Shown here: piece after piece, positions 1-62,446 of the stretch | How the letters are laid out: the number at the start of each line of letters is the position of its first letter | Numbering within the stretch: the stretch's first letter is position 1 | Assembly: GCA_021791245.1 (NCBI GenBank) | Contig: JAJYWY010000003.1 | Coordinates: 1 to 62,446 of the forward strand | Reading direction: 5' to 3' | Length of the DNA: 62,446 bases | Source of the DNA: Candidatus Micrarchaeota archaeon | GTDB lineage: Archaea; Micrarchaeota; Micrarchaeia; Micrarchaeales; CABMGC01 | Notes under the pieces: generated by a model | Database searches by the model: none | What the model was told of the DNA's origin: nothing | What the model saw: the letters and a program-made list of their open reading frames with translations, nothing else | Made by a program: the position numbers and the translations under genes

Positions 1-480
1 GATTGCCACCAATTCTTCATTCGAATACTTCAATATGTTGTTTAATGCGCCTGCTTTGAACCCTTCTCTCTTTGCCCTATGGGTAAATATTATACCATTC
101 TTCTCCGAAAATTTCCTAAGTTCTTCGGTTATCTCCGGGTTTGTGGAATCTTCAGCAAGATAGAACCTTATCTTGTTTTTCGGGTATTCTAGCGTTTTTA
201 GCCTGATCAGGTTTTTCTTTACCATATTTGCATCTTCATTGTAGGATGGAACTACAACAGCAACAGTAGGCAATCTCTTAAGGGGCATAAGATTCTTCTC
301 TATCCCATTAAGGTATTTCCAGTAGAAATAGGATTTGTAGTACCATATTGCGGATTGTATATTGAAGAAGCCAGCTACAATAGAGAGTGCTAAAAACACC
401 ACGGCGATTGCAAATGTGTATGCGCTGTTTGATACGTAGAAAAGATATGCATCAAATCCAAAGCTGGCAATAGACAGCAT
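1..480 (-). CDS. family 2 glycosyltransferase (membrane-anchored); 3' end runs off the window
   Basis: Absent from the ORF track because there is no stop in the window. My minus-strand translation from ATG 480-478 gives MLSIASFGFDAYLFYVSNSAYTFAIAVVFLALSIVAGFFN (2 TM), then LPTVAVVVPSYNEDANMVKKNLIRLKTLEYPKNKIRFYLAEDSTN. This is the GT2 VxxPxYNE and acidic DxS-type N-terminal signature. The frame stays open to position 1. Confidence 0.7.
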   Translation of the reverse strand, partial: MLSIASFGFDAYLFYVSNSAYTFAIAVVFLALSIVAGFFNIQSAIWYYKSYFYWKYLNGIEKNLMPLKRLPTVAVVVPSYNEDANMVKKNLIRLKTLEYPKNKIRFYLAEDSTNPEITEELRKFSEKNGIIFTHRAKREGFKAGALNNILKYSNEELVAI

Positions 481-624
481 TATGAATATAAGCATTGTGA
501 AGAGCCTTATCCCGTGTTCTCTGTTCAAAAATAGCTTAACATCAGGCATTATATCAGCAACATATAAACATACGTTTTTAATCTGTCGCCAACTAATAAA
601 AAGATTACTAAGCGCCGGAGGTTT

Positions 625-762
625 GCCGGGGTGGCAGAATCAGGTAATGCGCCAGCACGCAAGTGGCGAAACTCGAGATCTGGTTGCCCGGAAGGGCATT
701 CTGGGTTCAAATAAGTTTCCTGGTGATAAAATCGGGAAGTTTGGGAAATCCCAGCTCCGGCG
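625..762 (+). tRNA. tRNA-Ser(CGA), class II, with two putative introns at non-canonical positions
   Basis: Hand fold. Acceptor GCCGGGG (625-631) pairs with CTCCGGC (755-761) with one G-U; discriminator G762; T632 as U8. The D stem is the 3-bp class-II type GCA/TGC. The anticodon stem is CCAG(652-655)+A671 paired to TCTGG(679-683). The loop CTCGAGA (672-678) has U33 and anticodon CGA. The long variable arm is TGCCC-GGAA-GGGCA (685-698). The T arm is CTGGG-TTCAAAT ... CCCAG (701-712, 750-754). The fold requires excision of about 15 nt (656-670) and about 37 nt (713-749). The mature length is about 86 nt. Confidence 0.6.
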
Positions 763-785
763 TTTACTTTCAATCGGCGGCATCA

Positions 786-2036
786 TTAAATGTTTAGTTC
801 CTGGGCTATGTCGCTTATCTCGATGCTTTTATTTTTTGTGATCTCCCTAATAAAAATAGTTGCATAAGAGCCTGCTGGCAGCGAGAACGACATTTTCACA
901 AGCTTGTCTTCAGTTTCACATCTGATATCATTGACCTTTGATAGGCATGCCCTGAAAGCGCCTTTCATGCTTAATTCAGGGATACCCTTTATCTTAAATG
1001 CATCTTTTGTTATACCAATAGCATCAAGAAGCTCTTTTTCCCTATCTGTAATAGTTCCATCATCTGTCTCATAGCCTATAAGAGGCAGGACAGGAATCCC
1101 TTTCTTCTCTGCTGATACAGAACCCATATCCTGAAATCCGTACGAATTTTCTCCACACCATATTTTTATTCCGTAGAATTCGTTCTTTATCATGTATTCC
1201 AGCGACGCATTGAAGATTGCATCCTCAACAGAATGTATAAACATGAGCGTTAGACCCCTTGGAAGCATGCGCAGGGCATTAGCAAAGTTATCCGGGTATC
1301 TTGCAAGATAATCTATAACCTGCCTCTCATACCTGAGATATTTAGGGAAGTAGCCCCTTGCAGCGGAAAAGTCCATGTTGTCTAGAAGACGCCCCCTGGC
1401 TTCAACTGCTTCAGCATCTCTTTCATTCTTGGTGTCGGTCAGAAAGCTAATTGCAGCCTCTTTGTATTCCCCTTTTAGGAGGTGCAGCCCTATTGAAACA
1501 TTATTCTGCCTGATTCCGAACCTCTGTGCGTCGAAGTAATTTGGCATGCTCCCTCCCAGTGCATCAATCGTCTTATGTGCCGCTTCTGGATCTTCTGCAT
1601 CCGTTATAACTATCTTGAAATGGTTTCCAATGAGTGATCCAAGCCTTACCTGCTCATTGGACAGCCATGCGCAGTTTATGCGGATATCACGTATCGCCAC
1701 TTTATTCAGATCCTCTGGCTTTATTCCATATATGCTGGCAAGCTGCGTTGATGTGGAAATCCTGTCCTTCATACCTGCATATGATATGGATTTCCATCCC
1801 CTTCCAAGCCTGTGCGCGATCTCCCTTATTGCTCTAGGCGTATCCCAATTCTTCTTCTCCAGGACAAATCTTGTAAATTTTCCTTCCGGATCCTCAGCCT
1901 CCCCCAATTCCCCAGGCGTGAATCTTCTGCCTATTGAGAGTATTCTGCCCCTTTCAGTTATCTCTTCAACTTCAAAGTCTTCAGAAGAGGCTTTTATAGC
2001 TCCCCCAGTGCCTCTTGTCTTTGATAGCATAATCAT
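786..2036 (-). CDS. truD: tRNA pseudouridine synthase TruD/Pus7 family
   Basis: ORF 786..2279. The recognisable protein begins MIMLSKTRGTGGAIKASSEDFEVEEI (TruD N-terminal GxGG..EDFxVxE) and contains YAGMKDRISTSTQ (GxKD catalytic Asp motif). I trimmed the start to ATG 2036 because the upstream 81 codons are hydrophobic junk overlapping the divergent aIF2-beta gene. Confidence 0.85.
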   Translation of the reverse strand: MIMLSKTRGTGGAIKASSEDFEVEEITERGRILSIGRRFTPGELGEAEDPEGKFTRFVLEKKNWDTPRAIREIAHRLGRGWKSISYAGMKDRISTSTQLASIYGIKPEDLNKVAIRDIRINCAWLSNEQVRLGSLIGNHFKIVITDAEDPEAAHKTIDALGGSMPNYFDAQRFGIRQNNVSIGLHLLKGEYKEAAISFLTDTKNERDAEAVEARGRLLDNMDFSAARGYFPKYLRYERQVIDYLARYPDNFANALRMLPRGLTLMFIHSVEDAIFNASLEYMIKNEFYGIKIWCGENSYGFQDMGSVSAEKKGIPVLPLIGYETDDGTITDREKELLDAIGITKDAFKIKGIPELSMKGAFRACLSKVNDIRCETEDKLVKMSFSLPAGSYATIFIREITKNKSIEISDIAQELNI

Positions 2037-2085
2037 AAAAATCCAAGGATATGATGAATGGATAGAGATATATATTATAAAGGCG

Positions 2086-2526
2086 ATGATTATTGCTGTG
2101 ATATTTTTGGCAACAGATGCGGAATATGAAAAGCTCATTGATAGCGCATTTAAGAGCATGCCTAACCTGAGCGAGGAGAACATAGATTTTAGGATACCTG
2201 AGGCGGATTCCATAGTGCAGGGAAGCAAGACATTGCTTAGGAACTTTTCGCAGATAGCAGAGGTTGCAAGAAGGGACAAAAAAGAGCTGATGAACTATCT
2301 TACAAAGGAGCTTGGCGCACACCTAATACTCGATGAGGGAAGGCTCGTGATAAGCGGAAAGGTCAATGCGGAAGAGCTGAATTTAAAAATAAAAAAGTTC
2401 TTTGAAATGTATGTGATATGCAAGGAGTGCAACAAGCCAGATACCCATACCGAATCCGTGGAAAGGGGCTTCGCCACAATAGTGTGCGAGGCTTGCGGCG
2501 CAAGATATTCTGTCAAATATTATTAG
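2086..2526 (+). CDS. translation initiation factor aIF2 beta subunit
   Basis: This is the C-terminal part of ORF 1546..2526: DAEYEKLIDSAFKSMP...RIPEADSIVQGSKTLLRNF...YVICKECNKPDTHTESVERGFATIVCEACGARYSV (C4 zinc ribbon). ATG is at 2086. An in-frame TTG at 2107 would give (M)ATDAEYEKL and lies about 25 nt after the TATA-like atatatattataaa (2066-2080), so it may be the true leaderless start. Confidence 0.9.
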   Translation: MIIAVIFLATDAEYEKLIDSAFKSMPNLSEENIDFRIPEADSIVQGSKTLLRNFSQIAEVARRDKKELMNYLTKELGAHLILDEGRLVISGKVNAEELNLKIKKFFEMYVICKECNKPDTHTESVERGFATIVCEACGARYSVKYY

Positions 2527-2533
2527 TGTTTTT

Positions 2534-2827
2534 ATGTTCAGTAAAAAGATTTTAGTTCCCCAGGAAAGCCCTATGCCTAAGGAAGGGGAAATTGTAGGCA
2601 CAGTTGCGAAGAGCCTTGGCGCCGCTAAATTCCTTGTTGACTGCGAGGATAAGAACGAGAGGGTTTGCAGCATACCAGGAAGGCTAAAGAGAAGATTCTG
2701 GATAAAGGAGAAGGACGTAGTTCTTGTCAAGCCATGGGAAGCACAACCAGATAAGAGAGGGGACATCCTATGGAGATACAGCATGATGGACAAAGAAAAA
2801 CTCAGAAGCAAAGGCTTCCTGCATTAA
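2534..2827 (+). CDS. eif1A: translation initiation factor aIF1A
   Basis: 97 aa: EGEIVGTVAKSLGAAKFLVDCEDKNERVCSIPGRLKRRFWIKEKDVVLVKPWE..KRGDILWRY. This is the S1-like OB fold signature of aIF1A/eIF1A. Confidence 0.9.
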   Translation: MFSKKILVPQESPMPKEGEIVGTVAKSLGAAKFLVDCEDKNERVCSIPGRLKRRFWIKEKDVVLVKPWEAQPDKRGDILWRYSMMDKEKLRSKGFLH

Positions 2828-2850
2828 TGGCGCTATTTAGCTGCCTTCCC

Positions 2851-3537
2851 TTACATATGCCTTTCAAGCCCGCGCTGTTCTTCTAATTTATTAGATTCTC
2901 TTATTTGCCTTGCAAGATTTCTCTCGGCATCTTTCCTTATGCCCCCTTTTCTCAGCAGTTCTTCCAAACGCCTGCTTATCATCCCCTTTGCCCGCGCATC
3001 AACGAATGTCTCCCTGAGCAGCTTTCCGTATGCCCCTATATCTGGGTGCCAGAATGCCCCCCCAATAATCTTAATGGAAGAAAGTGCGCTGATTGCTTCG
3101 CGCCTTTGCATTTCAGGGGACTTTTTTATAGGATACGGGATAGCCCATAGCTCATCGACCATCTTTCCCTTATTATTGCCATATCCCATGCCCCCCCTAA
3201 TTTTGGAATACTCCTTCTCATTCACCTGATATGCGAGAACTATATAGAAATTGTAATAATCCTTTATCGCCTCTAATTTTCTGCAGTATTTTGTATCCTT
3301 ATTTGTATGCCATTCTATTAGGACCTGCCTGCCTCCTATGAATATCGATGTGACGAAATCAGGAAGGTATGACTTTTCGCTGTGCGCTATCCTGAAATGG
3401 CATGGCTCATACCATGAAGTTATATTCTTCTTTAATAGCATCCCTTTCAGAAGTTCTTCCCTATTGTTCTGGGTCTTTGTATTTTTATCAATAGCGCTAA
3501 GCAAACCCCCATCCGCTCTTTTTTTCTCCCCACGCAT
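2851..3537 (-). CDS. hypothetical protein (possible PD-(D/E)xK-like core, weak)
   Basis: 228-aa ORF. The segment SYLPDFVTSIFIGGRQVLIEWHTNKD resembles a D...ExK-type nuclease core, but the Lys position is not canonical. The C-terminal tail is basic and helical. Confidence 0.45.
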   Translation of the reverse strand: MRGEKKRADGGLLSAIDKNTKTQNNREELLKGMLLKKNITSWYEPCHFRIAHSEKSYLPDFVTSIFIGGRQVLIEWHTNKDTKYCRKLEAIKDYYNFYIVLAYQVNEKEYSKIRGGMGYGNNKGKMVDELWAIPYPIKKSPEMQRREAISALSSIKIIGGAFWHPDIGAYGKLLRETFVDARAKGMISRRLEELLRKGGIRKDAERNLARQIRESNKLEEQRGLERHM

Positions 3538-3585
3538 AATTACTAATTGATTAATTCTGCTAAAAGCCTTTTCTACAAACTTTCC

Positions 3586-4347
3586 CTATGATATTATTCT
3601 TGAGATTTCTGCCTTTGCATCCTTAATTATTCCGTATTTATCCATGAAGTAATTAAGTATATTATTCACGTCCCTCGTTACGAATTCTCCGGAGCTTGGG
3701 TGTTTCGATAGTACGGCCTGTCCGAAATCTATGAGGTAAGGGGTTTCTCCATTGCCTATAAGGATATTGTATTCGCTGATATCTGCATGCACCAGCCCGT
3801 TCCCGTAAAGCTTTTTTATGTCGGAAAGTATTGCCCCCAGCACTTTCTCAGGATTCCCCAGCGTTGATCTTTTGAGCAGCGGTGCAGGGGCCCCGTTATT
3901 CTCTATGAATTCCATTGCCAGTATATTCTTGCTGAACGCGTATGGCTTCGGCGCATGGACTCCTGCCTCTTCGGCCATCTTAAGATTTCCGTATTCCTTT
4001 TTGCACCATTCATTTACAACAGCATAAATGCCCTTTTTTATCAATTTGAACCGCGGGTCGCCCGCCATGTACTTGCTCCTCTTTTTGAAGCTTGACGTTT
4101 CCATCTTGAATATCTTTACGGCTACGAAATCCTTCCTTATGGCTGCGCCAGAATCCGCAAGATACACGCTGGATTCTTTTCCATTGCCTATTATAAAATC
4201 TAACTTTTCTATTATCTCCTTTGTAAATAGTTTCCTGAGCGCCAGCATTGTGCGCATGTCAAACACCCCGTCCTCTATCTTCAGCGCTTCCTTGAGCATA
4301 TAGTCATCGCGCGAGGGCCTTTTCCTTTTGCTTACCATGCGTGACAC
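3586..4347 (-). CDS. rio1: RIO-type serine/threonine protein kinase (Rio1-like, no N-terminal wHTH)
   Basis: Contains GNGKESSVYLA (P-loop-like STGKEAxVY), VAVKIFK, LVHADISEYNILI (catalytic loop) and YLIDFGQAV (metal-binding DFGQ). Confidence 0.9.
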   Translation of the reverse strand: MSRMVSKRKRPSRDDYMLKEALKIEDGVFDMRTMLALRKLFTKEIIEKLDFIIGNGKESSVYLADSGAAIRKDFVAVKIFKMETSSFKKRSKYMAGDPRFKLIKKGIYAVVNEWCKKEYGNLKMAEEAGVHAPKPYAFSKNILAMEFIENNGAPAPLLKRSTLGNPEKVLGAILSDIKKLYGNGLVHADISEYNILIGNGETPYLIDFGQAVLSKHPSSGEFVTRDVNNILNYFMDKYGIIKDAKAEISRIIS

Positions 4348-4417
4348 ATAATCGCCATCTATAAATACTGTTTAAACAAATATTATTTACAGTTTCTTTG
4401 CAATTAATACTGGTGCT

Positions 4418-5077
4418 ATGGCTAATATAAAGGTTATAATAGACAGCAGGGAGCGCAATCCTGAGGTAATATCCGGGCTTGAAGGATTAAATGTAGAGCT
4501 AGAGTTCCGCACCATGCCTGTGGGAGACTACATAGTATCTGATAGGATATGCATAGAAAGGAAGACGTATTCAGATTTTGCAGGCTCTATAATCAATTCC
4601 AGAATATTCGACCAGGCGGAAAGGATGAAGGAGAGCTTCGAGAAGCCGATGCTGCTGATAGAGGATGACGGGGAAGGCTTCCGCCTCTCGAAAAACGCCA
4701 TAATCGGCGCGGTAATGAAAATGTATACCGAATACAACATGCAGGTTCTCTTCTCCGGATCTCCGGAAGAAAGTGCATTGATAATCTCAAAGATAGCTGA
4801 GAGGGAACAGGAAGGGAAGGAAAGGGAGCCGAGGCTTGTAGGGATAAAGAAGGCATATACGGACTATGAATGGCAGCTTCTTATATTGTCATCTATGCCT
4901 GGTGTAGGTGCAAAGATAGCAAAGGACATGCTTTCGCAATTTGGAAGCATAAAGCTTGTGGCCAATGCAGGAGTTGATGAGCTCATGAAAGTCGACAATA
5001 TAGGGAGGAAGAAAGCGCACAGAATATACTCTCTCCTCAATGCAGATGCAAAGCAGAACAACTCATATTTATATTGA
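4418..5077 (+). CDS. xpf: XPF/Hef-type ERCC4 nuclease (short form, nuclease + (HhH)2)
   Basis: VIIDSRERNPE...PVGDYIVSDRICIERKTYSDFAGSIINSRIFDQ is the ERCC4 GDxnERKx3D motif. The C-terminus SMPGVGAKIAKDMLSQFGSIKLVANAGVDELMKVDNIGRKKA is a tandem helix-hairpin-helix. Confidence 0.9.
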   Translation: MANIKVIIDSRERNPEVISGLEGLNVELEFRTMPVGDYIVSDRICIERKTYSDFAGSIINSRIFDQAERMKESFEKPMLLIEDDGEGFRLSKNAIIGAVMKMYTEYNMQVLFSGSPEESALIISKIAEREQEGKEREPRLVGIKKAYTDYEWQLLILSSMPGVGAKIAKDMLSQFGSIKLVANAGVDELMKVDNIGRKKAHRIYSLLNADAKQNNSYLY

Positions 5078-5098
5078 GCACTTCAAATATACCCTCTA

Positions 5099-5743
5099 AT
5101 GGAAATAGTCCACAAATTCTCTGACGCGCTATTCACCGGCGGGGAACAGACAATACTTTCACAGTGCGCAAAGATGATAAGCATAGCTTTGGAGACGAAC
5201 GGCGCGCTGCTGTCGTTCCTGAACGGAGAGGAGGGCATAGGCAGGATAAGGGAGCTGGAAAAGAGGTCGGACAAGGAGAAATTCAGGATATCTAACGCAA
5301 TAACCACAGGAGCAATAGCCCCAAACATTATAGACAAGATACTCGCTCTGCTCGACCAGCAGGATAACATAATAAACTCCATGTACAACCTTGCAAGGGA
5401 AATTAGGAGGTATAAGGTAAAGAGCGCAAGGCTTGAGAAGACGATAATAAACAAGCTTATAGATATAAACGGCCTTGCGGAGTCTGCGCTAAAGGCTCTC
5501 CGCGACATGTACCGCGAAGACGACCTTTACAAGATACGCGACCTTAGGGAGATAGTAGAAGATTTCGAGGAGGCAGGGGACGAGATAAAGGAAGCCCTTC
5601 TGGATTATGCATATTCCGGAAAGGTGAACTTCAAGGACTTTTACCACCTGATGGAGACCGCGCACCGCGCAGATGACATATTAGACTACTGCGAGGACTC
5701 ATCCGACACGCTCATGACGATAATGTCTTCTATAATCTCATAA
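5099..5743 (+). CDS. DUF47/PhoU-like phosphate-transport regulator family protein
   Basis: 214-aa all-helical protein immediately upstream of a PiT transporter. The DUF47-PiT pairing is a well-known gene pair. The call rests on context plus overall pattern. Confidence 0.6.
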   Translation: MEIVHKFSDALFTGGEQTILSQCAKMISIALETNGALLSFLNGEEGIGRIRELEKRSDKEKFRISNAITTGAIAPNIIDKILALLDQQDNIINSMYNLAREIRRYKVKSARLEKTIINKLIDINGLAESALKALRDMYREDDLYKIRDLREIVEDFEEAGDEIKEALLDYAYSGKVNFKDFYHLMETAHRADDILDYCEDSSDTLMTIMSSIIS

Positions 5744-6043
5744 GATTCTCCCACGCGTTAAAACGTGGGCTTACAAATGTGATTCAATGAAAACCGCAAA
5801 TATAAGCCCCCATCCATCTGCATTGCATGCAACTGCCGATTCTGCAGTCGTAGAAGGGAATGCGTTTGGAGGCGCGCCTTCTCCTTCTAGAAACAGCCCA
5901 TTTCCGAATATTTGTTGGTTGATGCTATGAAAAAAGATACATGCACGCATGGCTCGCTTCCGCTCCACTTTTCAAATCCTGGGTTTTCCTGCCAGGAAAT
6001 TGCAAACCGTGCAGGCTTCCCTGTGGGGATTAGGTGATGCCAT

Positions 6044-6961
6044 TTGCTTGACTTAATAATATTCTTCCTGTCATTCATCCTCATAGCGCTAGTAGCAGGC
6101 AACAACCTTTCCGCATGCTCTGGCGCGATAATATCTGGTAGGGCGGTATCGAAGAGATTCGGTATACTGTTGACAGTCGCGGGATATATACTCGGGCTTG
6201 TGATGCAAGGGCAGATACTTAAAGGTGGCATCTATGCGCTTCTTCCAAACTCTTCGCCGCTTGCAGTTGCGGTGGCGCTTTCCATAGGGGTAATAGTATT
6301 CATATATTCGCATATTAAGAAAGTGCCGCAGTCATTGTCAATGACCTTTTCGAGCGCAATACTGGGCATCAGCATCGCAAGCGGTTTCAAGACAAACCTG
6401 ACGTTTCTTCTCTCGATGTCTTCATTCTGGGTGCTGGCGCCGATAGTCTCCATAATACTTGTGCTGTTCATGATGAGGATATCAAACCATTTGGTCAACA
6501 AGAGGCACATATGGAAAACAGTAGGCAGGATAAGGCTGCTTTTGATAATCGTCTCATTTTTCACCGCATTCACCCTGGGCGCTAACACCATGGGGCTTCT
6601 CTATTCTTCGCTCCCAAGCAGCGTATACAACCTTCCAATAGCGATATCTGGGATAATAATAGGCAGCTTCCTGCTCAGTGGCAGGGAACTAAAGAGAATA
6701 AGCAGCGACATAATAACGATAAGATACCTTAATTCGCTCAACTCTCAGTTTGCATCCACGCTTATTGTGGAGATTGCAACGCTATTCGGCATCCCGCTAT
6801 CCAACACGCAGATATTCACCACTAGCATATACGGGGCAGGATTAAGCTACAGGAACAGGATAATAAAGAAGAAACCCGCCAAGGAGATAATATATGTATG
6901 GATAGTGATGATACTTGCAAGCATGGCATTGGGATATGTGCTTTTCTCGATCGTATCCTAA
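6044..6961 (+). CDS. pit: inorganic phosphate transporter, PiT (PHO4) family
   Basis: 305-aa polytopic membrane protein with a TTG start. The N-terminal LVAGNNLSAC and later TLGANTMG resemble the duplicated GANDVAN-type PiT signature. The adjacent DUF47 gene supports the call. Confidence 0.7.
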   Translation: MLDLIIFFLSFILIALVAGNNLSACSGAIISGRAVSKRFGILLTVAGYILGLVMQGQILKGGIYALLPNSSPLAVAVALSIGVIVFIYSHIKKVPQSLSMTFSSAILGISIASGFKTNLTFLLSMSSFWVLAPIVSIILVLFMMRISNHLVNKRHIWKTVGRIRLLLIIVSFFTAFTLGANTMGLLYSSLPSSVYNLPIAISGIIIGSFLLSGRELKRISSDIITIRYLNSLNSQFASTLIVEIATLFGIPLSNTQIFTTSIYGAGLSYRNRIIKKKPAKEIIYVWIVMILASMALGYVLFSIVS

Positions 6962-7401
6962 TCGCCAGTGCCAAGGTCTGCAACGTACTTGCTTGAATCA
7001 AAATCAAGAGATATGCTTATCTCCTTGGTTATGACAAGCTTCTCCACACTAGCGAAGTCCTTCGCAGTCTCTTCGTCGTTCGAGAATAATATGCATGTTC
7101 CACGCTTCATCCCTGCCCTTTCTATTGCTTCCCTTATGTTAAGCGTATGCGCAATGAACAGCAATGTCTCTTTCTCTATTGTATTCGCCTTCATGCTGCC
7201 TTCCCTCTTTCTCACAAGCGCATTTACATATGCGGGAACAAGCATATCGAGATACTTGTCGTCATACCTTATAAGCAGCACAATCTTGTCATCCGCGCAT
7301 CTTCTTGCAGCATCGTTCAGCAGCTTCTCTATGTCGCCATCGAACCTGAAGATCAGCGCACATGGCTTGCCTGAAATATCAAAGTTCCCTACATCGCCCA
7401 T
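6958..7401 (-). CDS. cgi121: KEOPS complex subunit Cgi121
   Basis: ANTIEKETLLFIAHTLNIREAIERAGMKRGTCILFSNDEETAKDF follows the archaeal Cgi121 pattern (..E.L...SG.RQI.EAI...G.K.G....L....EET). Size is 147 aa. Confidence 0.65.
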   Translation of the reverse strand: MGDVGNFDISGKPCALIFRFDGDIEKLLNDAARRCADDKIVLLIRYDDKYLDMLVPAYVNALVRKREGSMKANTIEKETLLFIAHTLNIREAIERAGMKRGTCILFSNDEETAKDFASVEKLVITKEISISLDFDSSKYVADLGTGD

Positions 7402-8810
7402 TATATCATGTCTCTTATTACGCCTATTATCTCGCCTATTATCGCATTCCTGTCTGAATCCTCCTTTATCTTTATGCTCCCTGCGCTCATATGCCCCCCG
7501 CCAGATTCTATTCTATCGCTGAGCTTCGCCACCTTGTCTATCACTTCATTTAGGTCTATCCTGCCCCTGAGCCTTTCTCCTATCCTTATAGAGATATATC
7601 TTGAGAACGTAAGTATAAGTATATTGCCCGATTCTCCCAGCCCGTCTATGTAGTCCGACATCCTGGTAGAAAATCTCCCCGGCAGAGGAAACTTGTTGCT
7701 GCTCCCTTCCCTGAGCGCTGAAAAATCCAATACATAAACATATGATTCCCCGATCATGCGCTTTCTCACAATATTCATCGCATGCCTTATCATCTCCTCC
7801 ATTCTGGCATTTGCATACTCTACCAGCTCATTCGCCTTCCCCTTGTCCGATACTATCTTATGTATATCTATGGGGGTGAGACCGCTTTCGTAGCTAGCGA
7901 AAGCTATTGATTTGTCGCTGGTGAGCAAGTCGAGGAGAGTTGCAAGATCCTTGCCGCAGCCCTGCCCTTTTGCATATATGCTATGGTCTCCGAAGAGCGA
8001 TGCTTCTTTTTCGCAATCGTTGTCTATTTCAGCAATGTATCTGCTGAGCTCGCATGTTAGATATCCTGCGGTATAATTAGAGTCGCCCCCGAAATTCCAC
8101 GGGTTTATGTAATGTTGCATATGTGCAAACTTCAGGCTGCCCCTTGGAGGATGATGCTCAAGCCATATTACGTCTGCAGCATCCTTAATCATCTCGTATC
8201 CTTCGTTGCTCTCCTCTGTAGTGCCGAAGTCTATTATCACAAGCAGCGGTTTTTCCACAGACACTGCCCCCAGCAAAGCGCTCAGGTCTTCAAGCGCGTC
8301 CTCCCTTGAATAGGCAACGCTCCTATGCATCTTCCACTTGATCTTAGAGTTATCCGAAAAACCGATTTTTGCGGAAAAGGACCCTATTGCCTTGTAAAGC
8401 GAATATGCACCGCTCGCTCCATCAGCATCGTTGTGGAACCTCACGAACACCGGAGCAGCGCACATCACCTTTTTAGCTATGACTCTTGCGGCTTCCCTGA
8501 TCTTTTTTCCCATCGAATTTGTAATTGCGTCCAATTTCTCATTTCCGCAATCCTTTATCGCCTTTTTTACGGCTATCTTTACGAAAGCATCGATCAATCC
8601 CGAATAGCCGGGATACGCGGATGTGTCTTCCACCTCAACATTCGTTATCACGCCGTTTTGTATCTGCGCATCTACCAAAGACCCTGCATCGAGTACAAAA
8701 TTGCTCCTCAACTGCATTAGGCTGCATCCTTTTCCCTCGATGCAAAGCAGATAATAAGAGCTGTGCCTCTTGTCCGGCCTCTCATCAATCCCGACTATTA
8801 TCCCTTTCAT
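7401..8810 (-). CDS. recJ: DHH-family RecJ/Cdc45-like (GAN-type) phosphoesterase
   Basis: DHH motifs are present: FVRFHNDADGASGA (I), VIIDFG (II), VIWLEHHPP (III) and ESGGGHMSAGSI (GGGH, DHHA1). Confidence 0.8.
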   Translation of the reverse strand: MKGIIVGIDERPDKRHSSYYLLCIEGKGCSLMQLRSNFVLDAGSLVDAQIQNGVITNVEVEDTSAYPGYSGLIDAFVKIAVKKAIKDCGNEKLDAITNSMGKKIREAARVIAKKVMCAAPVFVRFHNDADGASGAYSLYKAIGSFSAKIGFSDNSKIKWKMHRSVAYSREDALEDLSALLGAVSVEKPLLVIIDFGTTEESNEGYEMIKDAADVIWLEHHPPRGSLKFAHMQHYINPWNFGGDSNYTAGYLTCELSRYIAEIDNDCEKEASLFGDHSIYAKGQGCGKDLATLLDLLTSDKSIAFASYESGLTPIDIHKIVSDKGKANELVEYANARMEEMIRHAMNIVRKRMIGESYVYVLDFSALREGSSNKFPLPGRFSTRMSDYIDGLGESGNILILTFSRYISIRIGERLRGRIDLNEVIDKVAKLSDRIESGGGHMSAGSIKIKEDSDRNAIIGEIIGVIRDMI

Positions 8811-8815
8811 TATAT

Positions 8816-9865
8816 TCAGCTGCCGTTTGTGCTAGTGCCGTTATAAACAGCCTGGAATTCGCACGAATATTGCACGGATGCATTATTTATCAGTTTGCAG
8901 ATGGAGAAATTTCCCTTATTTAAGGCTATATTGGAATAGCATTGGTAGGATAACTGCTCCGGAAGATTTCCGCATGCCGAAACATTTCCTGAAGAGACTG
9001 CATTGGACAGGGATATGAAGTAGCTGCAGTATGCATTACCTGCACATGTGGAATTTCGCTGCGTACTATTGTATTCCTGTGAGGCATTATACGTAAACTG
9101 CTGATAGCACACGCCAGCAATATACTGATTGCTTATGCCTGCACAATATGTGTAGTTTTTCTGCTTTATGGCAGCCACCGCCAAGCAGAAGTCCTTGCTT
9201 GATATGCTGCTGTTCAGGCTAACTTCCTCGACAAGGGCTTCTGATTCATTAATTGTAAATCCTGACAATATCATGCCAATGTCTACGTTAGCCATCGTGC
9301 CTTCAAGGTATGAGCATCCTGCAGGAGATGCAGATTCGATGGCATTTCCAATGGCAACCGTGTTTATGCACTCTTCCTTTTGGGTCCCGTTGCTCAGGGA
9401 ATAGCACATAGATGCATTGCGTGCAGGATAAGAGATGCCCAGCACGCACGCAAGCCTGTCCTGCGGAAGCGAGCCCGAGCATAGCTTATAATTATTTGTT
9501 GCGTTTGCAACGTACAGGAAACATGAGCTTCCATAGCTTTCGTTTGCAGCTGCGGAAGATGCGCACAGGCTCGAATTGAGCGTGCTTTCGGCTATTGCGG
9601 AATAGCATTCAGATGACATCAGCGGCGGAAGAGGTCCGCACATCTGGGGGGAGTTGGATGCAAGCGCGGCAGAATATATGCAGTCATATCTGCTCCCCTG
9701 CAGAATTATGTAATTGCACGAACCTGAAGCGTTCGCAAGGGCAGCTATGTAGAAGAGAAGCGCGGCTGCGGCGAGTGCAATCAACGCATAAAAGTACTTC
9801 TTTGTATTGCGGAACTTCTGTGCAGCTATGCTTTCCTCATCGTGCAATGACATTCCAAGAACCAT
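8816..9865 (-). CDS. secreted/membrane-anchored Cys-paired repeat glycoprotein, unknown function
   Basis: There is an N-terminal TM/signal (YFYALIALAAAALLFYIAALA). About 10 degenerate units of the form C-x(12-20)-C follow (e.g. SECYSAIAESTLNSSLC, SSCFLYVANATNNYKLC, SYQCYSNIALNKGNFSIC). N-x-S/T sequons are numerous. Confidence 0.6.
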   Translation of the reverse strand: MVLGMSLHDEESIAAQKFRNTKKYFYALIALAAAALLFYIAALANASGSCNYIILQGSRYDCIYSAALASNSPQMCGPLPPLMSSECYSAIAESTLNSSLCASSAAANESYGSSCFLYVANATNNYKLCSGSLPQDRLACVLGISYPARNASMCYSLSNGTQKEECINTVAIGNAIESASPAGCSYLEGTMANVDIGMILSGFTINESEALVEEVSLNSSISSKDFCLAVAAIKQKNYTYCAGISNQYIAGVCYQQFTYNASQEYNSTQRNSTCAGNAYCSYFISLSNAVSSGNVSACGNLPEQLSYQCYSNIALNKGNFSICKLINNASVQYSCEFQAVYNGTSTNGS

Positions 9866-10587
9866 TACATTATCTCCTGCGCCGAAAGAACGTTTATGCC
9901 ATCATCTATTATCTCGTAAGGCGCAGCTTCGAAACTGTGCTTTGACCCACGCATCTTTATCACTTCCATTGTCAGCAGCCGCTTGCTATCCAATCCTTTC
10001 TGGTACATTGTTATTATACCGTCGAATATGAAGTACTCCGGGGTAAAATGAAGGTTGCTCTGCTCAAGGCTGTGCAGATCCGCAGTCATTATTGAAGTAA
10101 GGCCAAGCCTCCTTAGGTTGGACAGGAGCGCTATCATGGCTTTCCTGTATGAAAGTTCGTTGTTGATCATTATCTTAAGCAAGGATATGGAATCTATCAC
10201 TATCCTATTGGCCTTTGCTGAAGTTGTTATGTATTCTATCTCAGAGACTAATTTTCCAAACTGGTAGTCAGACTGGTCACCTGCTGCGGATATTCCAGCA
10301 GTGGTTTCATCGCCCACTATTGATATTTTCTTCTCGATGAGCAATTGGTCTATATCGCTGAGCTTCGGGAATGCAAGCTTAAAATCTGTTATCACTCTTT
10401 CCGGTTCCTCGTCAAATGCGAAGAACACGCAGTTGTTGCCAAGTTTGGCGTTGTTGTATAGGAATTCGAATGATAGCAGTGTCTTCCCCGTTCCTGGCCC
10501 TCCTCCAAGTATTACCTGGCTTCCTAAAGGTATGCCGCCATACAGCATCGCGTCAAGCCCTTTTATGCCAAACTTTACTTTTTCCAT
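9865..10587 (-). CDS. KaiC-like RecA-superfamily ATPase
   Basis: GIKGLDAMLYGGIPLGSQVILGGGPGTGKTLLSFEFL carries the Walker A motif. A hydrophobic strand ending in D (NRIVIDSI) serves as Walker B. MEVIKMRGSKHSFEAAPYEIIDDGINV is the typical KaiC-domain C-terminus. Confidence 0.8.
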   Translation of the reverse strand: MEKVKFGIKGLDAMLYGGIPLGSQVILGGGPGTGKTLLSFEFLYNNAKLGNNCVFFAFDEEPERVITDFKLAFPKLSDIDQLLIEKKISIVGDETTAGISAAGDQSDYQFGKLVSEIEYITTSAKANRIVIDSISLLKIMINNELSYRKAMIALLSNLRRLGLTSIMTADLHSLEQSNLHFTPEYFIFDGIITMYQKGLDSKRLLTMEVIKMRGSKHSFEAAPYEIIDDGINVLSAQEIM

Positions 10588-10664
10588 CTAAAGCAACGGA
10601 TAAAGGATGCATAAAAGGATATATAATTATTATCAGGATTAATCATACGTAAATAAGTGGTTCT

Positions 10665-11378
10665 ATGAATAAAAGTCTAGCCAAGAAAGGACTTATAGTC
10701 CTTGCAGCTTCTATAATTCTCTTCGTAATAATAAGCATGTCTATCACGTCATCTCCGTATGGGCAGATCCCGTCGAACGTGTCGCTTGGGCACGGCAAAT
10801 ACTATTACGTACCGCTTATAGTGAACAATTCGCAGATAGTGACGATCTTTTTCCAATCCACAAATTCCACAACATTCCTTCTTCTCAATTCAAGCGGTTT
10901 CAGCAGGCTAAGCTCTGCATACAACAGCACTGGCACATTTCCCAGGTTCAAATCGCTTGAAGGATTAGGATTGATAGAAGGGCTTTCCAATACAACATCA
11001 GGCTCATTCCCTTATATTAATTCTTCAACTTCATCATCATACTTTAACAAAAACATGAGCCTGCTCCAAAATGGCAGCTACTATGCGATATTCTACAATC
11101 CATCGCAATCTACAAACGAAGTGTATTATATATTTAGCAAAAATTCAGAGACCTTGCTCTTTCTTCAGGGAATAGGCTCAATATTTACGATACTGCTGTT
11201 TGCCGCAGGCGTAATAATCATAATATATGCACTGATAAAGGGACCTGGAAAACTGCAGAGCAATCAGGAAGACCAGAAAAGAGCCCTTATAGAAGCAGAA
11301 TACAGCAAGATAGAGAAGGGTGGCAAAAAGGGAACCAAGCAAGGAAATGGGAAGACAGGGAAGAATAATCAGGATTAA
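10665..11378 (+). CDS. membrane-anchored extracellular glycoprotein, unknown function
   Basis: It has an N-terminal TM, a Ser/Asn-rich sequon-dense ectodomain, a C-terminal TM (IFTILLFAAGVIIIIYALI) and a Lys-rich tail. Confidence 0.5.
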   Translation: MNKSLAKKGLIVLAASIILFVIISMSITSSPYGQIPSNVSLGHGKYYYVPLIVNNSQIVTIFFQSTNSTTFLLLNSSGFSRLSSAYNSTGTFPRFKSLEGLGLIEGLSNTTSGSFPYINSSTSSSYFNKNMSLLQNGSYYAIFYNPSQSTNEVYYIFSKNSETLLFLQGIGSIFTILLFAAGVIIIIYALIKGPGKLQSNQEDQKRALIEAEYSKIEKGGKKGTKQGNGKTGKNNQD

Positions 11379-11384
11379 GTACTG

Positions 11385-12086
11385 GTGCAACATATGGACA
11401 CACTCGAAGAGAGAATAGCAGGAGAAATAGCGCTTTCCGAAAGCCCTGGCAGCGTGATGAAGAAGTGGCGCGAACTTTTCGGCATATCTCAGACGGAACT
11501 TGCGCAGTACATAAAAATATCTGCGTCTACAATAAGCGACTATGAAGGGAACAGGAGGACAAGTCCAGGAGTGAATGTGATAAGGAGGTTCGTGACAGCC
11601 CTTGTCGAGATAGACAACTCTAAAGGGGGAGAGGTTATAAGGAATCTGGAGAAAATGAAGCCTTCAAAAGACGACGAGGATAAGTTCTACCTTCTCAAGG
11701 ACTTCTCAATGCCGATAAGCGGCACGGACTTCGCGCGGATAATAGAGGCTAAAATAGCGGCTAACCCGAATTATCTCGATTCGATAAAGATCTTCGGATA
11801 TACCCTAATAGACAGCATCAGGCTTATACTGGAAGTGGCGCCAGGCGAATACCCGAAGCTCTTCGGTTCTACTTCGGAGCGCGCTTTCATATTCGATCAG
11901 GTCTCCACAGGGAGGTCCCCGATGGTGGTAATAAGAGTTGCCCCAATAAAGCCAAGGATAGTTGTCATAAGGAACATAGATTCGATGGACAAGCTTGCCA
12001 TAAAGATAGCGCAGATAGAGAAGATACCGATACTTACTACAAAGCTCAGCATAGAGGAGTTGAAGTCAAGGCTTAACAACATATGA
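11385..12086 (+). CDS. XRE-type HTH transcriptional regulator (archaeal COG1395-like)
   Basis: MKKWRELFGISQTELAQYIKISASTISDYEGNRR is a canonical XRE helix-turn-helix. GTG is at 11385 and ATG at 11394. Confidence 0.75.
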   Translation: MQHMDTLEERIAGEIALSESPGSVMKKWRELFGISQTELAQYIKISASTISDYEGNRRTSPGVNVIRRFVTALVEIDNSKGGEVIRNLEKMKPSKDDEDKFYLLKDFSMPISGTDFARIIEAKIAANPNYLDSIKIFGYTLIDSIRLILEVAPGEYPKLFGSTSERAFIFDQVSTGRSPMVVIRVAPIKPRIVVIRNIDSMDKLAIKIAQIEKIPILTTKLSIEELKSRLNNI

Positions 12087-12161
12087 GATGCGCGGATGCA
12101 CATCAAGATTTTATATATTATCATGCAGTTGTATTCATTAAAATTCACCCAGCGTATTTGA

Positions 12162-13124
12162 ATGGACAAGGGGAAGGCAAAAACATGTTTCGTTACAGGT
12201 GGCAACGGCAAGCTAGGCCAGAGGCTGATAAAGGAGCTCTTAGCGAAAGGATTCAAAGTAAAGGCGCTTGTGAAGAGCAATGACAGGGTCGTATCCCTTC
12301 CTGCCGGAGTCATACCTTACATAGGGGATATTTCTGACAGGCATGTACTCGAAGATGCATGCAAGAATACAAACTATGTCTTCCATCTTGCTGCCATAGT
12401 AAGCCAGAACAAGAAGTTCACATCAGAGATAATCAGCGTTAACGTGGAAGGGACAAGGAATATCCTTGAAGCTGCGGAAAAGGCGGGCGCTGACAGGTTC
12501 GTGTATCCGAGCAGCATTGACGTGTACGGGATAAAGAGAAAGGAAATGCTAACAGAGGAGAGCAGGCCAAAGACAGAGGATAGGTATGGATATAGCAAAC
12601 TGCTCGCAGAGAAGGAGATATCAAAGTTCACAGCGTCGCTTCCATCGACCATACTAAGGCTCTCTACAATATACGGCACAGGGTTTGAGAAATCGTTCTT
12701 CAAGGTATTCGATGCCATAAGCAAAGGCAAGATGTATATAATAGGAAGCGGCAAGAACAATCTTGCCATAGTACATGAGAATGATGCTGCGAATGCGCTC
12801 CTGCTTGCTGCTGAGAAGACTCCGGACAGGACAAGCGAAATATTCAACATAACTGACGGAGCTATGCATACGCAGCAGTCGTTGATAAACATGGCTGCTG
12901 ATTTGCTCGGCGTGGAGAGGCCCATGAAGCATCTCAATGAATTCATGGTTAAAATAATAGCGAAGACCAGGGATCTTGACGTTGATGAGCTGCGCTTTCT
13001 AACTAGCAACAGGCAAGTTAGCATAGACAAGGCAAAGCGCATTTTAGGATATTCCCCAAAGGTAAGCGTTGAGAAAGGGGGCAAGGAACTTGTTGAGGAG
13101 TTCCTAAAAGTTTCCAAGCAGTGA
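12162..13124 (+). CDS. NAD-dependent epimerase/dehydratase (extended SDR)
   Basis: FVTGGNGKLGQRL is the GxxGxxG Rossmann motif, and DRYGYSKLLAEK is the YxxxK catalytic motif. Confidence 0.85.
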   Translation: MDKGKAKTCFVTGGNGKLGQRLIKELLAKGFKVKALVKSNDRVVSLPAGVIPYIGDISDRHVLEDACKNTNYVFHLAAIVSQNKKFTSEIISVNVEGTRNILEAAEKAGADRFVYPSSIDVYGIKRKEMLTEESRPKTEDRYGYSKLLAEKEISKFTASLPSTILRLSTIYGTGFEKSFFKVFDAISKGKMYIIGSGKNNLAIVHENDAANALLLAAEKTPDRTSEIFNITDGAMHTQQSLINMAADLLGVERPMKHLNEFMVKIIAKTRDLDVDELRFLTSNRQVSIDKAKRILGYSPKVSVEKGGKELVEEFLKVSKQ

Positions 13125-13131
13125 TGCGCGC

Positions 13132-13767
13132 ATGGAGCAGGAGCAAAAAAGCATAGAATCGATTCCGCAACATATCCAGAAGGAGGCAAACGCTTTCCTC
13201 GCTTCTATAAAGAACGTGGATTTCTTCAAGCACGATAATGCTCCAAAGAAGGAATGGAAACTGTTTTATGGTGAAGATTGGAGCAAAGCTTTCGATGCTG
13301 CCAGAAATGCGATCGCGAAAGAGATGCTGATGGAAACTGCTTCCATAATAAAAAGGCAGGAGGAAGATCCAAATGCAAAGCCAGGAGTAATACACATGCC
13401 GAATACTTCAAGGGCAGTTGCAGATAGAACAGTGGCGCACGCGCTTAATGAAGTCGGCATTGGGGATGCGGCAGGTGCGTTGGATGCAAAAGTGATAAAG
13501 GCTACATTGGCGCAAGTTTCAAAGGCGATGAAGAACGAAAAGATTGAACTTCCAAAAGAAGTTGCAACATACGCATCTCTGGATTTTGCCCTTAATGCGG
13601 CATACATCATGGCAGGAGATAAGATACCGAAGGATGACGCAAACAGGAAGAACGCAGAGGCATTTTTGGAAGTCTGGAAAAAAGGCTACGCATTGTTCTG
13701 CGACTATAACGGAACGCTTTATGTTTACGCGCCTGCGCCAAAATCGCTTTTGGAAGCGAGGAGATAA
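13132..13767 (+). CDS. hypothetical protein
   Basis: 211-aa ORF with purine-rich coding-strand composition like its neighbours. I recognised no motif. A decayed copy of its C-terminus follows directly (next feature). Confidence 0.5.
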   Translation: MEQEQKSIESIPQHIQKEANAFLASIKNVDFFKHDNAPKKEWKLFYGEDWSKAFDAARNAIAKEMLMETASIIKRQEEDPNAKPGVIHMPNTSRAVADRTVAHALNEVGIGDAAGALDAKVIKATLAQVSKAMKNEKIELPKEVATYASLDFALNAAYIMAGDKIPKDDANRKNAEAFLEVWKKGYALFCDYNGTLYVYAPAPKSLLEARR

Positions 13768-13795
13768 ATCCCATAAACGCATGGTTCAATGGATA

Positions 13796-14035
13796 CGAAA
13801 TTTAACGTTTGGTTATATCCTAACCCACGATGCAGAATCCTTTTCAGATCAGTATAAGGAAAATGTCGGGAAGTTCTGGGTGGTCTAGAAAAAGGGCTAT
13901 GCGCTGTTTTATGATTACAGGAATTCTATATATGCGCTAGGCTTGAAATCCGAAGGAAACTCCAAGAATGCACAAAAGACCCCAGAGCACGCAAATACCA
14001 ATACCTCTCCTACCCTTGCAGAAGTAAAGAGATAA
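13796..14035 (+). pseudogene. decayed tandem duplicate of the 3' end of the 13132..13767 gene
   Basis: The frame of ORF 13544..13888 reads GYILTHDAESFSDQYKENVGKFWVV-TAG(13886-13888)-KKGYALFYDYRNSIYALGLKSEG...* (stop 14033-14035). The parent C-terminus is AYIMAGDKIPKDDANRKNAEAFLEVWKKGYALFCDYNGTLYVYAPAPKS. Confidence 0.55.
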
Positions 14036-14044
14036 AAACTGTTA

Positions 14045-14863
14045 TTGAGATTCTATACCGATTTGATGAAAGCCGGAAAAACAGAGAAATATATTTACGA
14101 AACCTTGGACACGAAAGGTGCAATGCTCTTCTCGCTCATAGATCCTGTGGACTACAAGACTCCGGACGAGGCAGTCGCATCCGCAGTGGCGTCAGTGGAG
14201 CATGGGGCCGACCTTATACTTGTTGGAGGGAGCATAGGCGCGCAAGGAGAACTTCTCGACTACGTGTCGAAAAGGGTAAAGGATAATATAGGAGGAACGC
14301 CGCTAGTCCTCTTCCCGGGGAACATAGCGACTCTTACAAGGTATGCCGATGCTGTCTACTTCATGTCCCTGCTCAACGCAAGGAACCCTTACTGGATAAT
14401 ACAGGCCCAGATGCTGTCTGCACCTATAATAAAGCATCTGAAATTAGAACCTCTTCCGGTTGGCTATATAGTCGTACATCCTGGAGGAACAGTAGGATGG
14501 GTAGGCGACGCGAATATGGTGCCAAGGGAAAAGCCAAAGATAGCTTCGGCCCTTGCAACAGCAGGGGAGTTCCTTGGAAACAGGCTCATCATAACAGATG
14601 CTGGCTCGAATCCTGCAATGCAGGGCTCGGGGCCAATCCCTCCAGATATAATAAGAGAGGTAAAGAGCGCCATAACTGTGCCTTACGTTGTCGCCGGCGG
14701 AATAACGGACAACGATAAGCTTAGGCTTGCGTATAAATCTGGGGCGGACATAGTGCAGATTGGCACTGCTATCGAAACTGCAGGCAACGTGAAGAGCGTG
14801 ATAGAGAGCTTCTCAAAGATAGCTAAGGAGGAAGGAGCCAGGAAGAGGAGGCAAACAAAATGA
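14045..14863 (+). CDS. geranylgeranylglyceryl phosphate synthase (PcrB/GGGPS family)
   Basis: Contains LIDPVDY, GADLILVGGS, LVLFPGN, YFMSLLNARNPYWIIQAQ and PYVVAGGI..........GADIVQIGTAIE, which together form the TIM-barrel GGGPS pattern. TTG start at 14045; ATG at about 14066. Confidence 0.85.
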   Translation: MRFYTDLMKAGKTEKYIYETLDTKGAMLFSLIDPVDYKTPDEAVASAVASVEHGADLILVGGSIGAQGELLDYVSKRVKDNIGGTPLVLFPGNIATLTRYADAVYFMSLLNARNPYWIIQAQMLSAPIIKHLKLEPLPVGYIVVHPGGTVGWVGDANMVPREKPKIASALATAGEFLGNRLIITDAGSNPAMQGSGPIPPDIIREVKSAITVPYVVAGGITDNDKLRLAYKSGADIVQIGTAIETAGNVKSVIESFSKIAKEEGARKRRQTK

Positions 14864-15984
14864 GAGAGATTGCCTCCCTTGAGCTAGGCGCAATTGCAAA
14901 AGAGCTTGTGCAGACAGAGGGAATGTTCATAAGAAAGTTCCAGGAGATTGGGGAGAACGAGTTCCAGATACACCTTTCCTCAAGCTCCATAGTAAAGAGA
15001 CTGATTTACATAAACCTTCTCAAATCCATAAACTTGACAGAATACGAGGAAAAAGTTGAGAGAAAAACAGGCTTTGCAACAGAAGTCATGCGGATTGTTG
15101 AAGGGGCAAAGGTAACTGGAATAGAGCAGCACTTCATGGACAGGATACTAATTATGAAACTAAGGGCAAGGCATGATATGGAATATGAAATAGTGGTTGA
15201 GATGTTCGGCAAGGGGAACATAATGCTCCTTCACGGAGGCTCCATTATCAGCGTGTACAAAACAATCCATCAGAAGGACAGGCTCATTGCGAGAAAATCG
15301 CAATATTCATTCCCTGAAGGCACGAACATGGATCTAGATTCGATAGATGAAAGATACATAAGCGATTCAATAGAGAAGATAAGTAATGATGAGGACAGGC
15401 TGATAAAATCATTTCTAAGGCATTTCGATTTCGGTCCTCTTTACGCAGAGGATACGATAATCAAGGCAGGTCTATCACCAAAAGAAACCGCAAGCAAGGC
15501 CATTGCCTCTGCTATTGCAAAGGAGAAATTGACTAAGGAAGTGCATAGGCTCGTATCAGAAGTGAAGGCGCAGCCTTCCCCAAGAATATATGCGGATGTA
15601 TCAGGGGCATACATAGATTACTCGATCTCTGACATAGGCAAATACGACGATTATAAGCCGCTTGGCTTTGATTCGCTTAGCAAGGCGCTGGACGAGTTCT
15701 TCAGGCAGAAAAGAGAAGAGCCAGAAGAGGATATAGGGTACATGGAGCTTGCGGCAAGCATAGAAAAGCAGAAGTCATTGCTCAATGAATACGAAACCGA
15801 GATAATAGGATACAAAGAGAGGGGTGACGCAATATTCAGGCATATGCACGGGATAAACAGGCTGATAGAATTTGCAAGAGGCAGGAAGAAGCCAGATCTT
15901 GATGAACTGAGAAGCAGTTTTCCAGAACTGAATGTAAAATCCATAGACCTTAAGAAGAAAGTAATATCTATTGATATAGAGTAA
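14860..15984 (+). CDS. NFACT-N domain protein (Rqc2/RqcH/FbpA-like), short form
   Basis: MREIASLELGAIAKELVQTEGMFIRKFQEIGENEFQIHL matches the NFACT-N start pattern. There is an HhH-like DFGPLYAEDTIIKAGLSPKE and a coiled coil. At 374 aa it lacks the C-terminal NFACT-R/DUF814 part. The start overlaps the GGGPS stop (ATGA). Confidence 0.6.
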   Translation: MREIASLELGAIAKELVQTEGMFIRKFQEIGENEFQIHLSSSSIVKRLIYINLLKSINLTEYEEKVERKTGFATEVMRIVEGAKVTGIEQHFMDRILIMKLRARHDMEYEIVVEMFGKGNIMLLHGGSIISVYKTIHQKDRLIARKSQYSFPEGTNMDLDSIDERYISDSIEKISNDEDRLIKSFLRHFDFGPLYAEDTIIKAGLSPKETASKAIASAIAKEKLTKEVHRLVSEVKAQPSPRIYADVSGAYIDYSISDIGKYDDYKPLGFDSLSKALDEFFRQKREEPEEDIGYMELAASIEKQKSLLNEYETEIIGYKERGDAIFRHMHGINRLIEFARGRKKPDLDELRSSFPELNVKSIDLKKKVISIDIE

Positions 15985-16038
15985 TTAGCGTAATAAAACA
16001 CAATAATAATTTAGTACAATTTAGGTGATAATGCGGAG

Positions 16039-16923
16039 ATAACGTTTCTTGGCACATCTGGCGCTACGCCAACAAAAGAAAGGATGATGCCCAGCGTTGC
16101 GCTTGCATACGATGGCTCGATATACCTCTTCGACTGCGGCGAGGGGACGCAGATGCAGATGATGAAGTTCGGCATTAACTTCTCTAAGGTTCAGGCAATA
16201 TTCATATCGCACATGCACGGGGATCATGTCATAGGAATGCCAGGCCTCCTTAGGACAATGGCGATCAACGGAAGGAAAGAGCGGCTTTCAATATACGTCC
16301 CAAAAGGCGAAGAAAAGAGGGCAAGATCCTTAATTTTCTTTGACAGTGCGATGATAAAATATAATGTAGAGATAAAAGGAATTAGGGGAGGAACCGTTTA
16401 CAGAGGCAAAAGATTCTCCATTTCATCATTCAAGCTTGTACATTCTGCGAAAACATACGGCTATGTATTTGAGGAAAGCGAAAAGACGAGGTTCATAAAA
16501 GAGAAATGCGAGAGGTTAGGCATAAAGGGAGAGATGTTCAGGTTCATTAGCGAAAAAGGGAAGATAAATGCAAATGGAAGGGTAATAGGGCTAGGAAGCG
16601 TATCGAGAAAGGAGAAAGGGAAGAAAATAGTGTATGCAACTGACACGCGGCCCTGCAAAAACACCGAGATCGCCGCAAGAGGTGCCGACGTACTTATACA
16701 CGAAGCCAATTATGCTGATGGGGAGAAAGAGTTTGCAGTAGAAAGAAAGCATTCCACGTCTGTCGAAGCTGCCAAAATTGCCAAAACAGCAAAGGCGAAG
16801 ATGCTTGTAATTACGCACATAAGCGCAAGATACAGGAATGCGCAGAAGCTTCTTGATGAAGCCAGGCACATATTCAAGAACTCGGAAGTTGCGCACGACG
16901 GCTATATTTTAAAGCTTGATTGA
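16039..16923 (+). CDS. rnz: ribonuclease Z (tRNA 3' endonuclease); start codon uncertain
   Basis: FISHMHGDHVIGMPGLL is the HxHxDH motif, and the MBL fold continues throughout. The first canonical start is ATG 16084. The open frame upstream encodes (A)EITFLGTSGATPTKER, the conserved RNase Z first strand, so I extend to ATA 16039, which follows a GGTGAT SD-like motif (16024-16029). Confidence 0.85.
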   Translation: MTFLGTSGATPTKERMMPSVALAYDGSIYLFDCGEGTQMQMMKFGINFSKVQAIFISHMHGDHVIGMPGLLRTMAINGRKERLSIYVPKGEEKRARSLIFFDSAMIKYNVEIKGIRGGTVYRGKRFSISSFKLVHSAKTYGYVFEESEKTRFIKEKCERLGIKGEMFRFISEKGKINANGRVIGLGSVSRKEKGKKIVYATDTRPCKNTEIAARGADVLIHEANYADGEKEFAVERKHSTSVEAAKIAKTAKAKMLVITHISARYRNAQKLLDEARHIFKNSEVAHDGYILKLD

Positions 16924-16958
16924 GTAAATTAGCAAAATAACAAAACGCAGAAATCAAA

Positions 16959-17029
16959 GGAGGCATAGTCTAGTGGCAGGATAGCAGATTGACATTCTGC
17001 AGACAGGAGTTCGATTCTCCTTGCCTCCA
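16959..17029 (+). tRNA. tRNA-Val(GAC)
   Basis: Acceptor GGAGGCA/TGCCTCC. The D arm is GTCT-AGTGGCA-GGAT with two G-U pairs. Anticodon stem GCAGA/TCTGC with loop TTGACAT (anticodon GAC). T arm AGGAG-TTCGATT-CTCCT. Discriminator A; no encoded CCA. Confidence 0.85.
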
Positions 17030-17244
17030 TCGCGCTTTGAGTTAGGCTCATCTACAGAAGATGCAACACAGCAACAATTCTATTCGTTGTGACCAATTAC
17101 TAGTAAACGCTACAAAAACTAATCATTACGTGAGGCACTTGATGCTATTCTCCGCTCTTTTATATACTTCCAATATCCCGACGCATTTAACCTGCCATAA
17201 TAGCTTAACCTTTTTATATATATCTGTTGCACTTAATAGTGAAA

Positions 17245-17817
17245 ATGTGTGATAAAATGACGTTACATGCCAAAACACGGAAAGCACAAAGCGCAATGGA
17301 GTACTTGATGACATACGGTTGGGCTATATTGATCATAGCCGTAGTGTTGGGAGTCCTCTTCAACATAGGTGTATTCAATGGTGCAGGAGCTCTTGGAACA
17401 TCATGTGTAGCATATTCTGGATTCTTATGCTCATCGCCAATACTAAGCCATACTACAGGAAACTTGATAGTGACAATAGGCCAGAATACAGGCACAAACT
17501 GGGCTTCTGCAAATATAGTGTTCGTGCCGCAGGGAAGCACAACATCAGGAGGAGTGCCACAGGTTAGCAGCGACCCACAGATTTCAAGCTTCAATTCAAT
17601 GAACACTTTTAATGGCGGTTCTGTTGGAGGCGCAGCAAATGTTCTAGGTTCATTCAACTCAGGCCAAAGCCAATCTGTAACTCTTGTAACCGGACAAAAC
17701 TCAGGGATAAATACAGGTACGTTGGTATCTGGAGCAATCTGGGCTGCATACACAGTCTCTGGATCGTCAAGCGTATATTACGTCCAGATGGCAACTGCAA
17801 ACCTGAAGGCAGTATAA
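17245..17817 (+). CDS. class III signal peptide (archaeal type IV pilin-like) protein
   Basis: The N-terminus ..KTRKAQSAMEYLMTYGWAILIIAVVLGVLF has a basic tip, a Q-S cleavage-type motif and a hydrophobic helix. The same QSAMEYLMTYGWAILI motif occurs at 36795. The TATA-like ttttatatatat (17211-17222) favours ATG 17245 or 17257 over TTG 17227. Confidence 0.75.
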   Translation: MCDKMTLHAKTRKAQSAMEYLMTYGWAILIIAVVLGVLFNIGVFNGAGALGTSCVAYSGFLCSSPILSHTTGNLIVTIGQNTGTNWASANIVFVPQGSTTSGGVPQVSSDPQISSFNSMNTFNGGSVGGAANVLGSFNSGQSQSVTLVTGQNSGINTGTLVSGAIWAAYTVSGSSSVYYVQMATANLKAV

Positions 17818-17825
17818 TCCTGCCT

Positions 17826-17856
17826 TCTTTTTCTTTTTTTTATTGTTATTTTTGTT
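17826..17856 (+). terminator. oligo-T archaeal terminator-like tract
   Basis: The tract tctttttcttttttttattgttatttttgtt lies 9 nt after the pilin-like gene stop. Confidence 0.4.
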
Positions 17857-17935
17857 TATCTAATACTCATTTTATCCATCTATCCATCTTCAGAGTCAAT
17901 ATTCCGTGGATATATATTGACAGAAATCTATGGAT

Positions 17936-18844
17936 CTATTCCTGCTTCCTTATCTTCATGAGCTCAAGCACTTCGTTAGCGTTCATGAGGGGTTTCCTTA
18001 CCCTGTCTATGTCATCAGTTGCTATTCTTGGGCATGCAGTGCTGACAAACGCGTCGAACTCCAGCATGTTATCCAAAGAATAGAAGTCAAAAGTATCTCC
18101 TATCAATATTGCGGCATCGTTTCCATTGCTTTCTATAATGTTCTTCAGCATCTTCGCAAGGTTCATGTTGTGCTGGCCTGTCTTCGTGCTCACCAGTATT
18201 CCGAATTTCCTTGCATCAATGCTTCTCATTATCTTGCCTTTTGATGCCTTACTATGTATCTCCCTGTATCTGTCGAGCCATTCCATCTTCTTTATGAATG
18301 GATCTATGGAGAGAAAAGGCTTTGTGGTTCCATATACGGCGCCCAGAGGATGGAATAGCCCTCCGCCGAAATATACAAAGCATTCCACTATACTGTCTAT
18401 TGTTGATGCGCTTCCGACATCGCATCCGAGTATCTGGCCATGCGCCTTTGCAAAGCCATAAGGCTTGCCTATGAATATTTCCTTACCGTTCCTTGAATAA
18501 AACTCCTTTACCTGGCCAAGCTGGTGCAGGTGCTGCACAGTTGTAACTATGCCTATCTTCTTGTATTCCTTGAGCATATCTAGCGAATTGTCTAGTATGC
18601 TCATGTCGGCATCAATTTCATATGGGACATATTCAACGTTAAAGTTCGCTTTTTTGAATTCGTTGTGGCCAAAATGCACGAGCTTGTCTGCCCCTATTGC
18701 TTTCGCTTCTTCTATTGCAAGGTCGCAGGCGCCGAAACTCGGAGTTGCAGAAACAAACACTTCGTTTCTTTCTTTTTCTAGAGCTTTGGCATGCTTCAGA
18801 GCATGCTGCTTAAGCCCTTCTGGAAATTGAAGCAATATTTTCAT
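17936..18844 (-). CDS. dph2: diphthamide synthesis protein Dph2 (2-(3-amino-3-carboxypropyl)histidine synthase)
   Basis: The N-terminus is MKILLQFPEGLKQHALKHAKALE...VFVSATPSFGACDL. It also contains FGHNEF, GCDVGSA and STACPRIATDD, with the conserved Cys residues of the radical-SAM-like Dph2 family. Confidence 0.85.
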   Translation of the reverse strand: MKILLQFPEGLKQHALKHAKALEKERNEVFVSATPSFGACDLAIEEAKAIGADKLVHFGHNEFKKANFNVEYVPYEIDADMSILDNSLDMLKEYKKIGIVTTVQHLHQLGQVKEFYSRNGKEIFIGKPYGFAKAHGQILGCDVGSASTIDSIVECFVYFGGGLFHPLGAVYGTTKPFLSIDPFIKKMEWLDRYREIHSKASKGKIMRSIDARKFGILVSTKTGQHNMNLAKMLKNIIESNGNDAAILIGDTFDFYSLDNMLEFDAFVSTACPRIATDDIDRVRKPLMNANEVLELMKIRKQE

Positions 18845-18868
18845 GCAATCCGTATATGTATTTAGGAA

Positions 18869-19399
18869 TTAGGCTGCCACTTTCCTTTCAATGTTTATCT
18901 TGTAAGTGCCTGAAAGCTTTGATGATGCCCTCTTAAGCGCTTCTTTCGCAACGTTTGTTTTATCGGCCTTTACCTTAACTATGAAAACATTCTGGTTTTT
19001 CTTTATTCTTGCAGCTACCATGGATGCCTTACCGAATGAGAGCGTCATTCCCTTAGAGATTCTGTCTGCGCCTGCCCCCATAGCCATTTTCTTCTCGCGT
19101 ACCACGCTGTGCGGATACGTGAGCACTTTCATGAAATAGTTGCCCGGAAGCTCCCTTTCAAGGTGCTTGTTTGCCACCTGTCTTGCAGCTTCTAGCGCAT
19201 TTGATCTTATCTGTACGTACTGGTTGGAGCTCAGCGTGGCGATTGTGTCGAAAGCGCCGGCATCCTTTCCCATATTGAAGACAAGAAGGCTCGTGTGCGG
19301 CAACGCCTTAACGTAGTTCTTCCTCGGTTTTTTTATCGAGTATCTAGCCCATGCCTGGCTGCTTATGTATCTCATGCTTCTTGCAGGTCTAAGCCTCAT
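18869..19399 (-). CDS. rpl10e: 50S ribosomal protein L10e (uL16)
   Basis: MRLRPARSMRYISSQAWARYSIKKPRKNYVKALPHTSLLVFNMG...MAMGAGADRISKGM is the L10e pattern. Confidence 0.9.
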   Translation of the reverse strand: MRLRPARSMRYISSQAWARYSIKKPRKNYVKALPHTSLLVFNMGKDAGAFDTIATLSSNQYVQIRSNALEAARQVANKHLERELPGNYFMKVLTYPHSVVREKKMAMGAGADRISKGMTLSFGKASMVAARIKKNQNVFIVKVKADKTNVAKEALKRASSKLSGTYKINIERKVAA

Positions 19400-19460
19400 A
19401 ATAATCCCTGTTAAATCAAAATGCAGTTCTTCTATTTAGTTGCGAAAGGTATAAAACATT

Positions 19461-19757
19461 TTAGAGAGTGTGGTTCTTTATCACTTTTATTGCCTTGTCT
19501 ATCGCTCTCCTTATATCATTTACATTCTTTGCGCCTGTGCATATTATCTTGCCGTTCTTGAAGATCAGCAAAGCGGTCTTTGGCTCATTTATCTTACATA
19601 TTGCACCTGGAAATTGCTCTGGCTCATAGTCTATGTCTGTTGAAGATTTAGCCACCCCGTAGAGGTCTATGTCAACACCGAGATCCGCGCTAGCAACTAT
19701 ATTCACTATTCTGTAGTCTGGATGCAACACTCTGGCTCTCTTCTTAGTTTTTGCCAT
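19461..19757 (-). CDS. single-repeat TATA-box-binding protein homologue ('half TBP', copy 1)
   Basis: 98 aa: IVNIVASADLGVDIDLYGVAKSSTDIDYEPEQFPGAICKINEPKTALLIFKNGKIICTGAKNVNDIRRAIDKAIKVI. This is exactly one TBP repeat (S1-H1-S2-S3-S4-S5-H2) with both DNA-kinking Phe positions (EQFPG, LIFxxGK). No second repeat is in frame or adjacent. Confidence 0.85.
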   Translation of the reverse strand: MAKTKKRARVLHPDYRIVNIVASADLGVDIDLYGVAKSSTDIDYEPEQFPGAICKINEPKTALLIFKNGKIICTGAKNVNDIRRAIDKAIKVIKNHTL

Positions 19758-19852
19758 TTAAACCGTTTATATATCCTTGCGCAAGGTATTTATAGATATT
19801 TTTATATATCACTTTGCTAAATATCCTGTTATCTGTTATATTAGTGTTTTAT

Positions 19853-20137
19853 ATGACCTCAAAAGGAATCTTCTCAAGAAGCACGCGGAAGCTTGCGAAG
19901 CATCACAAGCCATCAAGGCTTACTATAACCGAGAAGATAAAAAGCTTCAGGCCTGGAGACAAAGTAGTAGTTCTTCAAAAAGGCAATTTCCGCGACATAC
20001 CGCACCCAAGATATAGGGGCAGAGTCGGTGATGTTGTGGAGAGGAGGGGCTCGGCATATGTGGTAAAAATAGAGGTATCGAAATCAATAACTAGAAAGCT
20101 TATTGTACCACAGAGACATCTTGAGAGTGTGCGCTAA
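19853..20137 (+). CDS. rpl21e: 50S ribosomal protein L21e
   Basis: MTSKGIFSRSTRKLAKHHK...FRPGDKVVVL....DIPHPRYRGRVGDVVERRGSAYVVKI. I trimmed the start to ATG 19853 within ORF 19814..20137. Confidence 0.9.
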   Translation: MTSKGIFSRSTRKLAKHHKPSRLTITEKIKSFRPGDKVVVLQKGNFRDIPHPRYRGRVGDVVERRGSAYVVKIEVSKSITRKLIVPQRHLESVR

Positions 20138-20151
20138 TCTAAAAAATGTGA

Positions 20152-20346
20152 TTGCATATGGACGTAATTAAATCTAGCAATAAGAATCCTGTGGTGGTGG
20201 ACGTACTTGTTATAGACGATGTTCCATCTTTAGTACAGGAAAAATATAATCCTGACAAGCATGAGTTATTCATAAACGGGCTGAGAGGTACTCTAAGAAG
20301 GAAGCAGGAAGATAATAAAACAATAAGATTCGATGTGTATTTGTAA
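20152..20346 (+). CDS. hypothetical small protein
   Basis: 64-aa ORF 14 nt after rpl21e (TTG 20152 / ATG 20158). I recognised no motif. Confidence 0.35.
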   Translation: MHMDVIKSSNKNPVVVDVLVIDDVPSLVQEKYNPDKHELFINGLRGTLRRKQEDNKTIRFDVYL

Positions 20347-20537
20347 AAGTACTATTTTCTCCCAATGAGACATGAATTCTGTTACAGGGATAATTCTTTA
20401 GTTCATATATCCCAAACAGATAATATGGGTTTTATGCTTTACATAAAGTATTGATACACCCAATATAATAAAATCTGATACCCCACGCAGAAGTTGCCAC
20501 ATTTATATATCTTATGTCTTATTATCTACTGATTTTG

Positions 20538-20654
20538 ATGCAAATAAAAGTTAAGAAGAAGCACAGGAAGCTGGGAAAGGATTATAGGAAGAAAAAGAAA
20601 CTTTTCAGGCTCAAGAAAGATGCAAGGAAGAGATTTAGAACTTCCAGAAAGTAA
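20538..20654 (+). CDS. very basic 38-aa peptide (ribosomal-protein-like composition), unannotated by the ORF track
   Basis: My translation is MQIKVKKKHRKLGKDYRKKKKLFRLKKDARKRFRTSRK*. The TATA-like atttatatat at about 20502-20511 lies about 27-36 nt upstream of the ATG, which fits a leaderless transcript. Confidence 0.4.
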   Translation: MQIKVKKKHRKLGKDYRKKKKLFRLKKDARKRFRTSRK

Positions 20655-20864
20655 GAATAGGCCCTTGCTTCGATAAGCTGACATTGAAATTCGAAGAGTT
20701 TTAGGCAGTTGTATTTATTTTCATTAGCAGCAGCCTTTATTGCTTTAAATGCCAAAAGGCATATCGACCCGTTTAGCACCTTCAAAAGCTTGCCCTCGCA
20801 AAAGAACCATAATAATAAACGTTTTTTAGATAATCTTTATATAGCCTGAAAACGCAAATTATTT

Positions 20865-21176
20865 GTGGAAATTGACACTTCTAGCAAATATATGATATCT
20901 CCAATAGTAGAAGTGCTTGGAGGAGGAGTAAGAAAGGAGAGCCAAGGCAGGCATAGGCAAGAATCAAATACAAACTTCGGAAAAAGCGAAAATAAAGATG
21001 CAACATTTGGGCTTCTGCTTAGAAATTCTGAATCAACTAAGGCAAACCAGGCAAACAGCGGAGCTATGCTCCCATTAATAGAAAGCTCATCATTAGCTAT
21101 CATGGCAATAAAATATAACAGAAGAGGAGAAGCCGTAGGGAAGAACCAGGGCAATCGCATAGACAGGAAAGCGTAA
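20865..21176 (+). CDS. hypothetical low-complexity protein
   Basis: 103-aa ORF with a GTG start about 25 nt after the TATA-like ctttatatag (20835-20844). Purine-rich sense-strand composition favours it over the antisense ORF 20837..21199. Confidence 0.3.
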   Translation: MEIDTSSKYMISPIVEVLGGGVRKESQGRHRQESNTNFGKSENKDATFGLLLRNSESTKANQANSGAMLPLIESSSLAIMAIKYNRRGEAVGKNQGNRIDRKA

Positions 21177-21303
21177 TCCCTCTTGGCAAAGTATTGCAAT
21201 ATTGGTGGGCATTTAAGGCATATTGGTCTTATAATAAACGTAATGCAGCCAGATTCAGAAACTAGTTTCTATCAGAGAAATGGATGGGGCATTAGCACTT
21301 CCT

Positions 21304-21561
21304 TTACTCTTGCGCTTCTCCCGCAGCAGGCATGCTGCTTACTATTATTGTCTCTTCGATGCTTCTTACTCTCTTGTACGCGACGCTGTTTTTCATTAGC
21401 GCATTCCTAAGGTCATCGCTTCTTTGTATATTCGGTAGTTTTGAGAAGAGAAGATGCGAAACATTTCCGTCCTCTAGATTAAGTATAACTTCCTCTACAA
21501 GCCCCAGCTTCCTTCCATCAGTAGTCAATACGTTTTTTCCGTATAAATCAGATATTCTCAT
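21304..21561 (-). CDS. PRC-barrel domain protein
   Basis: MRISDLYGKNVLTTDGRKLGLVEEVILNLEDGNVSHLLF is the PRC barrel pattern. ATG 21561 is preferred because it avoids overlap with the upstream gene. Confidence 0.65.
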   Translation of the reverse strand: MRISDLYGKNVLTTDGRKLGLVEEVILNLEDGNVSHLLFSKLPNIQRSDDLRNALMKNSVAYKRVRSIEETIIVSSMPAAGEAQE

Positions 21562-21571
21562 ATTTTCACCA

Positions 21572-22114
21572 TCATATGTCAAGCCTCTGTATCTTCTTTG
21601 CAGCAAATATTCTTATAATATATTCGTTCAATTCGTTTGTGAATGATTTCGTGTCTTTTTTTCTCTCTTCAAGCTCTTCAGGCGTAAACAAGTGCTCGTT
21701 GTTTTCAACAAGAAAATCAATGTATTCTTTATTCATAGAATAATATTTTTCGTTGCATTTCCTGCAGATCAGTATCGGCACAACCGGAACTTCCTTTACT
21801 GATAAAATATCGCAAACATCGAATTCCCTGGCAATATCCCCCTTGCATTTAGGGCATTTTACGTATATGGATATGCCATTGTAGTCTCTCTTGAATTTTA
21901 AATGCAAAAAACACTCATGGCCAAGCATCTCTTCCAATATAATCTCTGGCGTCTTGTCTTTGAAATATGCCTGCTTCACAATTTCCCCCTTATGCGTAAC
22001 CTCTGTGAATAGTATGCCTGATTTCGTCCTCTCAAGCAGGGAACACTTGCGTACTCCATGGCTCATATAGAATTCTGTTACTGCACGATTTCCAGACCAC
22101 AATATGCCGCCCAT
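21572..22114 (-). CDS. zinc-ribbon protein, unknown function
   Basis: CPKC-x(27)-CRKC forms a four-Cys ribbon (YVKCPKCKGD...ILICRKCNEKYY). The gene is adjacent to the histone gene, start to stop. Confidence 0.5.
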   Translation of the reverse strand: MGGILWSGNRAVTEFYMSHGVRKCSLLERTKSGILFTEVTHKGEIVKQAYFKDKTPEIILEEMLGHECFLHLKFKRDYNGISIYVKCPKCKGDIAREFDVCDILSVKEVPVVPILICRKCNEKYYSMNKEYIDFLVENNEHLFTPEELEERKKDTKSFTNELNEYIIRIFAAKKIQRLDI

Positions 22115-22339
22115 TTAGTCACCTTCCTTCAATACATAGCTGCTTATGTCTTTCTTTATTATCCTGTTTCTTTTCTCTGATGCTGCGCTCTTAACGGCAT
22201 ACTTTGATATCTCCTTTGCCTTCTTTTCAAGCAATGCCGCAATTGCCTCAGCGCCATCATCGGTTATCTTCGCCTTTACATACTTCTTTATTATTTTCTT
22301 TATTACTTGCTTCGATATGGCTGGCATTTTCTTCTGCAT
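22115..22339 (-). CDS. archaeal histone-fold protein
   Basis: ISKQVIKKIIKKYVKAKITDDGAEAIAALLEKKAKEISKYAVKSAASEKRNRIIKKDI follows the HMf-type pattern (RIIK..GA.RVS.DA...L...LE.....I...A...A...GRKT....DI). Size is 74 aa. Confidence 0.6.
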   Translation of the reverse strand: MQKKMPAISKQVIKKIIKKYVKAKITDDGAEAIAALLEKKAKEISKYAVKSAASEKRNRIIKKDISSYVLKEGD

Positions 22340-22628
22340 TCAAATCAGCACTCAAGATCCTCATCATCAATCAGAAGATTTGGCTCATCACAGTTTTATT
22401 CTTCAGGCAAAACTTAAAAATACATCTATGCGCGGCATGTTCCACAAGCTTATTAAAAGTACACAATATTTAGGGATTGGCAATGGCATACATTGCAATT
22501 TTGTTGATTGAAGAGAATGAAAAGGATAATGCGCGCAGGCAAATGCCGTTTTACATAGATTGCATGGAACTTCCCGTATTTTTAGGGAATGTTAATAAAG
22601 TTTCATGCCAATATAATTTGGTGGTAAT

Positions 22629-22949
22629 ATGACAGTAAAACCTGTTAGCAAAGCTGATTTTGAGAAAGAAGTTCTGGATTCAAAGCTCCCTGTAATTATA
22701 GATTTCTGGGCTTCCTGGTGTGGCCCATGCCGTATGTTCTCTCCAATAATAGATGATGTATCAAAGGAATACGATGGAAAAGTCTCTTTTGTCAAGCTCA
22801 ATACCGATGAGAATCCTGATATCGCGGCTAGATACAACATAATGAGCATACCAACCGTCATGCTTTTTGAAAAAGGAGAAGTAAAAGCGATGTCGGTTGG
22901 CGTAATGCCTAGGGAATCACTCAAAAAATGGATCAACTCGAATATATGA
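22629..22949 (+). CDS. trxA: thioredoxin
   Basis: It has the WASWCGPCRM active site, is 106 aa, and contains IPTVMLF. Confidence 0.92.
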   Translation: MTVKPVSKADFEKEVLDSKLPVIIDFWASWCGPCRMFSPIIDDVSKEYDGKVSFVKLNTDENPDIAARYNIMSIPTVMLFEKGEVKAMSVGVMPRESLKKWINSNI

Positions 22950-22960
22950 TTGGTTAAGAT

Positions 22961-24232
22961 ATGGAACTATCGCAGCCCAGGGGTATGAGGGACTATAATA
23001 TATATGAGGCAGAAACAAGAAGGAACATAGTGGTAAAAATAGAGGATATATTCAAACGATTCGGATTCAATCCTCTTGAAACACCAGCATTAGAGAGCAT
23101 TGATATACTTAACGCAAAGGCTTATGGCGAGGAAAGCTCAAAAGAGCTTTACGTGCTTGAAGGGGAGAAAACAGGATTGCGCTATGATCTGACCGTTCCC
23201 CTCGCTAGATATGTAAGCATGAACAAAGACATTCCGCTTCCTTTCAAGAGATATCAGATAGGCTATGTTTGGAGGAAAGAAGAACCGCAAAAGATGCGCT
23301 ACAGGGAGTTTTTGCAGGCTGATATAGATATAGTCGGCAGCTCAAGCATAGCAAGCGATGCCGAGGTCATAGCAGCTGCGGCATATGCCCTTGAAGAGCT
23401 TGGCATACAGGGCTATACAATATTCCTAAACAGCAGGATGCTGCTAAATAAGATACTTTCATTCTTTGGGATAAAGAATGATAGGCTGAATGATGCAATA
23501 AGGATTATTGACAAACTTTATAAGATAGGGATGGAGGAGGCAGAGGCACAGCTGATGCCTATGTGCGAAAGGAGCAGGGAGCTTGTAGAATTCATGGCAA
23601 AGGAAGAAGAAGACAGTGAGAAGTTTCTTAGGCTGGCTTCAAACATGCCAGAAGCTGCTGCCGAGATAGATGAGATAAAGAACCTTATCGCCTTACTTAA
23701 AGAATACAATCTTAACAATAACATAAAGCTTGACATATCCATAGCAAGAGGCTTAGACTATTACACAGGGCTTATCTGGGAATTTGTTGTATTCGATGAC
23801 GGCGGCAAAAGACTGCCTACAATAGTATCTGGTGGCAGATACGACAAGCTCATAGGGATATATTCGGATAAGGATATGCCTGCTACGGGCATATCGATAG
23901 GTATAGACAGAATCATAGACGTGATGATGCACAAGGGCATTGGCGCATCCGGTAGGAGAAAAGTATTCATAGTAGTTATAGGCAGAGACAATTTGCCTTA
24001 TTCTATAAATGCCGCAAATGCATTGAGGTCGGCAGGGATATGTGCGGATCTTGACGTAACAACAAGGAACATATCCAAGCAGCTTGAATATGCTAACAGC
24101 ATGAAGTTCGAATACGCTCTGATAATAGGCAACAGTGAGAGAAATGCGAATAAGGTCAGGATAAGGAATCTTGTGGCTGGCGAAGAGCAAGATTTAAGTA
24201 TAGAAGAAGCAGTGAATATATTAAAAAGTTGA
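22961..24232 (+). CDS. hisS: histidine--tRNA ligase
   Basis: Contains PRGMRDY, LRYDLTVPLARYV, FKRYQIGYVWRKEEPQKMRYREFLQADIDIVG (motif 2), GGRYDKLIG and GISIGIDR (motif 3). Confidence 0.93.
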   Translation: MELSQPRGMRDYNIYEAETRRNIVVKIEDIFKRFGFNPLETPALESIDILNAKAYGEESSKELYVLEGEKTGLRYDLTVPLARYVSMNKDIPLPFKRYQIGYVWRKEEPQKMRYREFLQADIDIVGSSSIASDAEVIAAAAYALEELGIQGYTIFLNSRMLLNKILSFFGIKNDRLNDAIRIIDKLYKIGMEEAEAQLMPMCERSRELVEFMAKEEEDSEKFLRLASNMPEAAAEIDEIKNLIALLKEYNLNNNIKLDISIARGLDYYTGLIWEFVVFDDGGKRLPTIVSGGRYDKLIGIYSDKDMPATGISIGIDRIIDVMMHKGIGASGRRKVFIVVIGRDNLPYSINAANALRSAGICADLDVTTRNISKQLEYANSMKFEYALIIGNSERNANKVRIRNLVAGEEQDLSIEEAVNILKS

Positions 24233-24236
24233 TAGC

Positions 24237-24737
24237 ATGTCGAATTCTGAAGTAGACCAAATTACAAGGGAAACGCTTGAAAAGGGAGGCATACTTGCAA
24301 AACTTTATTTTGACATGCAGAGCGAGAAGCAGGATGACCTGCAGCCCATAATGGCGGACTTGATAAATAATAGGCTTCTAAAGATAAAAGGGGTTGTATA
24401 CTGCTATGGGAGCATAGATGAGCCGATAAAGATAGATAGTGTCTACACCACAAATGCGGAGGTTACCGCCCTTTTCATAGGGATAGGGCCAATGATAACG
24501 GTTATCTTCAACTTCGTTCCTGCAGGCATAGAGATAATAAAGCCGGAACGGGAGCTGCGCCTCAAAATCAATGAGCTTCAAAGCCTGATGCTTGAAATGT
24601 CGCAGATATCCCTAGACTACTCTAAGTATATATTGGAGAAGGTTATGACAAAGGAGGACTATGCGAAGGTAATGGAGCATATGAGGAATAGAGAGGATAT
24701 AGGAAGGAAGCTCTTGGAAAAGAAGGATGAAAAATAG
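24237..24737 (+). CDS. hypothetical protein
   Basis: 166-aa ORF 4 nt after hisS. I recognised no motif. Confidence 0.45.
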   Translation: MSNSEVDQITRETLEKGGILAKLYFDMQSEKQDDLQPIMADLINNRLLKIKGVVYCYGSIDEPIKIDSVYTTNAEVTALFIGIGPMITVIFNFVPAGIEIIKPERELRLKINELQSLMLEMSQISLDYSKYILEKVMTKEDYAKVMEHMRNREDIGRKLLEKKDEK

Positions 24738-24870
24738 CACCGATACCATTCCAAATATGGACAATGAATAAACATTAAGGACGAGGATTAATTCTTCAGC
24801 ATAGCACCAGATGCTACAACAAATCAGGTAGCAGAAATGGGATGTAACTTCGCAGCTCAAATTGGCGAGT

Positions 24871-24923
24871 TTAACAATGTGGGCGGGAAATCCCACACCA
24901 TTCATGGGCGGGAAGGAGGTAAC
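24871..24923. repeat. conserved 53-nt intergenic element, copy A
   Basis: ttaacaatgtgggcgggaaatcccacaccattcatgggcgggaaggaggtaac aligns without gaps to 30970-31022, with 44 of 53 identical by my count. Confidence 0.7.
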
Positions 24924-25007
24924 ATGTCTAAACCAAGAGTCTATGGACAATTCTGCCGCATAAGATAAATATAAATAGATGAAAAATAAAATATTATTGC
25001 GATATTT

Positions 25008-26414
25008 ATGGCATTATCCAAAACGGAAAAAACTGAGGAAGAGCTGAAGGACGATGCTAAAATTAGGCGCGAGATGGGGCTTCAGCTCCTATATGCAATA
25101 ATAGAAGCGCAGGATACCAGGAATTATGAGAAAGTTAAGAGCCTTGTAAAGAAAGGGGCAGACGTAAATGCAGAGAACAGGGAAGGGCAGACTCCGCTCA
25201 TTGTTGCTGTAAAGCTGAGGGATTTGGAAAGTTTCTCAATCTTGATATCAAAATACCCAAATATAGCGAAGGCGGACAGACTTGGAGAGAATGGCAGGGG
25301 ACGGGCAGCTATAGGATATCTTGACAGTTTCAATTATTCAGACAAAGCAACCTTAAGAAACAGGATTACAGAAGACCCGTATTCTGCGACAGAGATAGCC
25401 ATGTATTCGGTACTAGATTTTGCGTTTAAAGCAGCAAAGGATTTCCAGGATAGCATAAATAAAATGACAAATGAAGAAAAGCGAAATCTCGATGCATTTG
25501 GCAATAAGCTTATGGAAGATAAGGAGAATAGAAAAAATGAGCTCGGAGAAACAATCGATGCAATGATAAACAGCCTGAAAGATTTATATGCATCTACGCC
25601 TGATGCCGACAGGCACAGGCTTGGGACAGCAGCGTTAATAGATGAATTGGATAGGTTAAAACCGAATGCATTGAAGCTTTTGGAGCATTACATGCCTGTT
25701 GAAGACGCAATTGCGCATATAGGCAAAACAGGCACATTCAAGCCTGAATATGAAATTAAAAATGTTGAGGAAGAAAAGAAGGCAAAGGCCATACCTGAGA
25801 AAGCCAATACCATACTTGAGGATCTAAAGGAAGAAGTTGCCGCCCCGGTATATTTAAAGTACATGGAGAAGCGAGCTGCCGAGATAGAGGAAATGCTCAA
25901 GGGAATAATGAATAAAAAAGGGAACAACGAGCCTTTAGAGGAAGCGGTGAGAGCACTAAACCTTGAGATGGGGCATTTTGTAAGGGATCATAATTCCGTT
26001 CTGCGCGCGGATAAGGTCACTTATGATATAAACAACAAAGTAGCGAACCTTATAGAAGGCTTAAATGCAAAGATCTTAGAAGTTGGCAAGGCGCTTGACA
26101 GGAAAGTGCTGAGCGTAAACGTTGGCAGCATGGCTAAAGAGAGCATTGATGACCTGCTCAAAGATGACGAACTGCTATTTGCAGAAGCGAAGCAGATAGA
26201 AAGTATAACAGAGGTTATTTGGAAAGAGATGATTAAGGATATAGCAATGATTTCCAAAGCACATGGCATCTCCGAAGACACATTTTATAAAGAGTACCTG
26301 GAATACCACAAGATGCTAATAAAGCTCAGGGAGTCGCTAATAGGGATGCAGAGGAACAGGCCTAAGAAGGCAGAACCTCTCAAGGCAAACCTGATATCAG
26401 AAGAAGCGCAATAA
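25008..26414 (+). CDS. ankyrin-repeat N-terminal domain + long helical/coiled-coil protein
   Basis: LLYAIIEAQDTRNYEKVKSLVKKGADVNAENREGQTPLIVAVKLRDLESFSILI has the ANK consensus (G.D.N......TPL..A). The remaining ~380 aa are Glu/Lys-rich and helical. Confidence 0.6.
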   Translation: MALSKTEKTEEELKDDAKIRREMGLQLLYAIIEAQDTRNYEKVKSLVKKGADVNAENREGQTPLIVAVKLRDLESFSILISKYPNIAKADRLGENGRGRAAIGYLDSFNYSDKATLRNRITEDPYSATEIAMYSVLDFAFKAAKDFQDSINKMTNEEKRNLDAFGNKLMEDKENRKNELGETIDAMINSLKDLYASTPDADRHRLGTAALIDELDRLKPNALKLLEHYMPVEDAIAHIGKTGTFKPEYEIKNVEEEKKAKAIPEKANTILEDLKEEVAAPVYLKYMEKRAAEIEEMLKGIMNKKGNNEPLEEAVRALNLEMGHFVRDHNSVLRADKVTYDINNKVANLIEGLNAKILEVGKALDRKVLSVNVGSMAKESIDDLLKDDELLFAEAKQIESITEVIWKEMIKDIAMISKAHGISEDTFYKEYLEYHKMLIKLRESLIGMQRNRPKKAEPLKANLISEEAQ

Positions 26415-26415
26415 C

Positions 26416-27516
26416 TCAGTACACGAGATGCAACATCCTCTTTAGCATTAGTGTTGGCCTGTCCATATCGCCTTTTTCGCTCAGCAGCCTCTCGATCCCA
26501 ATACGCTTCATCAGCTTCATAGTGTTTGACATCTGCTTCACAGACATGTTTGAGTACAGCCAATGGGCCAGTGAGTGCATCCTAAAGTCATTCATGAAAT
26601 CTCTTCTCCATTCCTGCTCGTACTTTGCAAGGGAGCATCTGCCTTCAGTGTAGGCTTTGACAGCATGTGCAGCCTTTAGCGCAGCGCTGCCGCCGAATAT
26701 TATTCCGCCCCCAGTCGTAGGCTTTACATGTCCTGCTGCGTCCCCTATAAGCAGAACTTCATTCTTTTCATCGACAAACCTTCTCCTGAGCCCTATGGGT
26801 ATGACGCTTGCCCATCCTGATCTCATTTTCGCATTGCCCATTACTTCTTGTATTCTCGAATCTGCTATGAACATGTCAAATGCCTTCTTGCTGTTTCCGT
26901 AAGCTCTGTCTATGCCAAGGCCCACTTCTATAATGTCTTTAGACTCTGCAGCTATCCATCCAAAGAATCCAGGCATGCCTTTCCTGTCGAAAAACAGTTT
27001 CACTACTGAATTATCTTCTAATATTGCGCCTTCATATTCGGCCCTGTAAGTAAGTATCTGATCTCCATATGAATGAAACCTGAATGCCCTTGCAACCTCC
27101 GAGTTGAATCCGTCTGCGCCTACTATTATATGCTCTTTCGATAGCGAAAGTATATCCTCAGTATTCAGTCTTTTCCCTGTCTTAATCTCGATGCCTGCAT
27201 CCTTGCACTCATTAAGCAGCCTCCTGTTTAGCTCGGTCCTGTTTATCGCATAAGCCTGTGGATGCTGTGACTTTATGTGCATTACCTCCTTTCCGCAGTA
27301 TATATCTGCGCCATAGAATATGTTGCCTGCCATATTCCCATAATCAAGACCTATAGATTTAAGGCCGTTTATGGATATTATGCCAGATGCCCTTGCAGGA
27401 TTTCCAGGCGCCGGGTTCTGGTCGTAGACCTCTACCTCAAGGCCAAGATCCCCTGCTTTTTTTGCGAATATCAAACCGGCAGTTCCGGCACCTATAACGA
27501 TTATTTTTTTCTTCAT
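26416..27516 (-). CDS. geranylgeranyl reductase family flavoprotein (digeranylgeranylglycerophospholipid reductase-like)
   Basis: MKKKIIVIGAGTAGLIFAKKAGDLGLEVEVYD is the GxGxxG FAD motif. It also contains IVGADGFNSEV and LLIGDAAGHVKPTTGGGI. Confidence 0.85.
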   Translation of the reverse strand: MKKKIIVIGAGTAGLIFAKKAGDLGLEVEVYDQNPAPGNPARASGIISINGLKSIGLDYGNMAGNIFYGADIYCGKEVMHIKSQHPQAYAINRTELNRRLLNECKDAGIEIKTGKRLNTEDILSLSKEHIIVGADGFNSEVARAFRFHSYGDQILTYRAEYEGAILEDNSVVKLFFDRKGMPGFFGWIAAESKDIIEVGLGIDRAYGNSKKAFDMFIADSRIQEVMGNAKMRSGWASVIPIGLRRRFVDEKNEVLLIGDAAGHVKPTTGGGIIFGGSAALKAAHAVKAYTEGRCSLAKYEQEWRRDFMNDFRMHSLAHWLYSNMSVKQMSNTMKLMKRIGIERLLSEKGDMDRPTLMLKRMLHLVY

Positions 27517-27543
27517 AGAAGCAGTGAATGTATATTGGGTAAA

Positions 27544-28893
27544 CTATTTAAAAAACCTGACCTTGACTGCCGGCTTGTGCTCGACTTCTCTCAAGGTATA
27601 GTATATCAGTATAGCAAGTAGCACGACAACTATGCCGCTTGCAAGCGCTACCTCCGGGAATCCGAAGAAGAACGCTATAAGCAGGAGCATTCCTGCAATA
27701 GGCAGATATGGAAAGAGAGGCGCTTCGAATATATCTTCTACATGCACATTCATCCTTTTCAGCTCTTTTCTTATATATACAAGATGGTAATTATTCCTCA
27801 TCATTCTCAACTTTATAAATGCGAATCCAGTAAGCAGATATCCTAATAAGAGGCCGAAGTTGCTTATTGCGGCAACTATGTATATGTTGTTGAATCCAAG
27901 GAAGAGCATGCTGAAAAATGCGGTTATTATTATGGAATTAATAGGGGTTTTGCTTCCCTTATGGGTCTTAAGGAAATGCGGCAGCAATCCGTCTTTTGAC
28001 ATCTGGTATACAAGCATTGAGCCGCCCAGCAGCATGCCTAGGCTTGCAGATGTGGTCGCAACCACAGCGGCTATCCCGATAAGTATGAAAAGCCAGTAAG
28101 GAGCCCCGCTTGACGTAAGTGCGAAGTTAAGGGGATCAGCTCTGCCTGTGTATTGCAGGGGATTGGCTAATGATATCATCGACCCGGTCACAAGAACATA
28201 CAATATGCCGCTTATCACTACTGAAAGTATTATCGCTTTTGCCGCGGTTCTTCCTCCGCCTTCTATATCAGGGGTTATTGAGGATATTGTCTGGAATCCT
28301 GCATATGCAAACATGGCTATCACGCTGGCAGAGAAGATCCCTCCAGCGCCCTTGGATAAAAATCCCGTAAACCTGGTGCCGCTCCAGTTTCCGATATAAA
28401 ATGCAAACAGGATAAATACTATAAGGGCTAGCACTTTGAAGGACACGAGCAATATGTCTGTTTCTGCTGCTTTTCCTGTGCCTTTTGCTATCAAAATAGA
28501 CAAAATCACTATTATCAATATTGAAAAAAGCTGCGCATATGCTGAGGAGCTTATCCCAAGCAGCGAGGCGAAATATGAGCCGAAGCCTATTGCTATTGCA
28601 GCCGCGGATGCGGTAAACGCAAGGTACATCAGTATTCCGCATACGAAGCCTAACTCGCTCCCGAATGCCTGGTATGTAAATGAGTATGTCGCACCACGCT
28701 CATGCGGCATCTCGCTTGACAATTCCCCCATCTCTAGCGCTATAATGGCTGCGGCTATCCCTGTTATTATGAATGCTATGAGGGCGCCTGTTCCAGCAAG
28801 GTTTATCGTCACGCCGCTTAGTACGAATATGCCCGCACCTATTATTGCGCCCAATCCTATTGCAGTTGCCCCCCATAACCCTATTTTCTTCAT
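27544..28893 (-). CDS. APC-superfamily amino acid permease
   Basis: 449 aa with about 12 TM segments. The N-terminal GLWGATAIGLGAIIGAGIFVLSG is the APC signature. Confidence 0.8.
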   Translation of the reverse strand: MKKIGLWGATAIGLGAIIGAGIFVLSGVTINLAGTGALIAFIITGIAAAIIALEMGELSSEMPHERGATYSFTYQAFGSELGFVCGILMYLAFTASAAAIAIGFGSYFASLLGISSSAYAQLFSILIIVILSILIAKGTGKAAETDILLVSFKVLALIVFILFAFYIGNWSGTRFTGFLSKGAGGIFSASVIAMFAYAGFQTISSITPDIEGGGRTAAKAIILSVVISGILYVLVTGSMISLANPLQYTGRADPLNFALTSSGAPYWLFILIGIAAVVATTSASLGMLLGGSMLVYQMSKDGLLPHFLKTHKGSKTPINSIIITAFFSMLFLGFNNIYIVAAISNFGLLLGYLLTGFAFIKLRMMRNNYHLVYIRKELKRMNVHVEDIFEAPLFPYLPIAGMLLLIAFFFGFPEVALASGIVVVLLAILIYYTLREVEHKPAVKVRFFK

Positions 28894-28997
28894 ATTAGTA
28901 TAACAGGGATAAAGCTTTTAAAATCAGGCTGGTTTATGCAAATTATGCGATTAATATAAATACTCTGGAATCCATAATAAAATATGATGGCGATGCA

Positions 28998-29504
28998 ATG
29001 GCAACTAAAATAAAACCGAACGAAAAGGCAATAGAAAATGTTGTTTTTAGAGTAGATGGCATTGAGAAGAAAGATCTTTCCGGCATCTCTCCGGCGGTTG
29101 CAAGAGTAGAGATGGAATGCCGAAGCACAAAATTCGACAGCAATATAAAACTGCCACTGGTAAGAATAGGCAGTACAGGGGCATGGAAAATTGATGGAAC
29201 AATAACAAAGGATACGCTGTCCGCAATATCAGATGCGGAGGAACTGAATCTTGTGAAGAAGGCGCGTGTAAACATAGGCATTGAAAATGGACCTATTGCA
29301 GAGATAGGAACTATGACCTCATTCAATGCCCCTGGAATGGAGGTCAGCAGGATAAAGAGCGACTGGAAGCACTGGAAGATAGAAGCTGGAACAAGAAACA
29401 ACGCTGAAAAGCTTAAGGGAAAATTGCCAGGGTGCATTACGGAAATCGAATTTTATGAGAAGGAAGGGGCAAAGTTAAAAATCATTCCGGCAAGCAGCAC
29501 ATAA
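28998..29504 (+). CDS. hypothetical protein, paralogue of 30466..30942
   Basis: Shared blocks: GAWKIDGTITKDTLSAISDAEELNLVKKARVNIGIENG vs GAWEILGTVSPDALNAIDAEFLEIRQAKLEIEVNG, and KLPGCITEIEFYEKEGAK vs SLPKCVIEAEVYAKSYTEGAK. Confidence 0.6.
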   Translation: MATKIKPNEKAIENVVFRVDGIEKKDLSGISPAVARVEMECRSTKFDSNIKLPLVRIGSTGAWKIDGTITKDTLSAISDAEELNLVKKARVNIGIENGPIAEIGTMTSFNAPGMEVSRIKSDWKHWKIEAGTRNNAEKLKGKLPGCITEIEFYEKEGAKLKIIPASST

Positions 29505-29607
29505 AATGATAAGGGTATGAGCCACGAAAAGAAAAACCAATAGGTTAATAAAAAGGCAATGAACATAACAAAGGCGCAATATTCAGAAAAGAAAAACAGG
29601 TAAGATA

Positions 29608-30411
29608 ATGGAAAAACAAAATCATAAAGACGATATAACAGTGAAACATATTGCAGATGCAAGAAGAAAGTCGGAGGGCGAAGACAGCCCTGATGGCATA
29701 GAATACAAAAAAACTAATAAAATCACAGCGAATGCAGAGGCATTGCTTCTATTATTCGAGGAAGCACCAGGAAATTTTAGTTTCTCCCTTGATAATTATA
29801 GTAGTTTTGGAAATGTAGATCTTTCCAAAGCGTCAGCAATGCTTGAAGGATTAGACTATACAATAGAAGACATAGAATTCATCTGCCCGTTAATTGCTTA
29901 CTCTTACAAGAAGAAATGTTATGCTTCTAAGAATCTTAATTTTCTTCGAGAGAAGGATTTGAAAGAGGCTATAGGCATCTTCCTCTCCGCGGCAATCAAC
30001 AAAATAATCAAGAAAACAGACACGGTAAACATTTATTTATTAGGCATCGAAGTAGATTACCTTGGTTCTTATCTTCCTTGCGGCAATCTAATAATTCACG
30101 GCAATGTGGGCAAGATGACTGGCACCTGTATGGAGAACGGCATCATAATAATTGAAGGCAATGCTGGCACTAATACTGGCCACCAGATGAAGAACGGCAT
30201 CATAATAATTGAAGGCAATGCTGGCATTAATACTGGCTGCTTCATGAGTGAAGGCACCATCATAGTCGGAGGCAATGTAGGCGATTTTACTGGTGAATTG
30301 TCTTATGGCGGGAAGATAGATGTTTATGGAAAGATAACAACTGTATGGGGCATAGGCCAAGATGCAAGGGCTGCAATCTTCTGCAAGGGAAAAAGAGTAA
30401 ATAATCAGTGA
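29608..30411 (+). CDS. GXGXG-motif beta-helix protein (GltB C-terminal / FwdC-like repeat domain)
   Basis: LIIHGNVGKMTGTCMENGIIIIEGNAGTNTGHQMKNGIIIIEGNAGINTGCFMSEGTIIVGGNVGDFTGELSYGGKIDVYG shows repeated G-N-x-G-x-x-x-G turns, as in the glutamate synthase alpha-subunit C-terminal domain and formylmethanofuran dehydrogenase subunit C. Confidence 0.65.
   Translation: MEKQNHKDDITVKHIADARRKSEGEDSPDGIEYKKTNKITANAEALLLLFEEAPGNFSFSLDNYSSFGNVDLSKASAMLEGLDYTIEDIEFICPLIAYSYKKKCYASKNLNFLREKDLKEAIGIFLSAAINKIIKKTDTVNIYLLGIEVDYLGSYLPCGNLIIHGNVGKMTGTCMENGIIIIEGNAGTNTGHQMKNGIIIIEGNAGINTGCFMSEGTIIVGGNVGDFTGELSYGGKIDVYGKITTVWGIGQDARAAIFCKGKRVNNQ
30130..30237 (+). repeat. 57-bp-period tandem duplication inside the GXGXG gene
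   Basis: 30130-30180 and 30187-30237 (atgRagaacggcatcataataattgaaggcaatgctggcaYtaatactggc) differ at 2 of 51 positions. This equals one duplicated 19-aa beta-helix turn. Confidence 0.85.
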
Positions 30412-30465
30412 AACAATGGAGCAGCAAAGGCGGAAAAACAATGTTTAGACTAAGCATTTGATATC

Positions 30466-30942
30466 ATGGAAATACTACCAACTCGGAATAAAGAAGAGAA
30501 GAATGCACTTATTGTCAGGACGGAATCAGATTTAGAAAAGCTGGCAAAGTACCATCCTTTGGACAAGTATGCGGATCTCGTATACAAAACGCATGATGGC
30601 GTGATCCATAGAAGGATTAGCAAAATGAACAACGGGGCATGGGAGATTCTTGGTACGGTTTCTCCGGATGCATTAAACGCCATTGATGCAGAATTCTTAG
30701 AGATAAGGCAGGCAAAGCTTGAGATTGAAGTTAATGGGAGAGAGCCTTTGAGCATGCTTGTGAATAAATCTGCAGGCTTGAAATGGAGAATATCAAAACC
30801 CGTAACAGAAGAAATTTTCAGCATGATAAAAGACAGCTTGCCCAAATGCGTAATAGAGGCTGAAGTTTATGCAAAGAGCTACACAGAAGGCGCAAAGCAT
30901 GCCGTATATGTAAGGAAGAAAGGGGACTGGGCTCCGCGCTAG
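30466..30942 (+). CDS. hypothetical protein, paralogue of 28998..29504
   Basis: See 28998..29504; 158 aa. Confidence 0.6.
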   Translation: MEILPTRNKEEKNALIVRTESDLEKLAKYHPLDKYADLVYKTHDGVIHRRISKMNNGAWEILGTVSPDALNAIDAEFLEIRQAKLEIEVNGREPLSMLVNKSAGLKWRISKPVTEEIFSMIKDSLPKCVIEAEVYAKSYTEGAKHAVYVRKKGDWAPR

Positions 30943-30969
30943 AGATAATGCTTGTGATCGCAGATATTT

Positions 30970-31022
30970 TTGACAACGTGAGCAGGAAATCCCAAACCAT
31001 TTATGGGCGGGATGAGGGCGAA
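30970..31022. repeat. conserved 53-nt intergenic element, copy B
   Basis: ttgacaacgtgagcaggaaatcccaaaccatttatgggcgggatgagggcgaac. See copy A at 24871-24923. Confidence 0.7.
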
Positions 31023-31109
31023 CCGCAATTGCAGCAAAACAAATGGCAAAATAAATAACAAGGTATTTAAAAGTTCGATTCTTAGTATAAGCTGTTTTCT
31101 GTGATATAA

Positions 31110-34100
31110 TTGCTTGAGGCATTAATACTAGGATTCATATCTATAATAGTGCCAGGGTTCTTCCTAGCACTAGCCCTGCTTAAGAAGACGAAGCTGCCAA
31201 TGTTCGAAATAGTTATAATGGGTTTCATCTTCGGACTTATATTTCCGCCAACAATGATCTGGCTGGAGGCATACCTAATAAACATTTCACATTTCTTTGC
31301 ATACTCCGAGGCCCTATATAACATAAATATAATAGTGCTTACGATAATAGGCGTTGCGCTCTGCTTCCAGCAGAAGGCATTCGATTTCGACACTAAAAAT
31401 CTTTTCCATCCATTCTCCAGGAACTCAGATGCAAAGTCAATGGCTTCCGAGGCAAAGATAGATATCGAGGTAATAAACAGGCACAAGAAAGAAGAAAACG
31501 ACCTGAAGAAAAGGCATGCTTCGGAGCTTGAACTTATAAATGACCCTGAACAGCGTTCGCGCGTAATGCAGCTTCACAATGACGAAGAAGAAAGGCTGCG
31601 CAGGGAGCATGAACAAGAAGAAGAGATGCTGCTCCAGAGCGTAAAGGAGAACGAGAGAAAGAAACCGTTCCTCAAGTCCGAGGCTTTCGTATTTGCAGTG
31701 CTTTTTGCCATAATGCTGATAACATTCTTCACCAGGATGGCTAGCATAGGCATTGCGCCGCATTTCTTCGAGTTCGATCCTTATTTCGACATGCAGAGCA
31801 CCACGTATATACTTACTTTTGGGCAGCAGCTCCTGCTCGAACACTCGGCATGGCCTACGCTTGTTGCAGGCACGGCGCATACAATACAGCCCATAGTGCC
31901 GTACCTAGAGGCATACTGGTATGACTTGGCGGCAGGGGTCGGAAATGGTGCATTAAACACCACTCTCCTCAGCGACGTAGGCTCCTTTTATCCTCCAATA
32001 ACAGCTGCGCTTCTTGTATTTGTAGTGTTTATGCTGCTTTACCATGATTACGGAAAACTGCCTGGGCTTCTAGGCGCTGCGCTTGTTGCAGGCATGCCTG
32101 CGCTAATAACAACGTTCATAGCAGGAGAGCAGCTGCTGGAGCCATGGGGGATATTCGCCATGTTCTTCTTCTACGCGACTTACCTTCTTGCGGTGCGGAA
32201 TCCAAAAGAATGGCGCTTCGCAGTTCTTGCAGGAATAGCGTTCGCGTCTAATTTCCTCGGGGCGCATTATTTCACAGTCACCACAGGGGTATTTGCAGCA
32301 TACATCTTAGTTCAGGGGCTCATAAATGTATTCAGGAAGAAGCGTGATATGAAGGAATTCTATATGATGAATATAATAGTGCTTGCCGTTATAACGGTCT
32401 TCTACATATTATACGCACCATACGGAGCTACCCTGTCCCAAAGCATATCCTCGATACTTTTTGTGCCCATCATAATAGCATTCCCATTGTTTGCACTCGT
32501 ATTCGTTGCACTCCTCGACTTCATACCGAAATATATGCAAGAACGGAAGATTATAAACAGTGTTGATATATTCACGCAGCTTGGCCTTCTTCTTGTTTTC
32601 GCATTGATAGCCGTACTTCTGATATTATTCACCCCTATTGGAAAGCCAATAAAGGCTTACGTAGCGCTTAGCGCGCATTACACTACGCCATCAATACCTT
32701 TGTTTATGACAGTGCAGGAATATGAGCCTACGGGAATAACATACAACTTCGGAGCACAGGGATTCGGTTATATAGGAGAAAGCATAGGAGGCATACCGAT
32801 AATAATATGGCTTGTGCTCGCTTTATTCACGGTGCTCGCACTTCTATCCATATACTACCAAAAATCAGATTCCAGCGTGCTTTACTTCGCTATGATAATA
32901 CCGCTTGCGGTTGCAGGCATGACAGAAGTCAAGTACCTTCCGCACTTCGGGGTTGGATACATAATAGCTATAGGCGTAATAGTAGGGATAATAATAGAGA
33001 TAGCCAAGCATGACTTCAAGCTCAACTTCAAGCTAGGTTCTCCAGGCTCATTCGATACGCACAAACTCGCAGAGAGGCTGATAATGGCGCTTGTATTCTT
33101 CCTGCTTATCATAGGGTTCCTTCCTTCCATGACATCGATAGTGTCTGCTGCCGCAAATCCGAACTGCAGTTCTATACTGAATAATAGCAACGGGCTTGGA
33201 TACACGCTATACTGCACTACTGTGCCAAACTACTGGATAAATGCTACTACATGGATGAGAGAGAATATAGGGCCTTACGCCCCAAGGATACTATCATGGT
33301 GGGATTATGGGGACTGGATAAACTGGTTCGGGAACAGCAATGCAGTGCTAAGGGGAGACAATGCCGTGGCTACTCTGGATTATGCGACGGCCGCGCAGTA
33401 TGTATTCAGCCCTGTTGACGGATACGGCCCTTCCACTCTTGCAAACTTCATGAACAAGATGCAGGCGCAATACGTGCTTTTCGACAACCAGTTGCAGCAG
33501 AAATGGGAGGCGCTTGATTTCCTTGCGTGCATAGACGTTAACCAGACTTCCATGGCATATGCTACGCAGCAAGGGAGCGCACAGGGCGTTCCTTACTTGT
33601 TAGGCACTTCTGCATGCGAGACAAGCCATGATCCGGTGTATGCACTTATACCAGTTACGCCAAGCAGCGTAAATGCATACTGCAACAACTTTGCGAACGG
33701 CACTGCAATACAGGCATTCCTAACATACGGAAGCAGCATTGAGAACCAGACCTACTGCGTACCCACATCAATTTTCTCCCAGGTCAAACCTGTTCCCATA
33801 TACAGCAGCAATGGAACCAAACTCAACGCGCTGATAATACCTACGCAGCAATTCTTCTACGGCACGGTAAGCTTATATGGGCAGAACTTCGCGGACTTCA
33901 TGGTCATATATACGCCTGGCGCAAACGGCACAATATCTGCCCCAACGCAGTTCTACAACTCTAACTATTACCAGGGATTCATGTTCGGAAAACTAAAGGG
34001 ATATACGCTTGCATATCCTTCCAATTTCTCAGGAATAAACTATATAAACAGCACAAACCCGGTAATGATATTCAGACTCGACAACTATTCTGGGGGCATT

Positions 34101-34157
34101 CCGCCGCACACCCCAAAGCCTTCATGGATAAACAACAACTTCACAGTTCCGGGATGA
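31110..34157 (+). CDS. aglB: oligosaccharyltransferase AglB (STT3 family) with N-terminal extension
   Basis: ILSWWDYGDWINW is the WWDYG catalytic motif, and HFFEFDPYFDMQST is the first-loop DxD-type motif (efDPYfnyR-like). There are about 13 or more TM segments and a sequon-rich C-terminal globular domain. TTG start. Confidence 0.9.
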   Translation: MLEALILGFISIIVPGFFLALALLKKTKLPMFEIVIMGFIFGLIFPPTMIWLEAYLINISHFFAYSEALYNINIIVLTIIGVALCFQQKAFDFDTKNLFHPFSRNSDAKSMASEAKIDIEVINRHKKEENDLKKRHASELELINDPEQRSRVMQLHNDEEERLRREHEQEEEMLLQSVKENERKKPFLKSEAFVFAVLFAIMLITFFTRMASIGIAPHFFEFDPYFDMQSTTYILTFGQQLLLEHSAWPTLVAGTAHTIQPIVPYLEAYWYDLAAGVGNGALNTTLLSDVGSFYPPITAALLVFVVFMLLYHDYGKLPGLLGAALVAGMPALITTFIAGEQLLEPWGIFAMFFFYATYLLAVRNPKEWRFAVLAGIAFASNFLGAHYFTVTTGVFAAYILVQGLINVFRKKRDMKEFYMMNIIVLAVITVFYILYAPYGATLSQSISSILFVPIIIAFPLFALVFVALLDFIPKYMQERKIINSVDIFTQLGLLLVFALIAVLLILFTPIGKPIKAYVALSAHYTTPSIPLFMTVQEYEPTGITYNFGAQGFGYIGESIGGIPIIIWLVLALFTVLALLSIYYQKSDSSVLYFAMIIPLAVAGMTEVKYLPHFGVGYIIAIGVIVGIIIEIAKHDFKLNFKLGSPGSFDTHKLAERLIMALVFFLLIIGFLPSMTSIVSAAANPNCSSILNNSNGLGYTLYCTTVPNYWINATTWMRENIGPYAPRILSWWDYGDWINWFGNSNAVLRGDNAVATLDYATAAQYVFSPVDGYGPSTLANFMNKMQAQYVLFDNQLQQKWEALDFLACIDVNQTSMAYATQQGSAQGVPYLLGTSACETSHDPVYALIPVTPSSVNAYCNNFANGTAIQAFLTYGSSIENQTYCVPTSIFSQVKPVPIYSSNGTKLNALIIPTQQFFYGTVSLYGQNFADFMVIYTPGANGTISAPTQFYNSNYYQGFMFGKLKGYTLAYPSNFSGINYINSTNPVMIFRLDNYSGGIPPHTPKPSWINNNFTVPG

Positions 34158-34205
34158 CCAACTGGTATTTAAGCTGAGAAACCCATTAATCCATAGGTAA
34201 TATAG

Positions 34206-35336
34206 ATGAAGGTACTAATAGCACAACCTTACCTTAACCTTAGAGGGGGCGCGGAAAGGGTGATCCTTGAGATTGCAAAGCACTACGATGCAAAAGTACT
34301 CACAATGGAGTATATAAAGAACTCCACTTTCCCTGAATTTCAGGATGTCGATATAGAGATAATCGGAAAGGACGTGCCTCTTGCCCAGATGCTGCCTTAT
34401 AGAGCGCACCAGGGACTTACTTACGGATACAACTTCTACAACTACAAGGAAACCGAGGATTACGACATAATCAACAGCCACATCTCCCCAAGCGAATGGA
34501 TAAGGCACAAGAACAAGCGCGTACTGTGGTACTGCCATACTCCGCCAAGGGAAGTCTATGACCTTTATACAGAGAGGATGAAAAACAGGAGCACATCAGA
34601 GAAGCTGATATATGCATCCTTCACCAAGGCATACAAGATTATATCGCGCGGAGTAGTTACTGATTTAGAATACATAGCGACAAACAGCAAAAACACGCGC
34701 GACAGGATAAAGAAATACTTCAACAGGGATGCAGCCATAGTAAGCCCCGGCATAGACGCAGGTGAATTCAGGAACAGCGAAGACGGGAAATATTTCCTGT
34801 ATCCTTCAAGAATAGTAGCCAACAAGAGGCAGGATTACGTAATAAATGCATTCAACAGGTTCGTCAGGATATCAGGCAACGAGAACTATAAGCTCGTGCT
34901 TGCAGGTTCGCTCTCGAATAACGATGAACATCACGAATACTACAAGAAGCTTATAAAGATGAAGACGCGGAATATATTGTTCAAGCTCAATGTAGGAGAC
35001 AAGGAGCTTAAAAACCTTTATTCAAACGCAACCGCGGTTCTCTTCGCAGCCATAAACGAGGACTTCGGAATAGTGCCTCTGGAGGCCATGGCGAGCAGCA
35101 AGCCGATAATATCCGTAAATGAGGGCGGGCCTAGGGAAACCATAGTGAATGGAATAACAGGGTATACTGTAGACTCTTATGAAGAGATGGCAGACAGGAT
35201 GAAGTTCATAGTGGAGCATCCATCTATAGCGGAGGAGATGGGCAGGCAGGGGAGGAAGCGCATTGAGAACAACTTCTCATGGAAAGTCTTCTTCAAGAAG
35301 TTCGATGCTCTTGCAAGAAAGGTTGCCGATATGTAG
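34206..35336 (+). CDS. GT4-family (group 1) glycosyltransferase
   Basis: NEDFGIVPLEAMASSKPIISVNEGGPRETI is the EX7E motif region of GT-B retaining glycosyltransferases. Confidence 0.85.
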   Translation: MKVLIAQPYLNLRGGAERVILEIAKHYDAKVLTMEYIKNSTFPEFQDVDIEIIGKDVPLAQMLPYRAHQGLTYGYNFYNYKETEDYDIINSHISPSEWIRHKNKRVLWYCHTPPREVYDLYTERMKNRSTSEKLIYASFTKAYKIISRGVVTDLEYIATNSKNTRDRIKKYFNRDAAIVSPGIDAGEFRNSEDGKYFLYPSRIVANKRQDYVINAFNRFVRISGNENYKLVLAGSLSNNDEHHEYYKKLIKMKTRNILFKLNVGDKELKNLYSNATAVLFAAINEDFGIVPLEAMASSKPIISVNEGGPRETIVNGITGYTVDSYEEMADRMKFIVEHPSIAEEMGRQGRKRIENNFSWKVFFKKFDALARKVADM

Positions 35337-35368
35337 AGGCAATGGCTCCTTGCGCCATGGGATAAAAT

Positions 35369-36232
35369 ATGCTCCCGCAAATATGGCAAACGCATGGTGG
35401 TATAATGCATGAAAACAAAAGGAAGGAAAAAGTAGGCGAGATGCTCAGCGATCTCAAAAAGAGAACCAATGGATTCTACAGGATAATAAAAGAAGACATA
35501 AGAGAAATGAAGAGGATTGAGGATGTTGTTGAGAAGAATACAGATGCGGCGGATACGCTGCGCAGCTGCGGCAAGAGGGAAGAGGCGGCACACCTTATGG
35601 CTGCGCTTGGCCATGCGGTAAGGGAAACTGCTTATGGCAGCGGCATTGGAGAGCTCTCCGAAGACCCGTTCTGGAGAAAAAATACTAAATTGCAGAAAAC
35701 CGCTACAATATACATGTACGCTGCTGCCGAGATGGTTCACGTTTCATATTCTTCCCTGAAGGAATGGGACTTCCTTTCCGCTTCTGCATGGTGCGCCTAT
35801 GCCATAGATGTTATGGGCAGTTTCCCGCCTTCCCATACATCAATAAACCTGTGGCTTGAACTCAGGGAAAATGGGAAGAAGATAGAATTAGAATGGGACA
35901 ATACGACGCTTGGCTGCCCTGATGAAAAAATGCATAGCGGCTACATGGGTCGCACTATGCAGCCTCCTTCCCAAAAAGAGAAGGAAGGCGATGAATTTAG
36001 GGGCCAGGTTACAGAAAAGGTAAGAAACACCATACGGAGCGCGCTTAGGATAAAGAAGGACGACCTTGTAAGGATAATGGTAGAAGAGCATTACATAGAG
36101 ATTGTTATATCAGAGGAAGCATACGGCAAACTAAAGAATGGAGGGTTTATTAATTCCAGGAGGGATCTTTTGTCAAGATACCTTAAGAAGAATGTGGGCA
36201 TAATACCAAATATATCTATTCCGCCGCGTTAA
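35369..36232 (+). CDS. hypothetical protein
   Basis: 287-aa ORF, preferred over the antisense ORF 35177..35740 on composition. ATG 35405 (MHENKRK) is an alternative start. Confidence 0.4.
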   Translation: MLPQIWQTHGGIMHENKRKEKVGEMLSDLKKRTNGFYRIIKEDIREMKRIEDVVEKNTDAADTLRSCGKREEAAHLMAALGHAVRETAYGSGIGELSEDPFWRKNTKLQKTATIYMYAAAEMVHVSYSSLKEWDFLSASAWCAYAIDVMGSFPPSHTSINLWLELRENGKKIELEWDNTTLGCPDEKMHSGYMGRTMQPPSQKEKEGDEFRGQVTEKVRNTIRSALRIKKDDLVRIMVEEHYIEIVISEEAYGKLKNGGFINSRRDLLSRYLKKNVGIIPNISIPPR

Positions 36233-36262
36233 CCAGTCAGCCCTACATCCTGATATAAGCAA

Positions 36263-36568
36263 TCAGTCTATTACGTACTTTGATATTACCTTTGCGGTGT
36301 ATTCGAGCACCTTCTTCACGTTCGCTTCTGTGTTCGTGCCGGTGCAGATGAGCTTGCCATTCTTGAATAGTATTATCTTGGCCTTCGGCTCCTTAACCGC
36401 GAAGATTGCTCCTGGGAACTGCTCTGGCTCGTAGTCAACCTCCTTGACATTCTTAGATAGCGAATAAAGGTCTATAGTAGCATGCAGGTCAGCGCTGACA
36501 ACTATGTTCTGCACCTTTATGGCAGGTTTCATGTTAAGCTTCCGCTTTTGTTCGTTTTCTTTTGCCAT
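36263..36568 (-). CDS. single-repeat TATA-box-binding protein homologue ('half TBP', copy 2)
   Basis: MAKENEQKRKLNMKPAIKVQNIVVSADLHATIDLYSLSKNVKEVDYEPEQFPGAIFAVKEPKAKIILFKNGKLICTGTNTEANVKKVLEYTAKVISKYV. This is one TBP repeat preceded by a basic tail. ATG 36568 is preferred to TTG 36577. Confidence 0.85.
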   Translation of the reverse strand: MAKENEQKRKLNMKPAIKVQNIVVSADLHATIDLYSLSKNVKEVDYEPEQFPGAIFAVKEPKAKIILFKNGKLICTGTNTEANVKKVLEYTAKVISKYVID

Positions 36569-36794
36569 TAAACCCAATATTTATATCGCACACATATTTA
36601 TAAAGCCTATATGCACATTCGTAAAAGGCAATCTGGCAAAGGAATTTTTCCATGCGCTGATATGTTGGGTAAAAGCCAGCAAATCATATGCCGTTTTTCG
36701 CATCCTATATATTAATGAATACTCCAGAAACAGGCAATTCAAAAAATAAGCAATAGTTATATATTTTGTAGATAAACCATCTAAATGAAGATGT

Positions 36795-37667
36795 ATGCGT
36801 ATTAAGAGCCAATCTGCGATGGAGTACCTTATGACTTACGGATGGGCAATACTCATAATGGCAACAGTAATAGCTGCCTTATACGAACTTGGCGTATTCT
36901 CCATTAAAGGCCCAGCCGCTTCTCCAGGTTCTTGCCAGGTAAACAGGCCTGACGGACCTGGAACAGTAGACTTTATATCTCTCACAGGTCCATGCACAGG
37001 GCAGATGCCGCAGTATGTCGCACAGTTCAATCAGGTTAGTGTATGCACTTCTGGTAATGTCCCAATATATGTAACCTCGATAGGGGAGACAACAATGAAT
37101 CAGCTTACAATAACTGCGTGGGTGTATATAACTAGCGACTCGAATACTAATGGCCTCCTTCATTTAACTACCAATAATTGTGTGCCAGGTAATTTTTGCG
37201 GTATATGGATTAATGGTGCCTCTCACGTAAATATCGGCGCAGGCGATACCCAGGCCAACTATCCGTCAAACATTATTCCGGATAGTTGGTCATTTATTGC
37301 GATAGTACTTAATAATTTAGGCGGTGCAAAAGCATATTTGAATGGCAATCCTGGCACACCAGCTACCTGGAGCGGACCTCTGACAGGCGTAAGCTCTTTC
37401 AACATGCTTGGATACCTTAACGGATGCCCGGATACTTCAGCAGCAAGCATTTCCAACGTCCAAATCTACAACACTGCATTATCCCAAAATGACATTATAG
37501 CGCTTTACCAGGAAGGAATAGGTGGTGCACCCATTAATCTGCAGCATCTTGTAGGATGGTGGCCTCTTAACGGCAATGCAAATGACTATAGCGGAAACGG
37601 CAACGATGGGGCAGCGTCAAACTTAATATATATACAGAATTGGCAGACAGGATACACGGCACCTTGA
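36795..37667 (+). CDS. class III signal peptide (pilin-like) protein with LamG/concanavalin-A-like lectin domain
   Basis: The N-terminus is MRIKSQSAMEYLMTYGWAILIMATVIAALYELGVF. The body reads LTITAWVY.......GLLHL....WSFIAIVLNN.GGAKAYLNG........ISNVQIYNTALSQNDIIALYQEG, which is the LamG pattern. Confidence 0.7.
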   Translation: MRIKSQSAMEYLMTYGWAILIMATVIAALYELGVFSIKGPAASPGSCQVNRPDGPGTVDFISLTGPCTGQMPQYVAQFNQVSVCTSGNVPIYVTSIGETTMNQLTITAWVYITSDSNTNGLLHLTTNNCVPGNFCGIWINGASHVNIGAGDTQANYPSNIIPDSWSFIAIVLNNLGGAKAYLNGNPGTPATWSGPLTGVSSFNMLGYLNGCPDTSAASISNVQIYNTALSQNDIIALYQEGIGGAPINLQHLVGWWPLNGNANDYSGNGNDGAASNLIYIQNWQTGYTAP

Positions 37668-37877
37668 TATATCCAACTTCACACTTAGTTTATAAATTGG
37701 AATATTTACAGCATATTTTCTGCGTTTCTAGTAGCTTAACATTCTATATTGGCAGTTGAAGCATGTACACTAATTATTGAAAATATGGGCAGTGTTGGCG
37801 CATAGATGTTTGATTTATCATGCGTTTGCAGCCGCAGTACAATTTATATAGATTGATTTCGATGTTTATGTGATTAT

Positions 37878-39023
37878 ATGCGAAAGGCTTTTGAAGTTAT
37901 ACCGGAGGAATTCGTCTCAGATACAAGCATTTATGATTTTAAAATTTCTGTAACTGAGGCAGTAGAGAAGATTGGCAGGCACGGCGCGGTAATAGTAAGG
38001 AAGAACAATACATATTACGGAATAGTTGACGATCGCTCACTAACCAGGAAAGCGAATTTTCAGATAACAAAGAATATGTCCATAGGGAATTTTGCGGAAA
38101 AAACGCCAATACTTTACAACGGCAGCACAATAGAGAATGCCATAGTCTATTTCTACAACAGCGCCAGGAAGGCGCTTCCTTACCATAATGGGAAGAAGAT
38201 TTCAGGGATAGTGAAAAGGGAAAAGATTCTTGATTCTATTCTGTCGCTTCACCTGCTCAGGGATTTCATAGTAAAGGATGCCATGACTTCTCCCGTAATA
38301 GGAATAGACTCCAGGGCAAACATCGCACAAGCCAAGGACGTAATGGTCTCAAGGAACCTGAACAGGCTTGTAGTTCTTGAGAATGCCAAGCTTTTCGGGA
38401 TAATAACTTACAAGGATCTTATGTCGATAATGGCATCGCCTAATGAAAGGGCCCCGTCAATGACAAAATCTTTTTATAATCCTTCAAACACTCAGGTGGG
38501 AAGCATATGCATAAGGAACGTAAACACGATAGATCCTGAAAAAAGCATAGAAGACGCAATAAGAAAGATGCTCAACGACAAGGTATCGTCTCTTCTAGTG
38601 CTAAAGAATGGAAAGCCAACAGGCATACTCACGATGAAGGATATATTCGAGCTTGTTGTTGCTAACCTTCCGCAGGATAGGCCAAATATTATAATATCCG
38701 GGCTTGATGAATACACAAAGGAGTATGAGGAAGAAATACGGACTTCCCTCACCATGTTATTTGAGAAGCTCAACAAGATGCACAAATTCAGCTCTGATTA
38801 TGTATCAATCAATATAAAGAGGAATGCACCAAAGAACAACTATAGCATAAAAGCAAGGATAATGTCATATCATGGGAAGTCGTTCTCCGCATCTTCCGAA
38901 GGTTTCACCCTTGACCAGGCGATGAAGAATCTTACAGGAATCATCTCAAAGGAGATAAAGAAAAACAAGGAGATGATTATAACAGGCACAAGAGAAAAGG
39001 AAAGACCTGAGGAATATGAATAG
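37878..39023 (+). CDS. CBS-domain protein fused to an HPF/RaiA (S30AE)-like C-terminal domain
   Basis: There are two CBS pairs (e.g. VIGIDSRANIAQAKDVMVSRNLNRLVVLENAKLFGIITYKDLM). The C-terminus is NIIISGLDEYTKEYEEEIRTSLTMLFEKLNKMHKFSSDYVSINIKRN...YSIKARIMSYHGKSFSASSEGFTLDQAMKNLTGIISKEIKKNKE. It follows the beta-alpha-beta-beta-beta-alpha HPF pattern: NI.I.G....T....E.I...L.KL.K, then V.I, then Y.I...I...G....AS.E, then A......L..E..K.KE. Confidence 0.6.
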   Translation: MRKAFEVIPEEFVSDTSIYDFKISVTEAVEKIGRHGAVIVRKNNTYYGIVDDRSLTRKANFQITKNMSIGNFAEKTPILYNGSTIENAIVYFYNSARKALPYHNGKKISGIVKREKILDSILSLHLLRDFIVKDAMTSPVIGIDSRANIAQAKDVMVSRNLNRLVVLENAKLFGIITYKDLMSIMASPNERAPSMTKSFYNPSNTQVGSICIRNVNTIDPEKSIEDAIRKMLNDKVSSLLVLKNGKPTGILTMKDIFELVVANLPQDRPNIIISGLDEYTKEYEEEIRTSLTMLFEKLNKMHKFSSDYVSINIKRNAPKNNYSIKARIMSYHGKSFSASSEGFTLDQAMKNLTGIISKEIKKNKEMIITGTREKERPEEYE

Positions 39024-39480
39024 AACTAAGTCTCAGGCAAGCTTCGAGCTCCTTATAACGCTAGCCCTCGGCTTGTCCATACTTCTGCCAATAGTCGCTT
39101 ACGCTTTCCTGCAGATAGCGAATTCCAGCTCGTCGCTTGCCTCGGTGGAAGCCCAGCAGGCGGCATCGAAGCTTTCTACAGTTGCTACATTAGTCGGCAG
39201 CGAAGGCCCGCCTTCACGCCAGGTGGTACAGGTTCAGATTCCTCCAGGAGTCGAGAACATATATGTAGGGACAGAAAACAACAGCATAGGCCACGAGATA
39301 ATATTTACTGTCAGGTCGCCGAATGGCCTGAGCTATATAACCTCATACACATCAGTGAATGTAAGCGGGAATATTGGTGGAATAAGCCTCCCAGGAACTT
39401 ACTTAATAAATGAGACATCTTTCAATACCTGCCCATTCCAGGTGCCTGTACCATGCGTTTATATAACCCCAGTAACATGA
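39016..39480 (+). CDS. class III signal peptide (pilin-like) protein
   Basis: MNRTKSQASFELLITLALGLSILLPIVAYAFL has a basic tip, Q-A/S and a hydrophobic helix. The start overlaps the CBS gene stop by 8 nt. Confidence 0.6.
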   Translation: MNRTKSQASFELLITLALGLSILLPIVAYAFLQIANSSSSLASVEAQQAASKLSTVATLVGSEGPPSRQVVQVQIPPGVENIYVGTENNSIGHEIIFTVRSPNGLSYITSYTSVNVSGNIGGISLPGTYLINETSFNTCPFQVPVPCVYITPVT

Positions 39481-39551
39481 TGTTACTGTAAATAGCCTAC
39501 TCTAGTTTTTTATTGTTTTGCTGGTAAATGTAATGCAACAGATGCGTATAT

Positions 39552-39626
39552 GGGTCCGTAACTCAGCTTGGCCAGAGTGGAAGGCTTTTAACCTTTAAGT
39601 CGTGGGTTCAAATCCCACCGGGCCCG
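39552..39626 (+). tRNA. tRNA-Lys(UUU)
   Basis: Acceptor GGGTCCG/CGGGCCC (one G-U), D arm ACTC-AGCTTGGCCA-GAGT, anticodon stem GAAGG/CCTTT with loop CTTTTAA, variable AAGTC, T arm GTGGG-TTCAAAT-CCCAC, discriminator G. Length 75 nt. Confidence 0.9.
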
Positions 39627-39668
39627 CATGTATTTAATTTAATACTTGATAATACAATAGATAACATT

Positions 39669-40199
39669 ATGAAAATCATAGTCATATATGGGCCACCCGC
39701 AGTAGGGAAGCTCGCTGTTGCGCAGGAGCTTGCCAATATCACCGGCTACAAACTGCTCCACAATCACCTTGCAATAGATTTAGTAGAATCCGTTTTGGAC
39801 AGGAAGAAAAACAAGTTCTGGGAGCTCATAGACTCGTATAGGCTAAGCCTTCTCGATGCTGCAGCGCAGGAGAGCGTAGATGGCGTCATACTAACTTCGG
39901 TAAACATAAAAGGAAAAGACGATGCGTTCATAAAGAGCCTTATAGACATTGCGAAAAAGAATTCTGGGGATATATATTTCGTCCATCTTAAGTGCGAGAT
40001 GAATAAGCTCAAGGGCAGGCTTCAGGAACCATCGAGAAAAGAACATGGTAAATTGATGGATATAAAAACATTCGAACGCTTCGTATCGGAAAACGATGTT
40101 TTCGATCCTATCCCATTTGTCGATTCTTTCAGCATCGATAATACAAATGTCTCCGCAGCAGAGGCGGCTATGAGAATAAAGAAGCATTATAAGCTCTAG
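39669..40199 (+). CDS. P-loop kinase-like ATP-binding protein
   Basis: MKIIVIYGPPAVGKLAVAQELA carries Walker A GxxxxGK. The 176-aa size fits a small nucleotide/shikimate-kinase-like fold. Specificity is unknown. Confidence 0.55.
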   Translation: MKIIVIYGPPAVGKLAVAQELANITGYKLLHNHLAIDLVESVLDRKKNKFWELIDSYRLSLLDAAAQESVDGVILTSVNIKGKDDAFIKSLIDIAKKNSGDIYFVHLKCEMNKLKGRLQEPSRKEHGKLMDIKTFERFVSENDVFDPIPFVDSFSIDNTNVSAAEAAMRIKKHYKL

Positions 40200-40987
40200 G
40201 CACTTCCCCTAATCATGCTTAAAAGCGATTCATGAATGATTCCATTCGACATTAAAGCGCCTTTTATTTTCCTTCCATCGTATACTATCTTATTGCCTTC
40301 AAGATCCGTCACTTTTCCCCCTGCCTCGCAAATTATTACATCAAGGGCAGCGCTGTCATGCGAATCAATTGCAGGATGGAATGATGCTGCAAACTTGCCT
40401 GCAGCAACTCTTGAGCCATTGCACACTATGGAGCCAGGCATAAACACTGCCCCCCCTTTCCCAATAATACTTGCATGCAATCTCTGCAGATCTATCGGGT
40501 TTGTTTGCGCGCCAGCCCAGTAGCAGAATCCGAATGCTGAACCTTTTATGGATTTGTCTTTTGATACCGATATCTTCTCGCCATTCATAAACGATCCTTT
40601 GCTTTCCACTGCATAATACATTCTGTCAGAAATAGGCTCGTAAACTACCCCTACAAGGGCAATCCCAGAAACCGTGAATGCCAAAGAAAATGAAAAAGTT
40701 GGCAGCCCGTTATAAAATGCGGAAGTACCATCAACAGGATCGCAGATCCATACCATATTGCTTTTGTTGAGATAATTTCCTTCTTCAGATAGCACTTCGT
40801 GATAAGGAAATTCCCTCTTTATTGCAGATATAAGGTTTGAATTTATAACTTTGTCTGTGCTTGTCACTATTGAACCGTCTTCCTTTATTTCCTTGCCTAC
40901 CCCTGTCTTGAAGTCGGTCCTCATCTGTTCTCCGGCATTTCTTGCAAAATCGACTGCGAAATCTTTAAGATACTCTAAGTCTACCAA
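40196..40987 (-). CDS. suhB: inositol monophosphatase / fructose-1,6-bisphosphatase family protein
   Basis: Contains VLSEEG, WICDPVDGTSAF (DPxDGT metal site) and a C-terminal ...HDSAALDVIICEAGG (WDxAA-type motif). Confidence 0.85.
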   Translation of the reverse strand: MVDLEYLKDFAVDFARNAGEQMRTDFKTGVGKEIKEDGSIVTSTDKVINSNLISAIKREFPYHEVLSEEGNYLNKSNMVWICDPVDGTSAFYNGLPTFSFSLAFTVSGIALVGVVYEPISDRMYYAVESKGSFMNGEKISVSKDKSIKGSAFGFCYWAGAQTNPIDLQRLHASIIGKGGAVFMPGSIVCNGSRVAAGKFAASFHPAIDSHDSAALDVIICEAGGKVTDLEGNKIVYDGRKIKGALMSNGIIHESLLSMIRGSA

Positions 40988-41268
40988 AAAACCACTATTA
41001 TCCTTTAGTTCATTTGCCGTATTTATGCCTTACTATGCATTTGTTTGTGATTGCAGGTTTTGGATTGGAAGCCATATGTAGGAAGTTGGCAAATAGAAAA
41101 TGCACAAACCTTGATACGTCATAAACGTATATACTTGTTTTCTTTTTGAAAGAAAGCAAAAGAGGTCCCGATTTATTCGGAATAAAAAGTGGCCTTTTGG
41201 ATTCAAATGTCAACTTCCTAAGCCATATGGGCCAACATATGATTTATATAGATTAGAGTTTTATTTAT

Positions 41269-41853
41269 GTGGGACAAAATGATGCTATGAAACAGAGTTT
41301 GCTTAAAACTTACGAATTCAGGAAGCTCATTAAGCTTGTAATTATATTCATGCTCTTGGGGCTGCTCTTCTATTTCGTGAAATTAGGGCAGTGGAGCTGG
41401 GATATACTTCTTGCAGGCGCGCTGATATGGTGCGCTATTGAAGTGAATAGGAACAAGAGCAAATATAGCCTGTACAATGCAATAAAGATAGGCGCGTTCC
41501 TCCTGATCTTCGACTTTATCTTCGAAAACACGGGATGGATCTTTGGATTGTGGCAGACTTTCAGCACGGTATATGTTGGCGTGGTTCCGATACAGGTCAT
41601 GGGAATAGCTTTCTTTGGAGGAATAGCATGGGCCCTCTACCTCCCTAAAAGATTCAGCTTCTGGCATTCGTTCCCTGATGCGTTGGTATTCGGGCTTTTC
41701 GGTGCTCTGGGAGAATGGCTTCTTATCCAGCAGGGCCTCTTCGTGTACAAACTCTGGTGGACAAGCATATTTGCATTCTTCTCCTACTTCCTTACATGGT
41801 GCCTGCTGCACTTCATCAGATACAACGTGTTCAAGGACAAAAATGCAAAATAG
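41269..41853 (+). CDS. integral membrane protein, unknown function
   Basis: 194 aa with about 6 TM segments. GTG at 41269 / ATG at 41287. Confidence 0.45.
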   Translation: MGQNDAMKQSLLKTYEFRKLIKLVIIFMLLGLLFYFVKLGQWSWDILLAGALIWCAIEVNRNKSKYSLYNAIKIGAFLLIFDFIFENTGWIFGLWQTFSTVYVGVVPIQVMGIAFFGGIAWALYLPKRFSFWHSFPDALVFGLFGALGEWLLIQQGLFVYKLWWTSIFAFFSYFLTWCLLHFIRYNVFKDKNAK

Positions 41854-41930
41854 ATAGGGATGATCAATGCTTATAACTGAAAGTATTGATATGGCCGATG
41901 CATGACTGCAGTGCTGATGCAGATTAAGCT

Positions 41931-44261
41931 TCAGTCGCACTTGCTATATCCGCACTCCTTGCAGTATATGCATCCGTTCTCGTTTACTAGGCTTTCCTCG
42001 TGGCACTTGGGGCATGTCGAGATGCCGATGGTCTTGTAATCAGAATCTGATGCCTGCCTTGCATTCCTATGCTGTTCTGCTTTTAGCGGTTCGGGCTTTG
42101 CATCTGCAAGCGTCATCTGCTGACTCTTGCCTATCATAGCTTCTACGGCCTTTGCTATAGCATCTGGAACGCTCAGCAGTTTCATCCCGTTGTCCCATGA
42201 TACATTATTGCCTTGTATGCCTTTCAGCTTCTGCACTACCATATTCGGATCTCCGTCATGCTGGAGATACAGGCTTATAAGCTTGCCAAGCGCCTCGCAG
42301 TAGCTCTTATCCTCATACCCTGACTTCCCTATGTTTATGAATACTTCGCGTAGGCCTTTGTCATCGCTGTTTGTTGTGACATATATTGATTCATCCACAA
42401 GGTTCATCCTGACAGTCTGGCCCATCATTACATTTGGCCTTCTGTAAACCTTTTCTGCCTGCGGAAGCGGACTCTCATTCTTCTCAAGCTCCTTCGCCTT
42501 CTCTTCGGTAAGAAGCACGCTTTCGCGCGAATTGTCCCTGTATATGGAGATGCTTTTGCATCCTGCTTTCCATGCCTGCATGTAAATGTTCGCGACTTCC
42601 TCTACTGTGGTGCTCTCTGGAAGGTTGACTGTTGATGATATTGCGCTGTCTATGTGCTTCTGTATTACTGCCTGCATATTAACCCTGAAATCAGGCTTTA
42701 TCTTATGTGCGGGAACGAAAAATTCTGGCAATTCATCCTCGGACTTAAGGCCGAACTTCTTCATGTATTCCATCACTGTAGGATGGTATATCTTGAAGAA
42801 CTCTTTAGAGAGCGATTCCGATCTTCTGGTATAGCTGAAAGCGAATATGGGCTCAATCCCGCTTGACGTGCCTGCCAGCACGGAGCCGCTGCCCACAGGG
42901 GCTATTGTTAGTATTGCCACGTTCCTAAGCCCATTCTTCTTTATCTTTGCCTTTAGGTCATCGCTAAGATTCTTTATGAAAGGCATGGACAGGTGCTTCT
43001 CGGAGTCAAAGAGCGGAAATTGCCCTTTTTCCTCTGATATATTCGTACTTTCGTCATATGCCCAGGTTTTCATCCTATCCATAAACTGGTCTACGAACTT
43101 GAGCGCCTCTTCGCTGTCATATTTTATGCCCAACATGACAAGCATATCTCCAAGGGCAGTGAAGCCAAGGCCTATCCTTCTGCTGTTCCTGCTTGCCTCG
43201 GTTTGCTCTTTTAGCGGATGCTTTTCCATGTTATATGTAAGCACGTTATCAAGGAATCGCGCCCCATACCTAATTGTAGTCTCAAGGTCTTTCCAATTTA
43301 CCTCGGCTTTTTCTGAAAATGGGTTATTTACGAACTTCTTTAGGTTGACATGGCCAAGGTCGCAGGCGTTATAAGGGTCGAGCGGCTGTTCAGAGCATGG
43401 ATTAGTAGTCAGAACATTCATCCCATTGTACTCGCTAGGCGAATATTTCCTTATGTTGTCCCAAAACATTATCCCAGGCTCTGCCCAGTCCCTTGCAGAA
43501 GTAACGAGCTCCTTCCACAGTTCCCTGGCTTTGACTGTACGTTCTATCTTGCCAGCATCCGGGCTCTCGTACCTTAGTGTGAAGTCCTTATCGTCTTCCA
43601 CCGCTTTCATGAATTCATCTGTCACTTTCACGCTTATGTTCGCGAACCTTACGCTCTTCAGGTTTCTCTTTACCTTTATGAATTCGAAAATATCTGGATG
43701 GTCAACACTTATGGTTATCATCAGCGCCCCTCTTCTGCCCGCCTGGCCTATTATCCCTGTTGTTTGGCTCATTATCTCCATGAAAGAAACAGCCCCGGTA
43801 GAATACATTGATGAGTTGTGGACAGGAGCCATTCTTGGCCTAAGTATCGATATGTCTCCGCCGACTCCTCCGCTGTAGCTGTATGTCTTCGCCGCTTCCT
43901 TGCACCACTGGAAGATGCCCTCTATAGAATCCTCCTTTATTGGTATCACATAGCAATTGAGCAAAGTTACCTTCCTCTTCGGCTGCCCTGCGCCGAACAT
44001 TATCCTGCCTCCAGGTATGAACTTGAATCCTTCTAATACAGAATAGAATTTTTCAGCCCATTCCTTCTTCTTGGCTTCGTTCTGTTCTACTCCCGCTATT
44101 TCTCTTGAAATCCTTCTCCACATCTCGTCCGGGGTCTTTTCAAGCTTGTTCCCATGTACATCCCTGAGCGTGTACTTCTCATAGAACACTCTAGCCCTCA
44201 GCTCGTCTCCGCCAAAAAAATCCAATGTTTCCTTAGGTATCTCCACAACTTCATCTTTCAT
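41931..44261 (-). CDS. nrdJ: class II (adenosylcobalamin-dependent) ribonucleoside-triphosphate/diphosphate reductase with C-terminal zinc ribbon
   Basis: Contains TNPCSEQPLDPYNACDLGHVNL (active-site Cys/Glu), GGVGGDISILRP and IAPVGSGS. The C-terminus is CPKCHEESLVNENGCIYCKECGYSKC. I placed the start at ATG 44261 (MKDEVVEIPK) so it does not overlap the nrdR stop. Confidence 0.9.
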   Translation of the reverse strand: MKDEVVEIPKETLDFFGGDELRARVFYEKYTLRDVHGNKLEKTPDEMWRRISREIAGVEQNEAKKKEWAEKFYSVLEGFKFIPGGRIMFGAGQPKRKVTLLNCYVIPIKEDSIEGIFQWCKEAAKTYSYSGGVGGDISILRPRMAPVHNSSMYSTGAVSFMEIMSQTTGIIGQAGRRGALMITISVDHPDIFEFIKVKRNLKSVRFANISVKVTDEFMKAVEDDKDFTLRYESPDAGKIERTVKARELWKELVTSARDWAEPGIMFWDNIRKYSPSEYNGMNVLTTNPCSEQPLDPYNACDLGHVNLKKFVNNPFSEKAEVNWKDLETTIRYGARFLDNVLTYNMEKHPLKEQTEASRNSRRIGLGFTALGDMLVMLGIKYDSEEALKFVDQFMDRMKTWAYDESTNISEEKGQFPLFDSEKHLSMPFIKNLSDDLKAKIKKNGLRNVAILTIAPVGSGSVLAGTSSGIEPIFAFSYTRRSESLSKEFFKIYHPTVMEYMKKFGLKSEDELPEFFVPAHKIKPDFRVNMQAVIQKHIDSAISSTVNLPESTTVEEVANIYMQAWKAGCKSISIYRDNSRESVLLTEEKAKELEKNESPLPQAEKVYRRPNVMMGQTVRMNLVDESIYVTTNSDDKGLREVFINIGKSGYEDKSYCEALGKLISLYLQHDGDPNMVVQKLKGIQGNNVSWDNGMKLLSVPDAIAKAVEAMIGKSQQMTLADAKPEPLKAEQHRNARQASDSDYKTIGISTCPKCHEESLVNENGCIYCKECGYSKCD

Positions 44262-44277
44262 ATAGTCACCGCAAACA

Positions 44278-44763
44278 TCATTTCTTTTTATTTCCTCCGG
44301 CTTTCTTCTTTCCATCCCTGCCCTTGAAGAGGGACAATGCCTTTATGAACTCTTCCGGAGATCCGAAATCGTTGTATACGCTGGCAAACCTTATATATGC
44401 CACAGGGTCGAGCTTCAGCAGCTCTTTCATAGCCATATTGCCTATTATTTTGCTTGATACCTCATTGTCTCCTTCCGCCTTTATCCTAAGCTCGACCTTG
44501 TCAGCTATGCGCTCTATTTCCTCTCTTCCTACCGGTCTCTTTTCGCAGGCTTTCGCAAGACCTATGATAAGCTTGCTCCTGTCGAAAAGTTCCCTTTTTT
44601 TGTCTTTCTTTATCACTGTTATGTTAGAGCTGCCTATCCTTTCGTATGTGGTGAATCTCTTTTTGCATTTCACGCACTGGCGCCTTCTCCTTATGCTCTC
44701 GCTGTCAACATCCCTTGAATCTATGACTTGGATGCTTTCCGAAGAACAAAAAGGGCAATTCAT
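44278..44763 (-). CDS. nrdR: NrdR-family transcriptional repressor (zinc ribbon + ATP-cone)
   Basis: MNCPFCSSESIQVIDSRDVDSESIRRRRQCVKCKKRFTTYERI is a near-textbook NrdR N-terminus. An ATP-cone follows (ITVIKKDKKRELFDRSKLIIGL...). It lies directly upstream of nrdJ. Confidence 0.9.
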   Translation of the reverse strand: MNCPFCSSESIQVIDSRDVDSESIRRRRQCVKCKKRFTTYERIGSSNITVIKKDKKRELFDRSKLIIGLAKACEKRPVGREEIERIADKVELRIKAEGDNEVSSKIIGNMAMKELLKLDPVAYIRFASVYNDFGSPEEFIKALSLFKGRDGKKKAGGNKKK

Positions 44764-44767
44764 AAAA

Positions 44768-44783
44768 ACACAACATATAGTGG
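44768..44783. promoter_or_regulatory. candidate NrdR box
   Basis: ACACAACATATAGTGG matches 14 of 16 positions of the bacterial NrdR-box consensus acaCwAtATaTwGtgt. It lies 5 nt upstream of the nrdR ATG. I did not find a convincing second box. Confidence 0.4.
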
Positions 44784-44869
44784 ATAAGCGTGGTCGCTTA
44801 AACAACACGTAGTATAATTATGGTATGGTTATAAAAACCCGAAAACATTGGATTTGATATTTAAGTATA

Positions 44870-45577
44870 TCAATCTTTATCAAGGAACTCAGGCATGTGC
44901 CTCTGCCTTATATCTGAAACCGTCTGCCATCTTTCCCTGAGGAACTGCTTCAGCGCGTTGCTTCCCAGATTCCTTCTTATGTACTCTACAGTCTGCTCGT
45001 CTGACGGATATCCTGATCCGAAATCATCCCCGATAACTTCTTTTATCCTGTCAACTTCCCTTTCCCTTGTCACTTTTGCTATAACGCTTGCAGCTGATGC
45101 CACAGGATACTTTGAATCCGCCTTGTGTTCTGAGATTATCTTTATGGCACCCGCAGGAGCCTTCTTGCGCTTCCCTTCCATCACCGAAAGCTGCTTACTT
45201 GAGATTATGCTTATTCTGCTCCCGAACTTCGACTGCACCACGTCAGGGGAATCAACGTATATCTTCTTTACATCGCAGGCAAGCTCGTCTATCAGCCGTG
45301 CAAAGTGCACCGCCTCAAGCTCGTTAAGGGAGACGCCGCCCATCATGGCGTTGTTGATCTCTGTTGCGCTTATTTTGTATACCTTGACCTCTTCGGCTAG
45401 GGACATTATCTCATCATAGAAATAGAACATCTTCTTCCTTGACAATAGTTTGGAGTCCCTTACCCCTATCTCAGAGAGCTTGCGTTCCCGGTTTTCCTTA
45501 ATTGCGACTACGCTGACAACGAGTGGCCCAATGACTGCACCACGACCAGCCTCGTCACAGCCAGCGATGATAATCAG
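44870..45577 (-). CDS. rnhB: ribonuclease HII; start codon uncertain (non-canonical)
   Basis: The ORF-track start (TTG 45445) removes the catalytic N-terminus. The same frame is open upstream and reads ..GVLIIIAGCDEAGRGAVIGPLVVSVVAIKENRERKLSEIGVRDSKLLS (DEAGRG and DSK motifs). The C-terminal part has HKADSKYPVASAASVIAKV and DFGSGYPSD. The extension goes to CTG 45577; ATT 45574 is an alternative. Confidence 0.85.
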   Translation of the reverse strand: MIIIAGCDEAGRGAVIGPLVVSVVAIKENRERKLSEIGVRDSKLLSRKKMFYFYDEIMSLAEEVKVYKISATEINNAMMGGVSLNELEAVHFARLIDELACDVKKIYVDSPDVVQSKFGSRISIISSKQLSVMEGKRKKAPAGAIKIISEHKADSKYPVASAASVIAKVTREREVDRIKEVIGDDFGSGYPSDEQTVEYIRRNLGSNALKQFLRERWQTVSDIRQRHMPEFLDKD

Positions 45578-45584
45578 AACACCA

Positions 45585-45848
45585 TCATGCCAGGGATTTC
45601 CTATCTGCTATTATAAAGTCATTAACCGCCAATATTGCATTGTACGGTATCTGAAGCATGCCGTCTTTCAGGTCAAGCTTGCTTACAAGCCCGCTATCCC
45701 CGCTTGGCTCTACGAGAACTCTATCTATCTTTCCTGTCATCTCGTTTATCTCAGCATCAACGAACTTTCCAAGATAGAATCCATCGCTTGTTATGACTTC
45801 CTTCCCTAGCAGCTGCTCCGCAACTATATATTTTACCATTTTTCGCAC
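45585..45848 (-). CDS. PRC-barrel domain protein
   Basis: LLGKEVITSDGFYLGKFVDAEINEMTGKIDRVLVEP is the PRC barrel pattern. ATG 45839 is an alternative start. Confidence 0.65.
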   Translation of the reverse strand: MRKMVKYIVAEQLLGKEVITSDGFYLGKFVDAEINEMTGKIDRVLVEPSGDSGLVSKLDLKDGMLQIPYNAILAVNDFIIADRKSLA

Positions 45849-45986
45849 CTTCGCTCTACATGTAGCGATATCTACTACATATAATCATAAATAAATATCT
45901 TTCGCAGAGATGGTGAGGAATAGGGAATTGGCCTTTATATACCAGCTGCCGCAAACACCAGCCATTCGCCGTATAAGTCAGACCGC

Positions 45987-46066
45987 TTTGTCGGAATAAT
46001 CAAAAACTGTCGTATTTATGACTTTTGGGTCTAAGTTTGTCGGAATAATGCCTTTAAACCGACAAA
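45987..46066. promoter_or_regulatory. direct + inverted repeat cluster upstream of the T4SS-like operon (operator-like)
   Basis: TTTGTCGGAATAAT occurs at 45987-46000 and again at 46036-46049. Its inverted partner CCGACAAA lies at 46059-46066, giving an 8-bp stem with 46036-46043 and a 15-nt loop. The two direct copies fall in different reading frames of the local mini-ORFs, so conservation is at the DNA/RNA level. Confidence 0.55.
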
Positions 46067-46112
46067 GCCGCCTTTTAGTTTATGTATCGAAATATTTAAA
46101 TATTTAATAGGG

Positions 46113-46125
46113 TATAAATTATATA
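46113..46125 (+). promoter_or_regulatory. TATA-box-like element for the 46147 operon
   Basis: tataaattatata lies 22-34 nt upstream of ATG 46147. This is the spacing seen for other leaderless-looking genes in the window. Confidence 0.4.
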
Positions 46126-46146
46126 CTTTAGTAAATAAGTGAGACT

Positions 46147-46533
46147 ATGAGTATATATAAAAACCTGCAAAAATCCGGATTTGCATTGCCTGTAGCCTTT
46201 ATGCTGCTTCCGGTTATGACGAACGGTCTTTTTGGCATGCTATTCGCACATAGCAATTACTTCTTGTTTAACAGCCTTGTAGATTCCTTAAGCAGCATTC
46301 AGACGCTGCTATCCCAAATAGGCCCAATAATCAGCGGAGTGCTATTCATAGTTGCGGGCATAATGTATTCAATAGGCCAGCTTTTAACTCCGGAGAAGAA
46401 AGCGCAATTCCATACCACTTCAATAAACATAATAATAGGCGCCATAATAGTCGCTGTGCTTTCCGTGACTTCGAATTCGTTTGCATTCGCTTCCGCACAT
46501 CTACTCTCAAACCTGACTATAAACGCAACTTAA
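46147..46533 (+). CDS. small membrane protein, VirB2/TrbC-like (CedA1/TedC-like) candidate pilin
   Basis: 128 aa. There is an N-terminal signal-like TM (FALPVAFMLLPVMTNGLFGMLFA). Two hydrophobic helices follow (IGPIISGVLFIVAGIMYSIGQLL and INIIIGAIIVAVLSVTS), joined by a short basic loop (TPEKKAQ). This is the helix-loop-helix layout of conjugative pilins. Confidence 0.5.
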   Translation: MSIYKNLQKSGFALPVAFMLLPVMTNGLFGMLFAHSNYFLFNSLVDSLSSIQTLLSQIGPIISGVLFIVAGIMYSIGQLLTPEKKAQFHTTSINIIIGAIIVAVLSVTSNSFAFASAHLLSNLTINAT

Positions 46534-46544
46534 TAGGTAGCACT

Positions 46545-47594
46545 ATGGAAGTTATGCCTTTCGGAAAATATGGGTTTGGTATAGGTATTACCGTAATAAG
46601 CATAATGCTTCTCATAGGCGGCATAATACTTGGGGTTGGATACGCGCTTGACGATAAGAAGTTCAAGGATTTTGGGAAACAGGAAATATATCAGAGTATC
46701 GTCAATGGGGTTATTCTTGGTTCGCTGATCTTATTGTTCCTTCCGAACGGCATCATATCCGATATTGTAAATTATGCGGTATCCTCAAATAACGCCTCGT
46801 ATTCATGTCCTGGGTTTATGGCACAGAATTCCGGGATCTGCTTCGCATACAACTATCTCGTTGGTACGGCGCAGTATAAGTTCAACAGCATAAGCTATCC
46901 ATCGCTTTCTGAGATTACGGGTTCCATGCTCGCAAGTTTTTCTGCGCTTGCAATCTTTCTAGGCATCATATCCGGCACAACGATAAACCTGATTGTTGTA
47001 TCGTTTTCTCCAAGCAGCATGATAATGCCTTTTCTTCATCAGGTGCAATACATAATCGAGATACTTTCAGCCTCGCTCATAGGCATATATGTGCAGGCTT
47101 CAATACTTTCCTTTGTGGCAATAACTGCAATATCAGTGCTTCTGCCATTGGGCATAATTCTAAGAACGTTTTTCCCGACTAGGAAGCTTGGAGGTTTCAT
47201 AATGGCAGTTGCGATAGCCCTTTACGTGGTCTTCCCGCTGTCTTATCTTATTGACGCGACTCTAATGCAATCCTATTATTCCCAATATAGCCAGAATTCA
47301 TTCCAGCAAATAGAAGTTCAGGCTCAATCCCTGAATTCCCAATATCTGGGTTCAATTCCGTCAAGCGTTAATTCCACATCATTCAATGTAGCAGACATCT
47401 CTGGAGCAGCTTCGTCATTGTTGAATTCCCTGGCCAATATTATGCAATCGCTGCTCTTCCTCCTCTCTGGGCTTATAGTGCAGATATTCATACTTCCGGT
47501 ATTCAGCATAGTTCTAACAGGGATATCAATAAAGGAACTTTCAGGGATACTCGGAGCTGAGGCATCTTTCGGCAAGCTCAGAATCTTCACGTGA
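46545..47594 (+). CDS. polytopic membrane protein, VirB6/TrbL-like (CedA-like) candidate
   Basis: 349 aa with about 6-7 TM segments, a Cys-containing extracellular loop and a Ser/Gln-rich loop. The assignment rests on position after the VirB2-like gene and on topology only. Confidence 0.4.
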   Translation: MEVMPFGKYGFGIGITVISIMLLIGGIILGVGYALDDKKFKDFGKQEIYQSIVNGVILGSLILLFLPNGIISDIVNYAVSSNNASYSCPGFMAQNSGICFAYNYLVGTAQYKFNSISYPSLSEITGSMLASFSALAIFLGIISGTTINLIVVSFSPSSMIMPFLHQVQYIIEILSASLIGIYVQASILSFVAITAISVLLPLGIILRTFFPTRKLGGFIMAVAIALYVVFPLSYLIDATLMQSYYSQYSQNSFQQIEVQAQSLNSQYLGSIPSSVNSTSFNVADISGAASSLLNSLANIMQSLLFLLSGLIVQIFILPVFSIVLTGISIKELSGILGAEASFGKLRIFT

Positions 47595-47598
47595 TCGG

Positions 47599-48324
47599 AT
47601 GGAAGGGTATAATCATTATAAGTTGACCAATTACGCCTATTCGTATGCAGTGTATGCTGGCTTTGCCCTACTCATTATTCTCTCGGCAGTATATTCAAGC
47701 ATCCTGCTTTTGGCGCTTTCCGCGTTTTTATTATTTGCGTCTGTGTTTGTGCTTAGATACGGGCATATATTCAATTCTTTCCTTACAAACAAAATGAAGA
47801 TATTAGAGGTCTCTTCTGGATATTCGCTTGGAAAAAGGGGATTTTCTGCGGTAAAGAAGATAGGAACTTCGTATTATGGAATATCCATAGCGTCATTGAA
47901 AGTTACTACTGGAGTAAACGCAGGGAGCAGAATAATAACGGAGGCCATAGAAAAGATACGGATACAGTTTGAATTCAGTGTAAGGCTGGAGAGAATAGAC
48001 CTAAAGAAGCTTCTCAATGGCTTAGAGACGAGAAGGAGGATAAAGGAGATAGAGCTTTCAAAAATCGGGGCAAAAGACTATGACAAGGCGAACAGGCTAA
48101 AGCGCGAGATAGGCATTGTAGAGAGCGAGATACAAAGCATAACATGCGGAAATACGCCCATGTCGGCCATGCTGCTGCTGAAATGCGCATCCGTATGCAA
48201 AAGCAGCGAAGAGGCGCAAATGCTGCCTTACAAAAACCTGCAGGAGCTTTGCACGCTTTTCGCTTCTTCATTCAACTTCGACTACATTATATTGAAAGGG
48301 GAGGATTTGCTTGAATTACTATGA
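47599..48324 (+). CDS. 2-TM (VirB3-like) + VirB4 N-terminal-domain-like protein
   Basis: The N-terminal hairpin is YAVYAGFALLIILSAVYSSILLLALSAFLLFASVFVL. A soluble domain follows (GTSYYGISIASLKVT...FEFSVRLERIDLKKLLNGLETRRRIKE...MSAMLLLKCASVCKSSEEAQ) that resembles the VirB4/TrbE N-terminal domain layout. Confidence 0.45.
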   Translation: MEGYNHYKLTNYAYSYAVYAGFALLIILSAVYSSILLLALSAFLLFASVFVLRYGHIFNSFLTNKMKILEVSSGYSLGKRGFSAVKKIGTSYYGISIASLKVTTGVNAGSRIITEAIEKIRIQFEFSVRLERIDLKKLLNGLETRRRIKEIELSKIGAKDYDKANRLKREIGIVESEIQSITCGNTPMSAMLLLKCASVCKSSEEAQMLPYKNLQELCTLFASSFNFDYIILKGEDLLELL

Positions 48325-49393
48325 GATGTGGAATAGAATAAACTCTAATGAAGCTTCTAGCCTTCTGGAGATATATGCGCCTGATGACTTGCAGGAAAGC
48401 ATATACACAAGCGAAAACGGAATATATGCCGGAAAGTCTATGCGGCAGTATATACCGGTTTTCATGGACCAGAGTGCAACAATAAATCCGCATATGTTCA
48501 TAGCAGGGATAACTGGAAGCGGAAAGAGCTTTGCCTTAAGAAACATAATAACAAGAATGTCCGCAGTTCTTGGCTATGGCGCTATAATAATAGACTTGAC
48601 TGGCGAATTCAAGGGCATGGCTGAGGACGCCGGAAATATAGATGTTTCCAGGAGCACTTCGTATTTCGGATTATTCAAGATCAGGGACGAGGAGAAGAGA
48701 ATACTGCGTGCGGAAGAGATTCTATGCGAGGTAATAAGGCAGATGAGAATGCTTGAGCCTGATTCCAATATAAAGTCTTTTGTAATTTTTGACGAGGCTT
48801 GGAAAATACTTGGAAAGAACAAGCAATTTGAGACGCTGATCAGAGAAGGCAGGAAGTACGGGATAGGAGTGATAATATCGTCGCAGAGCCTGCTCGACTT
48901 AGATCGCGAGATGCTGGAGAACATAGGCAGCCTCCTTATCTTCAAACTGACGGATGATGTATCTCTATCATTGCTGGCCAGCAGTTATGGCTTAAGCAGA
49001 GTGCAGATTGACAACTTGAAAAATCTTGAGGTTGGGAGATGCATGCTCCTAAGGTCATATAAGTCTAGGAGGAAATCGTGCGTCTTCATAAGCAGGTTTG
49101 AACAGGTGAATGCAAAAGAGGTTTTAAGGATAATTTTGAGGGATCGCATGGACATGGAAATAGAAGAAGAGAAATTCCTGGGGTTCTTGAAATCCCTTGG
49201 CATAGCAAGAGATAGGATGGAAAAGATAAATGAAATCGTTGAGAACAGGCCTATTGCCCTAGACGTGCTTGTATCCGAACTGATTCTGGTTGATGTTGAC
49301 AAGAGAAAGGTACTCTATGGATTAAGGTCGCTCGGAATGGCAGACGATGATATAGCAGACACATTCGCTATTGCTGCAGGCAGATTGCTATGA
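48311..49393 (+). CDS. VirB4/TrbE/CedB-like P-loop ATPase (C-terminal motor domain)
   Basis: Walker A is FIAGITGSGKSFALRNII. It contains GAIIIDLTGEF, Walker B FVIFDEAWKILG (the DEAW typical of VirB4) and REGRKYGIGVIISSQSLLDLD. The TTG start is preceded by GGGGAGGA (48297-48304). Confidence 0.7.
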   Translation: MNYYEMWNRINSNEASSLLEIYAPDDLQESIYTSENGIYAGKSMRQYIPVFMDQSATINPHMFIAGITGSGKSFALRNIITRMSAVLGYGAIIIDLTGEFKGMAEDAGNIDVSRSTSYFGLFKIRDEEKRILRAEEILCEVIRQMRMLEPDSNIKSFVIFDEAWKILGKNKQFETLIREGRKYGIGVIISSQSLLDLDREMLENIGSLLIFKLTDDVSLSLLASSYGLSRVQIDNLKNLEVGRCMLLRSYKSRRKSCVFISRFEQVNAKEVLRIILRDRMDMEIEEEKFLGFLKSLGIARDRMEKINEIVENRPIALDVLVSELILVDVDKRKVLYGLRSLGMADDDIADTFAIAAGRLL

Positions 49394-50067
49394 AACAAAA
49401 GACAATGCAAAAATATTTGATAATGAGAATGCCTCTGCAATGTAAGCTGCTTGTGCCGCTTTCAATAGTAAAGAAAAGGCTTTCCAATTACCCTAATATG
49501 GAATTGATTAGAGAAGGGACTAGCCTCACGTATTCATTTTTGGAAAATAATGACAATGCCGAATTTTGCATTATTCTGTCAAAGAACTCGATAATCATGA
49601 ATATACGCGCCAATATTACTCCTGTCCGTTATGAGAAGGACGCTGTTTTAAGGCTTGTAAGCATTGTCATGATACTCGACGGTTTTTACCATATAGAAGC
49701 CAGAAATATGCTTCCTTATATGGTTTCTACGCTTGCCAGGCACAATGTAGAATATTACGCTGAAAAGGCGCGAAGGATGCAATTAGATGAAGAAACGAGT
49801 ATTAAAGGAACCGAGATCATACTATCCAAGAGGATACTGGGGTTAATGTCTGAAATTTCCTCGAAAACTGAAATGCTTTCACATTCAAATAAGAAATTCG
49901 ATGATTTGGTAGAGAAAATAGTCGATATTGAATGCAGTTATGGGCCATTTTCAATCGAAGAAATATGCTTGAAGTATGGATTAAGCGCAAATGACGTAAA
50001 GGCGCACACCGAGGCAAAAACTAATTGCGGCGCATCGCGGCAAGGCAAGCCCTTTCTCCAAAGGTGA
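49390..50067 (+). CDS. hypothetical soluble protein (operon member)
   Basis: 225-aa ORF. The ATGA start/stop overlap with the upstream ATPase gene indicates translational coupling. Confidence 0.5.
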   Translation: MKQKTMQKYLIMRMPLQCKLLVPLSIVKKRLSNYPNMELIREGTSLTYSFLENNDNAEFCIILSKNSIIMNIRANITPVRYEKDAVLRLVSIVMILDGFYHIEARNMLPYMVSTLARHNVEYYAEKARRMQLDEETSIKGTEIILSKRILGLMSEISSKTEMLSHSNKKFDDLVEKIVDIECSYGPFSIEEICLKYGLSANDVKAHTEAKTNCGASRQGKPFLQR

Positions 50068-50071
50068 AAAA

Positions 50072-50530
50072 ATGAGTTCGCAGGTTCTTGATTATGCATA
50101 TAGCTTCATACCCATAGCCGCAGGAATTGCATTAATGTACATTCTTGGCAGATTCAATCCATTAAAGAAGCATGTGCAGCTTGTCTGCAATAATGATTGG
50201 CATGGAGCGCATATTAAAGATTGTACAGACCAAAATCCCAAACCAGACATGCGGCTTTCGGTTACCCGGGATTTATTGATATGCAATGGCATAAAATGCA
50301 TTGGCAATGAGGCACAGCAGAAAAGGGAGGGATTTGAGCGCTTGGGAATATGCACTCCGTCAGAGTTCACGTCGATGATAGGCAGGTGCAGCCCAGATTT
50401 TGAATATCTCAGGCCGTTGATGTACAAGGACACGATGTTTGACGGCCTTCTGTACAGGTTCTGCAGTGAATCTGGGACAGTTCTGCTCTTTCTAGCACAG
50501 TATAAGCTAGATCCCGTGGTGATCGGGTGA
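50072..50530 (+). CDS. N-terminally anchored Cys-rich protein (operon member)
   Basis: The TM segment is YSFIPIAAGIALMYILG, and there are 9 Cys in the ectodomain. GGTGA SD-like motif lies 5 nt upstream. Confidence 0.5.
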   Translation: MSSQVLDYAYSFIPIAAGIALMYILGRFNPLKKHVQLVCNNDWHGAHIKDCTDQNPKPDMRLSVTRDLLICNGIKCIGNEAQQKREGFERLGICTPSEFTSMIGRCSPDFEYLRPLMYKDTMFDGLLYRFCSESGTVLLFLAQYKLDPVVIG

Positions 50531-50736
50531 ACTTTATATCGATGTTTGCATTTGAAGTTGCTGTTATTAGCTCCGCGTACACGAGTACAGGATTTTCGCT
50601 ATTGATAATCGGCAGGCTGAGGTCAAAAGGCGATGGCAATAAACGGATAGGCGCAGCTGTAAGAATAGGTGCATTGCTTTTTTTCTCGTCCGCGCTCTTT
50701 TACTCGTGGTTGAATGCAAATCCAAGAATTCTATAA
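50527..50736 (+). CDS. small 2-TM membrane protein (operon member)
   Basis: 69 aa. The GTG start overlaps the previous stop (GTGA) and is preceded by GGTGATC. Confidence 0.45.
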   Translation: MNFISMFAFEVAVISSAYTSTGFSLLIIGRLRSKGDGNKRIGAAVRIGALLFFSSALFYSWLNANPRIL

Positions 50737-50995
50737 ATTTAATAGGTGTTTTTCCGTGTCGGGCGTGAACACAATAGCTTCGCTTTCGGTCTCAAGCGCG
50801 CTGGCCAACGCGTTCCTGCTTATAACAGGAAATGCATTGCTGGGCATTGCGATCTTATTGGCATCGCTTACACTGCTTATTTATCTTTCAAAAATGACAA
50901 ACGCATCGATGATAAATACTTCGGATAGCGTTGCGTACCTGTCCATGGCGAATCTTTTGTTCTCTATGGTATCGATCTTGTGGTGGTTAAGATGA
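50714..50995 (+). CDS. small 3-TM membrane protein (operon member)
   Basis: 93-aa ORF. The true start may be GTG 50756 (VSGVNTIASL...). Confidence 0.45.
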   Translation: MQIQEFYKFNRCFSVSGVNTIASLSVSSALANAFLLITGNALLGIAILLASLTLLIYLSKMTNASMINTSDSVAYLSMANLLFSMVSILWWLR

Positions 50996-53193
50996 ACAAC
51001 GCAACATTGTTTAAGATTACTTCAATACCTGCGCCGTTAGATGCAAAATTTTTCGTTGAGAGCTTCCTTGGCAATTCTTTTGCGATTTATCACGACATAA
51101 AAAATGGCGGGACATATCTTGTAATGGATGACGTACAAAAAGCGCGTTTGTGCTCCGCAATGCCGGGAATTTCCATGGATAACGCTTCTTCCATAGAAGA
51201 ATTCGGGAATCCTTCAATTTTTGTTTTTTATACGATGCCAGAATCACATGCAGATAAGCGTGAAGCAAAACCGCAACTATTTTCAGATGCCTATAAAATT
51301 TTTAAAAATGCGGAAATGAATTTCTGCGTCTCTTTCCTTCCGATAAAAAAGGAAAATGTAGACGCGCTAAAAGACAGGCTGCAGAAAAACCTCAGCACAA
51401 AAGACATTAGGCAGACAAAGACTAAAAATGAGAAGACTGTAGCGTATTCCCTTACAGAATCCGTACATTCCGATTTATATTACGAATCCGAGGAGAAGAG
51501 GCTAAATGAATCCCTGCTCGGCAACATAGAAGACATAATACTCTCAAATTACTCCGGTTATAAAGCATTTATAATAGCCGAGGATAACCAGGAATTTTCC
51601 GCTTACCTGAAGTCAAAAGTCGTATTGGTAGACACGATAAAAACCATGGAGAATGATATTGTAAAAATTCTCGGAACCCTGGAGGATAAGAATTCTATTC
51701 CGATTTCATACGGCGTATGCGCGGGATTGGTATCATTCTCGCCAATGATAGAGAACAAGGAGATAGTCGATACTCAGCGCCCCAGCAATACTGGAGGAAT
51801 TAGCCTTGGAGGATTTATGGAAGGAGGGGTTGCAGAGCAAAACTATGAAGCACACATGGATGAAAGCGCACTAAATTTAGGCACCATAATAAGCGGGCTC
51901 CCAGGATGCGGCAAGACTGCGTTGTCAATGCTCGTTTGCAGACAGCTGCTGGAAAAGCCGGATGGCAGAACAAAGGTGATTGTAATCTCGCCAACCGAAG
52001 AATGGAATGGCATAGGCCGCCATTTTGGGCTTAGTATAATAAAGCCGTATGCATCAAATAAGAAGATAAATTTTTTCAGATGCTGCTCACGCCTCAATAT
52101 AGAGAAGTTCTATGAAAACCTTGCAATGCTGCTTGCCGCAGCTTCAAACGTTGGCCCTTACAAGGACTCGCTGGAAAAGTGCCTGCTCGCAGCATTTAGA
52201 AGAGTGTATGAAGATGCCAGGGATCCTGACCCGCTAGAGGTATACGAGGAGATAGAGGAGGCGGTCATAGAGCAACATGGAAAGAGAACAAACGTGGGGG
52301 TAAAATACACAAAACATGGAGAAAATATAAGGGCAGGTTTGGAAAACCTGAGATTGCTGCTCTTTAGACCGGAATTTTCGTGCAGGGAGGGCATTGATTT
52401 TGCCGAACTTATGGAAGGATCTGTATTTGATCTTTCTTGCGTAAGCAACGAGATGAAGCCGTTCTTTTATTCGCTGATATTGAATCAAATATACAGTTTC
52501 ACAGAAACATTCAACAACAATGGGGACTCTGAACTCAGGCTGCTGCTTTGCCTTGAGGAAGCTCAACTTATATTCAAGCAGGATAGCAAAATGTATCAAT
52601 CTGCGCCGACTGCGGATTTGAAGCAGAAGATACAGGATTTCAGGAAAAAAGGCATAGGGCTGATGCTCATAACGCACAACATAATGGATATAGACCAGAA
52701 TATAAGGAGGCTCTGCCAGAACAAGATATATTTCAGGCAGTCTGCGGATATAGTAAATTATGCGCTTATGGATCTTGGCTTTTACAGAGACGACGAAAGA
52801 ATCTTCTCAAGATTGAAATCTTTGGAGAATAGGGTCTGCGTCTTAACGTACGTGGAAAAGATAAACGGCATGGCGAGAGTAATTGGGCCTACTTTCCTTA
52901 AAACTCGCAATTATACTGCACCGACTGCAAATTATGATGCGGAAGACGGATATGAAAACAGCACGATAGTGATGCAGGTTAAAATAAATGCAAAAAAGGA
53001 AATTGGCCAGATTCATGCAAAGATAACCTATCTGGGAGAGGTGATATTCAAGAGTAAAGACGTTGGAAGTTGCATTAGCGTAAGGAACATAATTCCTGGG
53101 AGAAAATACAGACTATTAATTACAAACGAAAAAGGAAAAGCGCAGAAGGCGATTACCATTGTGGGAAATGAAGAGATTGCCATAGACGTATAA
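50992..53193 (+). CDS. HerA/FtsK-superfamily ATPase (second motor; T4SS coupling-protein-like role proposed)
   Basis: Walker A is IISGLPGCGKTALSML. It contains VIVISPTEEW, Walker B LLLCLEEAQLIF and KKGIGLMLITHNIMDIDQNI. There is a ~290-aa N-terminal non-TM domain and a beta-rich C-terminal domain. ATG 50992 overlaps the previous stop (ATGA) and follows GGTGG. Confidence 0.65.
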   Translation: MNNATLFKITSIPAPLDAKFFVESFLGNSFAIYHDIKNGGTYLVMDDVQKARLCSAMPGISMDNASSIEEFGNPSIFVFYTMPESHADKREAKPQLFSDAYKIFKNAEMNFCVSFLPIKKENVDALKDRLQKNLSTKDIRQTKTKNEKTVAYSLTESVHSDLYYESEEKRLNESLLGNIEDIILSNYSGYKAFIIAEDNQEFSAYLKSKVVLVDTIKTMENDIVKILGTLEDKNSIPISYGVCAGLVSFSPMIENKEIVDTQRPSNTGGISLGGFMEGGVAEQNYEAHMDESALNLGTIISGLPGCGKTALSMLVCRQLLEKPDGRTKVIVISPTEEWNGIGRHFGLSIIKPYASNKKINFFRCCSRLNIEKFYENLAMLLAAASNVGPYKDSLEKCLLAAFRRVYEDARDPDPLEVYEEIEEAVIEQHGKRTNVGVKYTKHGENIRAGLENLRLLLFRPEFSCREGIDFAELMEGSVFDLSCVSNEMKPFFYSLILNQIYSFTETFNNNGDSELRLLLCLEEAQLIFKQDSKMYQSAPTADLKQKIQDFRKKGIGLMLITHNIMDIDQNIRRLCQNKIYFRQSADIVNYALMDLGFYRDDERIFSRLKSLENRVCVLTYVEKINGMARVIGPTFLKTRNYTAPTANYDAEDGYENSTIVMQVKINAKKEIGQIHAKITYLGEVIFKSKDVGSCISVRNIIPGRKYRLLITNEKGKAQKAITIVGNEEIAIDV

Positions 53194-53207
53194 TTCCTTA
53201 GGAAATA

Positions 53208-56042
53208 TTATAGCATCTCTATGCTCGGCTTCATCGGCAGCGCCCTTTCAGCCCTAGGAGATTTAGATTCCGATTCCTTCTCTACCGTAACTTCGATATT
53301 TACCGCTTTTGATATGTATTCCGAATGTTCTTTCAGGAAAGCGAATTCCTCGTCTTCACTGGCATCGATTTTTTTCAATGAACCCATGTTCTTGGCGAAT
53401 TTTTCAACGAGTTTGGCCGCTTCCTCCTTGTTAATTTCCGGATTGGAACCGATTTTATCTATTGCCTTTGAAGGAGTTTTTGTCTCAGCGAGATTGTTCA
53501 GCACCTCGCGCTTCCATTCGCTTGCTACTATGAGCTTTATCCCTTTCGGCTTCGAGCCTTTTCTTCCCATAAGCGATATTAGGCTTTTTATATCTTCTAT
53601 ATTCTTTCCCAGGTTTTCGTATTGCTTCTCGAGCTTGTCGTTTATCATTCCTTCGTTCGCAGAAGGCCATTTCTCAAGCGATGCAAAAGTATTGTTGCCA
53701 AGATTATGCCACATTTCCTCTGAAACGTGGGGCGCAACAGGCTGCAGCATGAGCACAATATCTTGCAGGAACTCTCTTAGGGTTATCTCGTTGTTGCCTC
53801 CCATGCTGAAATAATCCTTGAGTTCTATTACCGAATTGTACAATACGTTTGTCATTGCATCCCTTAGCTCCATGCCTTCCATTGCCTCAGTAGCGTTCTT
53901 TATCTTCTTGTTAAGCCTGGAATACATTAGGTAATCCGCGCTTTTCAGTTCGCTGGGTTCATAATCGTGGAGCTTATCGAGTATGCTGTTCAGAAACTCC
54001 AGTCTTTCCTTTATTCCGTTTATAGCTTCCACGCTGAACTCAAAATCGCTGTTCAGGTCAGCCCCTGCTATCACGCTTATCCTAAGCGGGTCCGCGCCAT
54101 ACATTTTTATTGCCTTCATCAATGGCACAGTATTGCCAAGACTTTTGCTCATTTTCTCGCCTTCGCTTAAAACCCCGCCATTTACTACTATCTGCTTCGG
54201 CCAATATTTCCTGTCAAGGATTATTGAATGGTTGAATAGGTACATTGTAAGGTGGTTTGCGATAAGATCAGAATATGAATGCCTTGAAGTTTCTGCATAC
54301 CAGTATGTAAACGATTCCCTGCACTTCTGCACTATATCGTAGTCTATCCCCGTCTGCTTTGACGTTTCTTCTGCTCCACCCTTTCCGAGCAGGACAAAAT
54401 CGAAAAATTCCGGCTTCAGCTTCTCGGGCTCTATTCCCCTTATGTATGGGAGAAGCGTATAGAATGGCATGTACATTGTGGAATCGGACAATGACTCTAT
54501 TATTAGATTTTTATTTAACGGGAACTTTGTGCCAAGACCCTGTGACCTTGCCACTGCCCTTAGGTTTAACCAGTCTATTATGCCACTGAATGCCTGCCTG
54601 AGCTTTTCAGGGTATATTTTTGCATTATTAAGCGCTTCTTTTGCAAGAACTTTCCATTTTGCATCTCCATAATTCAGGAACCACTGGTCGTCAATAACCT
54701 TTACTATAACTTCGTGTCCGCATCTGCAGAAGACCGGCGCATTTGAAAGTATATATATCTCAAATGCGTTGTCTTTGCTAAGCAGCATATTCTTTATCTT
54801 CTCCCTTGCTTCCGGCTCCCCCATTCCTTCGAATCCTGAAACTATCATCTTTCCCCAGTGGGATTCTTCTCTATACTGTATCTTTGTTGCGAATTCAAGC
54901 ATATCGTTTATGGCATTAACGTTGGTGTGCAGAATCTCAAGATACGCCAGTGCAGGTATCTCCTTATGTTCAGGTTTTGCCTCTCCTACCGCAACATCGC
55001 TTATTGATCTTCCTATATCAACATCTATTATCTTCTTAGGCTTTATGCCGCTTACATCATAGCCGCTTTGTCTGAGCCTCTCTATCGCAGCATAGTCGAA
55101 GGGTGCATGCGCTGGAACGCTCATAACTATGCCAGTGCCTACTCCTTCCTTAACAAAAAATCCCGGAAGTATTGGGATAGATTCACTGGTAATTGGATTC
55201 ACGACTTTTTTGCCTATAAGCTCTTTTCCTTCAATTGTTTTATTTATTTTTATCTCAAATTGGTGCAAAAGCTTCTGTGCAGCCTTCTCTTCAATGTAGA
55301 TGCTTTCTCCAAATACGTCGCAAAGGGAATACTTCGCGGTTTCGCAGACGAATACGTTTGTTACCCCATATATAGTTTCCGGCCTGTATGTTGCGCATGC
55401 GACGAATGCTTCTTCTCCTTCCACCTTGAATTTTATTGCGGTTTCCTTCTCTATTTCTGGCTCTACGTCATGCTTCGTATCGTGCATGCCCACTGCATTG
55501 TTGTCGTTAGTGCACCATCCAAGAGGATGCCTATCCTTTACAAGAAGTCCGTTTTTTTCTAATTGGATAAATTGCCATTCCACAAACTTTGCGAATATTG
55601 GATCCAAAGTAACAAAAGATCTCCTCCAGTCTATTCCAAACCCTATCCTCTTCATCCCTTTTGCCGTCTCATTTGCAAAATATTCCACTATGTATTCCGG
55701 ATCTATGAACTTTGCTATCTCGTCTTCTGGTATATCGAACATCTTGAATTCCTCAAGAAGGTCCATGTCCTTCTCCTTGACTCTTTTTGCAAATGCCAAT
55801 ATCGGCGTGCCTGTTCCATGAAATCCCATCGGGAATAAAACGTTATACCCCTGCATTCTTTTGTATCTGCCAAAAACGTCCGCAGTTCCAAAAGTCCTGA
55901 GGTGGCCTATATGCTGCGGCGCATTTACATATGGAATTGCGGCAGTTACCAAAAGCTCTTTTTTGCCGCTGGGCATGCTCTCAAATATTTTGGCCTTTTC
56001 CCATTCGCGCTGCCATTTTTCCTCTATTTCTTCAAAATCCAG
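53208..56042 (-). CDS. leuS: leucine--tRNA ligase (archaeal type); start codon uncertain (non-canonical)
   Basis: Contains AAIPYVNAPQHIGHLRTFG (HIGH), KMSKSLGN (KMSKS) and CP1 editing-domain blocks. The ORF-track start is ATG 55976, but the same frame is open upstream and encodes (L)DFEEIEEKWQREWEKAKIFES, the conserved LeuRS N-terminal helix. The extension goes to CTG 56042, which lies 5 nt after GGTG. Confidence 0.9.
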   Translation of the reverse strand: MDFEEIEEKWQREWEKAKIFESMPSGKKELLVTAAIPYVNAPQHIGHLRTFGTADVFGRYKRMQGYNVLFPMGFHGTGTPILAFAKRVKEKDMDLLEEFKMFDIPEDEIAKFIDPEYIVEYFANETAKGMKRIGFGIDWRRSFVTLDPIFAKFVEWQFIQLEKNGLLVKDRHPLGWCTNDNNAVGMHDTKHDVEPEIEKETAIKFKVEGEEAFVACATYRPETIYGVTNVFVCETAKYSLCDVFGESIYIEEKAAQKLLHQFEIKINKTIEGKELIGKKVVNPITSESIPILPGFFVKEGVGTGIVMSVPAHAPFDYAAIERLRQSGYDVSGIKPKKIIDVDIGRSISDVAVGEAKPEHKEIPALAYLEILHTNVNAINDMLEFATKIQYREESHWGKMIVSGFEGMGEPEAREKIKNMLLSKDNAFEIYILSNAPVFCRCGHEVIVKVIDDQWFLNYGDAKWKVLAKEALNNAKIYPEKLRQAFSGIIDWLNLRAVARSQGLGTKFPLNKNLIIESLSDSTMYMPFYTLLPYIRGIEPEKLKPEFFDFVLLGKGGAEETSKQTGIDYDIVQKCRESFTYWYAETSRHSYSDLIANHLTMYLFNHSIILDRKYWPKQIVVNGGVLSEGEKMSKSLGNTVPLMKAIKMYGADPLRISVIAGADLNSDFEFSVEAINGIKERLEFLNSILDKLHDYEPSELKSADYLMYSRLNKKIKNATEAMEGMELRDAMTNVLYNSVIELKDYFSMGGNNEITLREFLQDIVLMLQPVAPHVSEEMWHNLGNNTFASLEKWPSANEGMINDKLEKQYENLGKNIEDIKSLISLMGRKGSKPKGIKLIVASEWKREVLNNLAETKTPSKAIDKIGSNPEINKEEAAKLVEKFAKNMGSLKKIDASEDEEFAFLKEHSEYISKAVNIEVTVEKESESKSPRAERALPMKPSIEML

Positions 56043-56056
56043 AAAGACACCAATAT

Positions 56057-56707
56057 CTAATTGTTAATCTTTTTTGCTGCTATCCTGTATATTATGTATA
56101 ATAGTATTATGAATATTCCGATTCCCGCTATAGTAATCCCGGCATTCGACGTGGTGAGCGCATAATATCCGAATGCTATAAGCACAACGTCCCAGATTAC
56201 CGAACCGATCATTGAATAAAGGAAGAACTTTTTCTGGTCCATAAGCGCGAAACCCGCAGGAAAATTTATCAGGCCCCTTACCACAGGAATAAGCCTTGAA
56301 ATAAACACGGCAAAAGGCCCGTTTTTTGCAAACCACGCGTCGAAATTATCCAGAGTGCTTTTCTTTATTCTTAGCATGTTAAGATGCTTATACACCACAT
56401 CCTTTCCAAAGAAATATGCGATGTAATAGTCTATGGCCATCCCGATGAAATTTGCAAGGAGCACGGCAGGCAGCAAAAGGTAGGTGCCATAAGCTCCAAA
56501 CGCACCTTTCTCTGCAAGGTATCCTGCAAAAGGCAGAACAACCTCGCTTGGGATAGGACCCGATGCGGCCTCTGCAACCATGAGTATGAATATGGCAAGA
56601 ATGCCGTATGAATTTATAAAGTTCATGAAAGGGATTGTTGCTGATGAAAGATGCTGCATGCCTGATGACGCATTAATTGCAATCAATATGAACCACGTAG
56701 TATACAT
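56057..56707 (-). CDS. dedA: DedA-family membrane protein
   Basis: Contains AEAASGPIPSEVVLPFAGYLAEKG and FISRLIPVVRGLINFPAG, the DedA/SNARE-associated signature. Confidence 0.8.
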   Translation of the reverse strand: MYTTWFILIAINASSGMQHLSSATIPFMNFINSYGILAIFILMVAEAASGPIPSEVVLPFAGYLAEKGAFGAYGTYLLLPAVLLANFIGMAIDYYIAYFFGKDVVYKHLNMLRIKKSTLDNFDAWFAKNGPFAVFISRLIPVVRGLINFPAGFALMDQKKFFLYSMIGSVIWDVVLIAFGYYALTTSNAGITIAGIGIFIILLYIIYRIAAKKINN

Positions 56708-56760
56708 ACGGATACAATTGCTATTACCATTTATTATCCTTTTCGAAAAATATTATCTTG

Positions 56761-57798
56761 ATGAAGATTTTCAAATTCAACGATGCCGAGAATACGCTTA
56801 AGCTTAGGCCAGATTCGTTCGACGACCTCTACCTGCTGGAAAGGGTGCTTGCAAAAGGCGACAGTGTAGAGGCTGCCACATTCAGGAGATTCAGACCTAG
56901 CGAGGGAGATGAAGGAGAGCAGAAGGAAGTGGTAATCAAGATACTCTTAGATGAAATAGAGCTGGACAAGAGCGCAATGCGCCTTAGGCTCACGGGCAAG
57001 ATACTTTCTGGAAGACCTGAAGAATTTATCCGGCTTGGCAGCTACCATACGATTAACGTTGCGCAGGGAGACACGATAGAGATACAGAAGGCAGAATGGA
57101 AGAATTATATAATAAGAAGAGTGAAGCAAGCTGTTCAGGAGACGCACAGGCCTAAGCTCAGCGTCATTGCATTAGACGATGAAAAAGCCACCCTTGCATA
57201 TCTGCGCGGATACGGGATAGACATAATTGCCGAGATATACAGCCATCTGAGCAAAAGGATGAAAGAAAGCGATTTTGCAAAGCAGAAGGTACTATATTTT
57301 TCGGATATAGCAAAATACTCTAAGGGCATGGAAGGCGACATACTGGTTATAGCAGGACCGGGATTCGAAAAGGACAATTTCAAGAGGTACTTGGAGCAGA
57401 ATGGAATAAACCTGGGAAAAAGGATTGTATATGCGGCCGTTAGCAATGCGGAAAGGTCCGGAGTTAGGGAAGCTGTGCAGAGCGAAGCTGTTGCAAAGCT
57501 AATGGAGCAGGAGCACATAAAGGAGGAATTCAATCTGCTTAACGTGTTTCTTCAAGGCTTAAACATTAATAAATCACATTACGGAATAGCAGATGTTGCG
57601 CATTCGCTGGCGGACTATTCTGCAGGAATAATACTTGTAAACGACAGGGTATTGAATGTAAAGGATTTCCAGGACGTGCTTGACAAAGCGGATTTGCAAA
57701 AAGTCAGAATAGAGATATTCAATTCCGACGATGAGGCAGGAATGCAATTGGCAAATTTCAAGGATATAGCTTCAATACCTAAGGAGATGGCATTATAG
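56761..57798 (+). CDS. pelA: pelota (Dom34) mRNA surveillance / ribosome rescue factor
   Basis: The N-terminus is MKIFKFNDAENTLKLRPDSFDDLYLLERVL. It has an eRF1-like central and C-terminal domain (VIAGPGFEKDNF, VSNAERSGVREA). Confidence 0.88.
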   Translation: MKIFKFNDAENTLKLRPDSFDDLYLLERVLAKGDSVEAATFRRFRPSEGDEGEQKEVVIKILLDEIELDKSAMRLRLTGKILSGRPEEFIRLGSYHTINVAQGDTIEIQKAEWKNYIIRRVKQAVQETHRPKLSVIALDDEKATLAYLRGYGIDIIAEIYSHLSKRMKESDFAKQKVLYFSDIAKYSKGMEGDILVIAGPGFEKDNFKRYLEQNGINLGKRIVYAAVSNAERSGVREAVQSEAVAKLMEQEHIKEEFNLLNVFLQGLNINKSHYGIADVAHSLADYSAGIILVNDRVLNVKDFQDVLDKADLQKVRIEIFNSDDEAGMQLANFKDIASIPKEMAL

Positions 57799-57803
57799 GC
57801 GCT

Positions 57804-59252
57804 TTATGCAGAATACGAAACTACGCAGCTTGGGTAGCCATTCGCAACCGGCATATTGCTTGTTGGCTGCCATGTTTCGAGTGCGCCTGAACTTAGTATT
57901 GGAGAATAGTATACAGAATTGACGTTTCCGCTTCCATCGTTTCCGCCTATGCAGTATATGTTATTGTACGCGCTTACACAACTATTCCCCCAAACCGTTA
58001 TTGGATAGCTGTTTGTAGCCTGCCACTGGCCTATGTTGCCCCCTGAGATTGGCGCATAATATGCATAATCATAGGTAGTTGAACCTGAGCCTATGTAATT
58101 GTTCCCGCCTATGCAGTATATGTTTCCATTGGAGGCAGCGCAAGGATTGTTGTTTTCCCCAATTGGCACAGGATATGCGTTTGCAGCAATCCACGCACCT
58201 ATGCCGCCGCTTGACAAAGACGCATAATATACGGAATTTATGCCAGGCACTCCTGAATTTCCTCCAATGCAGTATATGTATCCGCCGTAATTAGCGCAAG
58301 CCTCGCTGGCTGCTGCTTTTGGATAATTTCCGGCAAACGACCATTGCACAGCCCCGGAGCTTGAAATAGGCGCATAATATGCGGCGTTGGCAAATATTCC
58401 ATATCTTTGCCCTGCAACACAGAAGAAATAGCCATTCTGCGTAGTGCATGATTGATAACCGTCTTCCAGCGGATAATTGGCTGTATATTCCCATGCGCCG
58501 AGCCCTGAATGCGATATGCTTGCGTAATATACCGTGTTAGAATATGTATATGGGCTGCCCTGGCCGTTATTGCCTCCTGAGCAATAAATGTATCCTTCGG
58601 AAACAACGCATGGCATTGCTAAATCATTTATCGGATATGGGGTTGTTGACTTCCATGAGGTTATCCCTGATTGCGAAATATACGAATAATATACGCTGTC
58701 CGAGAGTCCGGAAGAAGATCCGCCAACGCAATACACTTCTGGAAGCAATGATTGCGAAGGAGTAGATGTTGCAAAGAAAGAACCAGTAAAAGTTGCGTTC
58801 TCGTTTGATGAAGTGCAATGGGGCAGCATATTTACGCCTGCGCTGCACAGCTGCGCCTTTATCGAATACACGCCTCTTGCTAGAATATAGTCGTTTATAA
58901 CTACGTTTAGCTCTGATGTGCATATTGCCGCCTGCCCCGGATAAAGCAAATCCCTGTCGCATGAACCGGTAGTGAGGGAAGACCCTGTACCTATCCCTGC
59001 AGAGAAGCCGGTTATGTTAATAGGAGCATCCTGCGAATTGGAAAGCAATACGCTGATTGTTGTGGCCGTGGCATTTGCATACACTTCTACATTTTGGCAG
59101 TTCATTCCTCCGAATGAGGTGCAGCTTGGCTGGATCTCATTTTTAGGAACATTAAAGTAAAATATTATAGCAACTATGATGATGCCTATTATGACGAATA
59201 CAAATCCGTAGACGGTCATGAATTCTATTGCAGTCTGCGCTTTATGATCCAT
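57804..59252 (-). CDS. class III signal peptide (pilin-like) protein with six Kelch-like beta-propeller repeats
   Basis: The N-terminus is MDHKAQTAIEFMTVYGFVFVIIGIIIVAIIFYF. Six ~47-aa units carry the core VYYA(S/P)IS.SG...W......YP.......C.....G.IYCIGGN. Confidence 0.7.
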   Translation of the reverse strand: MDHKAQTAIEFMTVYGFVFVIIGIIIVAIIFYFNVPKNEIQPSCTSFGGMNCQNVEVYANATATTISVLLSNSQDAPINITGFSAGIGTGSSLTTGSCDRDLLYPGQAAICTSELNVVINDYILARGVYSIKAQLCSAGVNMLPHCTSSNENATFTGSFFATSTPSQSLLPEVYCVGGSSSGLSDSVYYSYISQSGITSWKSTTPYPINDLAMPCVVSEGYIYCSGGNNGQGSPYTYSNTVYYASISHSGLGAWEYTANYPLEDGYQSCTTQNGYFFCVAGQRYGIFANAAYYAPISSSGAVQWSFAGNYPKAAASEACANYGGYIYCIGGNSGVPGINSVYYASLSSGGIGAWIAANAYPVPIGENNNPCAASNGNIYCIGGNNYIGSGSTTYDYAYYAPISGGNIGQWQATNSYPITVWGNSCVSAYNNIYCIGGNDGSGNVNSVYYSPILSSGALETWQPTSNMPVANGYPSCVVSYSA

Positions 59253-59300
59253 AATCCCAAAAGTTATTATGCTAAGCTGCTATAAAAATATGCTGCTATT

Positions 59301-60101
59301 ATGGATGCGCACATGGCCATTTACTTCTTCCCGAAAAAAAGCATGGGCCAAAATTTTCTGATGAACGATACTATAGCCGAATCGGAGGCAATGCATGGAA
59401 TAGGCAGGCACGTGATAGAGATAGGGCCAGGATTTGGCATGCTGACAAAAAAATTGTGCAAATATGCAGCTTCTGTAATCGCAGTAGAGAAGGATCCTTA
59501 CTTGTTCGAACGTCTGAAAAGAACCATAAAGTCAAGGAAGGTAAGATTTATTAAAGCTGATTTTTTCGATGTCGCGGATAACGAGTTAGAATTGGGAAAG
59601 AACCCCATTGTCATAGCAAATGTTCCATATAATATATCTGGAAAAGTGATAGAATGGCTTTCTCTGAAAGGAGTAGACGCCCTGCTCTGCCTGCAAAAGG
59701 AGTTTGTTGACAGGATGGTTGCAAAACCGGGCGGCAGGGATTATTCGAAATTAAGCGTGATAACATCGCTGTCCTTTTCCGCAACACGCTTGGGTGACGT
59801 GAAAAAAGGCAATTTCAGGCCGATGCCTAAAGTGGATTCCTCGCTTATTTATCTAAAGCCCAAAAATATGCATATTGATCCAGAGGCAATTAAGATGCTC
59901 GATCTGCTTATGCAGCACAAGAAGAAAACAGTGCGGAAAGCGATTATAGATTCAAGGTATTACCTGAAAAAAGACAAAAATAAGATTGTTGCCATGGCAG
60001 ATGCATTAAAGTACAAAGAAGAGCGTGTTTTTAACCTCGCGCCTGAAGTGCTTTTATCGATTAGCGAAGAGATATATGCAAAACAAAAACAAATGAGCTG
60101 A
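59301..60101 (+). CDS. rsmA: 16S rRNA (adenine-N6,N6)-dimethyltransferase KsgA/RsmA (Dim1)
   Basis: Contains KKSMGQNFL, VIEIGPGFGMLT (SAM motif I) and IANVPYNISG. Confidence 0.9.
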   Translation: MDAHMAIYFFPKKSMGQNFLMNDTIAESEAMHGIGRHVIEIGPGFGMLTKKLCKYAASVIAVEKDPYLFERLKRTIKSRKVRFIKADFFDVADNELELGKNPIVIANVPYNISGKVIEWLSLKGVDALLCLQKEFVDRMVAKPGGRDYSKLSVITSLSFSATRLGDVKKGNFRPMPKVDSSLIYLKPKNMHIDPEAIKMLDLLMQHKKKTVRKAIIDSRYYLKKDKNKIVAMADALKYKEERVFNLAPEVLLSISEEIYAKQKQMS

Positions 60102-60213
60102 AATAAACAAACTCTTTGCAATGCAAACTTTCAATACATCCATATATGGTTTATTCTAGAAACTTGAGTTTGCAGTCCTTGTCGCTAAGTGGAGGATTAA
60201 AAAGCGGTTTGGG

Positions 60214-60870
60214 CTAGAAATAATATTTAGGCTCTTGCACTTCCTTAAGTATGATCGCGTTCTTCGCCTTCTTCTTAAATGTCTCTTCGGCTTCGCGGGA
60301 TCCTTTTTCTCCGAGTAGCTGCTTGTAATGGATAGGCGCAGAATTGCCTGCATCTATATCGTAAGATGCTGCCGCTGCCTCTTCCGCATCCATGACATAT
60401 GTGCCTCCCATAGGCAGCAGTGACAGATTAGTGCCGATTCCTTTCATTTCCTCGATTCTGTCTGTATCTCCAGCGTGGTAAATGCTGAACTTGCTGGTCT
60501 CAAGGATATAGCCAACCCATCCGCTTTCCTTCGGATGATACTGTAGCTTGCCTTGTGTGTTGTTGTATGCAGGCACAGTCCTGTATCTTATCCCTGCAGC
60601 TTCCCCTTCCTCAAAAGGCTTTACTGCATGCACGTTTTTGTAATGGAGCTTTGGCCTGCATTCCAATGGTACGATGAATATAGTTTCGTCGGTAGCTATT
60701 TTTTCAATGCTCCCTATGTCGAAGTGATCGAAATGCGGATGTGTTATGAATATCGCGTCTGCCTTGCCATATTCCTTCCCAAGATTGAAAGGGTCTATGA
60801 ATATTCTCTTTCCATTCTCTTCTAAAATGAAGCTTGCATGTCCTATCCACTTAAGGTTTTCAAAATTCAT
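60214..60870 (-). CDS. metallo-beta-lactamase-fold hydrolase (UPF0173-like)
   Basis: Contains LKWIGHASFILEENGKRIFIDPF and ADAIFITHPHFDHFD (HxHxDH). I trimmed the start to ATG 60870. Confidence 0.8.
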   Translation of the reverse strand: MNFENLKWIGHASFILEENGKRIFIDPFNLGKEYGKADAIFITHPHFDHFDIGSIEKIATDETIFIVPLECRPKLHYKNVHAVKPFEEGEAAGIRYRTVPAYNNTQGKLQYHPKESGWVGYILETSKFSIYHAGDTDRIEEMKGIGTNLSLLPMGGTYVMDAEEAAAASYDIDAGNSAPIHYKQLLGEKGSREAEETFKKKAKNAIILKEVQEPKYYF

Positions 60871-60958
60871 TATTTCCACCATAACTCCATTTTAATATTA
60901 ATTTAAGTTGGTTTAAGATAATAATATATAATATTACCAAGAATGATTTATAGAGATT

Positions 60959-62446
60959 ATGGGGAGCGGCATTTTAAAGGTTCCAGTTTTTCTTTTTCTT
61001 ATTTTAGCGCTACAGCTCTCCGTGCTTGAGGCAGTACAGTTTCCTATTGGCGCGCAATTCCGTACAGGCCTTCATCCGAGCCCTATATTCCAGGCAGCGC
61101 AGATACCATTATGTTCGATGACAGCACAGCAGATATACGCGGAGAGCCCTGCACAGCTGAATTCTCAATTATCACAGTCCTCGAGCTCTGGCCTTGACTG
61201 CCTGAGTCCAAGCCAGACAGATGCATTATACACTTCACAGGCAGTGTCTACGGGCCAGCTAAGCGAGAATTCGCTGGATTCCATAATAGGTTCTAACTCT
61301 GTTTCAACTGCAAGCCAGTCTGCGATTTCATCGCTGTTAAGCGGAATGAGCGGCCAGCAGATAGGGGGCCTGGGATTCGCATCTCTTTCTAACATGTTAA
61401 GTGATATGAATGGAAATACCATATCTGGAATCTCATCTTCCGCATTATCCAATCTGTTCTCGAATTTGGTGCCGGCGCAGATAGACGGCATCTCCACTGG
61501 CAGCCTGAGCAACATATATTCGGGCATGAATGCGCAGCAGATAAGCTCTATGCCTGCTTCTGCATGGGAAAACATGTTCATGGGAATGGCGCCGCAGCAA
61601 ATTGGCGGAATATCGACTGCAGCCATTACGAACCTGGCTAACAACCTTCAGGGGCAGCAGATAAGCCAGATCTCAGCTCAGGCATGGGGCAATCTCTTTG
61701 CCAATATGTTGCCTGTGCAGATCGGAGGCCTTTCAGCGCCTCAGATAGCTTCCATAGTAGGCAGCATGAATCCGCAGACCATATCGAATATGCCGCCCCA
61801 GGCGTGGGCAAACCTAGTCACGGATATGGCGCCTGGAACATTCAGCCAGATACCTACTTCTACGCTTATAACAATAATACAGAGCCAGCAGGCTCCGAAT
61901 GCCGCAGAAATACTTAGCGCAATACCGTCGCAGTACGAGGGAAGGCTCCTTGGCTCTATGTCGCCATCGCAGCAATCCGCAATAATAAGCATAGCAGAAC
62001 TCGGCACTGGCCAGCTCACAACGCAGCAGCTGATGGCTGGGCTCTCAGGCAGTTCGCTGGACAGCCTTCTCTCTGTGGCAACATCAGAGCAGCTGCCTGG
62101 TCTGGTAGGGGATCTTACCCCGCAGCAGCTCAGCACCCTCAACTCGCAGCAGATTGGCCTTCTTATGGCAAACCTTGCTTCATCTGAAGGAGGTTTTGGA
62201 AGCCTGCCTATTGGCACAATTGACCTTCTAATCTCAGAATCCCAGGATTACGGGAACATAGGATTAATCCTTTCTAGCCTGCCGCCCGGCACGCTGAACG
62301 GAGTGCTTTCTTCTATGCCGCCCGGCACGCTGAACGAGATATTCACCAATATGCCGCAGCAGTACATGCCGCAGATTGCAGCAGGACTTGCAGGAAGCTA
62401 CAGCACAGGAATAGTGCAGGAGCTCATACCCTCATCTCTCAACAAC
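60959..62446 (+). CDS. large secreted repeat protein (3' end beyond window)
   Basis: Absent from the ORF track because there is no stop. From ATG 60959 my translation is MGSGILKVPVFLFLILALQLSVLEA (signal peptide). Then 470 or more aa of degenerate ~25-aa units follow, such as SNLFSNLVPAQIDGISTGSL, SNIYSGMNAQQISSMPASAW, ENMFMGMAPQQIGGISTAAI and GNLFANMLPVQIGGLSAPQI. The frame is open to 62446. Confidence 0.7.
   Translation, partial: MGSGILKVPVFLFLILALQLSVLEAVQFPIGAQFRTGLHPSPIFQAAQIPLCSMTAQQIYAESPAQLNSQLSQSSSSGLDCLSPSQTDALYTSQAVSTGQLSENSLDSIIGSNSVSTASQSAISSLLSGMSGQQIGGLGFASLSNMLSDMNGNTISGISSSALSNLFSNLVPAQIDGISTGSLSNIYSGMNAQQISSMPASAWENMFMGMAPQQIGGISTAAITNLANNLQGQQISQISAQAWGNLFANMLPVQIGGLSAPQIASIVGSMNPQTISNMPPQAWANLVTDMAPGTFSQIPTSTLITIIQSQQAPNAAEILSAIPSQYEGRLLGSMSPSQQSAIISIAELGTGQLTTQQLMAGLSGSSLDSLLSVATSEQLPGLVGDLTPQQLSTLNSQQIGLLMANLASSEGGFGSLPIGTIDLLISESQDYGNIGLILSSLPPGTLNGVLSSMPPGTLNEIFTNMPQQYMPQIAAGLAGSYSTGIVQELIPSSLNN

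Follow-up and report, generated by a model that had tools for sequence, protein, structure and literature searches.

Few transcription factors are universal to Archaea and Eukarya, and TBP is among them. The two-repeat saddle that it forms is a textbook case of a protein that arose when a homodimeric ancestor was duplicated and fused; the ancestor itself has stayed hypothetical. Canonical archaeal TBP (PF00352 twice, arCOG01764; solved for P. woesei as 1PCZ and 1AIS and for M. jannaschii as 2Z8U) consists of two tandem repeats in a single chain of ~180 aa. Stand-alone TBP domains have been described in two archaeal groups. The monopartite TBP-domain proteins of the Thermococcales (~90-97 aa) are strongly diverged, form a separate cluster and always occur together with a full-length TBP, while halobacterial TbpA is non-essential and nearly a copy of a full-length TBP that the same species encodes (Brindefalk 2013, NAR 41:2832, PMC3597702). 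A DPANN comparative-genomics paper scores TBP simply as present, and the ancestral homodimeric TBP is still a prototype in a 2026 paper. In open-access papers and preprints, no earlier account of single-repeat TBPs from Micrarchaeota or from DPANN in general was found; the only report of single-repeat forms was that of Brindefalk 2013, which deals with different proteins.

We describe two genes, designated h1 and h2, that each encode one TBP repeat in a 62,446-nt stretch of DNA from a Candidatus Micrarchaeota archaeon, referred to below as the window. Their products have the same fold as canonical archaeal TBP, ~50% identity to it per repeat, and identical DNA-contact residues and YEPEQFPG stirrup, but they carry one repeat per polypeptide and are encoded by two unlinked genes. 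The closest relatives are the two-repeat TBPs of other Micrarchaeota, such as the Anstonellales, and of the Iainarchaeota. These have an FKNGK motif and a locus divergent from rpl21e in common with h1, and differ in being covalent, with repeats that are unusually alike, at an N-C identity of 0.55-0.94, and bear gene-conversion tracts. Like the Thermococcales monopartite proteins, h1 and h2 are stand-alone single TBP domains in Archaea; unlike them, they have canonical TBP sequences and seem to stand in for the full-length gene. In common with TbpA, each is a single repeat that groups with bona fide TBP repeats, whereas h1 and h2 constitute old, lineage-wide orthologous families in which synonymous sites are saturated. 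The hypothetical ancestral homodimeric TBP would resemble them in the pairing of single repeats into a saddle, although the h1/h2 state is secondary, having arisen inside a two-repeat clade, and not a relic.

The two single-repeat genes and their surroundings

Pfam searches bore out the sequence-only reading of h1 as one complete TBP repeat of 98 aa. Its single PF00352 match (E 2.1e-29, 101.7 bits) runs from residue 14 to residue 95 and spans positions 1-84 of the 85-position profile. The second single-repeat gene that had been reported in the window, h2, likewise holds one TBP domain (PF00352, E 1.5e-23), and both proteins exceed the PF00352 gathering score of 22.9. BLASTP found 44/100 identities between the two, in line with the ~45% counted earlier. 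The coordinates of both genes and of the features around them are given in Table 1. An in-frame TTG at 36577, upstream of the h2 ATG, would give a protein of 104 aa.

Table 1. Coordinates of h1, h2 and associated features in the window
Feature	Position	Strand	Remarks
rpl10e (uL16), directly downstream of h1	18869..19399	(-)	Pfam PF00252, E 4.9e-24
h1, single-repeat TBP gene	19461..19757	(-)	ATG start, 98 aa; ORF and Pfam
Divergent promoter region common to h1 and rpl21e	19758..19852	.	TATA-like boxes
rpl21e, synteny anchor of the ancestral TBP locus	19853..20137	(+)	Pfam PF01157
GT4 glycosyltransferase, marks the h2 locus across the clade	34206..35336	(+)	Pfam families in relatives
h2, second single-repeat TBP gene	36263..36568	(-)	ATG start, 101 aa; ORF and Pfam
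h2 upstream intergenic region	36569..36794	.	TATA-like box; without TBP-like coding potential

The PDB sequence matches of h1 were TBPs only, with ~50% identity to either repeat of the solved archaeal proteins. The 98-aa chain aligned separately to both repeats of every solved archaeal TBP, for example M. jannaschii 2z8u (80.4 and 69.8 bits), which is the behaviour expected of a single repeat. Against canonical repeat profiles, h1 and h2 score 95-113 bits, like canonical repeats themselves. Against the NCBIfam full-length TBP models (PRK00394 series), h1 scores 101.2 and h2 83.3 bits, and the cut-offs of 181-347 are not passed; consequently, relatives of both are named 'hypothetical protein' by PGAP. 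The TBP-like domain of RNase HIII was considered as an alternative identity and rejected, because h2 reaches only 22.2 bits against the N-terminal domain DUF3378 (PF11858, cut-off 27) and 19 bits against TIGR00716 (cut-off 161), and is without an RNase H domain.

The neighbours of h1 are rpl10e and rpl21e, as had been read from the sequence, and a diphthamide synthase gene (Pfam) adjoins this neighbourhood. The rpl21e gene probably starts at the ATG at 19853. The mechanical ORF opens at a TTG at 19814; the PF01157 match begins at residue 14 of this long ORF, and the tblastn match of an rpl21e orthologue (from locus L093) begins at 19859. The gaps that flank h1 measure 61 nt to rpl10e and ~95 nt to the probable rpl21e start, and the former excludes that a second repeat has been overlooked beside h1 or that h1 is part of a two-repeat gene with a frameshift. 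The claim that no second repeat lies nearby in any frame was thereby upheld, and tblastn of h1 and h2 against all six frames found no third TBP repeat in the 62-kb window.

TATA-like boxes occur 35-52 nt before many start codons, including those of both half-TBP genes. Between h1 and rpl21e they read ATATATAA and CTATAAATAC on the h1 strand and TTTATATA on the rpl21e strand, and TTTATAAATA stands ~36 nt ahead of the h2 ATG. A distance of 16.5 kb separates the two genes, and both have a start, a stop and a TATA-like promoter of their own. The h2 locus has a marker of its own in the GT4 gene, which is convergent with h2 and within ~1.3 kb of it in 11 of 12 h2 loci.

Conservation, contact residues and predicted fold

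In a collection of 5.8 billion proteins, 463 relatives of h1 and 378 of h2 were found. The best 120 of each set are almost all 93-140 aa in length, with 93-130 aa for nearly all of those of h1, and the named sources of the listed single-repeat matches are MAGs labelled Candidatus Micrarchaeota, Micrarchaeia, Micrarchaeales and Micrarchaeaceae. All 57 JGI loci with both the h2 motif and a TBP ORF proved to be single-repeat. The identical h2 protein recurs on at least 24 contigs (46 index blocks) with the same neighbours throughout, and these contigs derive from ENA, NCBI (GCA_027363285.1) and JGI assemblies. Mean core identity is 0.83 and 0.82 inside the two families and 0.54 between them. Four MAG locus-tag prefixes (RXR32, ACP5K9, ACP5RT and QW774) occur in both the h1 and the h2 match lists, so both genes occur together in the same genomes, as is the case in the window.

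Purifying selection is strong in both families (pN ~0.14, pS ~0.76). The fast evolution that the sequence-only reading had raised as a count against functional genes is contradicted by a median dN/dS of ~0.09 in both families (unsaturated pairs). No run of identical codons is common to h1 and h2, and pS between them is 0.72; the split is therefore old, and sequence exchange between the genes has ended. The nearest two-repeat proteins, apart from the h1-h1 fusions described below, are ~50-60% identical and come from other lineages. A recent truncated copy of the TbpA type was rejected as an explanation on the basis of this distance and of the age of the split.

Of the 83 core columns, 40 are conserved with the same residue in the two families, N19, V21, F49, F66 and T74 among them. 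No variation occurs at F49, F66, V21 and G51, at least 90% of sequences across both families keep N19 and T74, and the YEPEQFPGAI stirrup is invariant in 29 representatives of the two. EQFPGA and (L/I)(I/L)FKNGK, with both of the Phe positions to which attention had been drawn, are present in h1 and h2 alike. We take the Asn and Val of S1, the two Phe and the Thr of S5 to be the minor-groove contacts in solved TBP-DNA complexes, and the YEPEQFPG stirrup to be the TFB/TFIIB contact (1AIS/1VOL structures). A further 18 columns are fixed inside each family but differ between the families; they cluster in S1, H1, S4 and H2, off the DNA face, which suggests specialised partner or interface surfaces.

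An AF2 model of the h1+h2 concatenate shows S1-H1-S2-S3-S4-S5-H2 in either half, in agreement with the intact pattern previously assigned to h1. Built from an alignment that contained 122 natural two-repeat relatives, the model reached pLDDT 93 and pTM 0.84, with only the artificial linker disordered; in a run without the alignment, pLDDT was 35. It superposes on solved TBPs, including 1AIS (TBP-TFB-DNA), with TM 0.85-0.92 and rmsd 1.7-2.0 A. Because the alignment was drawn from covalently linked TBPs, the model speaks for saddle compatibility and not for dimerisation.

We consider it probable that h1 and h2 are the working TBP of the cell, made of separate single-repeat subunits that pair non-covalently. 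Each chain of ~100 aa would fold into one S1-H1-S2-S3-S4-S5-H2 lobe, and two lobes would pair non-covalently, S1 strand to S1 strand, to give a ten-stranded saddle. The saddle would insert two Phe pairs into the TATA box, and its stirrups (DYEPEQFPGA) would recruit TFB. We infer from the sequences and the model both that h1 and h2 dimerise and bind DNA and TFB, and which dimers form. For the binding and bending of TATA DNA and the recruitment of TFB and RNAP, the TATA-like boxes and the saddle-compatible model are indirect evidence. On the other side, in the A_DKE co-culture proteome the TBP of the host alone is annotated as TBP. Much of the functional dimeric TBP envisaged in the sequence-only reading stands, in that the genes are real, constrained and saddle-compatible, retain the contact motifs and, for h1, occupy the ancestral locus, while dimerisation itself keeps the standing of a deduction.

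Repeat symmetry and a natural h1-h1 fusion

The two repeats of FKNGK-type two-repeat proteins are unusually similar, with a mean N-C identity of 0.71 (n=131, range 0.5-0.94) as compared to 0.41 in canonical TBPs (n=174). In four of these proteins (L022, L003, L016 and L028), 20-31 consecutive codons from the stirrup to S5 are identical between the repeats and the flanks of the tracts differ even synonymously, which is a signature of intragenic gene conversion. In a repeat tree (NJ, 300 bootstraps), the N and C repeats of the same protein group together, the h2 family is monophyletic with 100% bootstrap, and h1 and h2 are weak sisters (58%). The phylogeny of each half against N and C repeats that had been suggested for the pair thus recovers h2 as a family and yields no firm N or C match for h1 or h2.

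Other comparisons gave a similar picture. An N-vs-C profile HMM discriminator, which parts canonical repeats by ~19 bits (+8.5 and -10.9), assigned +1.8 bits to h1 and -0.3 to h2. Alignment to the NCBIfam models places h1 on the N half for the four best-ranked models and h2 on the C half for 10 models out of 11. A pair of signature columns (E/Q in S1, A/V in S4) leans likewise towards an N-like h1 and a C-like h2. We regard this lean as a hint only. A firm fission in which h1 is the N repeat and h2 the C repeat was rejected, since raw identity, tree, profile HMMs and signature columns all lean only weakly; the N/C orthology of the two is irrecoverable because gene conversion has erased the signal in the clade. 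The secondary origin that had been proposed for the pair accordingly holds as regards derivation within a two-repeat clade; its course may have been a simple fission, with h1 as N and h2 as C, or the loss of a repeat and later duplication of the other.

With the h1+h2 concatenate as query, in-frame h1-h1 tandem fusions of 195-196 aa were recovered (proteins P0391-P0394, and likewise L090), and no h1-h2 fusion was found among the matches. Both repeats of P0391-P0394 are of the h1 type and are 87-94% identical to each other. The second repeat retains the former N-terminal tail, and the fusion junction reads GAG AAC AAG TCG GCA AAG; in the single gene, the corresponding end is GAG AAG AAG TAG and the start ATG GCA AAG. 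Three samples yielded the fused gene, which belongs to a sister lineage, on a total of three contigs. It shares the gene order rpoF, DUF655, rpl21e, TBP, VTT, Pelota and ksgA with the collinear locus of P0120, an h1 of 98 aa that is encoded on at least 24 contigs. The fused repeats differ at pS 0.49 with pN/pS 0.18, which indicates that selection has kept both since the fusion, and N-repeat-specific derived residues common to all four proteins point to one fusion event followed by asymmetric divergence. In this fusion, the duplication and fusion from which TBP is proposed to have originated can be seen in a living lineage, down to the subsequent asymmetric divergence of the repeats.

A natural h1-h1 fusion implies that an h1:h1 saddle is biologically viable. 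It argues that h2 is not strictly needed to complete the saddle and weakens the version in which the heterodimer is obligate. A scan of JGI with the h2 motif returned no match from the fusion-bearing samples. In this DPANN group, the Micrarchaeota, the state changes proposed for TBP comprise the separation of h1 and h2, the tandem duplication of h1 with in-frame fusion, and gene conversion.

Among the possible dimers, h1·h2 is the most likely main species, and we put its chances at about even. It is favoured because both genes are kept under strong constraint in very small genomes, and because of their complementary fixed differences and weak N-like and C-like leanings. An h1·h1 homodimer would likewise be functional, and h2·h2 may also form. 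An arrangement of two alternative homodimers, in which h1·h1 is the general TBP, h2·h2 is specialised for another promoter class or condition and no functional heterodimer exists, is an unlikely but still serious competitor. It draws on the ability of h1 to supply both lobes, as the fusion shows, and on the near symmetry of the two-repeat TBPs of the clade, in which asymmetry appears to be unneeded; the weak N-like and C-like leanings, in contrast, are what would be expected of complementary lobes. The 18 fixed differences of h2 from h1 on non-DNA surfaces would suit a specialised h2·h2, although a second general factor is less expected where genomes are very reduced and, as in Mia14, a single TFB is encoded. 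Other single-repeat TBPs that fall outside both families (L020, L021, L029, L032 and L070) may be solitary, whereas h1 and h2 are retained together wherever this was checkable.

Place of h1 and h2 among the TBPs of Micrarchaeota

Other Micrarchaeota carry two-repeat TBPs of 182-220 aa. These forms are labelled Anstonellaceae/Anstonellales, and neither label occurs among the listed single-repeat matches. Their genes are divergent from rpl21e, often followed by rpoF, DUF655 and ksgA. Adjacency of rpl21e and TBP was observed at 9 of 11 two-repeat loci of the Micrarchaeota type, at 5 of 6 h1 loci and at 0 of 44 loci of other archaea, a pattern that makes h1 and the two-repeat gene positional orthologues. 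The FKNGK motif is common to all Micrarchaeota and Iainarchaeota repeats, single or double, and these repeats split from those of other archaea with 78% bootstrap (NJ). The nesting of the single-repeat proteins among two-repeat relatives that share FKNGK, together with the rpl21e synteny, indicates that the single-repeat state arose inside a two-repeat group. Judged by tree and synteny, it is derived and not primordial.

That h1 occupies the position at which sister lineages have their two-repeat gene also weighs against h1 and h2 being accessory single-domain paralogues, perhaps regulators or competitors, beside a full-length TBP encoded elsewhere, after the manner of halobacterial TbpA or the Thermococcales monopartite proteins. 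Such proteins are documented, each with a full-length TBP (Brindefalk 2013, PMC3597702), and the window represents 62 kb of the genome only. We nevertheless consider this improbable. Both proteins resemble canonical TBP far more closely than do the Thermococcales proteins, h1 outscores many canonical repeats on the canonical repeat profiles, and none of the 120 best two-repeat matches bears a Micrarchaeaceae or Micrarchaeales label. Mia14, the only closed genome with published arCOG counts, has one TFB and two arCOG01764 proteins (a count of arCOG membership, not of repeats), where a full-length TBP in addition to the pair would call for three; the count is one in 13 of the 14 other DPANN genomes of the same table. 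The absence of a full-length TBP from the genome is thus supported, short of proof from a window of 62 kb, and h1 and h2 appear to replace the two-repeat gene.

The sequence-only reading had also entertained the architecture of the pre-duplication ancestor. The single-repeat genes do have the architecture postulated for it, and the grouping of h1 with h2 in the repeat tree, weak as it is at 58%, fits a lineage that never had a two-repeat TBP and keeps a primordial monomeric gene. That such an ancestor survives here is very improbable, as the single-repeat clade is nested among two-repeat relatives (the FKNGK split at 78%), the rpl21e synteny is common to those relatives, and the similarity of repeats is explained by demonstrable gene conversion in tracts of 20-31 identical codons. 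A primordial relic was rejected on the basis of the repeat tree and the distribution of the rpl21e-TBP locus. Finally, although metagenome assemblies do make chimeras (P0304 is an h2/h1 chimera and L039 a frameshifted two-repeat gene), an assembly break, a frameshift or the decaying pieces of one two-repeat TBP can practically be dismissed for two genes 16.5 kb apart that each have a start, a stop and a TATA-like promoter, with identical proteins on dozens of contigs from independent samples, hundreds of orthologues of the same length and a dN/dS of ~0.09; the recurrence of identical h2 with the same neighbours and this constraint rule out an assembly artefact or pseudogene.

The preferred reading of h1 and h2 as paired subunits of the working TBP would make the trait a derived one, belonging to a single Micrarchaeota sub-clade that is labelled Micrarchaeales/Micrarchaeaceae in source names. 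The ancestor would have had a two-repeat gene divergent from rpl21e, with repeats already near-identical through gene conversion, so that separation of the lobes may have come at little cost. One repeat would have been kept at the locus as h1, while a second copy would have settled beside the GT4 gene and diverged as h2. We lean towards an order-level Micrarchaeota clade that is without a covalent two-repeat TBP, that carries out all of its transcription through single-repeat subunits and in which switching between one- and two-repeat forms has been repeated.

The naming of these proteins as 'hypothetical protein' can distort surveys of DPANN gene content and TBP-based markers or phylogenies. 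If the preferred reading is true, this lineage would offer a living, tractable model of how a pseudo-symmetric TBP arises from a homodimer. Natural proteins would make it possible to test the binding and bending of TATA DNA by a symmetric or non-covalent TBP, and the manner in which TFB and BRE set promoter polarity would become testable. The same would apply to the gain from fusing the lobes, for which the h1-h1 fusion, with its N repeat already diverging, would serve as the "after" state.

Duplication-fusion and gene conversion

A 196-aa TBP has formed by in-frame tandem duplication-fusion of the single-repeat gene h1 (proteins P0391-P0394), and its two repeats are 87-94% identical to each other. 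The fusion locus occupies the place of the 98-aa h1 in a collinear sister genome (L093-L095). At the h1-h1 junction, ATG has become TCG and the stop codon is gone, and derived substitutions are common to the N repeat of the fusion proteins.

Mean identity between the N and C repeats is 0.71 in two-repeat TBPs of the Micrarchaeota clade, versus 0.41 in canonical TBPs. In four loci (L022, 9998-10573; L003, 9992-10450; L016; L028) the two repeats share 20-31 consecutive identical codons and, because these tracts sit between diverged flanks, they indicate intragenic gene conversion.

Other single-repeat and unusual TBPs

Additional single-repeat TBP genes were found outside both the h1 family and that of h2, the second such gene of the window (five loci in the table below; protein P0329). 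Since some of them have close two-repeat relatives whose repeats are much alike (P0398, P0407 and P0410; N-C identity 0.80-0.85), the sequences suggest that transitions between one and two repeats may also have happened independently in other DPANN lineages.

P0304 (127 aa, representative library) is a chimera of an h2-type N-terminal half and a C-terminal half identical to the h1-type protein P0034, the halves meeting at the invariant YEPEQFPGAI segment; it was probably produced in metagenome assembly, by a false join across conserved DNA, and a real recombinant is less likely. The Micrarchaeota-type two-repeat TBP of L039 (9944-10646) has its second repeat broken across two reading frames that overlap; this looks like a frameshift, through either sequencing error or decay of that repeat. 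P0241 (272 aa), a Methanobrevibacter-like sequence, has three repeats (N-N-C), and P0242 (376 aa) has four, as a duplicated eukaryote-type core; both may be true repeat expansions, or else products of misassembly or of wrong gene models. In a bin labelled 'Methanothrix sp.' (L074, 9737-10276) there is a single-repeat gene of h2 type next to its GT4 glycosyltransferase, and a two-repeat TBP of Micrarchaeota type lies in a 'Methanobacteriota archaeon' bin (L019, 9926-10507); both labels probably reflect DPANN contigs contaminating MAGs. 'Candidatus Marsarchaeota' is the label as given on several h1/h2 MAGs (e.g. L010, L027).

Gene neighborhoods of h1 and h2

The rpl21e gene beside h1 probably begins at ATG 19853, as the Pfam match (from residue 14 of the mechanical ORF) and the orthologue alignment (from 19859) both begin downstream of the TTG. 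Neither rpoF nor DUF655, the companions of rpl21e-TBP in relatives, was detectable anywhere in the 62-kb window. Genes for VTT and Pelota follow h1 in the sister lineage of the 98-aa protein P0120 and instead sit at 56.1-57.8 kb in the window, which indicates rearrangement.

Upstream of h2 and divergent from it is the gene at 36795-37667, whose protein combines a pilin-like signal motif with a Laminin_G_3/ConA-like lectin domain. The 1015-aa ORF is kept beside GT4 and h2 in relatives (L024, L030; 55-56% identity).

Coordinates of the genes discussed
Feature	Location	Strand	Remarks
rpl21e, mechanical ORF	window 19814-20137	+	TTG start at 19814
Protein with archaeal type IV pilin-like (class III) signal motif at start	window 17227-17817	+	QSAMEYLMTYGWAILI
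Protein with archaeal type IV pilin-like (class III) signal motif at start	window 36795-37667	+	QSAMEYLMTYGWAILI
1015-aa ORF	window 31110-34157	+	no Pfam family on record
Single-repeat TBP, neither family	L020 3191-3472
Single-repeat TBP, neither family	L021 9956-10255		Iainarchaeum MAG
Single-repeat TBP, neither family	L029 9749-10249		155 aa, N-terminal extension
Single-repeat TBP, neither family	L032 9944-10258
Single-repeat TBP, neither family	L070 9938-10252
h1-h1 fusion gene	L090 10001-10591		JGI 3300035696 contig Ga0374055_0001763; further copies L091, L092

Annotation of half-size TBPs

Against every full-length TBP model (NCBIfam PRK00394 models), h1 and h2 each score 80-100 bits; the cut-offs of these models are 181-347 bits, and the NCBI pipeline therefore names both 'hypothetical protein', whereas JGI annotates these half-TBPs as TBP. 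In the co-culture proteome of the Micrarchaeon A_DKE and its Thermoplasmatales host B_DKE, the sole protein annotated as a TATA-box factor is the host's (bioRxiv 10.1101/2021.04.28.441871, supplementary proteome table), consistent with half-TBPs of the Micrarchaeon being hidden among its 'hypothetical proteins'. The naming of h1 and h2 as 'hypothetical protein' leaves an annotation gap at a core transcription factor, TBP.

What the first reader, a model, noticed from the sequence alone, without database searches (positions are those of the whole stretch)
36263..36568. Stand-alone single-repeat TBP ('half TBP'), copy 2, with basic N-terminal tail
This is the second one-repeat TBP homologue: VQNIVVSADLHATIDLYSLSKNVKEVDYEPEQFPGAIFAVKEPKAKIILFKNGKLICTGTNTEANVKKVLEYTAKVI. 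Unlike copy 1 it carries a Lys/Glu-rich N-terminal tail (MAKENEQKRKLNMK). It is divergently transcribed from a pilin-like adhesin gene across an AT-rich 220-nt region. The differences between the copies (H1 helix, stirrup loop, tail) are what one would expect if each half substitutes for one side of the asymmetric TBP saddle, one facing TFB and the other not.
Basis: partly seen in the sequence, partly recalled or inferred. Interest (0 to 1): 0.7.

Follow-up and report, generated by a model that had tools for sequence, protein, structure and literature searches.

The report
Half of a split TATA-binding protein
This is a real, conserved gene for a single-repeat "half" of the archaeal TATA-binding protein; it and a second half-gene 17 kb away probably stand in for the usual two-repeat TBP in one lineage of tiny Micrarchaeota archaea, a natural test of the idea that TBP began as a dimer of single domains.

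Summary
The ORF at 36263-36568 (-) is real. It encodes 101 aa with one complete TBP repeat (Pfam E=1.4e-23) and a confident TBP-repeat model (rmsd about 0.8-1.3 A to solved TBPs). A second half ("c1", 19461-19757, 44% identical) is the only other TBP repeat in the window. Both belong to large families of about 100-aa proteins in Micrarchaeota. They co-occur in at least six MAGs and are under purifying selection (median dN/dS 0.09 and 0.13). Related Micrarchaeota and Diapherotrites keep a fused two-repeat TBP, always divergent from the L21e operon. Here c1 occupies that ancestral slot. c2 sits at a new, conserved locus, convergent with a GT1 glycosyltransferase in all 21 GT1-bearing orthologous loci. 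The intercalating Phe pair, the S1 Asn/Val and the acidic stirrup DYEPEQFPGA are invariant in both halves. Best reading: c2 is one subunit of a split, most likely heterodimeric, TBP. N-versus-C ancestry is only weakly indicated (c1 N-like, c2 C-like). I could not directly verify that these genomes lack a fused TBP. I found no published description of this.

The parts
36263..36568 (-). c2: CDS (stop codon included) of the 101-aa single-repeat TBP, the finding itself
   Evidence: ORF and translation. Pfam TBP E=1.4e-23, one repeat. AF2 pLDDT 86.7 with S1-H1-S2-S3-S4-S5-H2 topology. Foldseek top 44 hits are all TBPs. Median dN/dS 0.09.
36410..36436 (-). Codons for residues 45-53, DYEPEQFPG: the stirrup loop with the acidic E-P-E motif and the first intercalating Phe (F51)
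   Evidence: Invariant across 141 aligned c2 and c1 proteins and identical in both family consensuses. The functional role is inferred from established TBP-TFB/TFIIB structures.
36527..36568 (-). Codons for residues 1-14 (MAKENEQKRKLNMK): Lys/Glu-rich N-terminal extension plus the start of the pre-S1 segment
   Evidence: Mean pLDDT 56 for residues 1-10. KR.LN(M/L)KP is conserved in the closest orthologues L008, L012 and L017. It is analogous to the basic inter-repeat linker of fused TBPs.
36595..36604 (-). TATA-like box 1 (TTTATAAATA), -36 to -27 from the ATG; candidate promoter TATA box (inferred)
   Evidence: Read from the sequence. The same two-box layout stands upstream of c1.
36578..36587 (-). 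TATA-like box 2 (GATATAAATA), -19 to -10 from the ATG; role unknown, possibly an autoregulatory TBP site (speculative)
   Evidence: Read from the sequence. c1 has GATATATAAA at the equivalent place, followed by the same GGTTTA(A)ATGGCAAAA. None of 28 other window genes inspected shows this.
19461..19757 (-). c1: the partner half-TBP gene (98 aa), at the ancestral TBP locus
   Evidence: tblastn 44% identity, E=4e-27. Family of at least 120 single-repeat orthologues. Divergent from L21e, like the fused TBPs of Anstonellaceae and Diapherotrites.
19814..20137 (+). Ribosomal protein L21e gene: the marker of the ancestral TBP locus
   Evidence: Pfam Ribosomal_L21e. L21e lies upstream and divergent in 23 of 39 fused-TBP loci by tblastn (plus L006 by Pfam) and in every L21e-bearing c1-type locus.
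34206..35336 (+). GT1/GT4 glycosyltransferase gene: the conserved convergent downstream neighbour of c2
   Evidence: Pfam Glycos_transf_1. Downstream and convergent in all 21 GT1-bearing c2-type GTDB loci and in L004 and L127.
35369..36232 (+). 287-aa ORF with no Pfam match, lying between c2 and the glycosyltransferase; lineage-specific
   Evidence: No Pfam hit. No homologue in any of the 119 related loci. In most orthologous loci c2 and GT1 are 8-100 nt apart.
36795..37667 (+). Pilin-like Laminin_G_3 protein gene, divergent from c2
   Evidence: Pfam Laminin_G_3 E=4e-14. A neighbour in only some c2 loci (L012, L040, L043, L120), so probably not functionally linked.

Best explanation
c2 is a functional gene for one TBP repeat. 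It acts as one subunit of a split TATA-binding protein. In this Micrarchaeota lineage the ancestral fused two-repeat TBP gene, which lies divergent from the L21e-RpoF operon, has been reduced to a single repeat (c1). A second single-repeat gene (c2) has become fixed at a new locus next to a glycosyltransferase gene. Each half keeps the residues that a TBP repeat uses to bind the minor groove and to present an acidic stirrup to TFB. Two halves must pair through their exposed S1 edge strands to rebuild the ten-stranded saddle. The most likely pairing is c1:c2, giving a heterodimeric TBP whose two sides have diverged (48% identity) far more than the two repeats of the fused TBPs in sister lineages (about 69%). 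Promoter polarity would still be set by TFB and the BRE, because both stirrups are identical. Shown here: gene reality, fold, conservation, purifying selection, co-occurrence, synteny, and fused relatives. Inferred: dimerisation, heterodimer rather than homodimers, DNA and TFB binding, and absence of any fused TBP in the same genome.
For: c2 is a single complete TBP repeat by Pfam, by PDB sequence search (E=8e-36 to the S. acidocaldarius TBP), and by AF2 plus Foldseek. F51, F68, V23, K69-K72 and the whole D45-I55 stirrup are invariant; N21 and T76 are at least 90% conserved. The c2 family is monophyletic in 100 of 100 NJ bootstraps, with 82% mean within-family identity and median dN/dS 0.09 (maximum 0.22). 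c1 has median dN/dS 0.13. c1 and c2 carry the same NCBI locus-tag prefixes in six MAGs: RXR32, ACP5K9, ACP5RT, QW774, ACP5P2 and ACP5RF. They also lie 17 kb apart in this window. Fused TBPs exist in Anstonellaceae, other Micrarchaeota and Diapherotrites, and sit divergent from L21e. c1 sits in exactly that position, so the fused gene has been replaced there by a half. In an exhaustive search of 1.84 billion representatives, the only single-repeat proteins among the best 150 hits are c1/c2 kin. The complete genome of the Micrarchaeon Mia14 has exactly 2 members of arCOG01764 (TBP), where most DPANN genomes have 1 (PMC5498576 Suppl. Data 4). This fits two halves and no third TBP. c1 and c2 share an unusual 5' layout of two TATA-like boxes followed by GGTTTA(A)ATGGCAAAA, which is compatible with co-regulation. 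NCBIfam full-length profiles place c2 on the C-terminal repeat (9 of 10 models) and c1 on the N-terminal repeat (its top 4). At the two most N/C-diagnostic columns where the halves differ, c1 has the N state (E in S1, A in S4) and c2 the C state (Q, V).
Against: I have no direct evidence of dimerisation or of a 1:1 complex. The tools could not model a two-chain complex. Absence of a fused TBP from c1/c2 genomes was not verified on a whole genome: the genome scan returned one locus per assembly. I did not confirm that the two Mia14 arCOG01764 proteins are halves. The S1 edge and both stirrups are nearly the same in c1 and c2, so homodimers are sterically just as plausible. N/C ancestry is weak: 2-3 bits in HMM tests, a naive column log-odds that makes both halves slightly N-like, and only 44% NJ support for c1+c2 as a clade. 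No expression data were available.
Confidence: 0.6

Rival explanations
1. Two homodimeric TBPs. c1 homodimers would be the housekeeping symmetric TBP, and c2 homodimers an alternative TBP used at a subset of promoters, like the multiple TBP paralogues of haloarchaea. All three dimers (c1c1, c1c2, c2c2) might also co-exist.
For: Both halves keep every DNA-contact and stirrup residue, so either could form a symmetric saddle. c1 stays close to the repeat consensus of fused TBPs, while c2 carries many fixed derived substitutions in S1, H1, S4 and H2, as a specialised paralogue would. Single-repeat genes at the L21e locus occur in other Micrarchaeia lineages, and no partner was seen for them in my sample (L056, L059, L073, L089, L109).
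Against: c2 is as strongly constrained as c1 (dN/dS 0.09 against 0.13). It has a fixed locus throughout the clade (all 21 GT1-bearing loci), and both halves were found in six MAGs. Accessory TBP paralogues are usually patchy. The shared promoter layout suggests co-expression. My sampling could not show that the partner-less lineages really lack a partner: a separate single-repeat family (c3: L044, L071, L092, L105, L126) exists.
Confidence: 0.22
2. c2 is a regulator rather than a saddle subunit. It would titrate TFB through its stirrup, or cap c1, as a decoy that tunes initiation.
For: The stirrup is intact. About half of the c2 orthologues appear to have a weak non-canonical ACG start, which would give low, regulator-like abundance. 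The convex-surface helix H2 is the most c2-specific region.
Against: A decoy would not need the concave-face DNA-binding residues (N21, V23, F51, F68, T76), yet they are invariant or nearly so. No known archaeal system works this way.
Confidence: 0.1
3. c2 is a decaying remnant of a duplicated TBP gene and has no function.
For: It is half the length of a normal TBP, and NCBI's pipeline calls its orthologues 'hypothetical protein' because they miss the whole-protein cut-offs (83 bits against at least 181).
Against: There are hundreds of intact orthologues, dN/dS is about 0.09, the locus is conserved, the fold model is confident, and there are no frameshifts or adjacent repeat debris.
Confidence: 0.02

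Closest known systems
Canonical archaeal TBP (two tandem PF00352 repeats in one chain; e.g. P. woesei 1PCZ/1AIS, S. acidocaldarius 1MP9, M. jannaschii 2Z8U)
   Same: Same repeat fold and topology. c2 is 31-39% identical to single repeats of the solved TBPs. It has the same Phe pair, the same S1 Asn/Val, and the same YEPEQFPG stirrup that binds TFB.
   Different: It has only one repeat per polypeptide. It would need a second subunit encoded 17 kb away. It fails the whole-protein thresholds of all ten NCBIfam TBP models.
Fused TBPs of sister Micrarchaeota (Anstonellaceae P0389, groundwater lineages) and Diapherotrites (P0076)
   Same: These are the closest full-length relatives: 43-49% identity to c2 and up to 58% to c1. 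They share the DPANN-specific YEPEQFPGA and LFKNGK motifs. c1 sits at the same L21e-divergent locus.
   Different: They are single genes whose two repeats are about 69% identical to each other, which points to concerted evolution. c1 and c2 are separate genes and only 48% identical.
Monopartite TBP-domain proteins of Thermococcales (Brindefalk et al. 2013, PMC3597702, Table 3)
   Same: Stand-alone proteins of about 90-100 aa made of one TBP domain.
   Different: According to the paper, those are very distant from TBP (for example 14 of 25 positives over short local alignments), form their own cluster, and co-exist with a normal TBP. c2 is an unmistakable TBP repeat (Pfam E=1e-23), it comes as a conserved pair, and its partner occupies the TBP locus.
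Halobacterial TbpA-type truncated TBPs (cited in PMC3597702)
   Same: Single TBP repeat that clusters with genuine TBP repeats.
   Different: According to the paper, TbpA is very similar to full-length TBPs of the same species, is non-essential, and sits among several full-length paralogues. For c2 the nearest full-length TBP is at most about 50% identical and comes from another lineage.
Split informational genes of DPANN archaea (e.g. N. equitans reverse gyrase and alanyl-tRNA synthetase; split Dph1/2; reviewed in PMC6349945)
   Same: A protein encoded by one gene in relatives is encoded here by two separate genes in a reduced-genome DPANN lineage.
   Different: The two pieces are paralogous repeats rather than different parts of a protein. 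The state could therefore have arisen by fission, or by repeat collapse followed by duplication. TBP is not among the split genes listed in that review.

Membership tests
TBP domain family (Pfam PF00352) | Significant match to the repeat profile above the gathering score | tested here: met
   83 bits against a cut-off of 22.9, E=1.4e-23, covering profile positions 2-85 of 85.
TBP domain family (Pfam PF00352) | Repeat fold S1-H1-S2-S3-S4-S5-H2 | tested here: met
   The AF2 model (pLDDT 86.7) has strands at 22-27, 44-46, 54-58, 63-67 and 72-78 and helices at 34-40 and 81-98. Foldseek gives rmsd 0.8-1.3 A over about 82 residues to human, yeast, plant and archaeal TBPs.
Canonical TBP (NCBIfam NF001592-NF001601 / PRK00394) | Two tandem repeats in one polypeptide, scoring above the whole-protein cut-off | tested here: not met
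   There is one repeat only. The best NCBIfam score is 83 bits against a cut-off of 181, and all ten models fail. No second repeat lies nearby in any frame.
Canonical TBP (NCBIfam NF001592-NF001601 / PRK00394) | DNA-contact residues of a repeat: the two intercalating Phe, the S1 Asn and Val, and the S5 Thr | tested here: met
   F51, F68 and V23 are invariant; N21 and T76 are at least 90% conserved in 141 sequences. The mapping to yeast F190/F207/N159/V161/T215 rests on established knowledge.
Canonical TBP (NCBIfam NF001592-NF001601 / PRK00394) | Acidic stirrup (E-P-E) used by the C-terminal repeat to bind TFB/TFIIB | tested here: met
   D45-Y-E-P-E-Q-F-P-G-A-I55 is invariant. It is equally present in c1, so it does not discriminate between the halves.
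Canonical TBP (NCBIfam NF001592-NF001601 / PRK00394) | Binds the TATA box and recruits TFB and RNA polymerase | not testable with these tools
   This needs biochemistry.
Split-gene pair replacing a fused gene | Relatives encode the protein as one gene | tested here: met
   Fused TBPs of 186-200 aa occur in Anstonellaceae, other Micrarchaeota and Diapherotrites.
Split-gene pair replacing a fused gene | Both pieces co-occur in the same genomes | tested here: met
   The window carries both, and six MAGs share locus-tag prefixes between the two families. A systematic census was not possible.
Split-gene pair replacing a fused gene | No fused copy remains in those genomes | tested here: inconclusive
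   c1 replaces the fused gene at the ancestral locus. The complete Mia14 genome has exactly 2 arCOG01764 proteins. However, no whole genome carrying c1 and c2 could be scanned here.
Split-gene pair replacing a fused gene | The pieces correspond to the N- and C-terminal parts of the fused protein | tested here: inconclusive
   In favour: NCBIfam alignments (c2 on the C half in 9 of 10 models; c1 on the N half in its top 4), the PDB domain scores, the HMM difference (c1 N>C in 100% of members, c2 C>N in 90%, but only 2-3 bits), and the two diagnostic columns. Against or neutral: distance quartets and the NJ tree are uninformative because fused relatives have homogenised repeats.
Thermococcales monopartite TBP-domain proteins (PMC3597702) | Highly diverged from TBP, a separate cluster, co-existing with a full TBP | tested here: not met
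   c2 is a close TBP-repeat homologue: E=1e-23 to Pfam and up to 49% identity to fused TBPs. I made no direct sequence comparison with that family.

The most novel reading that the evidence does not exclude
A whole archaeal lineage (Micrarchaeales/Micrarchaeaceae-like Micrarchaeota) has no fused TBP. It initiates all transcription with an obligate heterodimer of two separately encoded single-repeat proteins, derived secondarily from a fused TBP. This would reverse the ancient duplication-fusion that created TBP. It would also provide a natural system in which the two sides of the saddle evolve, and can be expressed, independently. In many members the c2 subunit might be throttled by a conserved non-canonical ACG start codon.
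Probability: 0.5. Interest if true: 0.8.

Novelty: new variant of a known kind. Interest (0 to 1): 0.66.

Why it matters
TBP is the textbook example of a pseudo-symmetric protein thought to descend from a homodimer of single domains. No cellular organism is known to run its basal transcription on separate TBP halves. The single-domain TBP proteins described so far, in Thermococcales and as haloarchaeal TbpA, are either very divergent or accessory. A lineage where the fused gene has been replaced by two conserved half-genes would make several questions directly testable. Can a single repeat dimerise and bend DNA? How much asymmetry does the saddle need? How is stoichiometry controlled? Does separating the repeats free them from the concerted evolution seen in sister lineages (about 69% repeat identity, against 48% between the halves)? 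There is also a practical point: NCBI's pipeline names these essential-looking genes 'hypothetical protein', so genome surveys can miscount TBP in DPANN archaea.

Tried and rejected
1. Distance-based quartets (c1, c2, N, C) give c1c2|NC in 84 of 96 and 110 of 112 cases. The control among fused TBPs also groups repeats within a protein (54-68% of pairs), so the test is uninformative.

2. The NJ tree with 100 bootstraps supports c2 at 100, but c1 at only 55 and c1+c2 at only 44. It does not resolve the origin.

3. I looked for full-length proteins whose repeats look like c1 followed by c2, as fission intermediates. The candidates (P0244, P0245, P0392, P0416-P0425) are ordinary Diapherotrites-type TBPs with Lys-rich tails.

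4. I tested a 'breakpoint inside the gene' model, in which the C-half keeps the old downstream neighbour. It is rejected, because GT1 is downstream of a fused TBP in 0 of 39 loci.

5. The genome contigs pattern scan (YEPEQFPGA) was meant as a per-genome census.

6. I tried to match c1 and c2 on the same long contig with the look-up of encoding contigs (P0101 against P0240). They lie on different records.

7. The supplement of Krause et al. 2022 (Ca. Micrarchaeum harzensis omics) was searched for TBP expression. Nothing was found in the stored, truncated files. Baker et al. 2010 is not held.

8. Literature searches for split, half or single-repeat TBP in DPANN or Micrarchaeota found no prior description.

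9. The pseudogene reading is rejected by the conservation and dN/dS data.

Full report
OBSERVATION. The region holds an ORF on the minus strand (36263-36577), with an ATG at 36568. Pfam scores it as one complete TBP repeat: PF00352, E=1.4e-23, 83 bits against a cut-off of 22.9, profile positions 2-85 of 85. A tblastn search and a maximum-sensitivity HMM scan of all six frames find exactly two TBP repeats in the 62-kb window. One is this gene ("c2"); the other is at 19461-19757 (-) ("c1", 98 aa, 44% identical). No degenerate second repeat lies next to either. The gene is divergent from a pilin-like Laminin_G_3 gene across 226 nt of 68% A+T. One descriptive claim is wrong: c1 also starts with a basic tail (MAKTKKRARVLH). 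Part of the c2 'tail' is the pre-S1 segment that every TBP repeat has.

THE PROTEIN. AlphaFold2, run on a 141-sequence alignment, gives a confident model (pLDDT 86.7). Only the first 10 or so residues are poorly defined. The model has the S1-H1-S2-S3-S4-S5-H2 topology of a TBP repeat. Foldseek against the PDB returns TBPs as its top 44 hits, with rmsd 0.8-1.3 A over about 82 residues and TM-score about 0.78 normalised to the query. By sequence, the best solved relatives are the three archaeal TBPs (E=8e-36 to 5e-32). Several residues are invariant or nearly so across the c2 and c1 families. By established TBP structural knowledge these matter for function: the two intercalating Phe (F51, F68), the S1 Asn/Val (N21, V23), the S5 Thr (T76), and the stirrup D45-YEPEQFPGA-I55. 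The protein fails all ten NCBIfam whole-protein TBP models (83 bits against at least 181). This explains why NCBI calls its orthologues 'hypothetical protein' while JGI calls them TBP.

WHO HAS IT. The window is from a Micrarchaeota (DPANN) archaeon, with 43% G+C. c2 has hundreds of orthologues of about 100-130 aa at 68-85% identity in Micrarchaeota, Micrarchaeia and Micrarchaeaceae MAGs; some are mislabelled Marsarchaeota. c1 has a similarly large family. In an exhaustive HMMER search of 1.84 billion representative proteins, the only single-repeat proteins among the best 150 hits are c1/c2 kin. All other hits have two repeats, or occasionally three or four. The two families co-occur. They lie 17 kb apart in this window. 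Six NCBI MAGs carry both, as shown by the shared locus-tag prefixes RXR32, ACP5K9, ACP5RT, QW774, ACP5P2 and ACP5RF. Both families are under purifying selection. Median pairwise dN/dS is 0.09 for c2 (maximum 0.22) and 0.13 for c1 (maximum 0.23), and mean within-family identity is 82% for each.

RELATIVES WITH A FUSED GENE, AND SYNTENY. Other Micrarchaeota (Anstonellaceae, Anstonellales, groundwater lineages) and Diapherotrites encode ordinary two-repeat TBPs of 186-200 aa. In Anstonellaceae (L001-L003) and Diapherotrites (L006-L007) that gene is divergently transcribed from the L21e-RpoF-DUF655-KsgA operon. By tblastn, L21e is upstream and divergent in 23 of 39 fused-TBP loci from a scan of GTDB genomes. 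In the window, c1 is in exactly this position: c1 at 19461-19757 (-) and L21e at 19814-20137 (+). The same holds in every c1-type locus where L21e was detected, with gaps of 70-130 nt. So the ancestral TBP gene has been replaced in situ by a one-repeat gene. c2 is elsewhere. In all 21 GT1-bearing c2-type GTDB loci, and in L004 and L127, it is followed by a convergent GT1/GT4 glycosyltransferase gene, usually 8-100 nt away. In the window, a lineage-specific 287-aa ORF (35369-36232) is inserted between them. GT1 is never downstream of a fused TBP (0 of 39). The split was therefore not a simple breakpoint inside the gene: c2 arose by duplication or relocation.

WHICH HALF IS WHICH. I could not settle this. 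The fused TBPs of the closest lineages have N and C repeats that are about 69% identical to each other, so their repeats have been homogenised. Consequently distance quartets and an NJ tree group repeats by lineage, and the same happens among control pairs of fused TBPs. Bootstrap support is 100 for c2, 55 for c1 and 44 for c1+c2. Against well-differentiated archaeal TBPs there is a consistent but weak signal. c1 scores higher on the N repeat of all three solved archaeal TBPs. c2 scores higher on the C repeat of the P. woesei TBP (65.7 against 47.2 bits), marginally higher for M. jannaschii, and lower for S. acidocaldarius. N- and C-repeat HMMs favour N for 100% of c1 members and C for 90% of c2 members, but only by 2-3 bits. 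In NCBIfam full-length profiles, c2 aligns to the C-terminal half in 9 of 10 models, and c1 aligns to the N-terminal half in its four best models. At the two most diagnostic columns where the halves differ, c1 has the N state and c2 the C state: E/Q in S1 and A/V in S4. I therefore treat 'c1 = N-like, c2 = C-like' as probable but unproven. Two histories remain open. One is duplication followed by complementary loss of repeats. The other is collapse of two near-identical repeats into one by intragenic recombination, followed by duplication.

WHERE THE HALVES DIFFER. Fixed family-specific differences (at least 80% conserved in each family) lie in five places: S1 (ENIVAS against QNIVVS), H1 (GV..LDLY.IA against HA.IDLY.LS), the start of S3 (AIC against AIF), S4 (ALLLF against VIILF), and H2 (TGAKTEaDIrrAIdQV against TG.nTEanIkkVL.YA). 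c1 stays close to the consensus of fused-TBP repeats, and c2 is the derived partner. With symmetric stirrups, polarity of the pre-initiation complex would have to come from TFB and the BRE, as is established for other archaea.

MECHANISM. A single TBP repeat exposes its S1 edge strand and offers only half a saddle, so it must dimerise to bind a TATA box. The co-retention of two diverged halves, their equal constraint and their fixed loci all favour a c1:c2 heterodimer acting as the cell's TBP (confidence about 0.6). So does the replacement of the fused gene at its own locus. The count of two arCOG01764 proteins in the closed Mia14 genome points the same way (PMC5498576 Suppl. Data 4). The main rival is two homodimeric TBPs, or a mixture of dimers (about 0.2). 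A decoy or regulator role (about 0.1) fits poorly with the intact DNA-binding face. A pseudogene is excluded. The two genes share an unusual 5' region: TTTATAAATA or TCTATAAATA, then GATATA(T)AAA, then GGTTTA(A)ATGGCAAAA. None of 28 other window genes inspected has this. It may reflect common descent of the 5' end, or co-regulation. The box at -19 to -10 could be a site of autoregulation, but this is speculative.

COMPARISON WITH WHAT IS KNOWN. Brindefalk et al. 2013 (PMC3597702) catalogued monopartite TBP-domain proteins only in Halobacteria and in Thermococcales. The halobacterial TbpA is close to resident full-length TBPs and is non-essential. The Thermococcales proteins are very divergent and sit alongside a normal TBP. 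Reviews of DPANN split genes list reverse gyrase, tRNA synthetases and Dph1/2, but not TBP. A comparative study simply counts TBP as 'conserved' in DPANN. Full-text searches for split, half or single-repeat TBP found nothing further. The library lacks most subscription journals, so I cannot exclude prior mention elsewhere. I classify this as a new variant of a known kind: a TBP built from two separately encoded repeats.

LIMITS. I had no whole-genome census and no two-chain structure prediction. I also had no expression data, and phylogeny was limited to NJ. I did not confirm that the two Mia14 arCOG01764 proteins are single-repeat.

Noticed in passing
Orthologues of window 36566-36568 in loci L013, L019, L028, L040, L065, L084, L086, L087, L104, L107, L120 (also L058, L113): In about half of the c2 orthologues, the codon aligned with the window's ATG start is ACG. 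It lies 2-3 nt after a GGTGAT/GGTGTT Shine-Dalgarno-like motif and is followed by conserved GCA GCA AAG. Four orthologues (L019, L058, L065, L113) have no ATG, GTG or TTG at all between the upstream stop codon and strand S1. c1 orthologues have the same motif but a normal ATG or TTG. This could be a conserved non-canonical start that throttles c2 translation.
   Followed up: partly
window 19758-19810 and 36569-36610: The 5' regions of the two half-TBP genes resemble each other. Each has two TATA-like boxes followed by GGTTTA(A)ATGGCAAAA, and none of 28 other window genes inspected shows this. The cause could be common descent of the 5' end or shared (auto)regulation.
   Followed up: partly
P0389, P0465, P0490 and 112 other fused TBPs; loci L011-L123: The fused TBPs of other Micrarchaeota have N- and C-terminal repeats that are about 69% identical on average, and nearly identical over 40 residues in Anstonellaceae P0389. 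Across diverse TBPs the figure is about 41%. This suggests ongoing intragenic homogenisation, which could also favour collapse of the two repeats into one.
   Followed up: partly
L056, L059, L073, L089, L109 (next to L21e); L044, L071, L092, L105, L126 (elsewhere): There are further single-repeat TBP genes, in other Micrarchaeia lineages, that belong to neither c1 nor c2. One set sits at the L21e locus. A distinct family ('c3', bootstrap 100) has the motif AIMRLKEIGTT and lies at another locus. TBP splitting may have happened more than once, or may be older and wider than the c1/c2 clade.
   Followed up: partly
P0241, P0392, P0424, P0425, P0494 (metagenome proteins): These are predicted TBPs with three tandem repeats (272-283 aa). 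They could be real or could be assembly artefacts of near-identical repeats.
   Followed up: no
window 35369-36232 (+): A 287-aa ORF with no Pfam match is inserted between c2 and the glycosyltransferase gene. It has no homologue in any of the 119 related loci, so it looks like a lineage-specific insertion.
   Followed up: partly
window 31110-35336; L006/L007, L035, L070: An AglB/STT3 oligosaccharyltransferase and a glycosyltransferase gene lie just downstream of c2. In some Diapherotrites loci an AglB homologue lies 0.1-2.7 kb downstream of the fused TBP, in a different orientation. This may be coincidence.
   Followed up: partly
window 20152-20346 (+): Downstream of L21e, where relatives have RpoF (Rpb4) and DUF655, the window has only a 64-aa ORF. 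A 75-aa ORF occupies the same spot in L135 and L136. It may be a reduced or divergent RpoF.
   Followed up: no

Follow-up and report, generated by a model that had tools for sequence, protein, structure and literature searches.

Two archaeal machines, Ced and Ted, derive from the type IV secretion system (T4SS), being built from homologues of VirB2, VirB6 and VirB4 and operating without a relaxase (PMC9905601). Ted is known from Thermoproteales and comprises TedA, TedB and TedC (Beltran et al. 2023, PMC9905601); Ced is known from Sulfolobales and comprises CedA, CedA1, CedA2 and CedB, together with CedD and CedE (PMC9905601, PMC11868833), its two ATPases carrying N-terminal domains that match VirB4 (PMC11868833). 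Literature searches gave no description of such a system in Micrarchaeota, where a tiny host-dependent archaeon appears to possess a pared-down relative of bacterial conjugation machinery and of archaeal Ced/Ted DNA import.

The locus occupies positions 46147–53193 of the window, the whole 62,446-nucleotide stretch of contig JAJYWY010000003.1 that was analysed; its nine genes are numbered g1–g9 in order. In common with Ted, it is archaeal, single-membrane, chromosomal and relaxase-free, and combines a predicted VirB2-like pilin bearing an N-terminal signal peptide, a polytopic membrane protein encoded next to the pilin gene and a VirB4-like ATPase, with an extra HerA-like helicase as at some Ted loci. 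It departs from Ted in that its VirB4 appears split between g3 (transmembrane (TM) hairpin and N-domain) and g4 (ATPase), the latter scoring nearer to CedB/HerA than to canonical VirB4. Further differences are a g2 product without detectable VirB6-type similarity (no sequence comparison with Ted proteins is involved), the additional conserved genes g5–g8 and the bearer itself, since DPANN Micrarchaeota are another phylum, of mesophilic or acidophilic symbionts.

Operon architecture and conservation

All nine open reading frames lie on the + strand and are tightly packed, with successive intergenic gaps of +11, +4, −14, −4, +4, −4, −23 and −16 nt. The co-directional cluster, its coordinates and its gap range of +11 to −23 nt thus stand as given in an initial annotation made from the sequence alone. 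Shine–Dalgarno-like motifs, also claimed there, precede only some of the starts: GTGA, GGTGA or GGAGG lies 8–11 nt before g1, g3, g4, g6 and g7, but none is found upstream of g2, g5, g8 or g9. RNase HII and LeuRS flank the operon as described, although a small PRC-barrel gene on the RNase HII side had been overlooked; RNR, NrdR and an eRF1-family gene complete the wider neighbourhood.

The order g1–g6 is found in about 75 of 80 species-representative Micrarchaeota genomes, so the operon is common to at least about 75 related species. Recurrence of the order in so many other species-level genomes puts the arrangement well past anything expected by chance. The housekeeping genes around the cluster differ from genome to genome, and divergent variants of the cluster retain a g2-g3-g4-g5 core.

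A pilin-like protein and a VirB4-like motor

Pfam supports g1 (46147–46533, 128 aa) as the precursor of a VirB2/TrbC-type pilin: it matches T4SS_pilin (PF18895) at 30 bits against a cutoff of 26.6 (E = 5e-7), and T4SS_pilin and TrbC/VirB2 are matched by 19 and 20, respectively, of 46 orthologues. The pilin identity first proposed for g1 therefore holds, lying above the gathering cutoff with a signal consistent across orthologues. The protein has a signal-peptide-like N terminus, and a short basic loop connects its two conserved hydrophobic helices; the family alignment contains an invariant N-x-S/T sequon at the C terminus. Over the helix-loop-helix, g1 aligns weakly to TrwL/VirB2 of R388 (hhalign P = 2.4e-4, probability 43%); among PDB sequences, the family profile retrieves no solved pilin. 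Unlike g1, which has a signal peptide, the Ced pilin is not processed.

About 125 proteins, some 240 aa in length, represent the g3 family (47599–48324, 241 aa in the window). The AlphaFold model of g3 (mean pLDDT 91.5) contains two TM helices and an α/β domain, and the 12 best Foldseek matches in the PDB are all to TrwK/VirB4 of R388, the best at E = 3e-4 and probability 1.00 over about 160 aligned columns. The next unrelated match falls at E = 0.13, and no RecA-like ATPase other than TrwK/VirB4 appears in the Foldseek PDB list. These matches represent one independent protein only, and superposition is loose (rmsd about 7 Å; TM-score 0.36 across the full query). The predicted likeness to VirB4 is structural alone; as the matched region of VirB4 was not reported, its equation with the N-domain is inferred. 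Within these limits, the model and its neighbours confirm the earlier description of g3 as a two-TM hairpin, here termed VirB3-like, fused to a cytoplasmic region resembling the VirB4 N-terminal domain.

The adjoining g4 (48311–49393, 360 aa from a TTG start; alternative ATG at 48326) encodes a P-loop ATPase domain of the CedB/VirB4/HerA clade, without an N-terminal domain of its own; its C terminus is extended by some 90 aa that are helical and conserved. Pfam matches are to AAA_10, DUF87 and TrwB_AAD_bind. In NCBIfam, CedB is the best match for 18 of 18 orthologues (best E = 5e-27) and is followed by CedD; VirB4_CagE is matched by 15 of the 18, and TraC and TrbE match as well. All these scores lie far below the curated cutoffs, and g4 is not a CedB orthologue, because it reaches 65 bits against an equivalog cutoff of 700. 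Profile searches of the PDB retrieve HerA and VirB4, and hhalign pairs g4 with the C-terminal ATPase domain of TrwK at 64% probability. Placement of g4 and g9 among HerA/VirB4/FtsK-superfamily ATPases is accordingly upheld, CedB being the top family for g4. The Walker motifs quoted at the outset are genuine, and their columns are invariant in the family alignments of g4 (A1: G66/G69/G71/K72 and D161/E162) and g9 (A8: G306–K312 and E526/E527); with its catalytic motifs intact, the g4 domain looks active, as judged from sequence.

Given the hairpin and VirB4-NTD-like fold of g3 and the clade of the g4 ATPase, the pair looks like a split VirB3–VirB4. CedB and CedD, in contrast, bear their own TM and N-domain, which here reside on the separate g3 polypeptide. 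The R388 VirB/Trw apparatus (PDB 7o42, 8rtd), to which g1, g3 and g4 can all be related, has an outer-membrane complex, VirB5, VirB8–11, a TM-bearing coupling protein and a relaxase, all absent from the Micrarchaeota operon.

Candidate channel and accessory subunits

Between the pilin and VirB3/4 genes lies g2 (46545–47594, 349 aa), a placement that differs from R388; g2 always adjoins g1 and g3. The AlphaFold model (mean pLDDT 77.7, pTM 0.71) has three very long helices and an extracytoplasmic loop with two invariant cysteines (C88 and C99). The initial annotation had put this polytopic membrane protein at the VirB6/TrbL or CedA position; location and topology agree, but every homology test was negative, with no Pfam or NCBIfam family, no VirB6, TrbL or CedA homology, no similarity to TrwI by hhalign and nothing significant in the PDB by Foldseek. 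The VirB6/CedA assignment consequently rests on position and topology only, and a channel role is inferred.

The cytoplasmic protein encoded by g5 (49390–50067, 225 aa), whose start overlaps the g4 stop codon (ATGA), gives a weak C-terminal winged-helix/HTH signal. In the PDB, its family profile picks up the DeoR HTH (E = 0.005) along with further HTH chains, while in Pfam the orthologues match several different HTH families, each hit by only 1–5 of 46. Homologues are present in variant clusters (L083–L086), and g5 is kept in most variants; it could simply be a regulator.

The product of g6 (50072–50530, 152 aa) evolves fast, with a mean identity of 24% in the family alignment (A7), where the TM motif alone is conserved, and has no relatives in the PDB or Pfam. 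It had been called an anchored Cys-rich protein; the single N-terminal TM anchor is real, but the cysteine richness is organism-specific. Because the residues following the TM helix are basic, the remaining domain probably faces the cytoplasm. Two small membrane proteins follow: g7 (50527–50736, 69 aa from a GTG start; about 50542 and 64 aa in public gene calls), with two TM segments, and g8 (50714–50995, 93 aa), with two or three. Equivalents occupy the same positions elsewhere, as a two-TM frame of about 65 aa in 50 loci and a 2–3-TM frame of about 90 aa in 35 loci. The g7 orthologue profile ranks the window's g7 best of nine proteins (13.6 bits), and that of g8 selects its g8 (21.8 bits). 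Small two-TM proteins beside a polytopic one, without a relaxase, recall Ced, yet neither g7 nor g8 shows similarity to the pilin.

A second ATPase is encoded by g9 (50980–53193, 737 aa from GTG; 733 aa from an alternative ATG at 50992), the GTG-start sequence being absent from the protein collection. Among 39 orthologues, 25 match DUF87, 25 HerA_C, 16 AAA_10 and 8 TrwB_AAD_bind; the PDB profile search finds HerA (7e-5) and VirB4 (4ag5, 0.003), and hhalign relates g9 to the g4 family at 97.9% probability. Two same-clade ATPases and N-domains related to the VirB4 NTD are features shared with Ced. The N-terminal region of about 280 aa is unique, no TM segment is present and the C-terminal region looks β-rich, an inference from sequence. 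The initial annotation counted a second hexameric ATPase within the conserved core, but the gene is next in only about half of related clusters (about 40 of 80) and is accessory, not core.

Proposed function and alternative readings

We lean, by a modest degree, towards a domesticated chromosomal machine of the envelope that derives from a T4SS, works like Ced/Ted, carries a VirB2-type pilus and probably transports DNA. In this scheme, g1 would be exported by Sec, lose its signal peptide and, at the cell surface, polymerize into a VirB2-type pilus or a short conduit, lipid-associated and probably N-glycosylated. The g2 protein would form the membrane platform or channel, as VirB6/CedA do elsewhere. 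The VirB3-like hairpin of g3 would tether the motor to the membrane, its soluble part supplying the VirB4 N-terminal domain and g4 the hexameric VirB4/CedB-like ATPase domain. Translationally coupled to g4, the winged-helix-like g5 would be a likely nucleic-acid or substrate adaptor, g6–g8 may be lineage-specific membrane accessory subunits, and g9 may be an optional second translocase or helicase comparable to CedD, a coupling protein or the HerA-like helicase of Ted loci. DNA would be the likeliest cargo in this scheme, passing through the envelope to or from a partner cell, either the host or kin of the Micrarchaeon; as in Ced/Ted, no relaxase would take part. Assembly as a single complex, pilus formation and transport direction are inferred, as is the DNA cargo, which has not been shown; no expression or imaging data support the Ced/Ted-like reading.

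The absence of a relaxase and integrase noted at the outset is confirmed, and bears on whether the cluster could instead be the transfer module of an integrated conjugative plasmid, ICE or provirus, serving the element rather than the cell. T4SS genes are typically plasmid- or ICE-borne, the chromosomal neighbourhood varies between species and the g4 profile bears a weak resemblance to viral packaging ATPases such as STIV B204 and to a PHROG terminase family. Yet housekeeping genes flank the cluster, and its surroundings contain no gene for an integrase, relaxase, replication or capsid protein; the closest tRNA gene is 6.5 kb off, beyond further housekeeping genes; and GC content and codon usage are those of the host. 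Against 72,556 plasmids, tblastn gave only motif-level g4 matches and none for g2, and 2.9 million viral contigs held just two distant partial matches. At least 24 independent assemblies of the source organism show the same context, which, with the phylum-wide distribution, also speaks against a recent insertion. We consider mobility very improbable and already largely refuted. That both ATPases serve HerA-type repair or anti-phage defence (HerA–NurA, HerA–Sir2/DUF4297, MADS, Dnd/Ssp-like), the membrane genes being unrelated neighbours, is scarcely tenable. Both do match HerA, mad8 and DndH models (PADLOC, PDB profile), but only across the shared P-loop core; g4, at only 360 aa, lacks the HerA N-terminal barrel region, its match beginning at the ATPase core. 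The cluster contains neither NurA or Sir2 nor any nuclease or other effector, and about 75 genomes keep the ATPase genes together with those for the pilin, g3 and the membrane proteins, which abut or overlap them. A HerA–NurA or defence pairing and a recent insertion had been named beforehand as refuting a non-mobile, minimal T4SS or Ced/Ted-like machine in a DPANN archaeon; the proposal survived both, as it did every potentially refuting test named at the outset, and is supported.

The same T4SS-like hardware might instead serve mainly host interaction, its pilus and channel fastening the Micrarchaeon to a Thermoplasmatales-type host and letting proteins, lipids, nucleotides or other metabolites pass. 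The parallel is the T4SS of Patescibacteria (CPR), likewise chromosomal, relaxase-free and conserved phylum-wide in ultrasmall, host-dependent, single-membrane organisms, with PF18895/TrbC-type pilins (PMC12102498; PMC12857230); according to a review, it is indispensable for epibiotic growth and may form pili (PMC12857230). PF18895, to which g1 belongs, is the family used to find those pilins (PMC12102498), the Micrarchaeota cluster is conserved throughout a host-dependent phylum with no relaxase around the operon, and imaging has revealed cytoplasmic bridges and pili-like connections linking ARMAN cells with Thermoplasmatales, no molecules having been assigned to them (PMC4110969, PMC5864196). 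Those connections were, however, attributed largely to the Thermoplasmatales partner (PMC4110969), the closest characterized families of the motor are DNA translocases (CedB, CedD, HerA and conjugative VirB4), g5 has an HTH-like domain and no effector-like or adhesin-like gene is conserved in the cluster. Host interaction as the main job thus remains possible but unlikely in our estimation. The CPR system also differs in being bacterial, MPF-FATA-derived and equipped with a full-length VirB4 (PMC12102498; PMC12857230); VirB1, VirB3, VirB4, VirB6, VirB8 and VirD4 are recognizable there, whereas no VirB1-, VirB8- or VirD4-specific feature, nor a VirB6, was found in the Micrarchaeota operon. VirB4-family ATPases proposed for host interaction also occur in another DPANN lineage, Nanohaloarchaeota, as SPEARE-type proteins (PMC10266531). 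These have no pilin, g2, g3 or g5 module and follow a completely different architecture, that of giant Ig-repeat surface proteins with a fused VirB4/TraG-like ATPase domain (PMC10266531).

Layout of the operon

The operon comprises nine plus-strand genes (g1–g9; 46147–53193), each found at the coordinates reported in the initial annotation: g1 46147–46533, g2 46545–47594, g3 47599–48324, g4 48311–49393, g5 49390–50067, g6 50072–50530, g7 50527–50736, g8 50714–50995 and g9 50980–53193. Successive intergenic gaps are +11, +4, −14, −4, +4, −4, −23 and −16 nt; alternative ATG starts at 48326 (g4) and 50992 (g9) change two of the overlaps to +1 and −4. Independent assemblies of this organism carry an identical gene set in their public annotations. 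SD-like motifs (GTGA, GGTGA or GGAGG, 8–11 nt upstream) are present at five of the nine starts but not at the remaining four.

A scan for bacterial-type promoters and terminators gave counts not above those of shuffled sequence. The intergenic region upstream of g1 contains an exact 14-nt direct repeat, TTTGTCGGAATAAT (45987–46000 and 46036–46049), with an inverted partner at 46054–46066, and a TATA-like AT-rich palindromic sequence at ~46090–46120, ~30 nt ahead of the g1 ATG. These repeats and the TATA-like stretch could be the operator/promoter of the operon.

A pilin and a polytopic membrane protein

The first product, g1, had been read as a VirB2/TrbC-type pilin, an identification now backed by profile scores, ortholog matches and a fitting topology. 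It scores 30 bits against Pfam PF18895 (T4SS_pilin), passing the gathering cutoff of 26.6, with a weaker match to the TrbC/VirB2 Pfam; at E < 0.01, T4SS_pilin is matched by 19 and TrbC by 20 of 46 orthologs. Alignment of the family reveals a variable, signal-peptide-like N terminus, usually closing with an AxA-like motif, and two very conserved hydrophobic helices with a short basic loop between them (P..KRA.FH). A g1 profile aligned this helix–loop–helix with the sequence of TrwL from the R388 T4SS (P = 2.4e-4); searched against PDB sequences, the family HMM profile recovered no pilin chain. A C-terminal N-x-S/T sequon is invariant in the family (LLSNLTINAT in the window, 46490–46530), which suggests, from sequence alone, that the C terminus may be extracellular and N-glycosylated.

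The assignment of g2 as a VirB6/TrbL- or CedA-like channel fared less well: position and multi-TM architecture agree with it, but every homology search is negative. The g2 model (pLDDT 77.7) has a TM hairpin, an extracytoplasmic loop in which two cysteines are invariant, and three helices 50–60 residues long. A TrbL/VirB6 Pfam match is absent from g2 and 46 orthologs at E < 0.1, the best Foldseek match of the model in the PDB is unrelated (E 0.44), hhalign against R388 TrwI gives a probability of 0.1%, and the HMM profile found nothing among PDB sequences. Homology of its N terminus with the pilin, which has been reported for CedA/CedA1, was rejected (hhalign probability 4%). No search that we ran links g2 to VirB6, TrbL, CedA or any other protein, and its role remains unsupported by homology.

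A putative split VirB3–VirB4

The AlphaFold model of g3 (96 sequences, pLDDT 91.5) places two N-terminal TM helices (residues 3–32 and 35–65) before an α/β domain. In a Foldseek search of ~350,000 PDB chains, TrwK/VirB4 of R388 accounts for each of the top 12 matches (E 3e-4 to 0.07, probability 0.8–1.0; best match E 3e-4, probability 1.00), and the first match after them is unrelated (E 0.13). The list is without HerA, FtsK, TrwB, other RecA-like ATPases or the C-domain-only VirB4 (4ag5), and g3 lacks Walker motifs; from this we infer that g3 matches the N-terminal domain specific to VirB4. The TM pair directly precedes this domain, as in VirB3–VirB4 fusions, with no sequence similarity to TrwM. 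Model and matches thus support the earlier description of g3 as a 2-TM hairpin fused to a VirB4 N-domain-like region. The link to VirB4 depends on a predicted structure, and is effectively one independent structural match with modest geometric scores. At the sequence level g3 has no similarity to VirB4, and exhaustive HMMER and PDB profile searches found no relatives beyond its own family (~125 representatives).

The adjacent g4, a P-loop ATPase of 360 aa, lacks an N-terminal domain of its own, and its Walker A and B residues are invariant in the family. It matches Pfam AAA_10, DUF87 and TrwB_AAD_bind. CedB is the best curated family for 18 of 18 orthologs (best E 5e-27), followed by CedD, HerA, TraC, VirB4_CagE, CD1110 and TrbE, all far below cutoffs; VirB4_CagE, TraC, TrbE and CD1110 match 8–18 of the 18, with CedB and HerA scoring as well or better. 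Against the C-terminal ATPase domain of TrwK, hhalign gives a probability of 64%. Superfamily membership is clear; lacking an ATPase phylogeny, we assign g4 to no specific clade on these profile scores. Between them, g3 and g4 appear to have the parts of a VirB3–VirB4 fusion, split over two polypeptides.

We also considered g3 as the detached N terminus of the long (480–520 aa) Micrarchaeota ATPases. This was rejected: phmmer and hhalign show no similarity, g4 aligns end-to-end with the long ATPases, and long-form loci carry their own g3. The long variants differ from g4 in internal insertions, and these do not include g3.

Accessory proteins and a second ATPase

The C-terminal ~55 aa of g5 give weak but repeated HTH/winged-helix signals: its family profile finds DeoR in the PDB at E 0.005, and several HTH Pfam families match, each in only 1–5 of 46 orthologs. 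Conceivably g5 could bind the possible operator upstream of g1. In g6, an N-terminal anchor is conserved and the rest evolves fast, making it the fastest-evolving family of the cluster (mean column identity 24%), which may reflect partner- or lineage-specific adaptation. Described previously as Cys-rich, the window's g6 does contain seven cysteines, yet the family conserves none of them. Its HMM profile found nothing among PDB sequences, and VirB8- or VirB5-like roles for g6 or g5 were rejected for want of similarity to TrwG or TrwJ.

At the g7 and g8 positions, related loci encode a 2-TM ORF of ~65 aa and a 2–3-TM ORF of ~90 aa, respectively. Profiles built from the orthologs at each position alone score the window's g7 and g8, respectively, above the other eight proteins. 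As candidate minor pilins both were rejected, having no similarity to g1.

The second ATPase, g9, belongs to the same superfamily as g4, with a unique N-terminal region of ~280 aa; its HMM profile finds only ATPase-core matches among PDB sequences. It does not meet the criterion for a coupling protein (VirD4/TraG): there is no TM segment, and TrwB_AAD_bind matches are only partial (8 of 39 orthologs).

Conservation across Micrarchaeota

Nearly all homologs of the g4 ATPase are from Micrarchaeota, and they form two size groups, full-length (~365 aa) and variant (~480–520 aa). In three contigs inspected by hand, gene sizes are 125/335/243/372/227/158/60/89 aa throughout, followed or not by a gene of ~700 aa, and the housekeeping neighbours differ in each. 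Profile searches of a single genome for each GTDB species yielded 107 related stretches; the 80 retained have titles that are nearly all Micrarchaeota, Micrarchaeia or Micrarchaeales. Iterative HMM searches recovered the order g1-g2-g3-g4-g5-g6 in ~75 of these 80 loci, the synteny in related genomes that the initial annotation had proposed as a check, and g9 next in line in ~40.

The divergent Anstonellaceae and Ca. Bilamarchaeum retain all or part of the set g2, g3, long g4 and g5, with g1 undetectable; g2-g3-g4-g5 therefore looks like the conserved core. In the window's own organism, the cluster context is identical in at least 24 assembled contigs. Given this constant context and the widely conserved gene order, we conclude that the cluster is ancient in the phylum and maintained by vertical descent, not a recent insertion.

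A proposed relaxase-free machine and its alternatives

The combination of a pilin, a polytopic protein, an anchored VirB4 N-domain and a VirB4/CedB-like motor, encoded by genes that overlap or nearly abut, is diagnostic of a T4SS-derived machine. None of the components specific to double-membraned cells is present in the operon, and a Pfam scan, limited to the cluster products and 10 flanking genes, found no relaxase or integrase. T4SS-type parts with neither a relaxase nor double-membrane components are exactly the pattern of Ced and Ted, and on this we base a proposed assembly. On the cell surface, mature g1 would build a pilus or conduit; g2, g7 and g8 together would make up a membrane platform, and g3 with g4 a hexameric motor docked at the membrane; g5 might present substrate, and g9, where present, could add translocase or helicase activity. 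The cargo is most likely DNA, because DNA translocases are the closest characterised relatives of the motor, g5 is HTH-like and Ced and Ted set a precedent; cargo and direction of transport are both inferred. No data here bear on expression, filament formation or cargo.

Two alternative readings of the cluster are contradicted by these data. Were it a mobile-element module, context, composition and distribution should show it, and all three speak against. The flanks are housekeeping genes: upstream an inositol monophosphatase, a class II ribonucleotide reductase, an NrdR-like protein, RNase HII and a PRC-barrel protein; downstream LeuRS, a VTT/DedA protein and an eRF1-family protein. GC content (0.39–0.45) and codon usage do not single the cluster out as foreign (relative synonymous codon usage against the other window genes, r = 0.90; between two halves of those other genes, r = 0.96). 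The only two tRNA genes in the whole window lie at 16959 and 39552, the cluster occurs in ~75 or more species, and plasmid and viral searches gave no relatives. What an ICE or plasmid would bring (integrase, relaxase, replication genes, an att/tRNA junction, foreign composition, patchy distribution) is missing, its genes as judged from the cluster products and 10 flanking genes, in line with the earlier remark that the locus bears no mobile-element signature. A HerA repair or HerA-based defence system would account for the two ATPases, but NurA, Sir2 and any nuclease or effector family are absent from all nine products, HerA matches are limited to the P-loop core, and the ATPase genes are tightly linked to those of the pilin and membrane proteins. 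A HerA–NurA pair or a defence ATPase had been named among the outcomes that would refute a T4SS-like reading, which stands.

A serious alternative, partly overlapping with a DNA-transfer machine, would have the same hardware act as a host-interaction conduit, as has been suggested for the T4SS of Patescibacteria. That system has PF18895 pilins and no relaxase, and epibiotic growth reportedly depends on it as an essential component (PMC12102498, PMC12857230). Imaging has shown pili-like connections and cytoplasmic bridges that link ARMAN cells with Thermoplasmatales, with no molecular assignment (PMC4110969, PMC5864196). The parallel between the Micrarchaeota operon and the likewise pilin-bearing system of these bacterial ultrasmall symbionts, essential there, is striking. 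Taken furthest, the operon might be the archaeal (DPANN) counterpart of the Patescibacteria T4SS, a phylum-wide, domesticated conjugation-type pilus and channel connecting Micrarchaeota to Thermoplasmatales hosts and taking up host DNA or other macromolecules; we regard this as possible yet rather doubtful. If it were true, the operon would underlie at least part of the pili-like or 'synapse-like' connections that cryo-ET has shown and that lack an explanation, and ultrasmall symbionts of both prokaryotic domains would have recruited T4SS machinery independently for host-dependent life.

Relation to Ced and Ted

Crenarchaeal Ced and Ted are DNA-import systems without a relaxase (PMC9905601), and Ced has two related ATPases with N-domains corresponding to parts of the VirB4 N-domain (PMC11868833). 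We propose that the Micrarchaeota T4SS-derived system works like these and belongs to neither. g4 is not a CedB ortholog, scoring 65 bits against an equivalog cutoff of 700 (NCBIfam NF041017), with the match limited to the ATPase core (model positions 249–317 and onward). g2, g7 and g8 are without NCBIfam matches (CedA/CedA1 models are possibly not in the libraries), and small proteins g7 and g8 are dissimilar to the pilin. With Ted, the signal-peptide-like N terminus of g1 and the AxA-like motif of most orthologs recall the cleaved signal peptide of TedC, whereas the VirB4 equivalent is split (g3/g4) and TedB is full-length. The CedB score, the split VirB4, a g2 unrelated in sequence to known channels, and g5–g8, which are new families, set the operon apart from both systems.

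In a literature of ~8 million full texts, with incomplete coverage, we found no paper tying Micrarchaeota to components of Ced, T4SS or VirB. In a 2025 study covering 163 Micrarchaeota genomes, secretion, pili, VirB and HerA go unmentioned, and a December 2025 T4SS review lists only crenarchaeal systems and Thermococcus plasmids for archaea. Public data offer no hints beyond the names automatically given to a few homologs ('DNA import protein CedB', 'type IV secretory system conjugative DNA transfer family protein') and a VirB4-like domain in nanohaloarchaeal giant proteins (PMC10266531). With this operon, relaxase-free, T4SS-derived 'domesticated conjugation' machines would no longer be confined to Crenarchaeota but would reach a third archaeal setting, and eight or nine gene families, mostly 'hypothetical protein' in public records, gain a probable role. 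It touches on what DPANN archaea obtain from hosts, and how, and on what builds the cell–cell connections seen by cryo-ET, offering a concrete, conserved and experimentally tractable candidate with a pilin, two ATPases and a membrane platform. A naturally split VirB3–VirB4 should also help in understanding how VirB4 N- and C-domains cooperate.

Neighbouring genes and variant clusters

Near the operon, the NrdR-like gene (44278–44808, minus strand; Zn_ribbon_NrdR plus ATP-cone) overlaps the start of the class II ribonucleotide reductase gene (41931–44315, minus strand) by 38 nt. As NrdR regulators are chiefly bacterial, horizontal transfer may account for the gene in this archaeon. On the downstream side, a few genes from the operon, 57804–59252 (minus strand) encodes a 482-aa protein with Kelch-type β-propeller repeats (below the Pfam cutoff).

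Among related loci, L086 of Ca. Bilamarchaeum dharawalense (GCA_902386555.1) has an α/β-hydrolase gene between its g3 homolog and an ATPase listed by NCBI and UniRef as 'DNA import protein CedB'; this cluster is not taken up in the genome paper. Several Micrarchaeota genomes carry a second long ATPase paralog (480–575 aa) besides the short-ATPase cluster, sometimes right beside it (L035 4236–5792, minus strand; L052; L073 14820–16544; contig CAWBCT010000005.1, comprising L051 plus P0085), and two related systems may coexist in one cell. In the divergent locus L085 (8–6995), five tandem g2 paralogs and two g3 paralogs precede a long ATPase and g5, so that the putative channel component is markedly expanded.
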